A stretch of DNA of 63,018 nucleotides, the filler included, from Aduncisulcus paluster (Eukaryota): NCBI GenBank assembly GCA_024181965.1. It is 7 parts of 7 records of this genome, joined end to end, with 100 filler letters (N's around TTAATTAATTAA, not from the genome) between each part and the next. Parts side by side here need not be neighbours in the genome. Positions count along the whole stretch, not along the records: positions 1 to 21,972 come from BQXS01011157.1; 6 more parts are not named here. One strand, given 5' to 3'. The translations under genes and the position numbers were made by a program. A model generated the notes under the pieces. It was not told the origin of the DNA. It searched no databases and saw only the letters and a list, made by a program, of their open reading frames with translations. Positions 1 through 63,018 of the stretch are shown here, piece by piece (positions within the stretch are counted from its first letter, which is position 1; the number at the start of each line of letters is the position of its first letter).

Positions 1-1964
1 GCAGAAGGGAAAGCACACACAGCGAGTGCAAAGATAGGTTTGGCATTCATAGCATACACATCACTCAGAGCATTGGAAGCAGCAATGCGTCCAAAATCAA
101 CAGGATCATCAACAACGGGAGTGAAGAAATCAACTGTACTGACTAGCACTCTACCATCACCGATATCATACACACAGGCGTCATCAGCATTGTTCGTACC
201 AACAAGAAGAGCAGGATCATAAAATGGGGCAATTGAGCGAAGAGCACGTTCAAGGGCTTGTGGACGGAGTTTACAGGCGCATCCTTGACCACTTGTATAA
301 GCAGTAAGTTGCACTGAAGCATATTCAGGGAATAATGGACATCCAGACATGGAGGCAGATTCAGTCTCTTGAACGGTTTTAGTCTGCACAGATAATACTT
401 CTTCTTCTTCCTTTTCCTGTATTACTTCAACAGGGGTATCTGCCAATTGAGAATCATCTATTTTTAGCCAAATTCCTTCAGTTCCAATTTCATACCACTT
501 TTCACATGCTTCTACTAACATTTTACCAATTCTTTCTCCTAAAATACCACGGATTTCTCTTCCAAATAGTTGCCCACCTTCAATACATTCAGAACAAGAC
601 ACACCACATCCATTTGAAACACGAATAGTACCCATCGCATACTCAATGGGGCAATGAATGGCCTGCAAAGTATCAGAAATTTCTACGATGTCACTGTGAC
701 ACGCAGCTCCAGCACTCACAGATAAGGTTTTAGCTAAAGCGGCAGTAAGGGTATTTGCCTCGACTTGACAAAGGGAAATAGACAAAGTATTCGGAAGGAA
801 TGGACAAGATGATTGTAAAACATCACATGGAACTCTGATGGGCGAAGAATCATCCTTGGAGGCTGATCTGATAGAATCACATAATTTGTTTATACATTTC
901 ATAAATAATCCATGATGGAGTAAATAAGAAAGTATACCATTCAATTTAAACGCCTTCGAATGAAGTCTGATTTGAGATTGAACATATTTTTCAACAATGG
1001 GAATAGAGTCTGTCGATATTTCCATAACAGAATCTCCATTAAGATGACATAACATTGAATATAGAAAAGAAAGAGTACAAATAGCACTATCCATAACACG
1101 TGCTTCCATTTCTTCAATGGCCACAGCGGCAGCCTCCCCGAGAGCAATGATGGAGAGAACATTCTCAGTCCCTGGACGTAATCCATCTTCTTGGGCGGCA
1201 CCATGAATAACATTGTACTTTCTCACAATATCCTTGGCTCTGTCATTAGCACAGATCAAGCACCCGATTCCTTTCGGTGCATACAATTTGTGTCCAGCAA
1301 GGGTGAGAAAATCAACTCCGAGAGATGTAACAGACACAGGAACTTTCCCAATAGCCTGTGCAGCATCACAATGTAAGAAAGGAGTGAAAAAAGATTGGTT
1401 GGTTTGTGACCACGCAAGGACAGTCTCACATATCTTGTGAATGGGAGAAATAGTTCCAATTTCATTATTAGCTAACATAATACTTACACAAGCAACCGGA
1501 ATAGAATTTTTATCGAGTTCATGCTTAACCAAATCGGGAGTAACCTGGCCAAATTTGTTGACTGGCACAAAATGGAATTCAGCATTCATTTCTTCAATAA
1601 ATGGTTTCAATTCTTTGATTGCAGGATGTTCCATTTCAGAAATCAGAACCCTAACATGTGGTTTTTCAGACGAAGAGGAGGAAGATTCCAAATGATTCTG
1701 CAGACATTTTATACTGGCGATAATAGCAGCATTGTCGGCTTCAGTTCCACCACTATTGAAAACAACATTGGTGACATGGGTGTCCAAAAGCTTGCATAAA
1801 TTCCTCCTTGCCTTTGATATAGCCCGTTTACCAGCAACTCCTTCTTTATGAACCGAAGATGGATTGCCGAAGAGGCCAGTAAAATATCCATCTCCAATGG
1901 CATTTTTCATAATAGTTGCAACTCTAGGATGCAAAGGAGTTGTTCCATTATAATCCAAATACAT
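1..1964 (-). CDS. selD: NifS/selenocysteine lyase-like PLP enzyme fused to selenophosphate synthetase (SelD/SPS); 3' end runs off the window
   Basis: Hand-translated and stop-free from ATG 1964 to the window edge. NifS motifs: MYLDYNGTTP, GNPSSVH, FNSGGTEADN, EHPAI, MLANNEIG, HCDAAQAIGK, AGHKLYAPKG (PLP Lys 1287-1289), QEDGLRPGTEN, SAGAACHS (Cys 699-701). After an acidic linker come SelD motifs: LTAYTSGQGCACK, DDACVY, STVDFFTPVVDDPVDFGRIAASNALSDVYAMNAKP. Confidence 0.93.
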   Translation of the reverse strand, partial: MYLDYNGTTPLHPRVATIMKNAIGDGYFTGLFGNPSSVHKEGVAGKRAISKARRNLCKLLDTHVTNVVFNSGGTEADNAAIIASIKCLQNHLESSSSSSEKPHVRVLISEMEHPAIKELKPFIEEMNAEFHFVPVNKFGQVTPDLVKHELDKNSIPVACVSIMLANNEIGTISPIHKICETVLAWSQTNQSFFTPFLHCDAAQAIGKVPVSVTSLGVDFLTLAGHKLYAPKGIGCLICANDRAKDIVRKYNVIHGAAQEDGLRPGTENVLSIIALGEAAAVAIEEMEARVMDSAICTLSFLYSMLCHLNGDSVMEISTDSIPIVEKYVQSQIRLHSKAFKLNGILSYLLHHGLFMKCINKLCDSIRSASKDDSSPIRVPCDVLQSSCPFLPNTLSISLCQVEANTLTAALAKTLSVSAGAACHSDIVEISDTLQAIHCPIEYAMGTIRVSNGCGVSCSECIEGGQLFGREIRGILGERIGKMLVEACEKWYEIGTEGIWLKIDDSQLADTPVEVIQEKEEEEVLSVQTKTVQETESASMSGCPLFPEYASVQLTAYTSGQGCACKLRPQALERALRSIAPFYDPALLVGTNNADDACVYDIGDGRVLVSTVDFFTPVVDDPVDFGRIAASNALSDVYAMNAKPIFALAVCAFPS

Positions 1965-2162
1965 TATTTTATGACAAAATTGAGTTTTGGTTTTTCGAAG
2001 CCAAAATCTCTTTAATAGTGCAATATGTATTTTTTATTCTTAGTAAAATTTAATGATAAAGTTATTAACATATTTTATTGGAAAAATAGAATAACAATAC
2101 AGGAGATACACTACCGAAAAAACAAAATCGAGCGATTGTGGGATTTGATGACGTAATCAATT

Positions 2163-3309
2163 ATGTTAATTGATAAGACTAAATTAGTTATTGATTTAAA
2201 TGATATTGTATGTTCAACTATTGTCTTATTTTGATCCCTTTGTGTTTTTTTTTCATCTGATTTTTTTTTTCCAGTATATTCGAGCTGGTTGGGTTGGAGA
2301 GAAGAAAGAATCTTTCATTGTAAAAAACATCGTTGGGATATCAGATCTTGGGCATCCCCCAATATTTGGCGACGAATGTTATTCTACTGAAGATATTCAA
2401 ATTTTCCATCCAATTGAGTCTTCCAATGTTAATTCCTGGGAAAAACTCATGCTTATTCTTGACTTTGTTTTTAATTCCTTTGGAATTCATAATCGTCAAG
2501 ATGGTGTTTCCTCTACCGTCTCCCATGTTCTCATTTTAGTTCCTTATTCTTTCCCATTGTCGTCTCAATCCTCTCTCACAAGCAAAATATTAAAGAAATA
2601 TAATATTGGTAAAGCATTTACATATTCTTGTATGGAATTTGTTGCCCTTGCGCTTGGGTTAGAGACGGCTCTCATTGTAGCAATCTATAAATCAGAAACC
2701 CATGTTCTCCCAATTTTAAATGCATTTTCGCTCATTGATAATGCGAAATCATGTGATAAAGGATCACAGTGTATCATTGAATCATTTCATAAACTTTGCA
2801 AGTGCGATCGATCAAAAATACCTGAAATTCTTCGAAAGGTTGGATTTGTGAGTACAAATATCAAAAGAGATAAAAAATTGGCACAAGAAACATCAATATT
2901 CCGTTGTAAACTCCCTCTAACAGATGGAAAGACGGATTTGATGATAGAATCTGAGCGCTTTATGTGTTTCGAAGAGTTGCTTGCAACGAAGCAAAAAACT
3001 AAAGTTCTTGCAGAAAATGCAAGATGTACTTCAGTTCCTCAGTGTATCTATGAAAGTGTAGAATCAATTGCCTCAATTGCTAGGATTCCTATGTACAAAA
3101 GTATTATTATCATTGGTGATATTGTACACACATATATGGGGATTTTGGAAAGGATTCGTTACGAAGTTGATGATTTGGGGCATGTAAAAAAGGGTAAACG
3201 AATTGATCTACGATTTATTGATAATCCATATGGACAATCTATTATTTTTATAGGAGGTTGTAAGGCCTGCCTTCATAAGGCATTTTTGGATAAATTTTCG
3301 GCGAAATAA
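2163..3309 (+). CDS. Divergent actin-related protein (Arp2-like); join(2163..2207,2275..3309)
   Basis: Exon 1 MLIDKTKLVIDLNDI, then a 67-nt GTATGT..TTCCAG intron (2208-2274), joins in frame to YIRAGWVGE. Segments KLAQETS..LTDG..ERFMCFEELL and RFIDNPYGQSIIFIGG resemble Arp2. Confidence 0.7.
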
Positions 3310-3321
3310 ATTTTTATGGTT

Positions 3322-4075
3322 GTATTATACTATAATATTCATAAATAATGTTCTTTTCGATGCCCCCCAAATCTTCCAATCCCGGATTGTTTTTGGGCCA
3401 AAAATTGACAAGTTGTTTTGGATACACCGTTTTGAATCCAGCAGTATCAGGATAATTTCAAATTTCCTTACATTTGATTGCCAATTTAATCAAGAGTTTT
3501 TTTTTAAATCTTTACAAATCGTTTACGATCCATTCTTGCAAAATGTTAGTAAGAGGTACCAACTGAAATTGATGATAATTTTGTGGGCAATTTTTTTTTA
3601 AAGATTTGAATCAAATTGGTCTCATAAGTTATTTCAATGTCGAATACTGACGAATCATTGTTTTGTCATTGTTTCTCTTGTTGCCTTGGNNNNNNNNNNN
3701 NNNNNNNNNGTATTATACTATAATATTCATAAATAATGTTCTTTTCGATGCCCCCCAAATCTTCCAATCCCGGATTGTTTTTGGGCCAAAAATTGACAAG
3801 TTGTTTTTGATACACCGTTTTGAATCCAGCAGTATCAGGATAATTTCAAATTTCCTTACATTTGATTGCCAATTTAATCAAGAGTTTTTTTTTAAATCTT
3901 TACAAATCGTTTACGATCCATTCTTGCAAAATGTTAGTAAGAGGTACCAACTGAAATTGATGATAATTTTGTGGGCAATTTTTTTTAAAGATTTGAATCA
4001 AATTGGTCTCATAAGTTATTTCAATGTCGAATACTGACGAATCATTGTTTTGTCATTGTTTCTCTTGTTGCCTTG
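3322..4075. repeat. ~370-bp near-identical direct duplication either side of a 20-N gap (unmerged scaffold overlap)
   Basis: 3322-3689 is repeated from 3710 onward, with the gap at 3690-3709. Confidence 0.85.
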
Positions 4076-6027
4076 GAAATGCTTCTTCTCCAAAAAAGAA
4101 AAAGAAAGAATGGCAAGTAATTAGTGAAAAAACTCCATTTATAAGTACCAAAAAAGATGAATCAACTTCTCATTCTATATTTGACACTCGTTTGCTCTCT
4201 TCACAGAGCGATTCAATCTCCTCGTCTTCTGTTTCCCAAGAATATCACACTGATACTATGCTCCATTTATTTCAAAACAATGAATCTGTTTTTATGATAA
4301 AACAAGTGATGAAAAAAAACAAGATTTCTTTAATACGGATTATGGGAGAAGAGCTTGACGAATATGGCCGAAATATTGTTTTTTACTGCGTCGCAAATCG
4401 ATATCTTCATCTTTTAAAATATTTATTTCGGATGGGGGCAGAGTTTCATTCAATGAAAGATTGTTTCTCCCATTCATTGCTTCATCTAGCTGCCTTCTTA
4501 AATCATTCTGATTTAATTAAGTACCTCCATCACTGTGGTTGTGATATAAATGGAATAGATTGTGATCATCACACCCCTCTTCATCTTGCTGCAATCACAG
4601 ATTCAGTTGAATCCGTAAGAGTTCTGATTCAATGTGGTGCAAAAGTTGATAAATTTTCGGTTCAGAATATGACTCCTATTATGATTGCTGCCAAATATAA
4701 TTCAGTTGCTGTTTTGAGGGAATTTATCAAATTATGTGATCGATCATTGTTAGTTTCAACCTCCGATGTCAAAACAGCATTAATGGTTGGAATCGAGGCC
4801 AAACATGAATTTATTGTTAATAGTTTGCTTCTTACTGGTGTATGTCCAATGCAAAAATTATCAAATGGATGGAGTACAATTCATAGTGCTGCTTTGAGTG
4901 GGTCGATTTCCTTGTATAGAAATTTGAAGGCTGCATTTTCGAGAGCAAAAGTTGTTTTTGATGTAAATTGTTTATGTCAACGGATGAAAGAATCAAAATT
5001 TCCTAACTTACATGTATTTTCTTCTCAAAATAGCGAATCCAAAATATCCACGAAGAGCATTGATTATAGGTTTGTTTGTAATCTAGTTTTTGGTGTAATT
5101 GAAAGATCTCTTGGCGAAGACCCCAGCGAAAAATGTGAGGAAATTCCATCTAAATTATCAAACAAAGAAATACGGAGTGTTTTTTCATGGAAATTGGCCG
5201 ATTCTTATGTTTCGATTTACTTTTCAAATCATCCCTTATCTTGTCTATCATATCGCCATTCTCAGAAGACCAGTGAAAGTTCGATTATTCCACAACATAG
5301 TAGTGTATATGACCGAGATTTTTGTCTTCATATTGCATGTAGACATAACTATACAAGGCTTATATTTGACATTCTTGAAGATATTGCCAATGATCGCATT
5401 TCCACAGGTTCAATGTGCATTAATCTTACTGATTATCAAGGAATGAGACCTCTCTTTTATGCTATCTTTCATGGAAATGAAGAGGTTGTTGAGAAACTAA
5501 TCCAATATGGTGCTGATGTAAATTTGTCTCAAAATGGGATTTTCCCTTTACATTTTGCAATAGCAGCTCAAAATGATCGAATTGTTAGGATTTTGTTAGT
5601 TCATAAAGCTAATATTTCTTCTATTGTGGTAACTAAATCTGGAATTAGACTTTCCCCATTAAATGTAGCCACTTTATTGATGAATCGACCGATCATATTT
5701 ATGATAGAAAAAGCTATTGAGCGATCTCGATTAAAATATGATCATAAGGAAGATATTATAATTGGCTCATTACTCTCGAAGCCATCATATAAACATCAAA
5801 AACACCAAAAAATTGAATATGAAACCCAATCTTCTGATACCCAAGAATTTGTTGAAACCCTCTCTTCTGAGCATCACCATCCAACAGTGAGCATTGGAAC
5901 TGTATTTGAGGACAAGGATGGTGAAGCTGAGACACTTAGTTTGAGTGAATCGGTTGAAATCCTCAGTATTGAGAGTGTCAAAAGTTCTCATTACAAAACC
6001 ACAAGTAATATTGACGCTGGCATCTAG
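4024..6027 (+). CDS. Ankyrin-repeat protein with Cys-rich N-terminus
   Basis: Repeats such as HTPLHLAA, MTPIMIAA, GMRPLFYAI..GADVN and FPLHFAI. N-terminal CHCFSCC followed by a polybasic stretch (possible palmitoylation signal). Confidence 0.9.
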   Translation: MSNTDESLFCHCFSCCLGNASSPKKKKKEWQVISEKTPFISTKKDESTSHSIFDTRLLSSQSDSISSSSVSQEYHTDTMLHLFQNNESVFMIKQVMKKNKISLIRIMGEELDEYGRNIVFYCVANRYLHLLKYLFRMGAEFHSMKDCFSHSLLHLAAFLNHSDLIKYLHHCGCDINGIDCDHHTPLHLAAITDSVESVRVLIQCGAKVDKFSVQNMTPIMIAAKYNSVAVLREFIKLCDRSLLVSTSDVKTALMVGIEAKHEFIVNSLLLTGVCPMQKLSNGWSTIHSAALSGSISLYRNLKAAFSRAKVVFDVNCLCQRMKESKFPNLHVFSSQNSESKISTKSIDYRFVCNLVFGVIERSLGEDPSEKCEEIPSKLSNKEIRSVFSWKLADSYVSIYFSNHPLSCLSYRHSQKTSESSIIPQHSSVYDRDFCLHIACRHNYTRLIFDILEDIANDRISTGSMCINLTDYQGMRPLFYAIFHGNEEVVEKLIQYGADVNLSQNGIFPLHFAIAAQNDRIVRILLVHKANISSIVVTKSGIRLSPLNVATLLMNRPIIFMIEKAIERSRLKYDHKEDIIIGSLLSKPSYKHQKHQKIEYETQSSDTQEFVETLSSEHHHPTVSIGTVFEDKDGEAETLSLSESVEILSIESVKSSHYKTTSNIDAGI

Positions 6028-6154
6028 ATGTGAGGATGAATAATCATTTGAATCTGAGGATCTTTAGTGAAGTCCAAATATCTAAAAATAGACATCCTAA
6101 AAATAGCATCCACAATAAAATGAACAGAATCAGACGATACACTGTCAATGTAAA

Positions 6155-9100
6155 TCACAGATACTCTTGAGATTTTAACTCAAGGTTTTCGATCTTCTTT
6201 TTCTCGCCACCCTTTTCTTTTTGTTTTGAACCAATCATACGAATAATAACATTTTGTTGTTTTATCAAGGCAATTTGAGTCAATAGTGGGACAGGTTCCG
6301 CCGACAAAAATGAAGAGAAAGATTCTAGTTTATCATCAAGCTCGGAAGTATGAAATAACTTTTGAGGAATGCAACAACTTGGCATCTGTGGAAGATAACC
6401 AGTAGATTTAGAAGAAGCAGAAAGCAAAGAATCATCTGAGGATATAATAGGAGAGGAAGATCCACAGAAAGCTCCAATAACAGAATCCATCTTTCTTAAA
6501 AAATTTTTCATCAGTACTTCTTCCTCTTTCCTCTTCTCTTTCCTCGGAACCTTTGATTTCTTTTTTGAAAATGTAATATTGTATTCTGCGAGTTGATTGA
6601 AGGTCGTTTTCAAATCAAAGTCAGAATCACAGGCATCTCCATAAAATTCGTAGGAATATGAAGTATGCTTTGATGCTTTTTTAAGTTTAAGATTTTTAAC
6701 CAAAAGATTCGCCACCGTGGGCTTAAATATTTGTTTTGCCCCCATTCCAAGGACAAAGGATGTTTTGAGTCCATCATGAGCAGTTTGTGCATAAAAATTA
6801 TCGATAAGATGTTTTTCCTTTTCTCTTTCCTTTTCTCTTTCTTGTCCAATTTTTTCCGATTTTTTCACCCTTTTCCTCTTCTCTTTCCTCGGAACCTTTG
6901 ATTTCTTTTTTGAAAATGTAATATTGTATTCTGCGAGTTGATTGAAGGTCGTTTTCAAATCAAAGTCAGAATCACAGGCATCTCCATAAAATTCGTAGGA
7001 ATATGAAGTATGCTTTGATGCTTTTTTAAGTTTAAGATTTTTAACCAAAAGATTCGCCACCGTGGGCTTAAATATTTGTTTTGCCCCCATTCCAAGGACA
7101 AAGGATGTTTTGAGTCCATCATGAGCAGTTTGTGCATAAAAATTATCGATAAGATGTTTTTCCTTTTCTCTTTCCTTTTCTCTTCAGAATCCATCTTTCT
7201 TAAAAAATTTTTCATCAGTACTTCTTCCTCTTTCCTCTTCTCTTTCCTCGGAACCTTTGATTTCTTTTTTGAAAATGTAATATTGTATTCTGCGAGTTGA
7301 TTGAAGGTCGTTTTCAAATCAAAGTCAGAATCACAGGCATCTCCATAAAATTCGTAGGAATATGAAGTATGCTTTGATGCTTTTTTAAGTTTAAGATTTT
7401 TAACCAAAAGATTCGCCACCGTGGGCTTAAATATTTGTTTTGCCCCCATTCCAAGGACAAAGGATGTTTTGAGTCCATCATGAGCAGTTTGTGCATAAAA
7501 ATTATCGATAAGATGTTTTTCCTTTTCTCTTTCCTTTTCTCTGAATCCATCTTTCTTAAAAAATTTTTCATCAGTACTTCTTCCTCTTTCCTCTTCTCTT
7601 TCCTCGGAACCTTTGATTTCTTTTTTGAAAATGTAATATTGTATTCTGCGAGTTGATTGAAGGTCGTTTTCAAATCAAAGTCAGAATCACAGGCATCTCC
7701 ATAAAATTCGTAGGAATATGAAGTATGCTTTGATGCTTTTTTAAGTTTAAGATTTTTAACCAAAAGATTCGCCACCGTGGGCTTAAATATTTGTTTTGCC
7801 CCCATTCCAAGGACAAAGGATGTTTTGAGTCCATCATGAGCAGTTTGTGCATAAAAATTATCGATAAGATGTTTTTCCTCTTCTCTTTCCTCGGAACCTT
7901 TGATTTCTTTTTTGAAAATGTAATATTGTATTCTGCGAGTTGATTGAAGGTCGTTTTCAAATCAAAGTCAGAATCACAGGCATCTCCATAAAATTCGTAG
8001 GAATATGAAGTATGCTTTGATGCTTTTTTAAGTTTAAGATTTTTAACCAAAAGATTCGCCACCGTGGGCTTAAATATTTGTTTTGCCCCCATTCCAAGGA
8101 CAAAGGATGTTTTGAGTCCATCATGAGCAGTTTGTGCATAAAAATTATCGATAAGATGTTTTTCCTTTTCTCTTTCCTTTTCTCTTTCTTGTCCAATTTT
8201 TTCCGATTTTTTCACCCTTTTCCTCTTCCCATCACCGATCACCTCACCATTCAAATCATTCCCTTCTCCCCCCAAAGACTTAGCTTGTGCCTTCCTCGCC
8301 CTTTTCTTTTTCAGTCTATCCCTTTCACAACTGTATCCAAACATCGAGAGTCGAACACTCTCCCTGAACACAAGAGACAGGGGATGCTGAGACGCCAGAG
8401 GGAAAGGCGGAAAGGAAGAAAGAGGAAGAAGAGGCAAAGGAATGTGAGGAATGGACGAGAGAATGGAATTTAAAGACGAAATCCACATTGGATGTTGACT
8501 TGAAATATTACCCATAGTTTCTTGGTTAAAAATAAATGGAAGAAGAGGAACAAATTCACGAGAAAGGGCAACGGTAGAACCACGATTTCCTCTTGGACCT
8601 TTCCAATCAGACGCAGTATTTATGAGGTTTTGCTGAAAAACATATCTATCAACATTTCTGTGTCTCTCCACAACTTTTCTCTGAGAATACAATTGCTTTG
8701 AAACCATCAATTTTGGGGAAATCAAACTCTCATTTGTGTGTGAATATTCTTTTCTTATCCATTTTTGAGAAACAATGCCATTATATGACGAAAGATGAAA
8801 TATATCAATACCCAAGGCACCCAATGAAATAGTACACGCTCCACCGGAGACAATGCCTCGGCCTGAATTTTGTTGAATCATAATTGGATGAACATCTTCA
8901 ATTCCACTTGCAGTCGACTGACAAGAAGATACGTGAGGTTGTTGGAGATTGAAATGAACCCCCCCATAGTGTCTCCTGTGAAGAATTGAATCCCTTTCAC
9001 TCTTTCGCACAGTGACTTCATGAATATCATGCAATTCATCCTCAGATAGTGGCACAAGCTCATCAATTTGCTGCGAGGATACAGGGCCACATGGTGTGAT

Positions 9101-10597
9101 GAAGGCATCATCACCATACTTATCTAAGCATTTTGATGAGAGCTCAATCAATTCAGTTTTGTGGTCATTCCATAACGATAAATAAAGAAATCCATTTAAA
9201 CTATCATCTTTGGGGGAGTACTCATTGAGTCCACAATCACCAATATACTCCGTTTGGACATCATTGCTATTGTGGGGATTAACATTGCATCCCTTAACAT
9301 GAGAAAGACATCGAACACATGAGACAGGGTATCGCATGTTTCGTTCATCAAATATTCGAAGATATCCACCAGATATTACTCCCATTAAAGGTGCGGATTG
9401 ACAGGGAAACTTAATTGGAACAATATCATCCACACTCACACATGGCAGAAGACAATGAGGGAATAAATGGGTCTTATCGCAGCGAGGATCGATAAGAAAT
9501 GCACCACAACTGCCATGAAAGGTGTCAGAAATAGACATCCCCTCAGTCAAAGGAGAGGAAGATACCATTAATGGGGAAAAGCACCAGCAACATTGCATAC
9601 TTCCCTGATAACTGTGAAATAAACGAGCTTTCCCCCTGGATAAATCCGTCTCTGGAATGTTATAAGATTCAGAACAACGTAATCCATCGGACATACAGCC
9701 AAGGTAACTCAATTGACATTCATGGGAAAAGGTTGAGTTCCCGTCATTCTTTTCCCTTGATACACTAAATGCTCCATCGTGTACACAAGTTATACCACGT
9801 TCCCGAAGAATTCCATGATGTGGGCGTCCATTGAGCATGACACATCCGAGAGAACCAGAAAATGATACATCCCCTGATACAGAAGGAATATCCAAATAAT
9901 CATATTCTTCTTCAACAGAATAATCCTTTGTTTCGTCACAATATTCATTGCTATAACGATATTGCAACGAAATAACTTCGACTTCACCAAGACGACCCAT
10001 CGCCAAAACACGGTGATGAGACAAGGAAGAAGTATCATAGGTATCATTTAAACATTCATCATCAAACAAATTTACGCGATGAAATATATGTTCGTCACTT
10101 TCCTGATTGAGATAAACAATATCTTCCAAATTCATGGAATGATCAAAAGATCGAAGAATAGAACAATTTGAAGTTTTAGGATCATATTTTAGAGACGTGA
10201 TTTTAATTTTATCATTCTTTTCACCACGAACGGAAAGCAGATATTGTTTATCAGCATTACAATCACATTCTCCAAAATCACGTCGATATAAGGAATATGG
10301 ATTGGGTAAAGAAATTATTTTTCGTCGAGGTAAGGCGCAATTATCCCCCGAACGACCAGATAACCTCCAAATAGGAAGTTTGTGATAAGTAGGTAGGATA
10401 TCTGGCTTTAATATTGGAATTAGAGGGGAAAATGGCTGATAACAATGGAATTTATGTTTTAATTTTGATATATATGAATAATATGGAAAAAAACTATCGA
10501 TATAATCACATTTTCTTGAAACATCGTGTATGGAATTCTTAGATGATATATATTCAACACCTCCAAAATTAATAGGAGATATACAATGCAAATCCAT
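6155..10597 (-). CDS. Large hypothetical protein interrupted by a 5-copy internal tandem repeat; weak TAF1C/Rrn6-like resemblance
   Basis: First ATG at 10597 (MDLHCISP). ORFs 7670..10651 and 6155..7090 share a frame and become one gene if 1347 nt of repeat are collapsed. LRIFDERNMRYPV recalls the TAF1C DER..P motif (weak). Confidence 0.5.
6531..8229. repeat. Five tandem copies of a ~290-360-bp coding segment
   Basis: CTCTTCTCTTTCCTCGGAACC starts at 6531, 6876, 7235, 7591 and 7878 (spacings 345, 359, 356, 287). The cores look identical. Confidence 0.92.
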
Positions 10598-10737
10598 CCT
10601 ATTATAATTCCTCCATCGACCAAAACCACCCCAAAACAAAAAACACTGCAATGAGTACTACTCAATGCAATAATTTTTATTAATCGCAATAAAATATTAT
10701 GAAACCGCTGAAATACAGTGAAATAGTATAGAACAAT

Positions 10738-11594
10738 TTACTTGTGATCTGGAATCCATTGTAATTTCATCCTTCTCAATTTCTCAAGCATTTCAAGGGG
10801 GGTCTTCTCTCTTTTTGGTTTTTTCTCTCCATCTTCATCTTCTTCCTCCTCTTCCTCCTCTTCCTCCTCGTCTTCTTCAGTCTTCTCCTTTGGAGGATGC
10901 AATTCAATAAATTCTCCCTTTTGTTCGAGATCTCCAAATTTAAAGGTTCCCTCGCCCCATGGTTGATTCATTCTAAACGATCCCTTATAAATACCTCCAT
11001 CAGGATATCTAATTTCACCCTCAATGAAGCGTCCCAATTCCCATATACCATGGAATGAAACCCTAGACTGTTTATACGTGTACATTCCAGTTCCAGATTG
11101 TAGACCTTCTTTCCATTCGCCATAATAAAAATCTTTGTTTGGAAATATCATTTTACCAGCCCCATGTCTTTTTCCTTTCACCCAAGTTCCTCCATAGACA
11201 GCTCCATTGTTATACTTCATTGTACCCTCTCCATCACGAAGTCCATCAACATAATCCCCTTCATACTCACATCCAGAAGCAAACCATTTGTATTTTCCCT
11301 TTCCTGTTCTTTTACCATCTTGGTATTCACCTTCATATACATCTTTGTTAGCAAATACCATTTTACCGGTTCCATGGCGCTCCCCAAGCTTATTTCTACC
11401 ACCTGTATATGTCTATATAACAAAATATTAGTAAAACATAATCAAAATAACTAATTGCACAGTAATATGCCATTGAACCTAAAAAAATACAATATTTCAT
11501 ATTACATTCAAAATTCAAAACACAAGTAATTAATTTAACATACACCAATATCAGGAACTTCAATTAATTGAGCTTGTTCTTCTTCTTCACTCAT
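10738..11594 (-). CDS. RSPH1: MORN-repeat radial spoke head protein (RSPH1/RSP10-like); complement(join(10738..11412,11544..11594))
   Basis: Exon 1 MSEEEEQAQLIEVPDIG, then a 131-nt GTATGT..TACTAAT..TATAG intron, gives DIG-TYTGGRNKLGERHG, matching the RSPH1 start. Multiple YEGxxxDGxRxGxG MORN repeats and an acidic tail follow. Confidence 0.85.
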
Positions 11595-11686
11595 TTTTGT
11601 GGTCAAAATCGATTTTTGTTCCCACAAACTTTTCAACTTTCAATCCATTTCTGAAAATTTGTTTAACGTGAATAATTTGATCAATA

Positions 11687-12473
11687 ATGAGAGCAGTGAG
11701 ATTAAAACGCGCCAGAGCCAATATTAAAGCTAAACGTGAGACATCGTCGAGATTAGAGTTAGAACAAGTATGTACAGTTAGTATTGTGTACAATTTAATT
11801 ATTTCTCTCAATATTTTTCTCTCATCATTATCATATTACCTCGTAGATGGAATTATTGTGTAAGAATTTGAAATCGGCCCTAGAAAAGCATACAAGAAAT
11901 CCAAATGTTGCTAAAATGATTAAAAAAAACCCAGAGTTACGTTCCAAATTTTGTTCACTCTGTTATGCTGTTGGAATTGATCCAGTTTCTTTGAAATCTG
12001 GTTATTTGAAAGCTCTTGGTCTTGGTGATTTTTATGGTTTTCTTTCATCTAGAGTTGCAACTATGTGCGCTGTAACTGCCGAACGTACAGGTGGAATCAT
12101 TCCTCTCCCAGTTCTTGTTGAAAAATTGAACAAAGGTCAATCTGATATTGTTACAGAGGAAGATGTTGAAAGATGTATCGAAAAGCTCAAGATATTTGAA
12201 AGTGGACTTGATATTATAACACATCCTGGTTCAAGTGTAAAGTTGGTTCAATCAATTCCTCGAGAGATTTCAGGTGATCATTCTCTATTTATTTCTCAAT
12301 GTGAAGCTAAAAAGATAAATCATGGAACCATTGAAACGTTTTGTTCTATTCTGGGATGGGATAAGACAAGATGTGAGAGGGTTATTAACGAAATGATGCA
12401 AAATGGAGATTTGATGCTTGATTCCGTTCCTTCCCATCCTGATAATTATTGGATCATGGCCCTTTCAATGTGA
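11687..12473 (+). CDS. SNF8: ESCRT-II subunit Vps22/SNF8/EAP30; join(11687..11767,11847..12473)
   Basis: IKKNPELRSKF..C..GIDP, LGLGDFY, GGII, EEDVERCIEKL, VQSIPRE, LGWDK.R and terminal YW. A 79-nt GTATGT..CGTAG intron joins an upstream basic exon in frame. Confidence 0.9.
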
Positions 12474-12643
12474 TAACTACGTTTCAAAGACCCTTTGTTC
12501 ATTTATATTTAATTTTTAATATCACGTCCGACGTGAGTCACGTCACGTCGACGGTCATGATCTGAGAATAAATTTCACCCTTAATAGAAATTATATCAGG
12601 CTGATTTTTCCCATTTTCTCAAGTTTTATCATTTTCAATTCCA

Positions 12644-15060
12644 ATGAGATTCAATATCACAAAGTTTGTCTTGTTGGATTTTGACAGCTCCACAATGTCC
12701 AAGCAACCAAACCTCATAATATATGGACCAAATAATTGTAAAAAACGCGAATTATTATGCAAATGTCTACAATTATCGTATTCTGGGAAGAAATTCTCTT
12801 CTGGAATCAGCGGAATTAAATTCTCTGTTTATGATAAACACAAAACATTAACAATCCCAATTCATGTAATTGATTGTATGTATTGATTTATATTCCCGTC
12901 TATATTTTCCCAATTCCATTATTTCTGGGGTTCTAAACAAGTTCAATTGTTCATTTTTTTTCTTTATTCTGTTTATTTTTAGCAAGTATTCCTTTCCAAA
13001 TTGTATCAAAATACCTTGATAAAGCATCCGCAATTATATTTTGCTATAATTCTGGCCTCCCTTTGACCATTGAAACATTTTCGTCTTTCCATAAAATTTT
13101 AAAATATCTGTCGCCAGAATCACACTTTCCAACAATGTGCATTGGCTATTCTGCAGAATCTATTCATTCTGAAAATGAGAAAAAATTTAAGAGCCTTTGT
13201 AAAGAGCATGGAATTGGAGATATTCTTCACAGTTCCCTTTCCCTCCATGATACCTGCAATATTGCGGTATTTGAACCAATAATTCGAAGTATTATTCATA
13301 AAGTACTTGCGGAAGAAAGTTTTTCTTTTGATCTTGATCATTGTTTTTGTGACCCCTTATATTTGGTTTCTCCTCGTATGTCATGTTCTTTTATTCACTG
13401 TGAAAATGTAGAAAACGACCAATTTGATGATATTATTTCCATGTATCGATCTTGTAAGCATTCAAAGTGCTCTAGATCTTCATTAATGACTGAGGATTAT
13501 TTTCTTGTGAGGCACGTTTCCATAGGAATGCAATTTTTAGAAAAAACATCCAAATCCCCATTACACCATATAAAAGGCATTTATGTCCATGGAAAACATC
13601 TTATTTTTGATGAAATAATGGATAAAAATCCAGATTTTAAAGATTTTGAAGAATTGACTTTTCCTTTGTTTCCTCTTTCGTTTGCTTATGTATTTATTTA
13701 CTCTGTCCATTCAGCCAAATCCCTTGTTAATGCGATAAAAATAATGCGTGAATTTGTTAAAAGACCAAAAATGTTTAAAGCTTCTTTCCATCTTCTTGGT
13801 ATTCAGAATTTTGGCATATCCAATGTTAATATGTATGCCGAACTCTTTTGCAACTCATTTAATAATCCTCAATGCCATGTTTCCCATGAAATGATCAACA
13901 TTTCTTCTGTTGACCAAATGGTACCATTTTTTGAAAAAATTGTTCAATATAATTTTTCACAGGACAATGCCGTTGATCTTAAAGATTTAAATCGTCTTAT
14001 GAAATCAGATACATCCGACTTTGAAGAGGCAAAAAGTTCTCCATTGCCTATAATCCCACCATTACCCTCTCCTTCAACCAAATGTTTGAAATCTATTCCT
14101 GAGCTTCATATTCTTCATGATACCACTGAAGACCATAGAAAATTCCTCTTATCATCCCAAGAAGCCCTTTCAAAATACATCCAACATCGTGGCTGCTCTA
14201 TCCCATCTCTCATAATTTCTCCCCAAGTTCCTCTTGTTGCTTGGGGAACTCTTCCCACGCTCTTAGATTCCTACCTGCCTTATCTCGATGAACACACGTG
14301 TCATATTCCTAGCAGCAATATTGAAGCTTTCACAACGCATCCCCTCGACAGTGACATTTTTCTACCCTACAAATCCTCCTATTTGGAGAAATACTCTCCT
14401 CATTACATTCCACTGGATCATCCGATCGATATTTCTTTCCATTCACAAGGAAATCCGGCTACTTGTACGGTCGATTTTATCTGTGTAACATTTTCTTGCT
14501 TACAAAAATTAGAAGAAAAGTATCAGATCCAAAAATCAAGTAACGTTGTCGTTTTTTGTTACGATGAACAAAAGAAGGTCTGTTCTGAGACAATATTTGC
14601 CATTAAGAATATTGTTTCTGGATTTTGTTCCACTTTTCTTTTTCCTTTGCACACCGATTCCGAAAAAAAAATCCACCATATTCGACTCGAATTTTACTCA
14701 TTCTCATCTAACATTCTTCTGAGGAATATTTGTATGTTTTACAAGGACCAATTACCACAATCATCAGCCATTTCTGTGCCTGAAGGAATAGATTCCAAAT
14801 TTGATGTATCTTTCCCATTTCTCCAAACCTTCAACTCAACCATTGATGATCAAGCAAGAAAGCTTCTGCAAAATAAGCGTAAAATCATGGAATTGCAAAC
14901 CATGATTGTTCAAGCCCGCAAGCAAATTGATGCTCTAAAAAAAGAATGTTCAGGTCTTGAAAGCCGCTTTCCAAGTCGAGAAGAAAAAGAAAAAACAATT
15001 ATCCAAAAAGAAGTCAAGTTGTTGGAGAAAAAATTATTGGAAAAGATGTACCAAAAATAG
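12644..15060 (+). CDS. Hypothetical protein with two degenerate Ras-like domains and a C-terminal coiled coil; join(12644..12875,12983..15060)
   Basis: A phase-1 intron 12876-12982 (GTATGT..TTTTAG) links the two track ORFs in frame. Alternative start ATG 12695. Confidence 0.65.
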
Positions 15061-15472
15061 ACATTAATAGAGATAGACATTTATTCTATTGGATTAATAG
15101 AAATATTAAGAACATTCTTGATCAAGAAAGAAAATCAGAGGTATAAACAGAAAAATATAATATTAGTATTAATATCGGTAAGATTTAAAATTGAAGTTTA
15201 AAATAGAATGTCTGAGAAAGTCTGATGTCAGGGATTATTTTGTAAAGTTTAAACAATATAAAATATATATATATATAAGGAATCTAAACAAAACAAAATA
15301 AATGTTAGTAATCACAAGAACCAAAAGCCTTTTGGCCCATCGCGAAAAAACGAAGGAAAAACGCAATATTGTGCTAAAACTTAGCTAAAAATAGATATGA
15401 CCAGAGAAAATAGTAAAATAGGTATCTTGAATGATATCAAAATACCTAAGGATGAGCGATTTATACTATTCA

Positions 15473-15503
<31 letters not shown>

Positions 15504-15507
15504 GGAA

Positions 15508-16494
15508 TCATAGACCTTGTGTTTCTAAATGAGATTGTAGATTCATAAATATTGTGCATTGCTTGCTAAGGGGAAGAGATTTGATAGAATCCATCAAGAA
15601 TTCACATTTTGCATCTTCCTCCTCACGACTTTCATCAACTTCACGAGCTGTAAAATCCCGAGCACTCCGAGGAGTCATTCCAAGTGACGATTCCTTCCCC
15701 ACATCGGCATCAATACGAGAAGAAGACCGAGCACTGCTGCATGGGGTCAACGAGATAGAAGCAACTGAACGGGAAGACAAACGGGGTGACGAACCCGAGG
15801 ATCCTTGAAAAGGCATAGAGAATGCTGGAATAACAAGTTCATCAATAGACTGTGAGGATGCCGATGGATTGGGGGGAGGCTGCCCGAGACTCGATACAGA
15901 AGATAATGTTCGGCCAGCAGGACATTGAGATGAAACTTGTTGGGGGGGAAATATGTGCTGAATAGAGCTCTGTGTTGAATGTGGGTGAGAAAAATGAGAA
16001 GATGACCCAGTAGGTTTTATACTGGTGTATGATGGAGGAAATGATGTAGGATATTGATAATATTCATCAGACGAACATTGTGTTACTAAAGCAGGAGCGT
16101 AAGAGGAAAATTGTGCCTTCGTTGGCACCCCAGAAGAAGAAACAGGAAAATAAACTGAAGGGTGTGTAGAAGATCCACAAGACATTGAAATACCACCATT
16201 GCCACCAATTGAAGGGTGTTGATATATTGAACTGGTATCACATGAAGAAGGACGGAGTATTTTACCTTGCATTGCAGGATTTTTAGCTAACTCAGCACCA
16301 AGTCGTTGTTTATGCAATCTATACCCATGAAATCCTTTTAATGCCGCTTCTTGTTGTTCTACTGTGGCATAATCAATGAAACAATACTTATTCTTTGGTT
16401 TTTTGGATAATCTAACTACTGTTCCAAATTTGCTGGCTATTGCCATGATATCACTCTTTGTTGTTTCAGGAGCAAATCCATGAACAAAAATCAT
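15508..16494 (-). CDS. RRM RNA-binding protein with Ser/Pro-rich tail
   Basis: RNP2 IFVHGF, RNP1 KYCFIDY and ..L.AELAK; an in-frame TAA lies just upstream of ATG 16494. Confidence 0.85.
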   Translation of the reverse strand: MIFVHGFAPETTKSDIMAIASKFGTVVRLSKKPKNKYCFIDYATVEQQEAALKGFHGYRLHKQRLGAELAKNPAMQGKILRPSSCDTSSIYQHPSIGGNGGISMSCGSSTHPSVYFPVSSSGVPTKAQFSSYAPALVTQCSSDEYYQYPTSFPPSYTSIKPTGSSSHFSHPHSTQSSIQHIFPPQQVSSQCPAGRTLSSVSSLGQPPPNPSASSQSIDELVIPAFSMPFQGSSGSSPRLSSRSVASISLTPCSSARSSSRIDADVGKESSLGMTPRSARDFTAREVDESREEEDAKCEFLMDSIKSLPLSKQCTIFMNLQSHLETQGL

Positions 16495-16654
16495 TTTTTA
16501 AGCTTCTATCGCTTCGAAGAAAAGCCGAGTTATTATTCGATTCGGGAGGGTTATTGAAATGCCCAATGACACATAAGATTAATCCTTTTATCCATAAAAA
16601 TGAAATATATTCCATTATTTTTATCCTAAATCATCAAACATCTATGTTTATCTA

Positions 16655-16775
16655 CAGGGGTGTACATCTGGCGGTCACTTGAAATTGTAAAATGCAGCCA
16701 CTTGGCAGCCAAAAAATTGAAAAATGCAGCCAAATTTCTCGTTGGCAGCCAGCGGCTGCAAGATGTACATCCCTG
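16655..16775. mobile_element. 121-bp MITE, hAT-type
   Basis: TIRs CAGGGGTGTACATCT / AGATGTACATCCCTG (14/15 match). Exact 8-bp TSD TTTATCTA at 16647-16654 and 16776-16783. Internal GCAGCC repeats. Confidence 0.88.
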
Positions 16776-16981
16776 TTTATCTAACTGGCAACATATTTTG
16801 AAAGAAATATATTTTGTGGCAAATTATTGTGTGCCTGTCAGAGTACATGGTATAATAACATTTATATAAATAAATTTGACCTCCCCTCCGATTTTAGGCT
16901 ATTGTCGTCAACATCTTTTGTATTCAAGTTTCTGTCCTATTTATTTTCTAAGATTTGAATTAAACAGTTTCTTTTAACATT

Positions 16982-18004
16982 ATGTGCGAATTTAGTTTTA
17001 CATTTGCAGAGATTATGGGAGAGAAACCTGAAGCTCCCAAATCCAAACGAGTTATTGCCTTATCAAAGGCTCAACAGCAAGGAAAGCTTCTAAATCTTGA
17101 AGAAACGAAATATTCGGTCGATAAAACTTGTCTTGAGAGAGCTTCTGCCCTTGATTTCAACCGTTTCTTATGTATTGCCAGACCACAATACAAATATTCT
17201 TGTGGATTATCTTCTCTTGTTAGTGTATGGAATTATTTGTTTTCTACAATTTCAGGTAAAACTCAACCAGTTATGACTCAAGAAGAGGCTTTAACAATTC
17301 TTGGATTTCCTCCACCATTCTCCACCATTCGTTTTGGTCCATTCACTGGTAATGCCACCCTTATCCGTTGGTTTGGCATGTTGTGTAAATCCCGTGGAGT
17401 TCGTGGAAAATCTGGATATCTATTTAAGAAATATGGAAAACATAAAACTGGAATTACGCCTTCCCATGCTCTCAGTAACTTATGTACTGCTCTTTCCTCC
17501 CCAAATGTTGGTGTAATATATCATTTGAGGAACCATTATGATGTTCCCATTGGTTTTCATTGCACTCCAGAGAAGCCTTGTTCAGCTTATAAGGGACTTG
17601 ATGAGAGTGAATTTCCTCCCTGTATTTCGAAAGGAACCTGGATATTTATTGGAGATCCTTCAAGAGGTACACAACCTATTCGATCCCTGAGATGGTCGTT
17701 TATTGTCAAGGATCTCACGTCATCGCCTCCATATTTTTACGACGCTAGACACCCTGAAAAGGGCCAGTTGGAATTCAAAAAAAGTGAAGTACCACCACAA
17801 GACACCGGAAAAGAGATACCAAAAGAAGATACTGATAAAGAAGATACAAAGAGTGAAGATCATGAATCTGAACCATCATGCTTTGATGAATTATCCGAAG
17901 ACGAAGACTCCGAGAAGAAACCCAAGAAAAAGAAGCCAAGGAATATCCATTGTTTATTATATTTCACGAGCGATGAATCTCTTTCATTTTCAGAGGGTAT
18001 ATAA
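16982..18004 (+). CDS. BIVM: BIVM (basic immunoglobulin-like variable motif) family protein
   Basis: CIARPQYKYSCGLSSLVSVWNYLFS, TQEEALTILGFPPPF..IRFGPFTGNATLIRWF, YH..NHY..PIGF and NIHCLL. True start may be ATG 17015. Confidence 0.88.
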   Translation: MCEFSFTFAEIMGEKPEAPKSKRVIALSKAQQQGKLLNLEETKYSVDKTCLERASALDFNRFLCIARPQYKYSCGLSSLVSVWNYLFSTISGKTQPVMTQEEALTILGFPPPFSTIRFGPFTGNATLIRWFGMLCKSRGVRGKSGYLFKKYGKHKTGITPSHALSNLCTALSSPNVGVIYHLRNHYDVPIGFHCTPEKPCSAYKGLDESEFPPCISKGTWIFIGDPSRGTQPIRSLRWSFIVKDLTSSPPYFYDARHPEKGQLEFKKSEVPPQDTGKEIPKEDTDKEDTKSEDHESEPSCFDELSEDEDSEKKPKKKKPRNIHCLLYFTSDESLSFSEGI

Positions 18005-18034
18005 GCATTAGGTTATATAACCTAATATTAAGTA

Positions 18035-20439
18035 CTATTCTGCACTTTCCTGAATTATTTTTGTGATTTGTCTTAATGGAATCACAAGATAGAAACATTT
18101 TTTCGCTGTCATTTCGTTTAAAAACTCGATAATTGCCATCCGAATGTTAACCATATCCCCGATCGATTCTTTTGGCAGCTTTCGATATTTTAACAAACAC
18201 AAACAAGTGAGTAGCAATAAAGAAAATCCAATAAAATGCGCAATATCATCAATAAGAATCCCCTTGACCTTGACCTTTTCGATTGATAAGGCAAGATGAA
18301 TTAACATAGAGGCGGCTGAAAAGGGAAGAAACGAGGTAATTGAATAAGATTTATCCACAGTCCTTCTACTTAACTCCCGAAGTTTCTCAGAAATTCTATG
18401 AATAGAAAATAAACTAAAATCATCACCCCATTCCTTGAATGTATCAAAATCAGAAAAATTGTTCGGAATAAAATAATTATTTTTGAAGAGTGATGGCATT
18501 GAACAATATATGGAATTGTCAGAAGGAGAAATATGGACCATGGCATAACATAATGTAGTGAACAAATGGAACATATATGATTGAATTGGAATCAAAAAGT
18601 TTGCTGGAATAGCTTTGTAGCCCATCAAAATGCTATAATACAGATGGAATGGAATAATGGAGCCAATGTTGGGTATTCTAGAATCACCTTCATGTGCATA
18701 TCCGCTTTCAGAGTCACTTTTGTCAGATTGCGTGGAAGGTAAATATGGCGAATAATATCTATTTTTATCACGTTTTGAGAACCTACTCAATACCAAACAT
18801 TCATGCAGTATTTGTGGCAACCCAATCGAATTATCACATTTATCAACCTCAATTGTATCAATTTCCTTTTCTTCTTTGCAACTCGAAATACAATGCTCAA
18901 TCATCAAATTTAGAGTTTTGGCAATTTTTTTGGCAATTATTTTCTGTTCATTTTTCAAGTTACTCTCTGCCACCTGGTCAATTCCTTCGCTTTTCCCCCT
19001 TCGTTTCAAAGATTTCATTTCGTTTTCCCATTCAAACTTTTCTTTTAGAAATCCTGCCATCGTTTCTCGAAGTTCCATTTCTTTTTCAAACACGTCTTTT
19101 CTCATTTTCCCAAATTGTCCTCCTGTAATCCTATCTTTTCGACATTTGTTGTGGGCTTCTATCAAAAAAATCTCATTTTCTAAGGGAACATAACGAATTC
19201 CATTAAAATATACTGATTTACGTGGACGAATTGCCCTCATAATAGAAATAACCATTGGAAAATACACATCTTCAACAACAAGTGGATAATCTAGCTTCAA
19301 ACATTGCCCAGCAAGTACGATTGCAAGAAGTCCTGCTGGAGTTGAGTTTGCCCATAATGAATAATGATACAAACTTTTAAAGAGAGAAGTGAATGATACT
19401 TGTTCCGACTGAAATTTGGAGCTTCTTCGTGTCTTCTCCTTTGTGGCAACAACTTCCCGAATAAGGTCTCTCACAACCCCCTCAGTATGAACTATTTTTG
19501 TCCGCCGTGAGAAGATTCCTCCTTCCAACAGGGGTGTATCATATCCGGATGCACATACACTAGCACTTTCTTCCTCGACTTTCTTAACTCCGACACGATC
19601 TAAGCGCAAAATTACATTGGAGAGATTAATACTTGGGTCCAGACATTGTTTAATAAAAAGAGATAGAGAATCTTGATGAGAGCTGTCATGATTCGCAAAT
19701 AAATGGAATAAACACACAAGATAATTTTCCAAATTTATAGATCCAGTCTTAAATTGCTTTGGATAGTCCTTTGAAACTCCAAGATCTGTTGATTGACTGA
19801 TAGTCTTGGATCTGCATAAAGTGCGATAAATCCTCTCTAAATCACCAAAATACTCACAATCATTGAAGAAAGAAACGACTCTTTGGGAAGCAATCCAAGA
19901 ATAAAGAGGTAATATACGAGATTGTGGCATTTTACGAAAAGAGAAACAAGAATCATAGCGTTTTGGATCTTCTACTTTGGAAATCGGAGAATAAATGCCT
20001 CCAAGATAAGTAGAAAGCATTGCAAAACTATTGATGGGATTCATAAGTTGAAGAGAAGAAGGAGAGAAAGATAGGGAAATGGCATGACTGGGAATAGGGA
20101 GACACAGTGAGATTTGATGAAATAATGGCAACAAAGAAAGCTCTACAGATGCGATTTGACAAGCTTTTGTCGATAAAGACTCAGAAGGGAGGAAAACAAC
20201 ACTTTCTAATATAGCACGAATGAGAGTATCTCTAATTGAATCATTTTGAATAGCACAGCAATCTAAAAGTCTATAGACTTGATCAACTATTCATAAAAAC
20301 CGTCGAAACCCCAGAAAAATAAAAATTTGTTAAGAATCATAAAATACAAAAAATAAATATTAAATAACCTACAGGTTTCACTAGTCTCTTCAAAGTTATC
20401 GAAATTATTGATACTTAAAAAACTGACTATACTATGCAT
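18035..20439 (-). CDS. Hypothetical protein with a probable short 5' exon (20439..20373)
   Basis: The frame stays open upstream of the track start to ~20290. Putative exon 1 MHSIVSFLS..ETSET is followed by GTAGGT, with phase-compatible AG acceptors. No recognisable domain. Confidence 0.55.
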
Positions 20440-20488
20440 CAAAGAAAAAGAAGTTCATTTATTAATCAGAAAAAATGTAAGTATTATC

Positions 20489-21106
20489 TTACAAAATAAG
20501 GCAACAACGGTTAACTTTATGGGCTTGAATAGCAAATCTCCTTGCAGATTCGGAAAGATCACCAGATCTAGCAATGAGATCTTCCAATTTCTCCCCACGA
20601 GCAAGAACAGAGTTTAGATTCTCAACCATTTGAATCCTTGTTTCTTCCAAATCTCTTTCAATCATACTGAGTTTATCAGCTTGCACCGCATCTTGATATT
20701 TTTCCATATAATCCTTCAAATACTTCGTAAATCCACAATTATTTTTATCGATATCACAGGTCGCTGTTTCCCAAACTGGAAGAGCATAATCCTGAAAATC
20801 CTTTTGAAGTTTTGAAATCACACTGTGAGCAGCTCTGGATGGATAATCTTGAGTAGTAACCAAACAAGTGACCAATTGGTTAGGAAGGATGGAAGTATGA
20901 ATCATATAATCCTGATAATTCAGTGAAATTCGCTGGCTTGGTTGTATTCTTTCAGCCATAACTTTTGTACCAAACCTGCATATCTCCTCGGCTTGTTTCT
21001 TAAACATTTTAGCAGCGCCAGAGACTTGAGAAATAATAGCGAGTCGATGAGCTTGAGAACCAGCTCTTTTATAAAAACTTATGGAAACTAATTGGGTTTT
21101 GGCCAT
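20489..21106 (-). CDS. YKT6: Ykt6 longin R-SNARE
   Basis: Longin domain (DYPSRAA), QADKL..I..DLEET, SNARE core LARGEKLEDL, and C-terminal CCLIL prenylation motif with no TM helix. First ATG at 21106. Confidence 0.9.
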   Translation of the reverse strand: MAKTQLVSISFYKRAGSQAHRLAIISQVSGAAKMFKKQAEEICRFGTKVMAERIQPSQRISLNYQDYMIHTSILPNQLVTCLVTTQDYPSRAAHSVISKLQKDFQDYALPVWETATCDIDKNNCGFTKYLKDYMEKYQDAVQADKLSMIERDLEETRIQMVENLNSVLARGEKLEDLIARSGDLSESARRFAIQAHKVNRCCLIL

Positions 21107-21288
21107 TTCTGTGATCAAGAAGCGAAACTGAATGCCAAATTCGTAAAATATCTATTTTTAGAAATACTTATAATATTTTTTTATTATAAATTTTAATAAA
21201 ACTATTTTTTTTAAGAATATAAATGTTTTCAAATTATTCTTTTTCATTTCTATTTTTGGATCTTTAATTATATTACTTATGTTATTGG

Positions 21289-21948
21289 ATGGGTAGTGTA
21301 AGTTCGCGGGTTAAGACGAAGAGAAATGTTAAAAGAAAGGAAGAAAAATCAAAAAAAATGATATCTTCTTTCGTCGATCAAACTGATTTCCAACTTCTTG
21401 CTATTGAGACTCGTAAGGATGAACTTGAGACGCAAGATAAGCGTCTTATGAAAGAAATAGCGTCTTTAAAGGCCGAAGCGAAAAAACTGGGCGGTAAAGA
21501 TCCAAAAACACGTTCCATTATCACGCGCTATGTGAAACGGGAAAAGACCCGGAAGATCTGTATCCATGCTATTGAGCAATTGGATGCTATTATTGCGAAA
21601 ATTAAAGAGGCTACCACCCTTGCTGCGCATAAGAAAGTGATGGAACTCGGTACTAGTGAGCTTGAGCGTATCTACACCACCGCCCAGCTTGACAAGTTCC
21701 AAGATGTTCTTGACACTGCTCAGGATAAGATTGATGATATTGAAGAAGTCCGAGAAATGTTTATGGAAAGTGGCATTGACGTTGCAGGGATTGATGATGA
21801 GATTGACCAGGAATTGGCAGATATGATGGTCGGCACCATCGATATGCCAGATGCCCCCACACACGCGCCTGTGCTCAGAGATTCTGTAGAATATTCAGAA
21901 TCATCGGAAAAACTTGCTCCGACCCGCGAGACAGTCCCACTCATTTAA
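21289..21948 (+). CDS. Snf7-family ESCRT-III protein (Vps20/CHMP6-like)
   Basis: MGxxxS myristoylation-type start, basic N-half, acidic C-half with DDEIDQELA and MPDAPTH. Confidence 0.75.
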   Translation: MGSVSSRVKTKRNVKRKEEKSKKMISSFVDQTDFQLLAIETRKDELETQDKRLMKEIASLKAEAKKLGGKDPKTRSIITRYVKREKTRKICIHAIEQLDAIIAKIKEATTLAAHKKVMELGTSELERIYTTAQLDKFQDVLDTAQDKIDDIEEVREMFMESGIDVAGIDDEIDQELADMMVGTIDMPDAPTHAPVLRDSVEYSESSEKLAPTRETVPLI

Positions 21949-21972
21949 CCATAACCACGCAATGTCCTGCAA

Positions 21973-22072
21973 NNNNNNNNNNNNNNNNNNNNNNNNNNNN
22001 NNNNNNNNNNNNNNNNTTAATTAATTAANNNNNNNNNNNNNNNNNNNNNNNNNNNNNNNNNNNNNNNNNNNN
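21973..22072. other. Artificial contig linker (N-TTAATTAATTAA-N); others at 31289-31388, 38228-38327, 42790-42889, 46845-46944, 59066-59165
   Basis: Six identical 100-nt spacers with a core that gives stop codons in all frames. Confidence 0.97.
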
Positions 22073-22445
22073 TTGTGCTTCCAGTTACCTGCCAACTTGC
22101 CAGCCTCCTTCAGGGGGTCATTTATGCCATAGGAGAACTCGAGAGGGCTCAGGGGGTTGCCTTGGGGGACTCCTCTTGCTGGAATAAACAAATCCTCAGC
22201 GGTAGCAAGGTAACGGTCTGCCACATTTGAGTATACGCGTTGTTTCAGCTCTCTACTAACGGGTAAGGCCTCTAATCCATCCGCCACTGTGTCAAGATGT
22301 AAGTTGTCAAACGCTCCTTTAATGTCGCATAGCAGAAGATAGCAATTTTGATTCGTTCTGCGTGCAACTTCTGTGGCCATGTGAACTACGTTGATTGCAT
22401 AAGCAGCCCCATCTTTGACACCCACTCCAAATTGAGATTTGTAGA
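22073..22445 (-). mobile_element. 5'-truncated non-LTR retrotransposon reverse transcriptase fragment (CRE/SLACS-like)
   Basis: QFGVGVKDG, LLCDIKGAFDNL and RGVPQGNPLSPLEF; runs into the contig end before the YxDD motif. Confidence 0.85.
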
Positions 22446-22615
22446 CCTTGAAACGCACTAATTGTAAAAGAAATATTGAAAAATTTTGTATGTCATATTT
22501 TTTCGTTAGTTAGATATTAACTTCTTGTCAATCCATAATCACTGTTTTATTCACTGGTTCTCTTGCTGGCTGTTCTTTTTGTTCTTGTCGTCATTTCCTC
22601 CTTGAAACGCACTAA
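22446..22615. repeat. 16-bp direct repeat CCTTGAAACGCACTAA (22446-22461, 22600-22615) bracketing 138 bp
   Basis: Exact match read from the sequence; one copy abuts the start of RT homology. Confidence 0.85.
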
Positions 22616-22703
22616 AGGTTGATGATTGTGGTGGTATTCTTTGTTTAAATTATCATATTATTTTTAATATTGTTCGTGTTCTCATCAGACATTTTAGAAC
22701 ACA

Positions 22704-23058
22704 ATGGATCCAAAACAAAGCTCAGAACATAGATTCAAGAAGTTAAACCAGAGTTTATTCATGAAGGTGATTTATCTTGCTATGTTGTTATCAAAACCAT
22801 AATAGGACCAAGGGAAAAGGTGACAAAGGCTATGATCAGAGTTCTTAAGCACAAAAGATGATGAAAGGAGAGCGCAATTGGGGAAAATTTACCGATATCT
22901 CCCTTCCTTTCTCCACATCTACTCCCATTAAAGGTGCTTATATTTGTATTGTTGTTTTGTTTGTTGTTTTTTTTCGTATCCATAATTCCTTCGGAAGGAT
23001 TCCTTTCCGGAAAATTTTCTTTTCAACTAATGTAGTTTTTCTTATGAGTTATGGATAA
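22704..23058 (+). pseudogene. Frameshifted remnant of a lineage-expanded protein family
   Basis: VKPEFIHEGD and AQKMMKGE..FTDISLPFSTSTPIKGAYICI lie in different frames. Family recognised from recall only. Confidence 0.5.
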
Positions 23059-23624
23059 TATATAATTAATGTTATTTTGTGACGACCGCCATCCCAGAAC
23101 TTCGGTCTGTGGGAGTACGCCAACTGGGTGGGGTTCTTGACTCTCCTTCTGCTCGAGACTGGAGTGACCCTGTCCAGTACAGCCACATAATCATTGCGTT
23201 TTCTGTTCGGGCCCGAAGATTATCTACAAATTGTACAATTATCTCACCTTTCCATCCCTTTCCCAGCACCTTGTCAAGGTGTCTTATATGTAATCAATAC
23301 TATTGATCATAACCTTAAACTACTGGTTTTATCATAAAGTATACTATCATAAAAGGATCCCCAACTTGTTCAACATCATTTCCAAAAGTTACTCTCACCA
23401 GATTTTGAAAGTATTAAAGGTTAAACCTTCAAGGTTTATTCTTTGTCAAACTACTCATGCCTCAGTGAAGGATCATACTTAGTAAGTATTACTTACTATG
23501 ATAGTTAAACAATCGATATAATCATGATAATCTATTACAATGAACAATCCAGAGATTAAAAAGAAATTATATTCCTTCTAACCTCTAATTTAAGCCATTT
23601 TATCCGCTTTTGTTTTGAACAGGA

Positions 23625-26600
23625 TCACTCCCAAATCAGCATTTTCAATCTCGGATCCTTTTTCAAACGATCAGTGAGTTCATCATACTCCTTCTTTGTC
23701 AGTTCTTCATGCTCCTTCACACGTGCTCCAAGTATTTTCAGTCTCAGATCACTATGTTTTGAGGCTTCGACATGATTAGTATCAGCGACAATGCCTCCAA
23801 CATGACTACCTTTCCTGAATGATGTATTTCTTCTCTCAACAAGCGTCTTCTCCTTGTCGATTCTCTTCTGCAGGATGTTAGCCTTCTCCACAAGACGATC
23901 TCGACAGGCGGTCAAACAGTCCATAGCTGTGCGCTTGGCTTCCTCGTATGAAAGTTCAGGATACATTCCATTCTTGTCTTTCTTGTATGTGGCTGGCAAG
24001 AACGGGGCAAGATAATCAAGATGCTGACGTTGTTTGGCCACCGCTTTGGCCTGGTGATCGCTCAGAACCTCCTCAGTGATCTGTGAGGCGGTAAGATTGG
24101 CAGAAGGAGAGAGGAAAGAAGTTGCAGAAATTCCAGCTTCGAATCCTTGTCCCTCTTTCCCACTTCTCTTGACAAGTTCATTCCATATTCCGGCTTCGTG
24201 TGGATAATATCTGAAATCCCCAGGATCAAAGTAGTGTAAATCATCGTCATCTGACCTTTCCTCGCCATCATGCAGCCCAGTGGATAACCTTGAGGACTGT
24301 TGACGATCAATAAATGACCCCTCGAGCTCCTCTTCCTCTTCCTCTTCGTACTCCTCCTCTTCTCTCCTGAGTCTCTCCTCTTCCTCAAGATCCTTCTCTC
24401 TCTCTCTTCTCTCACGCATCAACATCTCCCTCTCTCTGAAGCTGCCTTGGCCAATACCACCGACGAGCTCAATGCTGCTGAGTATATCACCAAGCATGGC
24501 AATGCAGGCTTTGACACGGGATACATGCTCACTCTCTTCCTTGGCAACACTCACAAAGAGTTTGGTCATCTTTCTCTGGTCAACTCGCTCACGATGAGGA
24601 ACTCCACCACGCTCGATGCTTCTCACTTCCCCCTCCCGTGAGAAACAGAGAGTTCCACTCGTCAAACACCCAGGAAGAACACTTTCACGCACACATACCT
24701 GCCACTTGAAGAAATCATACTTCACACGCTCGATATCGACCAATTTCTCAGCTTCGATCTGAGCCAAAGTAGACAGAGAAGGAGGTGGAGCAGAGGATAC
24801 AAGCCCATGTGTGCCATCATCAATCCCACTCGTGGTCATACCTTCAGCAGCACCTTGTTCACTCCTCGCTTGCCACAATGGATGCAACATACTTAAAACA
24901 TCGGCACCATCTGCTGCCTTTGTTCCCTTCACGACAGTCATAGAACGGATATACAGAGGACGGGAGAGAAGCTGGACAGCAGGGAGCTTATCGTTTTGTT
25001 TGAGAAGAGTTCGGAGAGCACGGGCACTGGGTTTTTTGAAGACAGCAAGACCTTGTCCTTGGTGCAATGCACCCTCTTTGGTCCCAGCTCTCAATTTCCT
25101 TGCAAGAGCCTCTACACCTCTCTTTCCTTCCTTCGTTGGGAGGGCTCCAAGACGTGCAGCACTGCTAGTCTTCCCTTCTTGCTCTTCCTTCTGGAACAAA
25201 TATCTACAGTCGTCAGAGAGTTCAACAACACGTTTCCTGACAAACCCTACCTTGGCGTTGCTCTGGAGAGTTCTCAATGAAGACTGGTCCTCGGAAGAAT
25301 CTTTCTTCTTGTGTGAGTCTTGACGTTTGTTCTCCTCTTCCCCTGTTTTCACAGCTCCTGGTCCAGTCTTAAGCCTGAAGTCATTCTTCTCCCTATCTTC
25401 CTCCTTAACTTCAGGATCATCACCATCGTTAGCTCCCTCACTCTCTTCCCAGACACACTCGCATCCGTGGACATGCCAACCACTGAGAGACGGCCACAAG
25501 GGATGTGAGAGTAAATGAAGCTCGAGAGGGAGTGCAGAAAGAGGATGAGACTGAGCAGGGAGAGTGGATACGTTGGGTGTAGGAGTCTTTCCAGCTCCAG
25601 CTGCCCCCTCTCGACTGTTCTTCATTTTCTCTTCCTTGAGTTTCATGTTCTTTTCAATCTTTGCACGCTCCAGGATGCCACGTTCACGCAAGACTTTCTC
25701 TTCAGCAATTCTCTTGTCCCAGAGCTCAAACATATTCTCCCTCTCTTCCTCCCGAATGGCCCGTGAACCAGTCCTCAGAGTCAGACGTCTCAAACGGTCC
25801 TTCCTGCCTCGGACATAAAACGAGAAGGACATGCACCTGTGTGGAATGATGGAGATAACATGCAAGGAATCATCTCGACCACGGGAATAGAGCTGCTTCA
25901 GCCGCATACAATGGGCAAACGGCACCGGTAACATGTCCTCCTCAATGTCAATCTGTTGATCTTCCGGAGCTTCCCCTGTGTTTGTTCCGGCATTCTCAGA
26001 CTCTTCGCCCTTGAGACTGGTGTGGGTTGGAGATGTTGAGAGAATTCGGGTGGGAGGAATCAAATCCTCCTCTTGTGGCACAATATTAAAGAGAATGGGA
26101 TCATTTTGTTCAGATTTATAGTCAAAGCCAGGCTCTAGTTCATCCTCATCGGGCTCCTCGTAGTTATCAAGAGTAAAATCAACGGGGGGCTTCTTATCAT
26201 CCCGACGTTCTTGATCGATCTTAACACACCGAGCTCTCTCGGCAGCTGTCATCAAACGCTCAAACTCTTCCTCAACAATCGTGAGCCGATCTTTACGACC
26301 CTTGAACCGACGATATCTCTTCCAACGAAGCAAAGGAGCAAACTTCGCCATAATAATATTTCCACGCTCATCGTGCTTAACGTTCCACACACGTTTGGGA
26401 CGTGATACGTACTCGAGGACACACCCACCGACAGTGCTTGAAAAGGGACAGTACAGAGTGACGAATGCATCACGATAGGGGATAAACTTGAACCCTTTCC
26501 TAAAACGCATGACTCTATCGAACTCAGTGAGGTATGGAATGATGGACGATGGGGCTGGCAAGAGTTCAAGAGTCCCCTTATACCTCTCTGCAGCACTCAT

Positions 26601-27809
26601 ATTGATGGAGAGATCGTCACGGTGGGCCAATGAATGTCTCTGAACAGAGGGACTGTCACCATCACCGAGGGCATTCTCATGCTCTTGTTGCTTCTGAATC
26701 ATACGGTCAATGTGTTGGGGAGTGGGCAAAACAAACTCCCAACAACGAGAGTCATCCAGATTCCATGATAGATGCTCAAGACCAACGTAATTGGGCTGCA
26801 TTGATATATATGCTTGTTCATGATTGAAAATAAGAGACACGGCAAGGAATGGGGACTTGTGTGAAGGAGATGGGGCGAAGATACGGCCTGTACCAACATC
26901 AAGGAACAAGGTGGGCACAGCAGATGATTTTGATTGATGTTTAGTAGGCTGGGAGTGGGTTGAAGGCCCACTTTCAATAAATTCAGATTGTGAACACGTT
27001 TCAGCATCATTCATATCAACAGCTTTTCCTTTTCCACCAAACAGAACAACCCAAACGTGACGTTTATCATGCTCTTCCTCCTCTTTCGCTTTTTCTATCT
27101 TCATTTTCTCAAGAACAACGGATAAAAGATGCTTTCCTTTCTCGTCAAGAGTTTTTATAGTGTTATTTACGGCAATGGATGCAGCTTCGAAACCTTCAGT
27201 GTCTTCAAAAACAATGGCACGTTCAGCCAAACGTTTATGCTCGATAATATTATGAATTTTCTCCCATCTAGCCTGGCGAGTCCTACAAATAGGCTTCTCA
27301 CCTTCGACAAGAGTGACATCTCTTCCCAATGCAATTTGGGTGGCTCTTGAACGCAATAATGCCAAAAATGATGATGATTGTGATGTAGTTGTTGAAAAAG
27401 TGGTTGGAAGAGAATCTATACTGGCTTCTGAATCTCTATAAGCAGCAGGAGAAACCCCCAATTTCATTGATGTTAACATTGATTTAGCTTCTCCAATACA
27501 TACATATGCATTATAACCAGCACCTAGAAGGAGAGAACATAAGAATACAGACCCAGAAAGAGGGTCCGTTTTTCTTTGCACTATTGTATCAATTGGTCTC
27601 AGGATTTCAGAGATCTCCCCTTCTGGAAATGGGGTAACCTCTAAATATTCAAATGTAAACCTAAGTAACTGCTTGTAATCAGAAAAACAAAAAGAAAAAG
27701 GAGAAATATAACTACAAATTGGATAACCCGACTTTTCTAATAATAAATCTTCCCTTTCGGGATGTAGCGAAGAAAAATTCTTCTTAAAGGAGTTAATATA
27801 CGTCTCCAT
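23625..27809 (-). CDS. DRC7: Dynein regulatory complex subunit 7 (CCDC135/FAP50)
   Basis: LCSLLLGAGYNAYVCIG, HVWV, IFNH..YISMQ, WNLDDSRCWE, DYLAPFL, and C-terminal RLVEKANILQ.R..LRLKIL..R...L..DPRL. A short upstream exon is possible. Confidence 0.88.
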   Translation of the reverse strand: METYINSFKKNFSSLHPEREDLLLEKSGYPICSYISPFSFCFSDYKQLLRFTFEYLEVTPFPEGEISEILRPIDTIVQRKTDPLSGSVFLCSLLLGAGYNAYVCIGEAKSMLTSMKLGVSPAAYRDSEASIDSLPTTFSTTTSQSSSFLALLRSRATQIALGRDVTLVEGEKPICRTRQARWEKIHNIIEHKRLAERAIVFEDTEGFEAASIAVNNTIKTLDEKGKHLLSVVLEKMKIEKAKEEEEHDKRHVWVVLFGGKGKAVDMNDAETCSQSEFIESGPSTHSQPTKHQSKSSAVPTLFLDVGTGRIFAPSPSHKSPFLAVSLIFNHEQAYISMQPNYVGLEHLSWNLDDSRCWEFVLPTPQHIDRMIQKQQEHENALGDGDSPSVQRHSLAHRDDLSINMSAAERYKGTLELLPAPSSIIPYLTEFDRVMRFRKGFKFIPYRDAFVTLYCPFSSTVGGCVLEYVSRPKRVWNVKHDERGNIIMAKFAPLLRWKRYRRFKGRKDRLTIVEEEFERLMTAAERARCVKIDQERRDDKKPPVDFTLDNYEEPDEDELEPGFDYKSEQNDPILFNIVPQEEDLIPPTRILSTSPTHTSLKGEESENAGTNTGEAPEDQQIDIEEDMLPVPFAHCMRLKQLYSRGRDDSLHVISIIPHRCMSFSFYVRGRKDRLRRLTLRTGSRAIREEERENMFELWDKRIAEEKVLRERGILERAKIEKNMKLKEEKMKNSREGAAGAGKTPTPNVSTLPAQSHPLSALPLELHLLSHPLWPSLSGWHVHGCECVWEESEGANDGDDPEVKEEDREKNDFRLKTGPGAVKTGEEENKRQDSHKKKDSSEDQSSLRTLQSNAKVGFVRKRVVELSDDCRYLFQKEEQEGKTSSAARLGALPTKEGKRGVEALARKLRAGTKEGALHQGQGLAVFKKPSARALRTLLKQNDKLPAVQLLSRPLYIRSMTVVKGTKAADGADVLSMLHPLWQARSEQGAAEGMTTSGIDDGTHGLVSSAPPPSLSTLAQIEAEKLVDIERVKYDFFKWQVCVRESVLPGCLTSGTLCFSREGEVRSIERGGVPHRERVDQRKMTKLFVSVAKEESEHVSRVKACIAMLGDILSSIELVGGIGQGSFREREMLMRERREREKDLEEEERLRREEEEYEEEEEEELEGSFIDRQQSSRLSTGLHDGEERSDDDDLHYFDPGDFRYYPHEAGIWNELVKRSGKEGQGFEAGISATSFLSPSANLTASQITEEVLSDHQAKAVAKQRQHLDYLAPFLPATYKKDKNGMYPELSYEEAKRTAMDCLTACRDRLVEKANILQKRIDKEKTLVERRNTSFRKGSHVGGIVADTNHVEASKHSDLRLKILGARVKEHEELTKKEYDELTDRLKKDPRLKMLIWE

Positions 27810-28139
27810 TTGTCGAAAAAAATTCCAAAATTTGAAATCTTCCTAAAATTGAGGTAATTGTTAATGATCATAGATGAAAAGTTTTATTTTTTCCAACTAT
27901 ATTTTGAAATTGGATATTAATATCGTGTGCCATGCAGAGGAACAACTAGTTTTGCAATCTCTTGCACGGTTCCTTCCATAGAAGAATGTGAGGATATTAA
28001 TTCTTCCAAAAAATATCTTAAGTGTGTATTTATATATTATCCTTCATGTCGCAATCTCACGTATTCTTCATGAGAGTGCAATAGCTTTTCAAAGGTGATT
28101 TGCCATTTGTGTGCGAGAGCATTACCCATCAATTATATA

Positions 28140-31100
28140 ATGAGCTATGAAGCTTTAAAACAAGCAATAGAGATCCTAAATAATCCAAAAAGTGCATCTG
28201 ATGAGAATGAAAAAAGCCTTGCACTCATCATCGCAATTAAGGAAGATTCCATTGCATCTATTTTGAGTTTCGCATATAAATTATATACCGAAAGTGAATT
28301 GCAATATAAAACATATGGCTTATCACTATTCCAGCATCTATTTGATTCTAGATGGAGCGATTTGAATTCAGATCAGAAAATAAGACTCAAAACCATCATT
28401 ATTGAGATGTTTGCCCAATTATTATCTTCTAGCACTCCGTCACAACCTTCTATTTTAAATGGCATATCTTCTATGATAGGTAGCTTGTCTCGTGTGGATG
28501 ACTGTTCTTATCTTCCAGCAATCTTCGACACATTATTTTCGATAACAAACAAGGATGAAACATATTTTTATTTCGCCCTTAAGAGTATATCTTCAATTTG
28601 GGAAAATCTTTTAAGCAGTGTATTGTATGCTTTCAAATCCGAACAAATTATATCACAAATTTCATCAGCCATTCCTGTGATCATTAACTTGGTTGAGACT
28701 GCATATAAACTTATTTTTGAAAATATAAAAGCCTCAAAGTCTGAAATTCTACCCCATGTTTCATGTTTACAAGCTACAACCAAGACTTGCATTGTTCTCT
28801 TAAAATCAATACCAATTACCCATGTTGTTGAGCTTGTGAAGTACTGGTGTGCGTGTTTTCTTATCCCTGATGTCCAAAAGCTTGCCTTCCAATGTGTTTG
28901 TGATTTTGTCCAGAAAATAGTTCAAACTGGTTCAATTAATAATGACAAAGATGAAGAAGAGGTTGAATTGACTCCTACTCCACCCTCTTCTGATTCTACT
29001 CATCCTCCAACGCATTGTTTCATCCCTAAGAAAGTTAGTGCTATTATGAATGTTCTTATATTTTTAAACTCCCACAAGCATGAAATATTACTCACAGAAC
29101 GCGGAGAGGAGCTTTCTCAGATCGACTCTGAGGCCTGTCGTCACTTTGTAACGATGCTATCGACTATTCTTGGCCTCCACGGCGATATCATTTTCAAGGC
29201 CTCCCCGTCTCTCTTTAATGAGTCATTTCGAATGTTATATGACTATTGTGCTCCCTTTGCACGCTATATTCTCTCGTCTGTGACCCCCAGTCGTGACGAG
29301 AAACAGAGATTCAGACTATTGCAGGATGAGAACATGTCTCTCAAAGCTATCATCAGCTCACTGCGTCGAGAGCTTGCATGCAGTGTGAAAGAAAGTGAGT
29401 ACAGCTTAATCATGATTGAGAGAGATGCCTACTGCGATATGTTGAAGGAGGAGCAAGAGAAAGTGTCCATGAAGATGGAAGAGTTGGAAACACAAGAAGA
29501 GGCCATGAAAAAGTCTGAAATTGTTAGAGAAGATGAGCGGCAGAAAGAGAAAGATTCATATGAAGTACAAAAACAAAATCTGGTTGAATTGAAGTCCAAA
29601 GCCAAAGAAGATATTGATAAGACCAAGACCGCTCTCAGATCCTGGCAATCGAAAGAGCAGGAAAAGCTAGATCAAGAGAAATCTTCGATTGCACAAAGGG
29701 AACATGAGCTTGAAGAATGCCGGAAAAAGATGGAGGATACTCACAAGATCCATGAAGAGGAAAATGCCAAGAAAAGAACACAATTCGAAGAGAGTGAGAA
29801 GAAATGTAAGCTTCTTCAGGAAGAGTTGAGGATAAAAATAGATAGTCTTGAGAAAGAAAAGGATAAATTCCGTCTCGAAATGGAAACAAAGTCGAGTGAA
29901 CTTGAGAAATTAAGACTCTCATTAAATGCTAAGCAAGAAGAACTTACTGTCCAAGAAACTGAACTCGCCAAGACAAAAGATAAACAGATGCATGAGCTTG
30001 GGAGACTTTCTAATGCGTGGAACAACAGGAAGAAGAGAGAACTGCTGTGCATGACTCTCTTGGCTTCTCAAATGAAGATTATGCTCAAGGAGATTGAAGA
30101 TCATCGGCAAGGGAAAACACCAAGTCAGGATGCTCAAGCCCCAGTATCTATGCCTACTATGGCCAAAGTATCTATGCCTACTATGGCCAAAGTAGGTACT
30201 ACTATGAAAGAGGAAGAGAGGAAGGTGCAAGAAGGAAAAGAAGAGGAGAAAGAAGAAGTGCCAAAAGAAGCTAAGCAACAATCTCTTGTAGTAGAAGCAA
30301 AAGAGCTAAAAATAGATAGTGTTGAGAAAGAAAAGGTTGAAAAAGAGGAAGAGAAAGAGGAGGAAAAAGAACTTGAAGACGAAAAGAAAAAGATAGAAGA
30401 AGAGAAAAGAAGAAAGGAAGAGGAAGAAGAAAATAGAAGAAGAGAGAAGAAGAAGAGAAGAAGAGAAAGGAAGAGGAAGAGCAGAGAAGAAGAAAAGAGG
30501 AAGAGAAAAGAAGAAATGAAGAAGAAGAGAAGAGAAGAAATGAAGAACTCAAAAGAAAGGAAGAAGAGGAGCAAGAGAAAAGAAAGAATGAACAGAAACT
30601 TGAACCTTTTGTTTCATCCGGATCTATTTTTGGACCTCAAATTCAACCATCGGTGTCAATATTCCCATCCTCGGTTTCAAAAGGAATCTTCTCATCTCCT
30701 TTCCACTCCTCTGGTATTTTCAAGAAAGTGGGCGAAGAGAAGAAGAGCCAAGACGAGAAGAGCGAAGAGGAGGAAGAGGAAGAGCACAAGAAAAAGGAAG
30801 AAGAGGAGCGCTTGAAGAAGGAAGAGGAAGAACGCTTGAAGAAAGAAGAAGAAGAACGCAAGAGGAAGGAAGAGGAAGAACGCTTGAAGAAAGAAGAAGA
30901 AGAACGCAAGAGGAAGGAAGAGGAAGAACGCTTGAAGAAAGAAGAAGAAGAACGCAAGAGGAAAGAAGAAGAAGAGCGCAAGAGGAAAGAAGAAGAAGAG
31001 CGCTTGAAGAAAGAAGAAGAAGAACGCTTGAAGAAAGAAGAAGAAGAACGCAAGAAGAAGGAAGAAGAAGAACGCTTGAAGAAAGAAGAAGAAGAACGCA

Positions 31101-31288
31101 AGAGGAAGGAAGAAGAAGAGCGCTTGAAGAAGGAAGAAGAAGAGCGCTTGAAGAAGGAAGAAGAAGAACGCAAGAAGAAAGAAGAAGAAGAACGCAAGAG
31201 GAAAGAAGAGGAACAGCGCTTGAAGAAGGAAGAAGAAGAGCGCTTGAAGAAGGAAGAAGAAGAGCGCAAGAGGAAGGAAGAAGAAGAG
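28140..31288 (+). CDS. Karyopherin/exportin-like N-terminal helical domain plus coiled coil and E/K/R repeats; apparent frameshift ~30430-30550; 3' truncated
   Basis: ATG 28140. YGLSLFQHLFDSRWSDLNSDQKIRLK resembles IBN_N. The reading continues in frame 30653.. up to the contig end. Confidence 0.55.
30790..31288 (+). repeat. 24-nt coding tandem repeat (KKEEEERL/KRKEEEER), single-alpha-helix type
   Basis: About 20 visible units. Confidence 0.9.
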
Positions 31289-31388
31289 NNNNNNNNNNNN
31301 NNNNNNNNNNNNNNNNNNNNNNNNNNNNNNNNTTAATTAATTAANNNNNNNNNNNNNNNNNNNNNNNNNNNNNNNNNNNNNNNNNNNN

Positions 31389-34300
31389 AGAGTGTAATTC
31401 CTCCACGGGATTGTGTGAATGTAACACCAATTGGAGTGGTGACACTTGTAGTGAATACACCCCTGATGGATCTTGTCTATACGGTGTCAGTAATGGGTCT
31501 GGATGCACTTGTCAGCTGAACTACAGTGGAGATTACTGTCAATGTAAAAACAATTGCTCACTGCATGGTCTGTGTAACGAATGGGGATGTGAGTGTGAGG
31601 ATGGATTCTCCGGTGGTGATTGTTCCGAAGCTAGAGTACCTGAAATCGACACTGATTCTATTTATATCGATTATGCTGAAGCTGTCATCGGATTTTCATT
31701 CCTTTATGAGGTCACTATTTCCGGAATCAATGAAACTGATGTGACATTTGATTGTTCACTCTTAATTGAGGAGTATGGTGAATCTGGCTCCTTTGGTGCC
31801 ACTGTGAAGTACTTTGACTCGAGTTCCATCTGCAAAAGGAATTCTGATCTTAAGAGCTTCCTTCTTTACCCTGGAATTGCTTCTTGGATATCCTCTGAGA
31901 TGACATTCAACTTATTGGGCGATACTATCATTGATAAGGTCACACATAAGGCCAATTCAGAACAGATGAGCGTGTATCTCGATCCTTCCTTGTTCCCGGC
32001 GACAGACGATCTCACTCTTCCCGACTCCCTTGTGCCCGAATTCATCTTCCTTTGTCAAAGTGGATCGTATTGGTCATCCCATGGACTTATTCTCGATGTT
32101 TCTCCATTGCAACATACCGGCTGGGGTCGTATATTCTACGTCTGGTCCGTGGTTCTTGAGGACGGTCAAACAAATTCAACTCTTGAATCTATAAATATGA
32201 TGTTGAATTACATGAGCTCAACACCACCAGCGAGCAGTTCAACGACAAAACTTTCCTCGTATTCCTCATCTGTTGAGATTCCTGCTACATATCTTTCCCA
32301 ATTGGCCTCTGATTCCACCCTTGAGTCCATTACTCTGAAACTCAGTGCCACTAACTTATTCCACCCAGTGTGGACTGAGAAAGAGTTCTCAATTGATCTT
32401 GTTCGAAACAGTACCGATCTTTATCTCACGGTTCCATCTTTTCCTCATGATCTATATTTAGATCGTGAATTGATCATCGCTCCATCTGTGACTTGCAGCA
32501 CCTGTAGTGCTGGTGGCATGGCTCTTCTTGACTCTTACTGTGAGGTTGAGAGTATTTCTTGGAATTGGAAATGTCTGAACCCGTCTGCACAACACTCGTT
32601 GACATTTGACACTCCTGTTGTATTGCTCGAAAAGGATTCATTGCAATCTGGTGAGTATTCGTGTAACGTTGAGGTTGAGTTCAATAGTGTTTCTAACAAG
32701 AAGATTGTGACATTTAACATGATCGATCCTCCTCTTACTCTTGAAGTATCTGATGCCGGCAGTATAATGGTGAGCAATGACTTTTATGATGATACCTCCA
32801 GTGCCAGTACAACAACAAGCAGTGTTGGTATCAATTATAAATGATGATGATGAAGAAGAACACTATTCTATGAATAGAAATGTTTTTGTGAGTGCATCTG
32901 ATGATGATTCTGACGAGACAATTGAGACTGATAAGCATTTATCAACCCTTCACAGGACAGCCAATCCTGGAGATTACATTAGATTGGCGGCCAGTGTACT
33001 TTCAACCCCCGATGGTGCTACCATATCATACTATTGGATTGTTACAAGAGGCGATAACATTGTCATCTCCGTAAGTGGATCCGAGTTATCCTTTTTCATT
33101 CCTTCATATGTTCAGAGTAACACCATGTATGTTTGCACAGCTTACGCCTGGTCTGACGTAACGGGCTCTTCTTACACTACAAATCACGTGTATATCCACG
33201 TTCTTAAGGGTGATCGGAGGACTGATATGGATTGGACTGATGATAGGATGCTTGGAATGACCATTCAGGGTAATTTGCACCTCGAGGAAGGAAATACAAT
33301 GCGTTTACGTGCTATTCCTCACGGATATAGTCAACTTGATGCCCTTAGTTTCACTTGGAGCCTTGATCTCTCCGATATTGACTCTGAATTGTTACTCAAG
33401 ATTGCAAATACTCGACTTGCTGACACGAGCTTTGAATCATTTACACTTGAAGAATCTCATTTGTCGAGTATTATCGTCATTGAGGGTCAAGAATTGCTCG
33501 ACCTTTGTGATGCCATTGGCGTTGACGAGCCATGTTTTGCTATCGAGATGTGTGACTCTGTCCTCGATGAATGTGTCGATTTGAGAGTGTGTATCTCCGT
33601 AGAGCGTTCCTTCAGTGTCGTGTATCCTGTTGTCTTGGATAACCATGATAATTACACAATGGAGTGTGGAACTCAATACTGTCTCTCATACAGTGGGTCG
33701 AAAGAGGTCACATCCACCAGTCAGTTGTATTTCGATGTGTCTGGGGACCTTACATCGACCCGGGGTGATCTTCTGAGTCAGGAGGTTCAGTGTGAGGATT
33801 ATTCGTTGTTCTCAACAACCCAGCCGAAAGCAAACACTCATGATCCAACATTTATAATGCTCATGCTCGGCAATGTGATCGTGACATCCGTATTCAATGG
33901 TGATGATTCTTCCATCTCTTTCCCGTGCAGTTTTATGTATGACACTTGGTTGTCATACACTTCAGCTGGAGTGAGTGAAGCATTGTCTTTCACGCTCGAC
34001 GAAACAGATATTACTGCGTTTGCTTACTCAAAGAACAAGGCTTCGACTGTTCTTCTCGATATTGAGTTACTCACTACCACCTCTAGTGGTTCTGTCATCG
34101 ATGTCATGTCAAATTCTTTGTTTGGTGTCATGGAAGAAAGTGATACTTCCGCTTCGAAACTGGATATTTTCGACTATGAGAGCGTTAAGCAACTTATCAA
34201 GTATCCCTTCACATCATATACCAACCGACTATTGTACTGTGAGGCTATCAATGATACCACTTGTCTTGTTCATACATATGTCCAATTGTATGGAGTTGGA

Positions 34301-36091
34301 AAGGATATTTTACATATTCTCACCCAAGAACGTGCCAGTAAGGGATCTACCATCTCTGATGAAGAATTGATGAGGAACCAAGCTATAAGATTCTTGTTAT
34401 TCTCCCAGTTGTATCGTGCTTCATTACGAATTACCCCGATTATCATTGATGAAGATGCTGATGTTTTCTTACGTGTCCATGCGTTTAGTATCTTCTTGGA
34501 TATGTTTATGTGGTACATTGATGAAAAAATGAATACAGTTCCGGATATTTATGGAGATATGAGTATATATTATATCTCTGAGATTTACTATGCCCAAATT
34601 ATTGAGGAATATTTCCCTGTGATCGATGATGGCTTTGCCTCAACTGTTTATAATAATCTCAAGTTAGAAGGTGATGAAGCCGGCAGCATGTTCATTGATG
34701 TTCTTCCCAACGGACCATTACCACCCAATGATATCATTCGACAAGCTCTCGTTGACACGATACAAAATGTTGTGAATAGTTATTTCGTAATATGTAACTT
34801 TGGACAAAGGACATCCATTTACATGAATGTTATCGTCGCTTTTGCCGATATGTTACCCCGTCTGATGGATACAGGAGAACTTAGTACTCAAACCGATGCC
34901 ATCACATTCGCAAGGCGTGGTGGAATCGACATGTACTCCTCAACAGTTGAGAGTTCATATTGTGATCTTTTGTTGTCATTTAATGGTCTATTTGATGAGG
35001 AAGAAATGATCGTATATAATGAATATTCCACTCTGTTTGGTTGTCCCCTCACTGGTATTCAGGATGCCATGCTGAATGATTTCTTCTATATTACTGAAGA
35101 TGAGCTTTCCGATGAGGAATTAGAAGTCTTTGTTGCTAAAATGGGTGAACAAACTCGTTCGATACCCATTTTCTTTACTTTTAGACGTATGAGACCAAAT
35201 TCCATTACTCAGACTCCTAAAGAAGACGAAGGTGAAGAGTGGGCCGTTGAGTGTGATAATTGTTTCATTATTAGGACCAAGGTTGTCATTCCCAAACCTG
35301 ATGAGACATCAACTACGACGTCAGATTATACATTTAATGTTGATTCCAAGGATGATGAAGAGGAGACATCAACTACGACGTCAGATTATACATTTAATGT
35401 TGATTCCAAGGATGATGAAGAGGAGACGACTAACAACAACACGATTTTCAAACGAACAAAGCAAGAAACTGAACTCGTAATCCTTCGTCACGATATCATT
35501 TACTCCGATTATCCTCACACAATAAGGTTTGATGATTCGAACCCCAATGGATGGATTAGAATTGTTTCTGTGGAAGATGAGGAAGGAGAAATGGTCGATT
35601 ACTATGAATTCACTGTGTCTGAGTACGGTGTTTACATTGTTTATGAAGAAACTTATGAAGTGGAAGTGAAATGGGTGACCGTTCTTTTCATATGCGTATG
35701 TATTGTCGTTGGTATTGGTATAATTGGACTTATTGTAGCATGTATGGTGACTTCTAGAAAGAAGAGAGCAGCCAGAAAGAAACGTAAGGAGACCAATCCT
35801 TCTCAACAATCATATTTAGCTCCAGAAAACGATGCTATGATTGGAAATAATTATTTTGCTCTTGATAGCTTTGTTGAACAAGGAAAAATACTCCCTAAAT
35901 CCCCACCATCTTCCCCTTCTCCTTCAAATCCTGTTGCTCAGTTGAACACTACTACTGCTTTTTCTGGGACTGCTCAGACATATCATTCCTCCAAGTCGAC
36001 TCCAGTTCCCATGACAAGTAGATCTTTGCAAGATCATCGTCTCCCAACAAAATCCTTGACAATGTCTTCAACTGCTCTTGAGCACGAATGA
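31389..36091 (+). CDS. Large type I membrane protein: EGF-like repeats, REJ/PKD-like Ig-fold region, one TM helix; 5' truncated; frame break at ~32840
   Basis: CECxxxWSGxxC EGF units, FYVWSV / SISWNWKC / SYYWIV / SFTWSL beta modules, and a TM segment WVTVLFICVCIVVGIGIIGLIVACMV followed by RKKR. Confidence 0.7.
35303..35427 (+). repeat. 60-bp perfect in-frame tandem duplication
   Basis: ETSTTTSDYTFNVDSKDDEE occurs twice. Confidence 0.9.
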
Positions 36092-37381
36092 GTGTTCACA
36101 ATGAAAATTGAAATTGTTGTGATTCATTTAAATTAATGATTAATATATATATTAATATTTTTATGCAAAGGCTAACATTATTACTATTGCTCTTTCAGTT
36201 TATCTTTCTGATTCGTTGAATTCCTTCTTTCTAATTCTAGACTTTCGTTAGCAAAATATATTATATTCTTAATCATACATTAATAATTTTAAATATTTAT
36301 ATTTAATCTATCATCTTTTTTAAAAAATAATTGCTCTTAAATTTTTTTGTTTTGTTTTTTGCGTGCTGTCTTACTTTTGTATTGATAAACAGTTGTTCTG
36401 TTGCCTTATATCTATATATATATCTTTCCCACAAAAATAATACATATTAAAGCTTTTTCTCCAATGGTTATTTTTTTCTTTTTTCGTCTTTTTGTCCAAT
36501 ATATAATTTGTCTTCTTGTTTAGGCTATATTTTGTTTATGGACTTCCACTAAAATGCTGTGCAGTGATTACTCGCTTTTCCTTGTTTTGGTTATTATTCT
36601 CAATGTGATTGACTATGGACTGTCTATTTTTAGAAATCTATTTTTAGATTTAGACTTTCTTGTAGCCAGTTATACATTTTTATTTATTGGTTGTGATCTG
36701 CACATGTCTTCCCTCAAAAATTTATAATAATACTTTTGGTACCTAATTTCATACATTTTTTTTTATATATTATTTGTGTGTTTTTGCAGTTATCTTTCTT
36801 TTTAAAAGTATTTTAAGAAAGAAATATTTTATTCTTGGCTATTTTTTGATATTTTTATCAATATCAAATCAATTTAATTTGCACTAGCTTCTTTGCTCAT
36901 ACAAATTGTCTTTCATTGTGTTGCTTCTCCTTTCCTCAAAAATCACGTCGAAAACAACAAAACACAATATTTGCATTTTTTATTTTTTCTTCTTTCTCAG
37001 CTTTAGATTTAAACAATTGTCATCTTGACTTGCCATACTCTCTCTCAATGTTCATGGTTACTCATTTCTTAGAAAATTCTAAATTTAGATATTTCTCATT
37101 ATAGCTCTCTTGGGTCCTTGCTGAATACAACCCCCCAATTCCATGATATTATACAACATAAATTATGTATTATCTGAGGCAGCAACAACGTGCAAGTTTT
37201 ACCAATTTTTAATTATTATTGTTCTCTAAATAAATGAATGGTTTTTAGAGCAGTGTTGTTGAAGTTTGTATGGAGAATTGTATTGTATTCTTATGGTTAT
37301 TATTGATGGATGTTGATATATTATAGATATAGATAGATATGTATTCTTATTCTTTCCCACAAGGAGAATATGCAATCTCAA

Positions 37382-38227
37382 TCACTTCTTTCTCTTTCTT
37401 GCAAACATTGCCAACAACGCTCCACATATTCCTAGCCCGATAAGAGAGTTTCGAACAGCATCAGGATGCTCAGAGATGGCAGTAGACACATGTTGGACTG
37501 CACTTGAGATGGCTTGTTTGGTCTCACCAATGAATGATTCATACCAACTCTTCTCAGATGCTTGCCCATGTTCTTCTTGCCCATGTTCTTCTTGCTCATG
37601 TTCTTCTTGCCCATGTTTTTCTTGTGCTGTCTTGGTGGCCTGTTCTCCCTCCTCTGTCGTGACATCCTCTTCCAACACTTCTCCAAGCAACACCTTGAAT
37701 CGATGCTCAAGAACACCTCGCAACGCCTTCGAAAGAGGAGATGCCCTGATCTTCCCACTCTCCCAGATGCAAGTCTCTCTGGCACATCCAAGCACACGCG
37801 ACATCAGTGCATTCAGACCAGAGTCATAGGTGTAGCGTGAGAGTTGGGAGGAGAGAGAGGGGAAAGGAGTGGTCATCTGAACAACGGGTTGAGCGCTTGT
37901 ATCTAAAGGAGCACTGGTCTTCTTTGATTTCTCTTCCTCCTCCTCCTCTTCTTCTTCCTCTTCTTCTTCCTCTTCTTCTGCTTCTTCTTCTGCTTCTTCT
38001 GCTTCTTCTCTAACTTCAACTTCATCTTCATCCTTGGTTGGTTCTTTCTCTCCCTCGTCTTCCTCTACCTCTTCCTCTACCTCTTTCTCTTCTTTCTTTT
38101 CCTCCTTCTCTCTGACACAAATCTCAGTGCATGAGTAAATGAACGGCTTTGTCTGCCCAAGACGCCCCTCAAGAGGACCAGCTCCCTCCTTGACACCCTC
38201 TCCACTGCCAACACTCACATATGCAAG
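37382..38227 (-). CDS. 3' portion of an acidic tail-anchored membrane protein
   Basis: Open to the contig end; finishes SLIGLGICGALLAMFA-RKRKK*. Confidence 0.65.
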   Translation of the reverse strand, partial: LAYVSVGSGEGVKEGAGPLEGRLGQTKPFIYSCTEICVREKEEKKEEKEVEEEVEEDEGEKEPTKDEDEVEVREEAEEAEEEAEEEEEEEEEEEEEEEEKSKKTSAPLDTSAQPVVQMTTPFPSLSSQLSRYTYDSGLNALMSRVLGCARETCIWESGKIRASPLSKALRGVLEHRFKVLLGEVLEEDVTTEEGEQATKTAQEKHGQEEHEQEEHGQEEHGQASEKSWYESFIGETKQAISSAVQHVSTAISEHPDAVRNSLIGLGICGALLAMFARKRKK

Positions 38228-38327
38228 NNNNNNNNNNNNNNNNNNNNNNNNNNNNNNNNNNNNNNNNNNNNTTAATTAATTAANNNNNNNNNNNNNNNNN
38301 NNNNNNNNNNNNNNNNNNNNNNNNNNN

Positions 38328-39906
38328 GGACGAGTGGAAACGTGTTTCAGAAGCTGCCCGTCGTCAGTATCTCATGGAAAAGGAAACTAGACGTAAGCTT
38401 GAAGAAGAGGCCAAGATTGAAGCTGATCGTAAGCGTAATGAAGAGGCTGAACGCAAACGCCGCGAAGAGGAAGCAGCTCGACTTGAACGTCTTGAAGAGG
38501 AAGCTGAACGTAAGCGTCTTGAAGAGGAAGCGAAGATAGAGGACGAGTGGAAACGTGTTTCAGAAGCTGCCCGTCGTCAGTATCTCATGGAAAAGGAAAC
38601 TAGACGTAAGCTTGAAGAAGAGGCCAAGATTGAAGCTGATCGTAAGCGTAATGAAGAGGCTGAACGCAAACGCCGCGAAGAGGAAGCAGCTCGACTTGAA
38701 CGTCTTGAAGAAGAGGCTGAACGAAGGCGTATTGAGCAAGCTGCCCATCAGAGATATCTTAAAAAAGAAGGAAAGGAAGGAAAAGAAGAAGAAGGAGAAG
38801 ATGAAGATGAAGAAGAAGAAGAAGAAGAAGAAGAAGAAGAAGAAGAAGACTCTGAGCGTCGGCGACTCGAGGAGGAGGAAGCTGAAGTCAAACGTCGTGA
38901 GTCCAAGATTATGTCCTGGATAGCTTCAAGAAGTTCTGAGATTATTGCGAACTCACGTGAAGATATTTCAAAGCCCAATACTGATCAATTAGAATCGACT
39001 GCATTGAGTACTATTATACATCAAGAACCTGATTTAGCTTCTTCTCTGAAGGGCTCTTCTTCAAGTGTTCACGAATCTCCACAAAATGTTTCTTCAAGCG
39101 TTCACGAATCTCCACAAAATGCTTCTTCAAGTGTTCACGAATCTCCACAAAATGCTTCTTCCATTCATGAATCTGCCTCTCCGACTCATGAATCTCACTC
39201 CTTTGTTGATCCGCAGTCATATTCAACCTTGAGCAAAGACGAAGGACACGGGATTGTCCCTATGGCTTCCGTGTTGTCAGAAGGAAAGAAGAGAAGGGAA
39301 GAGGAAGGAGAGGAATTGATGGGTCATTGGCAATATCGAAAAAGAAAGAAGTTTGTTGAACCCCAAGAAATGTCAAACCATTCGGTATCACATGATCATG
39401 ATTCATACAAATTTATCGAGAGGATGGAAGAAATAATCCCAAAACAAGAACTAAGACCACGGGCCATGGCATCGGAACCAAAGCAGCGTGATTATCCTCA
39501 CAGAAAAGTCACTAATGAAACAAAGTTTGTTGAACCTCAGGAAGTATCAAATTATTCCACAACCCAAGAAACTCAGAAAGAATCAAAGTTTGTTGAACAA
39601 AAAGTATTTATTCCTTCAAAAAGGGAACCAAAAAGGGAACCAAAACAGGATAAAAGTGTGAAAACAGAACTTAGATTTGTCGAACCTCAAGAGGCATCGA
39701 ATCCAACTACTCATGATGATGTATTACTTGAAGAAATTTCCCGTATCCAAAAGAATCTAGATAAGAGATTGCTGGGTACATCTGGATTCCAATCTCCTCA
39801 ATTTGCATCTCCTTCTCTCTCATCTATGATGGATCTTTCTCCTTCTCGTTCTTCATCGCATCATCCCTCACATACTTCGCTTGATTCTCTGGAATACTCT
39901 GGTTAG
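38328..39906 (+). CDS. 3' portion of a low-complexity coiled-coil protein
   Basis: Open from the contig start. Contains a 213-nt tandem duplication (38328, 38541), SSSVHESPQN x3 and KFVEPQE repeats. Confidence 0.7.
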
Positions 39907-40122
39907 ATATTCGAGATATACACTATGATTATGTGATATAATATAATATAACATTCATATTCAATTATTCAGACTCACAATAATAAAATATATTGATCCC
40001 AATCTCTCACAAAAAATCTCCAAGCCGGTAATTTACCTGTCACTACCGGCGGCGGCGGTAATGGGTAAATTTATCTCTTTTTTTTGTAACTAAATAGTAT
40101 TAATATTGAATTTCTCGGAAAT

Positions 40123-40602
40123 ATGAATTGTTTTCTCTTTTCTCTTCCATTTATTTCCATTTTATCTATTTTGTGTGTTCCTTGTTTGGTTTTTTCTTCT
40201 TTCTTTCTCTACATCACTGGATTTCACTGGACATCATGGTCCATCCCAATTATTATTGGTTATATTGCTGGAATATTTTGTATTATAATGCTGAAATATT
40301 CCATGAGTAATAGAAAGCAATTCATTGATGAATCTCCCGTTTGTTGTCTCGCCAAATCACCTATGATAATCACAGCTTATTCGTTAATGATATTAGGTTT
40401 GATTATTGGAGCTCTGATTTCTGGAAAAGGGGTCCGATTAGATTCTATTGATATGTATTTTGGATTTGGTGGGGCGTTTGTTTTCTTCTTGTGGGGATTC
40501 GTTGGAAGTATTATTAATGGAAATACATCGCTAAAAAGAGCAGTAGATGGATCTGTTGCTATGATGTATTCATCAGTGCCTCCCCGAGATCTATATCATT
40601 GA
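40123..40602 (+). CDS. Small 4-TM membrane protein (Vps55/Vps68-like topology, unconfirmed)
   Basis: ATG-initiated 159 aa with four hydrophobic segments. Confidence 0.6.
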   Translation: MNCFLFSLPFISILSILCVPCLVFSSFFLYITGFHWTSWSIPIIIGYIAGIFCIIMLKYSMSNRKQFIDESPVCCLAKSPMIITAYSLMILGLIIGALISGKGVRLDSIDMYFGFGGAFVFFLWGFVGSIINGNTSLKRAVDGSVAMMYSSVPPRDLYH

Positions 40603-41255
40603 AGCTGAATCCGACTGTTTTTATTATCTCTTGTTTTTTTGGTGTTAAATTACTTAATTTGTTTTTCTCGATTATATTTAAAAATAAGAAGGCCATATCT
40701 TCTTAGTTTCAGGTTATTAACCGATTTTGTTGTTTTTGAGATGAAGTTTAACAGCACAATCATTATCATCATTGTACAGTGGAGAACAGTATATTTACAA
40801 GATATTTGAGTTTAAATTTAATTATTATATTGATATTTTATTGCTATTTTTTTTCCATATGACCTTGAGATGGCTTGTAATCATTAGATTCGAATTTGGT
40901 TGTATCATTCAACGATTGGTTGTATCCAATCTCTCGGGATTGTTGTTCGATTTTGCACTAAATTCCAAAATAATACTTAAAGAAGGAGAATCGATTGAAT
41001 TGCAATCAATAAATTGTGTTAATGGAGCTAACTTAATGTGGAAACAGAAAAAATTGAAAATATTTCCGAAATCTGAGACTTCGACGGAATAATCAAATTG
41101 TGTTTTTTCAGGGATTTCCTCCAAATTCACATCCCGATTTTGTCAAAATTTTTGAAGTTAGAAACTCTGAAACTCTGAAAATATGGAGTTATAAGTTGAG
41201 AAACTTGCAAATTCTTGAACTTTGACGAGACCATAATTTATTAAATAACATTCGT

Positions 41256-42789
41256 TTATTCATCTCTTTTCATTTTCGGAGGCGCTGTTTCTATTGGCAA
41301 ATCTGCCTTATCTGTGGACAAAAACATATCATTTGCACCATCTGCAATCGAAGAGTGGATAGGGAATTGGTCCTCGTTGTCATTATCTGCATCAGAAATA
41401 ATGAACTCATCGTGGGAACTTCCAATTCCCTGAGATGTAACGACGGAAGGATTGAAACCTTCAATTCTATCCTCTCTCTCTCTCTCCTCCTCTTCTTCCT
41501 CTCCTCTCTCTTCATCTCCTTTCTTTGCACCATCACCACTCAGGAGTTCAGCAAAATATCTATCAGCTTTTGAACCAGTCAACATGTCATCCATGTCATG
41601 CACATCCATGGCATAGAAATCATCCGTGGAAGCATTCATGCCATCGACATCATTGTCATCCTCGTTTGCAACATTAATATCCTCTTCATAATGCATACCA
41701 TACATCTCTCCCTCTTCCTCTCTCCTCCCTTCTTCCTCTTCTTCTTCTTCTTCTCCTTCATGTTCTCCTATCTCTTCTTCCTCCTCTTCATCTCCATGGA
41801 CATGATAGGATTCTATATCTTCCATGTATGTTACAATGGGCTTCTCTGAAGGTTGTAATGTCCTCGATATATCAGTAGAGATGAGATTATCGCCTCCTTG
41901 TTGCTCAAGATCAGTCGATCCTGCCAGAGCAGCTTGAACAAGCATCTCAGCTTCACGTTCTTCCTCTGCTACATCATCTCTCTCTTCCTCTTCTCTCTCT
42001 TCCTCTTCTTCCCTCTCCTCTCTTCGCCGTTGTGCTTCAGAGATCCTCCTCTCTGCTTCAAGCCTGAGTTCCTCTTTCTCTCTTTGTGCAGCCTCTTCCA
42101 GGTATTGTGGATCGACAGGTCTTGTTGTAATTGACTGATCCATGCCGTGCAAGTCACTACCACGATCATCCATGGCACCATACCGATCCTCCCTCCTGTC
42201 GTCTCTCTCTCTCTCTCTCCTCTTGTCCTCATCTCACCGTCGTCTCTTCCTCGACGATTGGTGGGAGCCTCGTGTTGCTTCTTTGTCCATGGCGCATGAG
42301 CTCGTGAAGCCATGGTATAATCAATGGCAGAAGCAGCGTCCATGTGTACACTCTGTTGCTGATGCCCAGATACAATGTCTTTTCTTCTGTCCTCCTCTGC
42401 TTCCTCTCCCCACCTAGAATATCCCTCATCCCTACTGGAATATCCTTGGTCCTGTCTATAATCATCATATCTGCCATCATACCTTCTATCATCTGACCTT
42501 ATATCGTCCCTCCTATCATCTCTGCGATCATCCCTCCTGTCGTCCCTACGGTAATCCCTTCTATCATAACCATCTCTTCTGTCATCTCTGTGATCATCTC
42601 TTCTATCATCTCTTCTATCATCTCTTCTATCGTCTCTTCTATCATAATCATCTCTGTGATCATAACCATCTCTGCGATCATAATCATCTCTGCTACGACC
42701 ATCTCTCCCGTCATCTCTCCTGTGGAAGTCAGATTCATGAGCAGGGGATCTATCTGGGTGATAATACGATGGCTGATGTCCTTGACGTT
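41256..42789 (-). CDS. 3' portion of an Asp/Arg (DDRR)-repeat and acidic protein; frameshift in a (GA)n run at ~42203-42218
   Basis: The RDDRRDDRR..SVHMDAASAID frame switches to RDDRREDRYGAMDDRGS at the microsatellite. Confidence 0.6.
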
Positions 42790-42889
42790 NNNNNNNNNNN
42801 NNNNNNNNNNNNNNNNNNNNNNNNNNNNNNNNNTTAATTAATTAANNNNNNNNNNNNNNNNNNNNNNNNNNNNNNNNNNNNNNNNNNNN

Positions 42890-43059
42890 ATGTTGGTGAT
42901 ATTTTCCACAGATATACCCCAGATGAGGTCAAAGCCCTTCAAAAACTTGGTCATGTTCCCGATGAACTCGTCATGTTTGAAGATGAAGATGAAATAGCCG
43001 ATATCCACGAGGAAGAAGAAGAAAAAGGAATGAAGGAAGATGAAATTGATGATTTATAA
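42890..43059 (+). CDS. EIF1A: C-terminal end of translation initiation factor eIF1A (5' truncated)
   Basis: VGDIFHRYTPDEVKALQKLGHVP plus an acidic tail ending DEIDDL*. Not in the ORF track. Confidence 0.8.
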
Positions 43060-43391
43060 AATAAAATACTAACTGCATGCTGGTGAAGATGTTTCGATTA
43101 TCCTTGTCCCTATATTAACTTATGATCTCTTATTTGAAGTAAATTAAGATATTAAGGGTCATTGAAACTCATCCTCTAACTCAACTTGTAATATTGGGAT
43201 GGGATCTGAGTGACGACTTTCCAACTGTCAATAGCAGTAAAAAAAAGACCAACAAAAAAGATAATGCAGCATAAATAACGTGATAAAAGGAGATTTTACT
43301 TGTTGCAATAGATTTTATGACTCTTTTCATTCCAAAATTCCAAAAAAACCGTTTGGGTGAAGAATACAAATATATATAAAAGGAAAAAATA

Positions 43392-44174
43392 ATGCATTCG
43401 TTAGAAATTATTCGAAATCATCTAATTGAATCAGGATATCGCCCTGAAGATCTTGATGAAGAGTTTTTACAGAAAGTAATTCGTAAATTGGGAGAAAAAG
43501 AATCAGAATCAACATTATGCAAGATTAGTAACAATGAATTTATCGATGATTATGCCTCAAAGCCATCTGATGATGGCGATATTAGCCCATTTAGCGTGCA
43601 ACGCACTCCTCCATACCGCAAAACTCCCAAATCTCGGGAACTTCGGACTGATAAAGCACGTTCCATTAAATCAAAGCGGCGATTAGCGGGAACTCTTGAT
43701 GCAATTGATGAAAGGCCCCTTTCTTCTCATCGCAAAAAGACCCCCATTCGTCCAACAAGCAGTAGATATAGTGTAAGGTCTCGCCCATCATCTGCTTCTT
43801 CGCGGCCGACATCAACATCTCTTTCAACTTCACGTGAGATCGCTGTTGCTTCGCTTTATCTCTCTCCCGATGCTTTGTCCGCTGATAAAGAGATATCACC
43901 TCGAAAAGAAGAGTCTCTGTCTGTTGAAGAGGTTTCTCCTCTTCCCCCATCAAAATCATCAAAAATATACAAACCACAAACTCAATTCTCAAGCGAATAT
44001 TTACCATTTTCAGGAACAAGAAAACCAACTCTTCGACGCCGGCCACAGTCAGCAACAGCTAGATCTTCCAGGTTTTCACATTCTCTCAGCGCTCGAATGA
44101 AGAGAAAAACGGATCCAGTTGCCAATTATCATAAATATTCTTCTATGTGGAAGAGTCAAAAAAGATTAAAATAG
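43392..44174 (+). CDS. HYLS1-like centriolar/basal body protein
   Basis: N-terminal EIIRNHL..SGY..DEEFL and C-terminal RKTDPVANYHKYSSMW resemble the HYLS1 conserved boxes. Confidence 0.6.
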   Translation: MHSLEIIRNHLIESGYRPEDLDEEFLQKVIRKLGEKESESTLCKISNNEFIDDYASKPSDDGDISPFSVQRTPPYRKTPKSRELRTDKARSIKSKRRLAGTLDAIDERPLSSHRKKTPIRPTSSRYSVRSRPSSASSRPTSTSLSTSREIAVASLYLSPDALSADKEISPRKEESLSVEEVSPLPPSKSSKIYKPQTQFSSEYLPFSGTRKPTLRRRPQSATARSSRFSHSLSARMKRKTDPVANYHKYSSMWKSQKRLK

Positions 44175-44300
44175 ATTTACAATAAAATTTTCCACCGTGT
44201 TTATACCAAGTTATTGATTATAATACAAAAATAATTTCACATTTAAAACCCAATTTATTCACGTTTTTTGATATCTGATAAACAATTCTTTCATCCCAAC

Positions 44301-46790
44301 ATGTCGAATCACAAAAGATATCATTGTTCCCCACACACAATGCCTTCTTTAAAAGAAGATTTAAAAGTGTCCACAAAGGATGAATTTCTCCAGATTTTAA
44401 GTGGTGTATGTTATTTTGTACGATAATAGTTTACTTTTCCTAGAGCTTCTGACTTCTTACCTTTTAAACAGATTCCTGGACGTAAAACTCTAATAGTTGA
44501 GAAATCAATTGCCAATGCTCTCAATTTAATTTGCAAAAGTGATGATATTACTCGGGGATGTGATGTAGATGTGATTTCTTTTTTCAAATCCGCAATGCCG
44601 AAAATTCATGCTTCTGTTGTTGTATATTTAGTCAGACCTACACATCCCAATTTAAAAATTGTTGACAAACAGGTGAGATTTGCGAAAAAGACTGTAGAAG
44701 GAAGACAAGGTGAAATGCTCTTCCATATCATTTTTTATGGAAGGAAACCCATTAGAGATGCCAGATTATTAAATCCTAAATATGACGATGCTCTTTCGCA
44801 AGGATCCTCTTCGTTTACCGGTGATATTGATATCTCAGGAGCCGATCTTGTTTCCACTGAAGGAGGCTCTTCTGGAAATAGAATTGTGGAACATTTGTGG
44901 GCTCCATCATTTTATGTCCTTGACGACGATGTATTGAGCCTTGAAGAGCCACTATCTTTCCGGCAAACTTTTGTTGATCATAATACCCTTACTGCACTTA
45001 AAGTCGCCGATAGTATTGTAAAATTGCAAAAACAAACTGGAATAATCCCCCTTATTAGAGGTAAAGGAGGTATTAGCAAACTGATTGGTGATGCAATTGT
45101 TCGTTTACGACACGAATATTCTCACCTTCGTCTTGAAGAGCAATCCGAGCCATCAAAGATCACCCAATTAATTATTATTGATAGAACATATGATTTATAT
45201 ACTCCAATGTTAACACAGCTGACATATGAAGGTCTTGTCGATGAGTACATTGGAATCCATGGTACAGTAGTCGAAGTTCCTCTCGGGAAAGGTAGCAAGG
45301 CTAAAACAAGCAAACAACTATTCAACAGTGCCGATACTGTGTTCGCTGATGTACGAGATGTCAATTTCAGTGCCCTCGCTGGTATTTTGGCCAAGAGAGG
45401 AGAAGCGATTCAATTGTTATATGACAGGAGCAAATCAGTCAAGGGATTCGAAGAAATGGCACAGTTTTTCACCAATCTTGCCCCAGTTAAGCTTGAACAT
45501 CAGAAACTTGCTGTACATGATGCCTTGCTCGATATCTTATCTACCAAGACCAGAAACCGTGATTTCTTCAACCGTCTCGCCATTGAACAAGGTATTCTCG
45601 GTGGTTTCACGAATGAAAAGGAGGTATTTAGCTGGGTTGAGAATCAGATCTTCAGCCATGGAGATATTTACTCTATTTTACGTATTCTCTGTCTTTTCAG
45701 TCTTGTCAACAATGGAATCAAGCAAAAACGCATTGATTCGATTAAATTAGAGATATCTCAGATGTATGGATGGTTATACGTGTTTTTGTTCGATTCCTTG
45801 GAAATGTGTGGCCTTCTAAAGAAACATGGAGGCAAATCCAATTTCACCAAACTCGTAAAGGCACTCCACCTGAATCAAGAGGTGGATGAGTTCAATCCAG
45901 ACGATGTTTCATATGTCTTCTCTTGCTTTGCGCCCCTCTCTGTAAGGACCGTGGAGTTGATGCTTCAATCGTTACGTGAGGAAGTGACTGAGCTTACTAT
46001 GGGAGTTGTAAACTTCAAGTCTGGCCCTTCCGTTGGCGGAGGCGTCGTCTCAGATCCTGCCAGTACCACTAGTAGGATAGTCCATACTTCTGCCAAAGAA
46101 CGCAAGAGACAGAGAGAGAAGAAAGAGGAGAGTCTACGTCTCTTGCATCCTGTTCAGAGCTTTGAAATTGTCCAAAACCTTCCCCCTGGGTGCATTGCAT
46201 CCACACTGGCCAGCAATGATACGTTGAAACATCGTGGTATCAAAGAAGGGGAAGTTCTTTCTAAGACTATTGCTAGTCAAGGAACCTGCCTTGTCTTCTT
46301 TGTCGGTGGAGTAACATATGGGGAGATTGCCGGATTAAGATTCCTGAGCAAAGGTCCCCCTAAGGGTGGTGCTGGTCCTGCCGGTGACTTTATGAAGGAA
46401 GAGATGGAAAAGAAACATGAGCCACAATTTGATGAAGACGGACGTCCCATTCCAGCCCCCTCCATCCCATCCATCACCTTTGATCCCCTCCCTGTTGTTC
46501 AGACTTACGGAGATATCATCATTGGTGCCACTGAGATCTTGAATGGAACCTCAATGATGGAACAATGTCGAGAACGGTTGAGTTTCACGGAAGATGAGGC
46601 AGAAAGGAAGAACCCCCCAGGAGGAATGCTCGAAAGAGAGAGGAAGAGGATGGAACGCCTTGCCACGACAGGATTGTTGGATGAAAAGCCCGTGAAGAAG
46701 GAGTCACCGGAAGATGACAAAAAGGGCAGCAAGAAGGAAAAAGAAAAGAGAAGAGGACGCCGCGGAAAGATTCTTGGAAGAAAGAAGTAA
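44301..46790 (+). CDS. VPS33: Sec1/Munc18 family Vps33; join(44301..44405,44472..46790)
   Basis: 66-nt GTATGT..AACAG intron joining ILSG-IPGRKTLIVE. Motifs YLVRP, IIIDRTYDLYTPMLTQLTYEGLVDE, VRDVNFS, DVSYVFSCFAPLSVR and VFFVGGVTYGEIAGLRFL. Confidence 0.9.
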
Positions 46791-47142
46791 TCGAAACTGT
46801 TTTATTGACCAATATTTCGGAAAATTGACCATTTTTTTCTTCATNNNNNNNNNNNNNNNNNNNNNNNNNNNNNNNNNNNNNNNNNNNNTTAATTAATTAA
46901 NNNNNNNNNNNNNNNNNNNNNNNNNNNNNNNNNNNNNNNNNNNNAGTTGAAAGATACATTTAAACATTTTCAAATCGTAATAGTTATCTTTTTATATTTA
47001 AAATTCAGGAATATTTTTGGATATCTTAAGTATCTCTCCTGATAAAAAATGTGATTGACCACAGCCTTATTTATCGACTTAGAAACAAATACTTTTAAAA
47101 ATAAAATTTTATTTTAAGTGGTATGTGGAATTAGAGTATTAA

Positions 47143-48693
47143 TCAATCATTTCCGTTAATAATATCAGAGATAGTGGAAATGAACCCAAGAAGACCACAT
47201 ACTATTCCAAAAACGATAAGAATAATTCCAATTACTTGTACCCACCTTCTTCTCTCAATTGCTACCAAGAAGAAACCGGGAAAGACGAATACAACGGCTG
47301 TACCGAACAACGATCCTACAATTGAGAACAAAATCCCAAGGTCATCGACAAGCATGGCCACACCAGTAGCAAATGCCACGATAAAGAATGATATCACTCT
47401 TTTAATGGCAAGAGATGGTTCTTGGACCTCTCCAAATGGAACTCCAGATATATCATCTTCGTCATCTCCAAGCAACTCAACAGGCTGTTCAGAAGCAGGA
47501 GATGTGATTAGTTCATCATCAGACGGCATGAGTTGATTGTCGAGAGGAGGCTTACTCTCATCAGAAGTAACAACCGAGGGAGTAGAGGTTGCCAGATCTT
47601 GAACTGTGATACTGCCCGCTTTGTCCTTTTGTTGGTCTTTTTTCTGCTCCTTAGAAAAGAACAATTCAATGATTGTACCTCTAAAACTGAACTGAACAAG
47701 AGGGAATGAGAAACAAAGAGTCACAAATAGAGCAATTCGAGCAATGTCGGCAGCAAGATAACCAGCCGGGAAGGAATTGAGAATGTTGGATGCAGTATCA
47801 TCTCTGAAAACACTGTATCCACTAATAGACATTGAGAAATAAAGAGAAGACACGATAATAGCAGTGTTAATAAGGACTTTACGCATCTTGGGAACAGACC
47901 TCTCATCAAGTTCAAGGTATATCCGCTGGACGTTGAAATGGGCAGCATACGAAAGGGCACAGAGAGATATTGCTCGGGCAACTCCAATATTGGCTTCGAA
48001 AAGGACAATCTCACCTGATCCATAGGGTTCCGTTCCACAAGCACATTGAATACCATATGTAATGACAATAAAGACACAAATTACAACACATAGAATGGCA
48101 AAGAATGAAGAGAATCGCAAAAAGTCAATAGATTTGGCCATGGATAATGGAAGGAGGATGAATACACAAGAAATGATAATTAGGAATCTCCTCCTTGACC
48201 ACCAGGGGTCATCAGAAGTATCAAACATATCAGCAACGATATCGGTGGTGTAATCTCCAATAATTAGGGGGAAAGAACAAAGACCGGAGAGAGTGAAGAA
48301 ACCGACAAAAATCTCGGCTAAAAGTCCAATGTTTTTACCATAAAGGCGTTCAGCGACACCACGGTAACTGGTAGCTCCGGTGAATTCACTTGCTACAATC
48401 AAAACATCATATGTAAACATTGAAGAAAGAGCTACAACCAAAAGAATGATAATTCCAAGAACTAATCCAGTGAGTTTAAATGCATATGGCAATGATAAAA
48501 TCCCTGATCCTGTTATAGAATTTGATAAATTAAAGGTTGAGGCGAGAACTGATGATTTTACAAGTAGACTCCTCCTTACAGCTGGCGAAGGAGACATGGT
48601 TAATTGGGGACTTGCTCCCCTTGAATCTGATATAGGGAAATATGTTTGCCTCGCATCATCAAGAGGAGACACAGATGGAGATCTTGAATACAT
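47143..48693 (-). CDS. Amino acid transporter, AAAP/SLC38 family
   Basis: FNLSNSITGSGILSLPYAF, LPLS, SYAAHFNV..IY.EL, GY..F..T.SNIL, FSFPL, VFVFPG; about 11 TM segments. Confidence 0.92.
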   Translation of the reverse strand: MYSRSPSVSPLDDARQTYFPISDSRGASPQLTMSPSPAVRRSLLVKSSVLASTFNLSNSITGSGILSLPYAFKLTGLVLGIIILLVVALSSMFTYDVLIVASEFTGATSYRGVAERLYGKNIGLLAEIFVGFFTLSGLCSFPLIIGDYTTDIVADMFDTSDDPWWSRRRFLIIISCVFILLPLSMAKSIDFLRFSSFFAILCVVICVFIVITYGIQCACGTEPYGSGEIVLFEANIGVARAISLCALSYAAHFNVQRIYLELDERSVPKMRKVLINTAIIVSSLYFSMSISGYSVFRDDTASNILNSFPAGYLAADIARIALFVTLCFSFPLVQFSFRGTIIELFFSKEQKKDQQKDKAGSITVQDLATSTPSVVTSDESKPPLDNQLMPSDDELITSPASEQPVELLGDDEDDISGVPFGEVQEPSLAIKRVISFFIVAFATGVAMLVDDLGILFSIVGSLFGTAVVFVFPGFFLVAIERRRWVQVIGIILIVFGIVCGLLGFISTISDIINGND

Positions 48694-49477
48694 GACGAGG
48701 GAAAGGTCTATATAATATAAATAATAAGGATATAATTTTAAATGGAGAAGAAACTATGTTTCAAATCAAATAATTATATTTTGTTGGATGCCTTGTATCA
48801 CCAAAAAATGGAAATTTGAAACGTCAAGAAGAAAGTTGACCTATACATCCAAGAAGCTTCTTTCCCATATAGACAGCCTATACAGAAATATTGACTATTT
48901 ATATCAATGTAAAAGGTTGGTGAAGTATCCCAGACAGAAAAATCCGGACGGATTCCGTCCGTGACATATTATGAAGGTTTTACGAAATTCCATCGCAATA
49001 ATCGTTTCGAATTTGAGTGTTTACTGGCGAAAACCAGACAAAAATGTGGCTCTCTGCCTTTTTCACCGATATTATTGATGGAAACAAACAAAGATGATTG
49101 CAAATTGATTCAATAATTGAAATCGAAACATTTAATTTTCTTTTTACTCGTTTTATTTCCTTCTACTCCTTGAAATACTCTGACCATCTCAGGAAACTTG
49201 ATAGAAAAAGGTGTCGAAAATACCAATAATAGGCAGTACTATTCAGATTTATGAATCAAAAGAGTGCGGGAAAATAAATAATAAACTCCATATCACACAA
49301 GTTTTATCAATCATAATATAATCAAGTGACTTAAGAAGGAAATGGAGAAATTTGGAACGAAACATGACATCACTCACACTCGATATTTGTTATATCAATA
49401 ATAATAATAATAAATATTGGAATAAAATTAAAAAAAAAGACAAAAATAAATTAATAACAAATGGCATGCTGACAATA

Positions 49478-50707
49478 TTACAAATCAAACAAATTCATGT
49501 CTAAAGGATTGATTGGAGTGATCATGGCTGCCCTCGCCCCATCGCGTATCGATGAAGAGATAAGTGGATCTGTAGCGGGATCTGATATCTCACTCGTTAA
49601 GTGCTCTCCAAGAAGGAGATGGGATACTTGGGTGTTGGGATCAGATTCGTCAATATCATGCCATTTCTTCCTCTTTAAAAGCCCTTTCTTATACAATACA
49701 ATGAGTACGACAACAAGTGCAACGAAAACGATGCAACAAAGGTACATCACAGTGCACGTCACATATCGATCAACTTGAGGCTCAACAGCGCTAAAGCCTG
49801 TCACTCCAAAACGGATCAGATACTGGGCACAAACACTTCGACTGTCATACACATCAAATGAAATGAATGAGAACGGTAACGTATACAACTCACCGCAAAA
49901 ATGATTGTCAGAGTAATCATACACATCAGAAATAGGATCCTCCACATAGATATATGAATTTGGAATCTGATTAAGAATCTGAGTAAAGTCAATCATTGTC
50001 TCAGCCAAAAGGAAATTACCGTCAGTGTCAATTGGGGACACCGCAATATTATAATGTGACTGACTAGTCCAGGAAACGCATGAGTCGTCACATTGGACAG
50101 CATCTCCGCTCGTCGAAGTATCGCATTGTTGTTGTTTATATTTGTCTTTGGACGAAAAAAACACAAAATCAGTCAAAGCTTCCACACCAATAGGATTATC
50201 GGGATCAACAACATTAAAAATCTCTCCGTTTATCCCTTCATTTCCAACAAAAGTACTATGATATTCATAGTCAAAATCTAAATCATCGGCAACGTCAAAT
50301 GAAAAATATGAAAAACTTTGAGAAATAACATCAATTCCAGCTTGTTGCATCCAATAATGATCATTCGAGTCAAAAATGTCCCAACATGATTGAGAAAGTT
50401 TAAGATTATTTGGAGAATAAGAGTTCACAACAACAGGAGAATCTGAATATCCAACAAGGGGCTGTAGATGCAATTCTGCTGATTGAAGTGTAAATATTGA
50501 AGAAAATTGCTCATCCTCGGTAGGAGTAGGCGTTGGACTGTGAGTTAGGGCATATTCCAAAAAACTTTGCTTTTGATCATTCCATTTATCCCAGTCAGCA
50601 TATTGGTTTACAGACTTAATAAGTTCTACTGTTCCAACAATAAAAAAAATAACTGCAATTATTATGGTGACACAAAAGGAAAAAATAAACACCCTTCTAA
50701 CGTTCAT
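49478..50707 (-). CDS. Hypothetical protein with N- and C-terminal TM helices and an acidic ectodomain
   Basis: 409-aa ATG ORF with two hydrophobic stretches, the second followed by KKGLLKRKK. Confidence 0.75.
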   Translation of the reverse strand: MNVRRVFIFSFCVTIIIAVIFFIVGTVELIKSVNQYADWDKWNDQKQSFLEYALTHSPTPTPTEDEQFSSIFTLQSAELHLQPLVGYSDSPVVVNSYSPNNLKLSQSCWDIFDSNDHYWMQQAGIDVISQSFSYFSFDVADDLDFDYEYHSTFVGNEGINGEIFNVVDPDNPIGVEALTDFVFFSSKDKYKQQQCDTSTSGDAVQCDDSCVSWTSQSHYNIAVSPIDTDGNFLLAETMIDFTQILNQIPNSYIYVEDPISDVYDYSDNHFCGELYTLPFSFISFDVYDSRSVCAQYLIRFGVTGFSAVEPQVDRYVTCTVMYLCCIVFVALVVVLIVLYKKGLLKRKKWHDIDESDPNTQVSHLLLGEHLTSEISDPATDPLISSSIRDGARAAMITPINPLDMNLFDL

Positions 50708-51194
50708 AATTTTGTATTCACGAGAAGAAAACGTGAAATTGAGTAAGTGCTATTCTCTAAGTTTATATGAAGATGTTAAAGGTGAATTATTGATAATATG
50801 ATTACATAAAATATGTAGAAGTCAAATTCTCTTGATATAGTTGCTTGGATAGAGCGAGGGAAATGTGACAAGCTATCTTGGGAACACAATGATAAGTTTT
50901 GCTTTTATGAAGATATTTTTGTAGTTAATTATGATTATACGTTATTAATTAACTTTAAATAGCATCGTATTTTCATATTGAATGTGTAAGGATCCTGCGA
51001 TCATCGATAAAGGTAAATAAAATAAAAGAGTGAAATTTGATAATTAAATAGTCAATATTTTAGTTATATACGGACTTCAACCCGATTTTCCATTTTTTCG
51101 TCGATGCGCCACTTCAATTTTCATCTTTCATTATTTTATCGTGTTTTGTGAAAATACCCGTGCTCTATTTTTTTCAAATAGGCAATATTTGACC

Positions 51195-52694
51195 ATGATT
51201 AAGTTATTTCGGTGCTTTAGCGGAAAATTAAAACAAAAATGTCAATGTGTAACAGTACATCCCTTAGGGCAGCAGGTTGTTGGTGCTCATGGATCTAATT
51301 TGACTGTGTTTAATCTTATTGTACCTTTGCGAGCTACTAGATATATTGGTCATACAGATACTATCCTTTCTTGTGATTACCATCCTTCAAAACGATTGAT
51401 CGCAACAGGATCTGAAGATAAAACCATTAGATTGTGGGTCCCTGATGTTAGAGGAAATTCAATATATCATCATGCTCATCAAGCTGCTGTTCAATCTGTT
51501 AATTTTTCTCCTGATACCACTTCTCTTGTTTCCTGTTCAAATGACAAATCTATAAAAACTTGGGACGTTGATCGTCTCGCTTTCAAATCATCATTTTTAG
51601 GTCATAGAAATTGGGTAAGAGATGTCAAATATTCCCCTTGTGGACGTATGATTGCTTCTTGTAGTGATGATAATACAGTTCGTGTGTGGGACACAAGAAT
51701 GGGCAAAGAAGTCAACCATATTCCTGTCCGTATCAGAGAAAGAGGAGAAACGCGTGCCTTGGCAGCTGCATACAGACATGCTCAAGCTTTGGAAAGTGCT
51801 CATGGCCTCGACATCCCCTCGTCTGTTGATATCTCCGGGAATGGTGTACTATTGGCGTGTAGCGTAGGTGCTGTTGTGAATGTGTGGGATCTTAGAACAA
51901 ACGATAGCGTATGTTATTTCACTTCACATGCTCAACGCGTCAATCGTGTTCGTTTCAGGAAACCCTCTGATTGGGGCCAGGCTTCTGGTTCTTCTGAGCT
52001 GCTTATGAGTTGCTCGAACGATGGTAATGTATGTATATACGACTGTAAGCGTTCAGTACTGAAGTTTACTGTGACTGCCCACTCTGGTGGAGTGTGTGAT
52101 TGTTGCTGGAGTGGAGATGGCTCTAGGTTCATCACAGGCGGAGAGGACGGAATGACAATGGTATGGGACTTTGGAAAGAAGACCACACGGACAGGAAGGA
52201 AGGCAAGGACAAGGGTGGTAGAGGAAGAAGAGATGGTGAGAAGTATAGAAAAAGAGGAGGAAGAACTTAGAATGCAAGAGGAAATACAGAGGAGAGAAGA
52301 GGAAAGAAGAAGAGAAGAGGAAATACAGAGGAGAGAAGAGGAAAGAAGAAGAGAAGAGGAAATACTGAGGAGAGAAGAGGAAAGAAGAAGAGAAGAGGAA
52401 AGAAGAAAAGAAGAGGAAAAATTGAGAATTAGAGAAGAAGTAAGAATGCAGGAGGAAGAGAGGAAATTGGAGGAAGACCGGAGGATTATGCAAGAAAAAA
52501 GAATGCAGGAGGAAAAGATGCATATTGAGGAGGAGTTGTATACCGGAGGTTTGATGCCAAATGTTCAAGAGGAAACGCCTATGACTCCTCTTTCAGAATT
52601 GGTTTCTATCATGCAAATGTTTCATAAATCTGTCTCTGATCGTCTTTCAAAGATCGAAGAACGATTGGACGTATTTGAAGCGCAAAAGAAATGA
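51195..52694 (+). CDS. POC1: POC1 centriolar WD40 protein
   Basis: Seven WD40 repeats (DKTIRLWVP..RG, AHQAAVQSVNFS, F..S..GHRNWVR) and a C-terminal RLSKIEERL Poc1-type coiled coil. First ATG at 51195. Confidence 0.85.
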   Translation: MIKLFRCFSGKLKQKCQCVTVHPLGQQVVGAHGSNLTVFNLIVPLRATRYIGHTDTILSCDYHPSKRLIATGSEDKTIRLWVPDVRGNSIYHHAHQAAVQSVNFSPDTTSLVSCSNDKSIKTWDVDRLAFKSSFLGHRNWVRDVKYSPCGRMIASCSDDNTVRVWDTRMGKEVNHIPVRIRERGETRALAAAYRHAQALESAHGLDIPSSVDISGNGVLLACSVGAVVNVWDLRTNDSVCYFTSHAQRVNRVRFRKPSDWGQASGSSELLMSCSNDGNVCIYDCKRSVLKFTVTAHSGGVCDCCWSGDGSRFITGGEDGMTMVWDFGKKTTRTGRKARTRVVEEEEMVRSIEKEEEELRMQEEIQRREEERRREEEIQRREEERRREEEILRREEERRREEERRKEEEKLRIREEVRMQEEERKLEEDRRIMQEKRMQEEKMHIEEELYTGGLMPNVQEETPMTPLSELVSIMQMFHKSVSDRLSKIEERLDVFEAQKK

Positions 52695-52981
52695 TTTTTG
52701 CTCCAAATTGAAATCTCAAAACCTTTAATCTAAATATTTTTATTCAGACTGTCTGGATCAAACATCAGGCCTATAGGAGTCCGATTCGGATAGATAGATC
52801 TACGATAGTCTATCCTTGATAGAATTTATCTAGTATGATATAGGCTATATCACTAATATAGTGTTTTGAAAGAGACTATAAATAATAAAATAGATTTAAA
52901 TATAATTTTAAATTATTAATTTAATAAATCCATGATCTTGACTCAGGATCTTGAGAAAAAAGATCAGATGGCCTCGATACA

Positions 52982-55525
52982 TTACTTTCCTGTTCTATCA
53001 AGAGGAATCTGACGAGTAAGGTACTCAAGAGCTTTCCTGAGTTTATCAACCCTCTGTTTCAATACACCCACTTCTCCACCATGTTGCTGAACTGACAGAC
53101 CATGTTTCTCAACAACACTCCGCAGCTGGGTGACATCTTCTGCCACGATGGCTGCAGTCATCATGAGACCCTTTTCAAGCTCATTCACCCTTTTTCCTTC
53201 TTCATGGCCTGCTTCTTCGAGTCGCTTTGCAAACTCATCACGTTCAATCGTAATCTCTCTCAGTCTTTCAGCAACAGCTCCGGCAGCAATAGCGCTCTTC
53301 TGAAGTACTTCACATTTTGCTCTATATTGGGACCTAGATTGCTGGAGTTTCAAAATGGTTTCCTGCATCGACTCAATCTCTTTCTCTCTCTTCTGGAGGT
53401 TCCTGTGATCTTGTTCTGCACGCTTCGAGAGGGCTTCTTCTCGTTCCCTAAGAGTTTGTTCCTTATGAGTTAATGACATAGAACGTTTGGAAAGGGAATC
53501 TTCCCGATCTTTTAAGCTCTGTTCTTTGGATGAGAGAGAGGAGGAATGCTTCGTCAAGGATGCTTCTCGATCCTGGAATTTTTTGTCCATTTCGCGAGAT
53601 AGGTCCTCTTTTTGTTTCTCAAGGTTTTGTTCTCTTCGAACGAGTTCATCAGCAAGCTTAGATACAGTCTCTTTTTGCTCTTGTAATTCCTTTTCCTTCA
53701 ATACAAAATCAGACTGTTTCGAGGACAAAGCGGATTCATGGACTTCGACTTCTTTCACTCGCTTCTCAGATTCTGCAAAAATACTCTCTAATTCATCCTC
53801 TTTATCTTGCAATTCTTGAGCTTTCTCTTCAAGCTCTTTCTTCTTGGATTCGAACTCTTGTTCTTTCGCTTCAAACTCTTTCTTCTTGGATTCAAACTCT
53901 TGTTCTTTTGCTTCAAGTTCATCAGCAAGCTTAGACACAGTCTCTTTTTGCTCTTGTAATTCCTTTTCCTTCAATACAAAATCAGACTGTTTCGAGGACA
54001 AAGCGGATTCATGGACTTCGACTTCTTTCACTCGCTTCTCAGATTCTGCAAAAATACTCTCTAATTCATCCTCTTTATCTTGCAATTCTTGAGCTTTCTC
54101 TTCAAGCTCTTTCTTCTTGGATTCGAACTCTTGTTCTTTTGCTTCAGGTTCTTTCCTCTTGGATTCAAACTTTCGTTCTTTCTCTTCAAGCTCTTTCTTC
54201 TTGGATTCAAACTCTTGTTCTTTTGCTTCAAGTAATGTTGGAATATCTCTGCTGGCTTCAAGAAAACCAACACTCTCGGCACCACGGATTCTATCCCTTT
54301 CCTGGAGCTCGTTAATAACTCTCTGATATTCGGCATAGAGCTGTTTGCTGTATTTCTCAGCTTGTTCGAGGCGTTCCTGGACATTTTGAAGCTCATCGCG
54401 GAGAGTGGCTGCGGCAACAGAGTCCAAAGCACCGGATCTAATCTCATTTTCATTATCTTTCCGAATTTTGGCTTTCTCTTGATCCCATAATTTCTTCTGA
54501 ATTTCATGTGTTTGTTTGAGGGTATAAAGTTCTTCCTTCACTTGGATACATTCTTGAATAGTTTTCATGGACGTTTCCTCTAATTCAGATAATTTGCTTT
54601 CGGCATGTTCAGCACGCTCTTGGAGATGCGTGGCCCGTTCATCTGAGGCTTTGCGGGAAATCTTTGTAATTTCTTCCATTTGAGCAGAGATACGATCTTC
54701 TCGAGTCTTCAAACGTGAATTTTCGATCGAAATTTCCTGATACCGATCCGTGAGTTGCGAAAACTCGGCTCGAATCTTTACAAGCTCATCCTCAATCTGT
54801 TCTTTTTGAGTGGCATGAACAATCACACGTTGACGGGCATCTGAGCGGACTATTTCTAATTTTCTTCGATATTCATCGAGTTCTTTCTGTTTCATGTCAA
54901 AGCTGGCCTTCAAACTCTCAGTAGTGCGCAAAAGGGCAGCATGATCATCACATAAATGTGAAAGCTTGGTAGCGGTTTCCTCTGCATGTCTTCTAGTATC
55001 TTCGCACTCATATTGAAGCATTTTTTCACGTTTTGAAGGACTGGAAGCTGAAATCAAGAGATCAAAAATGTTTTCTGGCGAGATCGAAGGATCACGACCA
55101 TTTGGAAGTGGAACATGATGAATTGAGAATTCGTCTTCTCCTGGACCAAATCCTGAACGGTGGGCATCTCGAAGCATACTGGCCAATTTTGCCAACCTAT
55201 CACGTCTCTCTTCTAATAAACTCTTTGAACATCTAGAAGAGTGATAATCCTGGGAATACTCTTCTTTTTTCGCGGTTTTAAATGTAATAGCAACATCTCT
55301 AACCATTTGATCTAAAGTAATACGGGCTAAATGTAAATTTGATCCTAACTCATCAAATATCGTGATAAATTCATCTTTGGAAAGTTTTGAATGTTCTTTA
55401 TATATGACTATTTCATAGATATGAGATAAAAAATTCCTAAATGTTATTAATGCTTGAGTTGACACCACATGAGCATTTGTCAGGCTGTTTATAAGGGCGT
55501 CGCCCATTTCCTTTTCGTTATTCAT
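52982..55525 (-). CDS. Long coiled-coil protein with a 273-nt internal duplication
   Basis: 847-aa E/K-rich ORF; repeat offset 273 (e.g. 53819/54092) and EAKEQEFESKKKE units. Confidence 0.8.
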   Translation of the reverse strand: MNNEKEMGDALINSLTNAHVVSTQALITFRNFLSHIYEIVIYKEHSKLSKDEFITIFDELGSNLHLARITLDQMVRDVAITFKTAKKEEYSQDYHSSRCSKSLLEERRDRLAKLASMLRDAHRSGFGPGEDEFSIHHVPLPNGRDPSISPENIFDLLISASSPSKREKMLQYECEDTRRHAEETATKLSHLCDDHAALLRTTESLKASFDMKQKELDEYRRKLEIVRSDARQRVIVHATQKEQIEDELVKIRAEFSQLTDRYQEISIENSRLKTREDRISAQMEEITKISRKASDERATHLQERAEHAESKLSELEETSMKTIQECIQVKEELYTLKQTHEIQKKLWDQEKAKIRKDNENEIRSGALDSVAAATLRDELQNVQERLEQAEKYSKQLYAEYQRVINELQERDRIRGAESVGFLEASRDIPTLLEAKEQEFESKKKELEEKERKFESKRKEPEAKEQEFESKKKELEEKAQELQDKEDELESIFAESEKRVKEVEVHESALSSKQSDFVLKEKELQEQKETVSKLADELEAKEQEFESKKKEFEAKEQEFESKKKELEEKAQELQDKEDELESIFAESEKRVKEVEVHESALSSKQSDFVLKEKELQEQKETVSKLADELVRREQNLEKQKEDLSREMDKKFQDREASLTKHSSSLSSKEQSLKDREDSLSKRSMSLTHKEQTLREREEALSKRAEQDHRNLQKREKEIESMQETILKLQQSRSQYRAKCEVLQKSAIAAGAVAERLREITIERDEFAKRLEEAGHEEGKRVNELEKGLMMTAAIVAEDVTQLRSVVEKHGLSVQQHGGEVGVLKQRVDKLRKALEYLTRQIPLDRTGK

Positions 55526-55797
55526 TTGAAAACTTCTTTAGATATGTCAATATACTAAAGAAAATGTGTTTGATGCACCTATTTCGCAAGAAATGGGAAA
55601 TGTTCGCGGTGGCGTAATTTGAGAGATTTACAGGCTGAAATGGAATTATTTTCACTTCCTTCTGTCTAATAAAACTAATTTTTACAAATAATATGGACAT
55701 TTATTGATAAGTTGCTGTATATGGTCGAATTTTGATCGAAAGAAAATCAGATTTATCGAAAGTTTCTGCTGGAAGAAATTATAATTTCTATATTATA

Positions 55798-58006
55798 ATG
55801 GAGTCAGAAGTATTATTAATGTTATTAGTAAACCTTAATTTTTGTCTTTATAATTCTTTCAGCTTACTTTTAGAACCCTTTTTCCAAAAAATTGCCCGAA
55901 GTTCAATTTTCCTTGATTCTGAAATATATTTTTTCTTACAGGTGATGAATAAGTATGAATTTATTGGAGTAAGTGGCGAAGGGTCGTTTGGAATTGTTTT
56001 AAAATGTAGAAATAAGGAAACAGGTGAACTTGTTGCTATCAAGAAATTTAAAGAACGTGAAAGCGATGAAGCGGTCCGTAAAACAACACTCAGANNNNNN
56101 NNNNNNNNNNNNNNATTTTTTCTTACAGGTGATGAATAAGTATGAATTTATTGGAGTAAGTGGCGAAGGGTCGTTTGGAATTGTTTTAAAATGTAGAAAT
56201 AAGGAAACAGGTGAACTTGTTGCTATCAAGAAATTTAAAGAACGTGAAAGCGATGAAGCGGTCCGTAAAACAACACTCAGAGAAGTTAAAATTTTAAAAG
56301 TATTAAAACATGAAAATATTACACGCCTAAAGGAAGCTTTTCGGCGAAAGGGGCGTTTATATATTGTTCTTGAATTTTGCGAAAGGTCTCTTTTAGATAC
56401 ACTTGAAGAACATCCTTCGGGGCTACCATTGGAAGAGGTTAAATGGTATACATATCAAATGTTAAAAGCAATAGAATTCTGCCATTCTCGTGATATTATT
56501 CATCGTGATTTAAAACCAGAAAATTTATTAATCAATAATATGAATGATAAAGTTATTAAATTATGTGATTTTGGTTTTGCTAGGTACATGTCTCATCTTC
56601 GAGATCCTCAATATACAGATTATGTAGCTACTCGGTGGTATAGATCCCCAGAACTCCTTTTAAATGCGACTGATTATGATTCTTCGGTTGATATATGGGC
56701 TATTGGTTGTATATTAGGTGAGTTAGCTGATGGCCAACCTGTTTTCCCAGGAGAGAGTGAGATTGATCAATTACATCTTATTCAGAAGACATTGGGGCCT
56801 CTTACTCGTAAACAGACAGAAACATTTATTAGAAACCCTCGTTATGTTGGTATTAGACTTCCTCAAGTCGTTCATCCAGAAACCCTTGAGAGGAAGTATT
56901 TTGGGAAGCTCCCACGCTCAGTTGTGAGTCTGATGAGTTCAATGCTTCAATTAGATCCGACTAAACGTCCATCCCCATCTGTATGTCTCTCACATTCTTT
57001 CTTTGATGAGGTTAGAGGCAGAGACTACGCCCGTGGTGGAGTGTTTGGTGGAAGAAGTACCACTGTGATGTTCCCACCTCATTCCCTTTCATCCCCCCAA
57101 TTTGCACGCTATCCGTACACTCTGGCGACTGGACAACATCATGGGGCCTCTTCGACTCACTCTTACAACTCTGAGACAAGCAGTATGGTATCTATGAGTT
57201 TCAGTGAGCGAGAAAGAGAGAGAGAAAGAGAAAGAGAGAGGGAGAGAGAAAGAGAAAGAGAGAGGGAGAGAGAGAGGGAGAATGAAGAAAGAGAAAGAAG
57301 AGAGAGAGAAGAAAGAGAACGGAGAGAACGTGAGAGAGAACGCTTTTTAGCTGAGAAAGAATCCAGGGCCTCTAGGGGCTGCTGCTGCTGCTGCTGCTGG
57401 TACTACGATGATGCCATCGATAGATCCACGGACATATGGAAGGTATGCTCAGCACGTGTCACATGTCACCACACGACAGACAAAGAGCAGGAGCCGTAGC
57501 CGTGTTAGTAAGAGTCGTAGGGCGTCAAGATCTCCTCCGAATCCCCAATTGCACTCGTTTGCTCAACAATATTCTTCTCTTCAGGGTCATGGAACACATG
57601 GCATGGGAGTGTCGTCGATGCATGGAATGGGTGTTCCGACGCATCAGGGTGCTGCTCCTCCTCCCACGGCTCCTGGAAGGGTTTCCATCACTGGACGTGC
57701 TGGCTCTGGGCTCAGAAAACTCATGGGCAGGCGTGAGAGAGAGAGAGGGAGAGGGATGACGCTTCTCACCTTGGCGGTGTTCCTGGCTTGAGTAGTCGTC
57801 GCACACCCTCACGAGCCGGCGGACAACTTCCTTCTCTATCTCCCGTGCCACGTGGAAGGATGGGCAGAAGGAGCAAGAGCCGGAAAGATACGTCTATTGG
57901 CGAGGACCTTTTCATTAATCGAGGTGGCCTTCCAAGTCTTCCCTACATGGGGGTTGATGACCAGCGAAAAGGAACAGGTCATCATTGGCAGAAAGGATAC
58001 GTATGA
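55798..58006 (+). CDS. CDKL-family (CDKL5/LF5-like) protein kinase; assembly overlap at the 56095-56114 gap and two tail frameshifts
   Basis: [35 protein letters not shown] and [14 protein letters not shown]. Probable exon 1 MESE (55798-55809) with intron 55810-55941. Confidence 0.85.
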
Positions 58007-58694
58007 TGAATTATTGATCTATACGTATTTCAAACTTATTTTAACAAAATATCAAACTCTAAAACTAATTCATCTTGTTTATTTTTTGAAAGATTTTCAA
58101 TTCTGAAATATAATATTTTTAAATATTTTATGCTAGGGTGATCCAAACTTTGTCAATTTGAAAATGGTTGGATTATCAATAGTTACAATAGTTATGCACT
58201 TCTCGATAATATAGAGTCGTGATAATCGTTTTTCAAGATTTTTATATGTTGTTTATCATTAAAACTTTATAAGGATTTTTTACAAAAATCTCCACTTTGT
58301 TCAATAAAAGTTTTTCAGCTCTGAATCATAATGATTCAATCATTCAGATGATTTATGATTATCATAATTATATTAATAATATGATAATCAGACAAATCAC
58401 AAAGAAATTGATCGAGGAAGAGAAGAAAGATGAGGTTATTAATGAAGGAAATACGAGTGATGGTTTTTGAATTTAACTTCTTATCCATTCAATAGTCAAA
58501 GTAAACTGAGTTAATCAATAAAATCTTCATTTCGTATTATGCTAAAGTCACCAAATATTTATATCCTGAAATCTTTCCAATTATAGTACAGTGGACAAAT
58601 AGTCGTTGCTATCTGATTCGGAACAGCGATTCTATTTCGAACGAATCTCCAAAACACTTGACGCTTGTTGTAAACACCATTTGAATCATCATAA

Positions 58695-59065
58695 ATGGAA
58701 TCGCAATTAGAAACTCCAGTGAGCTCAATTCTGGAGATTTCATCGCCATATATTCGCCGTAAAGCGCTCGCTTCATTTATCTCGTCTCACCCAGATAGTT
58801 TGGCACAAATGAGTGGATTTATGGAAGATCCAATGATGTTTGATGTGTATTTATTCTGTCTTTCTGTCTTATTCCCAAATTCACCCCGTTTCTGGCAATT
58901 TTTGACCCACAAATCAAAAGCTGTTCGGAAGTACATGCTATGTTGTTTAAAGAGCAAATCTCTGAAGAAATCGTTTCTTTCTATGGGATATTCAGAAATA
59001 ATATCTATTCTAAATCAATCAATATACTCAGTGCGGTGTACAATATATCGTATTGGTGTCAATAT
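58695..59065 (+). CDS. Hypothetical protein, 3' truncated by contig end
   Basis: ATG ORF open to the linker; no recognisable motif. Confidence 0.5.
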
Positions 59066-59165
59066 NNNNNNNNNNNNNNNNNNNNNNNNNNNNNNNNNNN
59101 NNNNNNNNNTTAATTAATTAANNNNNNNNNNNNNNNNNNNNNNNNNNNNNNNNNNNNNNNNNNNN

Positions 59166-60335
59166 GCTTCATGTACACTCATACGCTCATCTTCATCGAG
59201 TTGGGTGAGTCCTGTGAAAACTTCATTCAAACATGCATGAACAGGTTGGAATTTACCTCCTTCAATGGTTAATAAAGATCGAAACAAGGGAGATCGGAGA
59301 AGAGATGGAGACATTATTTTCCATCAGATCAATAAGAGTTTTCATGATTCTAACAACTTCTCTGAATAATGGCAATGAAACAAAGGGATGTTCACATATG
59401 AATAAAGCGAGAATCGACATTCCAAGAGAATATCCATCACTCTTCTGAGTTTGAGTTCCAGCAAAAAGTGTTTCATAGGAATTGTACACAAGAGTTACAC
59501 ATTTGGAGGCTTTTTGTTTCGAGGTTTCCTTTTTTTCTTTCTTTTCAAACTCAATGGGTTGAATCAAACCTGATTTGGTAGTTGATGAAGATGATATAGA
59601 ATCTAAGATCTGTGCCAATCCAAGATCAGAGAGAACAACAGTACATTTCTTTGAATCAGGATCAAAACGAACAAGGAAGTTGTCAGGTTTAATATCTCGA
59701 TGGATAAGTCTCCTATTTGCTGTAAACACATCATCAAGACACTCAATCATCCCAACACAGAGAGCACTCACTCTCAGAGGATTCAGTGTCATGGGATCAA
59801 TATGAGTTGTGTCATGTTCACTCTTGGAAGAAGAAGAAGAATATTCGGATTCAGAATATTCCTCATCATTTTCACTCTCATCTCTAACATCCTTTGCTTT
59901 TAAATACTTGCCATCAGCACACCAACTCCTTGCAAAGTCCCTAACACTACCTCCAGCACAATATTCCATGATAAATCCATATACACCTTTCATATTTGCA
60001 TCAAGAAGATCAAGGATATACAAAGGACATGGGATACGATTGAAACATTTTGGGTTGTTAAACAAGCTTAATTGTCGCTTAAAATTCTTCTGACATTCTT
60101 TTACAACCTCTTCTCTTTGACAATATTCCATTAGAGTTTCATCAGTGTCATCATCAAAAATCATTTTAAGGACACAATGAATGTCATTAACCTGAACAAG
60201 AAACACATCACAACAATCCATTTGACACAGAGTTCTAATTTTAAATGGAGAATCTCCTATGATTATAGGGAGTTTAGTGGACATTGGAGAAAGCACTGAA
60301 ATTTCTTCCTTATTCATTGGGCCTTCCATCAACAA
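59166..60335 (-). pseudogene. Degenerate protein kinase domain (copy 3 of the array)
   Basis: CVLK, MEYCAGGS, HRDIKPDNFL and SDLG are present; Gly-loop is lost; frameshift near 59310. Confidence 0.75.
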
Positions 60336-62175
60336 GTTCCTCGCCGAGTTCTTTCTCTTTCTTTTTTTCTTTCTTCTTGACAGCGAATGATTGATTATAA
60401 TAAAAAATTATATCATCAAGAGATGGACGCTTCAAACATTCTCCAATTTTTGGCAGTAAATATTTGATAGATTGAACCTTCTTGCGAGCCATATGCACAC
60501 TCATACGATCATCTTCGTCTAGTCTAGTGAGACCCATGAATACTTCACTCAAACATGCATGAACAGGGTAATATTTCCCACCTTCAATATCCAATAACAA
60601 ATCAAAGAGAGGATTATCCTCGATTGTTGGACCAATATGTTCTCGGAGACAATCTTTGAGAACCTCAATACGCTCAGAGTGAGATCTAACTCTTCTAAAA
60701 ATGGGCATTTGAATGAAAGGATCCTGATCTAAAAATAGAGCAAGAATAGACATTCCAAGAGTCCCACATCTGGAAGGTCTTTGGTTTGGATTCTTTTCTT
60801 TCTTCTTATCACACATGGCTGTTGTAGATGTTGTTGAAGATACAGAATCAAAGATCTGAGCTATTCCGAGATCAGAGAGAACAACGATGAATTCTTCATC
60901 TTTGGAACTAATACGAACAAGGAAGTTGTCCGGTTTGACATCTCGATGAACAAAACTATTTTTTGCTCTAAAAACATCATCAAGACACTCGATCATTCCA
61001 ACACAAACGGAAGCTATTTTAACAGGATTCAATATCGAAGTGTCAATATCAGAATATCTATTATATGTGTCAGAGTCATTTTGATCATTTGCATACTTTC
61101 CATCAGAACACCATATCCTCGAAAAATTCTTTACAGAACCTCCATCACAAAATTCCATAATAAACCCTGAATCACATTTTCTCCAATCATCGTCCAGAGG
61201 ACCAAGGATATACAAAGGACGTGGTATACGATAAAAACATACAGAATCCTCGAATAATTTTTTTTGCATCTCAAATTCCATTCTGCATCTCATCTCAATA
61301 TTAACAAGAAATTCACGATTTTTTCGTAACATTCTTTTAAGAACACATGGGAAAGGAATATCATTAACTTCAACAAGAAAAACTTCACCAAATCCACCCT
61401 TGCCAAGCCTGCATAACCTATCCATAACAACTCCTGATAAATTTAGTTCTTTTTGATATTTTTGCCATTCTAGTTCCTTTTCATCCTTAAGAATAGGGAA
61501 AAAGCTATCTGAAGAAGGGTGTAAGCATTGATGTTTAGATATATGATCATTTTCCTCGGCTGAAAATATTTTCTGGCCACTACCATCCCTCTCATAAGAA
61601 AATGTTATCATATCTCGGTGATCATGCACAGTACTTTGTATCGTGGAAATGGAATCTTGTGAAGTATGAATCTGTTTTACATCCTGATGAGAAGATTGAC
61701 TTTCTTGATCATGTGAAGGAATATCATGATTTTCTTTATCCATGTTTTGAAGAGCTGAAGGTAACGAAACTGATATAGGTTCATCAAATTCTATCCTCTT
61801 TCCATATTCTTTTTTACCATCATATCCATAATCACTTTTTTTAATGCGAGCAACATCTTCACCTTCCTCAACAATGCATCCAGGATTACCATATTTTGCA
61901 AGCTGATCCTTCACAATATCATCAATGGATGGACATTTAAACCCTTCCCCAATCTTTGGAAGCAAATGTTTGATGCTTAGCACCTTCTTGCGAGCTTCAT
62001 GAACACTCATACGTTTGTCAACATCGAGTTGGGTGAGTTCTGTGAAAACTTCATTCAAACATTTATGCACGAGTTCGTACTTACCTCCTTCAATGGTTAA
62101 CAAGGACTTAAACAAAGGAGATTGAGAGAGACGTGGGCACACATCATTTTCCATCAAACGCTTTAATAATTTCAT
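60310..62175 (-). pseudogene. C-lobe of kinase copy 1 plus kinase copy 2 with an internal deletion
   Basis: LGKGGFGEV, CVLK, HRDVKPDNFL and SDLG. RCGT joins directly to LGMSILAL, lacking the LVYNSYE..KSDGYS segment seen in the paralogs. Confidence 0.7.
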
Positions 62176-62198
62176 AATATCAAATTCATCAGCTTCTC

Positions 62199-62602
62199 CT
62201 AGCGAACTTTTCTATAAACTTCTCTGAATATGGGCAATGAAGTGAAAGGTGGCTCACATAAGAATAACGCCAGGATCGACATTCCAAGAGAATACCCATC
62301 ACTCTTTTGAGTCTGAGTCCCATCCAAAAGAGTTTCATACGAGTTGTACACAAGAGTTCCACATCCGGAATTCTTTTGTTTTGTCTTTTCTTTCCTTTCG
62401 CCCTGGATGGCTGATTTAGAAGACGTTGAAGAAGAGATAGAATCTAAGATTTTAACCATTCCAAGATCACCAAGGACAACAGTGCATTTCTTCGAATTGC
62501 GATCAACACGAACAAGGAAGTTGTCAGGTTTAATATTTCGATGAACAAGTCTCATAGGTGCCCTGAACACATCATCAAGACACTCAATCATCGCCATACA
62601 CA
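62199..62602 (-). pseudogene. Kinase copy 1 fragment (HRN instead of HRD), N-lobe missing
   Basis: MIECLDDVF..HRNIKPDNFL..GDLG..GTLVYNSYE; frameshifted relative to its continuation at 62175. Confidence 0.75.
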
Positions 62603-63018
62603 TCCATCTCATCAGAGAGAGATTTTGATCCCTTGAAACATCTCACAAATAGTTCAATCAGTAATCCAAACCATTTCTCTCCTTTCCACACTGTTCTATG
62701 CGAAACGACAGGTGGGGAGGAGTGTGGAGCTCCAATTGGAATTGAAACTCAATCGACACATGACGAACAATCGAGGATGATAGAGAAGGGAACCAATGGA
62801 TCTGATTTGCCAACAACTTTGGGAACGCAAGAAGATGAACGGGGATTGTTACTCTTTGATGAAGAAGAGGAGAGACAAGGAAGTGTTGGGTTTGGCGATA
62901 AAAAACCTTCAACCCCTTCATCCCCATTGACTTATTCCACTGAACCTATTAATAGAAATGAGAAAGAAGAAACAACTTGTTCTCAATCGATAGGAGTGGG
63001 GACAGATCATCATCCCAG
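62603..63018 (+). other. Stop-free plus-strand frame (probable fragment of an unrelated CDS) running off the window
   Basis: Hand translation SISSERDFDPLKHLTNSSIS...GVGTDHHP is open for ~138 codons; first Met is internal. Confidence 0.4.

Follow-up and report, generated by a model that had tools for sequence, protein, structure and literature searches.

The first 1,964 positions of the window, the whole 63,018-nucleotide stretch of Aduncisulcus paluster DNA that was analysed, were originally predicted to encode a selenocysteine lyase/NifS-like enzyme fused to selenophosphate synthetase (SelD). We asked whether this protist has such a fusion gene, what the joined enzyme might do and where the gene came from. 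The window is a concatenation of contigs, with N spacers (paired 44-N) at positions 21973–22072, 31289–31388, 38228–38327, 42790–42889, 46845–46944 and 59066–59165, and genes past position 21,972 are therefore not neighbours of the fusion gene.

Results

Architecture of the fusion gene

The minus-strand frame running from position 1964 to position 3 starts with an ATG at 1964 and comprises 654 codons with zero stops (Table 1). Translation, Pfam, NCBIfam and AlphaFold agreed with the predicted content of this frame, namely a NifS domain, an acidic linker at about positions 320–480 and the start of SelD, and no intron is needed across the visible part. Pfam matched both domains for which a check had been proposed, Aminotran_5 at residues 1–293 (E = 6.5e-38) and AIRS at residues 594–653 (E = 2.1e-14), and TIGR00476 (selD, NCBIfam) scored 137.9 bits on the cut fragment alone, against a cut-off of 125. 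With a NifS-like N-terminal part and a SelD C-terminal part in a single frame, the ORF belongs to the NifS–SelD (NifS–SPS) fusions. The ORF track had indeed missed it, for the sole reason that the 21,972-base contig ends, at its first base, before the frame reaches a stop. Within the window, tblastn detected no second copy of the NifS half or the SelD half.

An AlphaFold model based on a 144-row alignment had a mean pLDDT of 86.9 and superseded a model based on only 12 rows (pLDDT 55.6). Confidence was high over residues 1 to about 493, and pLDDT fell below 50 only at 496–548, the linker, in which residues 500–545 include 11 Asp/Glu and 3 Lys/Arg. In the Foldseek ranking of PDB structures, human and rat selenocysteine lyases came first, followed by Nfs1 and IscS (E of about 1e-29 to 1e-27). 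The insertion region of the small domain is longer than in bacteria and partly common to other metamonads. Introns were ruled out as an explanation of the insertions, which are in frame, contain no stop, are unspliced in sequencing run X2 and have homologous stretches in relatives.

Table 1. Features of the fusion ORF, with positions counted along the window
Feature	Position	Strand	Residues, basis or remark
Visible part of the NifS-like/SelD fusion ORF	3..1964	-	654 codons; 3' end open, contig ends at window base 1
Group-I NifS/SCLY-fold PLP domain, complete	486..1964	-	Residues 1–493; Pfam, NCBIfam, AlphaFold, Foldseek
Pro114, at the position of human SCLY Asp146	1623..1625	-	Alignment; not Asp
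Lys226, PLP-binding lysine	1287..1289	-	Invariant in 144 rows
In-frame insertion region, NifS small domain	801..1058	-	About residues 303–388; modelled as helices
Cys422, persulfide/perselenide-forming, GAACH loop	699..701	-	Alignment
Acidic linker, predicted disordered	321..479	-	Residues 496–548; model pLDDT
Cys542 (Cys-Pro), near the linker end	339..341	-	Alignment
N-terminal part of Cys-type SelD	3..320	-	NCBIfam; alignment with E. coli SelD

Distribution of NifS–SelD fusions

Both halves were present in 119/119 best non-self matches, nearly all of about 735 aa. A fused ORF was found in at least 47 prokaryote loci among the 80 loci listed from GTDB genomes (at least 601 pattern matches), and the bacterial fusions listed came from Bacteroidota, Ignavibacteriota, Chloroflexota, Calditrichota, Cloacimonadota, Zixiibacteriota, Planctomycetota, Myxococcota and others. 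Eukaryotic fusions occurred in the fornicates Chilomastix cuspidata, Kipferlia bialata (partial), Spironucleus salmonicida and Hexamita inflata, in the heteroloboseans Naegleria lovaniensis and Willaertia magna, and in dinoflagellates (Biecheleria cincta and a cluster with a Cladocopium member). Among the best 120 matches to a metamonad profile (8 rows), which included a record of Caldithrix abyssi (P0367), Chilomastix was the only named eukaryote, reflecting a ranking limit and not absence. NifS–SelD fusions had been taken to be reported only sporadically; their broad spread among protists and bacteria, seen both in our searches and in the published members, removes the supposed novelty.

The neighbour scan covered 68 of 151 listed ORFs, from 41 bacterial loci. 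The genes selA–selB lay directly upstream of the fusion at two of the 41 loci and mnmH at three, while no selenium gene was found among the one to three nearest ORFs at 36. The searches also recovered other arrangements. One protein of 1115 aa (P0297, JGI) is an MnmH–NifS–SelD triple fusion, whose MnmH and SelD parts pass their cut-offs and which unites all of the selenouridine pathway in a single polypeptide (MnmH being tRNA 2-selenouridine synthase). A GAACH-type NifS is joined to an AlaX-like editing domain (tRNA-synt_2c C-part plus tRNA_SAD) in P0144, P0155, P0216, P0231, P0241 and P0254, and to a Maf domain in P0147. One fusion gene has a second, stand-alone SelD (L061:8375–9340, minus strand) as its tail-to-tail neighbour, and another stand-alone SelD (L027:8212–9081, minus strand) lies tail-to-tail near an unfused GAACH-type NifS.

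Origin of the fusion gene

Separate trees, which had been proposed as a check, were built for the NifS and SelD halves, without animal SCLY and canonical eukaryotic SPS2; each half grouped with those of other fornicates. The NifS half of Aduncisulcus formed a clade with Spironucleus, Hexamita, Chilomastix, one further row and a Tritrichomonas foetus NifS (P0133). This clade was supported at 100/99 in a careful tree of 30 rows and at SH 99 in a quick tree of 52 rows, the careful tree leaving out 22 rows (long unrelated, partial and redundant ones, with E. coli IscS among the 22), and it was nested inside the bacterial fusion family. In the tree of the SelD half, the same further row grouped with the five named fornicates at SH 83 (unstarred). 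Spironucleus and Aduncisulcus were long branches in the trees, and no bacterial donor phylum was singled out. P0133 (OHS94303.1, 445 aa) is a stand-alone protein, sister to Chilomastix (98/98) with the insertions of the clade, and seems to have arisen by fission with loss of SelD.

The distance from the first motif to GNPSS was 29–34 residues in five metamonad rows, compared with 24 in 40/40 measurable bacterial fusions and 24–26 in other eukaryotes; likewise, the distance from GTEN to the LPNT strand was 71–125 residues in metamonads versus 56–63 elsewhere. The metamonad clade and these agreeing indels together thus favour a single old acquisition out of the bacterial fusion family, which would have occurred no later than the base of Fornicata and perhaps no later than that of Metamonada. 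A lateral gain specific to this lineage, which had been raised as a possibility, is accordingly disfavoured, since the gene groups with those of other metamonads and has indels in common with them.

In 6/6 fusions of the metamonad clade, the stretch of 24 residues that precedes the start motif of SelD contains a cysteine, which is part of a Cys-Pro in four of them and is nearer to SelD in Chilomastix. A linker cysteine also occurred in 4/4 rows of another clade and in one further row, in 0/7 heterolobosean, dinoflagellate and related rows, and in 1/44, 1/119 and 3/105 rows of mostly bacterial sets, which overlap in kind. By composition alone, 6/6 would arise with a chance of about 0.012 for independent rows, but these six are not independent. 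The linker cysteine may be a selenium relay, or merely inherited.

A bolder reading of the trees and the linker is that, in place of scattered recent transfers, one ancient eukaryotic fusion gene already existed before the split of Fornicata and Parabasalia, possibly common to Heterolobosea and dinoflagellates as well, and was later split (only the NifS half persisting in Tritrichomonas) or lost. In the metamonad branch, Cys542, preserved in a linker that otherwise defies alignment, would pass selenium from Cys422 to Cys562 as a swinging relay. AU tests did not reject a single eukaryotic origin (p = 0.584 and 0.562 for the two halves), a result that does not show a clade, and metamonads and heteroloboseans joined at 91/93 in the careful NifS tree. 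In the free trees, metamonads, heteroloboseans and dinoflagellates stood apart. We consider this combined reading rather unlikely.

Active sites and substrate of the NifS half

The NifS half contains the PLP-binding and catalytic residues His113, Asp200, Gln203, Lys226, Cys422 and His423. The lysine, the His/Asp/Gln set, the cysteine in an SxGxAC loop and the fold were all those of the group I NifS/IscS-like PLP enzymes. In the SelD half, the active-site residues are Cys562, Cys564, Lys565, Asp595, Asp612, Asn631 and Asp635; Cys562 and Lys565 align with Cys17 and Lys20 of E. coli SelD, the former encoded as cysteine with no UGA, and together with the conserved Asp/Asn residues and the TIGR00476 score they place this half in the SelD family. 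The SelD half matched E. coli SelD at E = 1.8e-66 and human SEPHS1 at E = 5e-27, indicating a bacterial-type, Cys-form SPS. The active-site residues of both halves were invariant in 44/44 long bacterial fusions and, wherever covered, in all 15 other rows, among them every eukaryotic one.

The SAGAACHS sequence at residues 417–424 aligned with the SCLY catalytic loop. The predicted resemblance to SCLY thus extends to the loop and to His423, the equivalent of His389, but not to the residue governing specificity, Asp146 of human SCLY, whose position is occupied by Pro114; the position of Val256 is occupied by Ala223. In human SCLY, Asp146 alone gives selenium specificity, and His389 and Val256 are not decisive (PMC3266270). 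The NifS half lacks the Asp of mammalian-type SCLY, and Pro occupied this position in 44/44 bacterial fusions. Selenium preference is nevertheless possible without Asp at the position of Asp146, as reported for SclA of Enterococcus faecalis (bioRxiv 10.1101/2020.02.07.939272). Scored against the NCBIfam equivalog models, the NifS half passed none of the cut-offs (NifS 244/531, IscS 187/643, SufS 74/475, SclA 40/525; score/cut-off), and its substrate is therefore not fixed by family. Because Asp146 is absent, the label 'selenocysteine lyase' comes from context. Judged from its residues, the NifS half is predicted to work like a NifS-type cysteine/selenocysteine lyase and not like a mammalian-type SCLY.

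The NifS half might instead be mainly a cytosolic cysteine desulfurase for tRNA thiolation, Moco or Fe–S synthesis, linked to SelD by a tether of convenience, with SelD receiving its selenide from elsewhere. Such a role would fit Pro114 and Ala223, the clade member without SelD in T. foetus and the top NCBIfam scores of the NifS half, which were those of the NifS, DndA and IscS models. However, the fusion to SelD has been kept over many phyla, with 78–82 residues between the GAAC loop and the SelD motif in 40/44 bacterial fusions, selA, selB or mnmH adjoins some of these fusions, a His389-type loop was present in 44/44, and the best matches in both structure and sequence were SCLYs. A predominantly desulfurase function is thus improbable, although cysteine may well be a second substrate.

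Completion of the SelD half

The database copy of the fusion protein (P0002) stops at the same base as the frame in the window. Two other records continue it: P0272 (456 aa, EukProt) was identical to residues 482–654 (173/173) and provided 283 residues more, and P0130 (399 aa), from a different contig of 6,104 bases, was identical to residues 539–654 (116/116). In the representative search, both fell into one cluster with P0271 (195 aa). AIRS and AIRS_C were both found in P0130 and P0272, outside the window, and P0272 scored 325.7 with TIGR00476 (cut-off 125) and 323.4 with PRK00943 (cut-off 299). Once the frame is followed past the window edge, the SelD C-terminus is thus whole and not truncated in these identical records, implying a full-length fusion protein of 937 residues with a whole SelD, pieced together from overlapping records of which none spans the whole length. 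P0271 (NCBI, 1,426-base contig) matched the SelD half without a difference for 175 residues but carried foreign sequence at both ends, which suggests that the source assembly includes small contigs that are chimeric.

In sequencing run X2, one contig covered positions 210–1889 with no difference or gap, bridging the linker and both insertions, and a second contig reached 156 bases beyond window base 1. The continuity across positions 300–500, proposed as a check by RNA-seq, was thus found in a contig unbroken through the linker, but the identity of X2 as RNA is only guessed. Run X2 had no cover over 1890–3680, which was not counted as evidence, and run X1 yielded no long piece. An 82-base contig of X2 (depth 147) matched positions 210–239 and then continued with 52 bases absent from the window; this branch at position 239 (residue 576, inside SelD) is possibly a library chimera or a second copy.

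These records bear on whether the locus also, or mainly, gives a stand-alone SelD from Met482 or Met539, or whether an unfused second copy exists elsewhere. The start of P0272 is Met482 and that of P0130, which comes from another contig, is Met539, and X2 branches at position 239. Both methionines are, however, starts of the kind that gene callers assign to 5'-incomplete pieces, the gap-free X2 contig was identical across the linker, and every named relative whose record is complete has the fused form. Furthermore, the branch lies after Cys562, so that a functional SelD could not have an alternative 5' end there. A separate SelD from this gene or a second copy is thus very improbable.

Genomic setting

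Pfam identified eukaryotic genes on the contig of the fusion gene (1–21,972), with actin-fold, ankyrin, MORN, EAP30, RRM, longin-SNARE and Snf7 domains. The actin-fold ORF at 2200–3309 (plus strand), highly divergent (Pfam Actin E = 3.8e-17), is head-to-head with the fusion gene; it starts 236 bases from the fusion ATG, across an AT-rich spacer of 235 bases with no N gap. GC3 was 0.28 in the fusion ORF and 0.24–0.41 in 10 other ORFs on the contig. Together with the trees, this setting indicates that the fusion ORF is most probably nuclear and belongs to an anaerobic flagellate of the Fornicata (Metamonada). That a bacterial contaminant or a chimeric assembly has been joined to a protist contig, as the dispensability of introns, the bacterial origin of the best-scoring matches and duplicated stretches in the assembly might suggest, is extremely improbable in view of the gap-free link to the actin-fold ORF, the GC3 like that of its neighbours, the indels and clade common to four other metamonads and an identity to bacteria of only 42–47% (aligned columns).

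Near-exact duplicated blocks (3254–3709 and 3710–4037) surround an N gap, and C-terminal segments of an ORF at about 7670–10657 are repeated at 6155–8211; both sets look like assembly artefacts. Pfam gave no match for the long ORFs at 16982–18004 (plus), 13135–15060 (plus), 18035–20044 (minus) and 7670–10597 (minus). ARAGORN found 0 tRNAs within the window, and a scan of the window for TGA readthrough returned five loose candidates, but a convincing CxxU gene context accompanied none of them. The window likewise showed no tRNA-Sec, EFsec, SecS, PSTK or SECIS-bearing gene.

Discussion

Considering these results, we propose the following scenario, which we regard as highly likely: the fusion gene of A. 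paluster encodes a cytosolic-type enzyme of about 937 residues that belongs to the known NifS–SelD family, derives from one old acquisition and functions in the conversion of selenocysteine to selenophosphate. The NifS half would remove selenium from free selenocysteine, derived from digested prey or from the organism's own selenoproteins, in a PLP-dependent reaction that leaves the selenium on Cys422 as a perselenide. Because the filter provided by Asp146 is missing, this half probably acts on cysteine too. The tethered SelD would accept the selenium at Cys562 and, with ATP, form selenophosphate for Sec-tRNA synthesis, and the flexible linker may hold the two dimeric enzymes close, resulting in less free selenide. 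Direct hand-over of selenium between the halves is plausible, because the separate enzymes SCLY and SEPHS2 of Trypanosoma brucei bind each other (bioRxiv 10.1101/2020.01.28.922716). Selenium use by the Aduncisulcus lineage is supported by analogy with its relatives, since Spironucleus uses selenium and its fusion has been read in the same way (PMC3916229).

NifS–SelD fusions were first mentioned in PMC2398784. The study of the Spironucleus SPS–NifS fusion proposed that its selenocysteine lyase activity feeds selenophosphate synthesis, the fusion being otherwise known to its authors only from Caldithrix (PMC3916229). Fusions of Geobacter sp. FRC-32, Caldithrix, Naegleria gruberi and Acanthamoeba were later listed, with the protist copies ascribed to horizontal transfer and the speculation that the fusion may use NifS-derived selenium only (PMC4561486, Supplement S2). 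The Spironucleus gene is upregulated by 1.5–1.6 log2 under oxygen (PMC6397501), and selenocysteine biosynthesis also occurs in Preaxostyla (PMC10703272). In the accessible parts of bioRxiv 10.1101/2023.05.03.539051, SelD is named only in the legend of a supplementary cysteine-desulfurase tree, and PMC7762791 contained no selenium passages. The literature searched, which included few subscription papers, yielded no biochemical study of any NifS–SelD fusion and no account of the fusion across free-living fornicates.

The S. salmonicida protein (EST43726.1/P0302) resembles that of Aduncisulcus in its NifS-like N-half, Cys-type SelD C-half and catalytic residues, in falling into a common clade in both domain trees, and in its N-terminal and small-domain insertions and linker Cys-Pro. 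The two proteins are, however, only 37% identical (aligned columns), and the Spironucleus protein has 821 aa compared with the 937 implied here, the insertions of Aduncisulcus being larger. The fusions of Caldithrix abyssi, Geobacter, N. gruberi and Acanthamoeba castellanii share with the Aduncisulcus protein the domain order, a bacterial-type SelD and the proposed selenocysteine recycling, but the SelD active site of Geobacter has Sec instead of Cys, the bacterial fusions of about 735 aa are without the metamonad insertions, and the Naegleria and Acanthamoeba genes have introns, whereas the visible part of the Aduncisulcus gene needs none. Mammalian SCLY (PDB 3gzc, 3a9x), the top sequence and structure match of the NifS half, agrees with it in fold, PLP site, GAACHS loop and the His after the catalytic Cys, but is a stand-alone enzyme with Asp146 and Val256. 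Similarly, the Cys17/Lys20 motif and the ATP/metal aspartates of E. coli SelD (PDB 3u0o; TIGR00476) align with the SelD half, although the E. coli enzyme is unfused, whereas the SelD of Aduncisulcus lies behind a PLP enzyme and has an insertion of about 25 residues in AIRS_C.

The arrangement found in Aduncisulcus has thus already been published, for Spironucleus and others, and is common in anaerobic bacteria, so that our results are mostly confirmatory. They show that the fusion is not confined to the parasite Spironucleus but occurs in free-living fornicates as well, so that its origin shifts from a replacement specific to diplomonads to an older event, early in metamonad evolution. They also indicate that, among anaerobic bacteria, the family is much more widespread than the two published species would suggest. 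Furthermore, the invariant Pro at the position of Asp146 raises the question of how, or whether, the fusions discriminate selenium from sulfur. Natural NifS–SelD fusions provide a single-chain system for the passage of selenium from selenocysteine lyase to selenophosphate synthetase.
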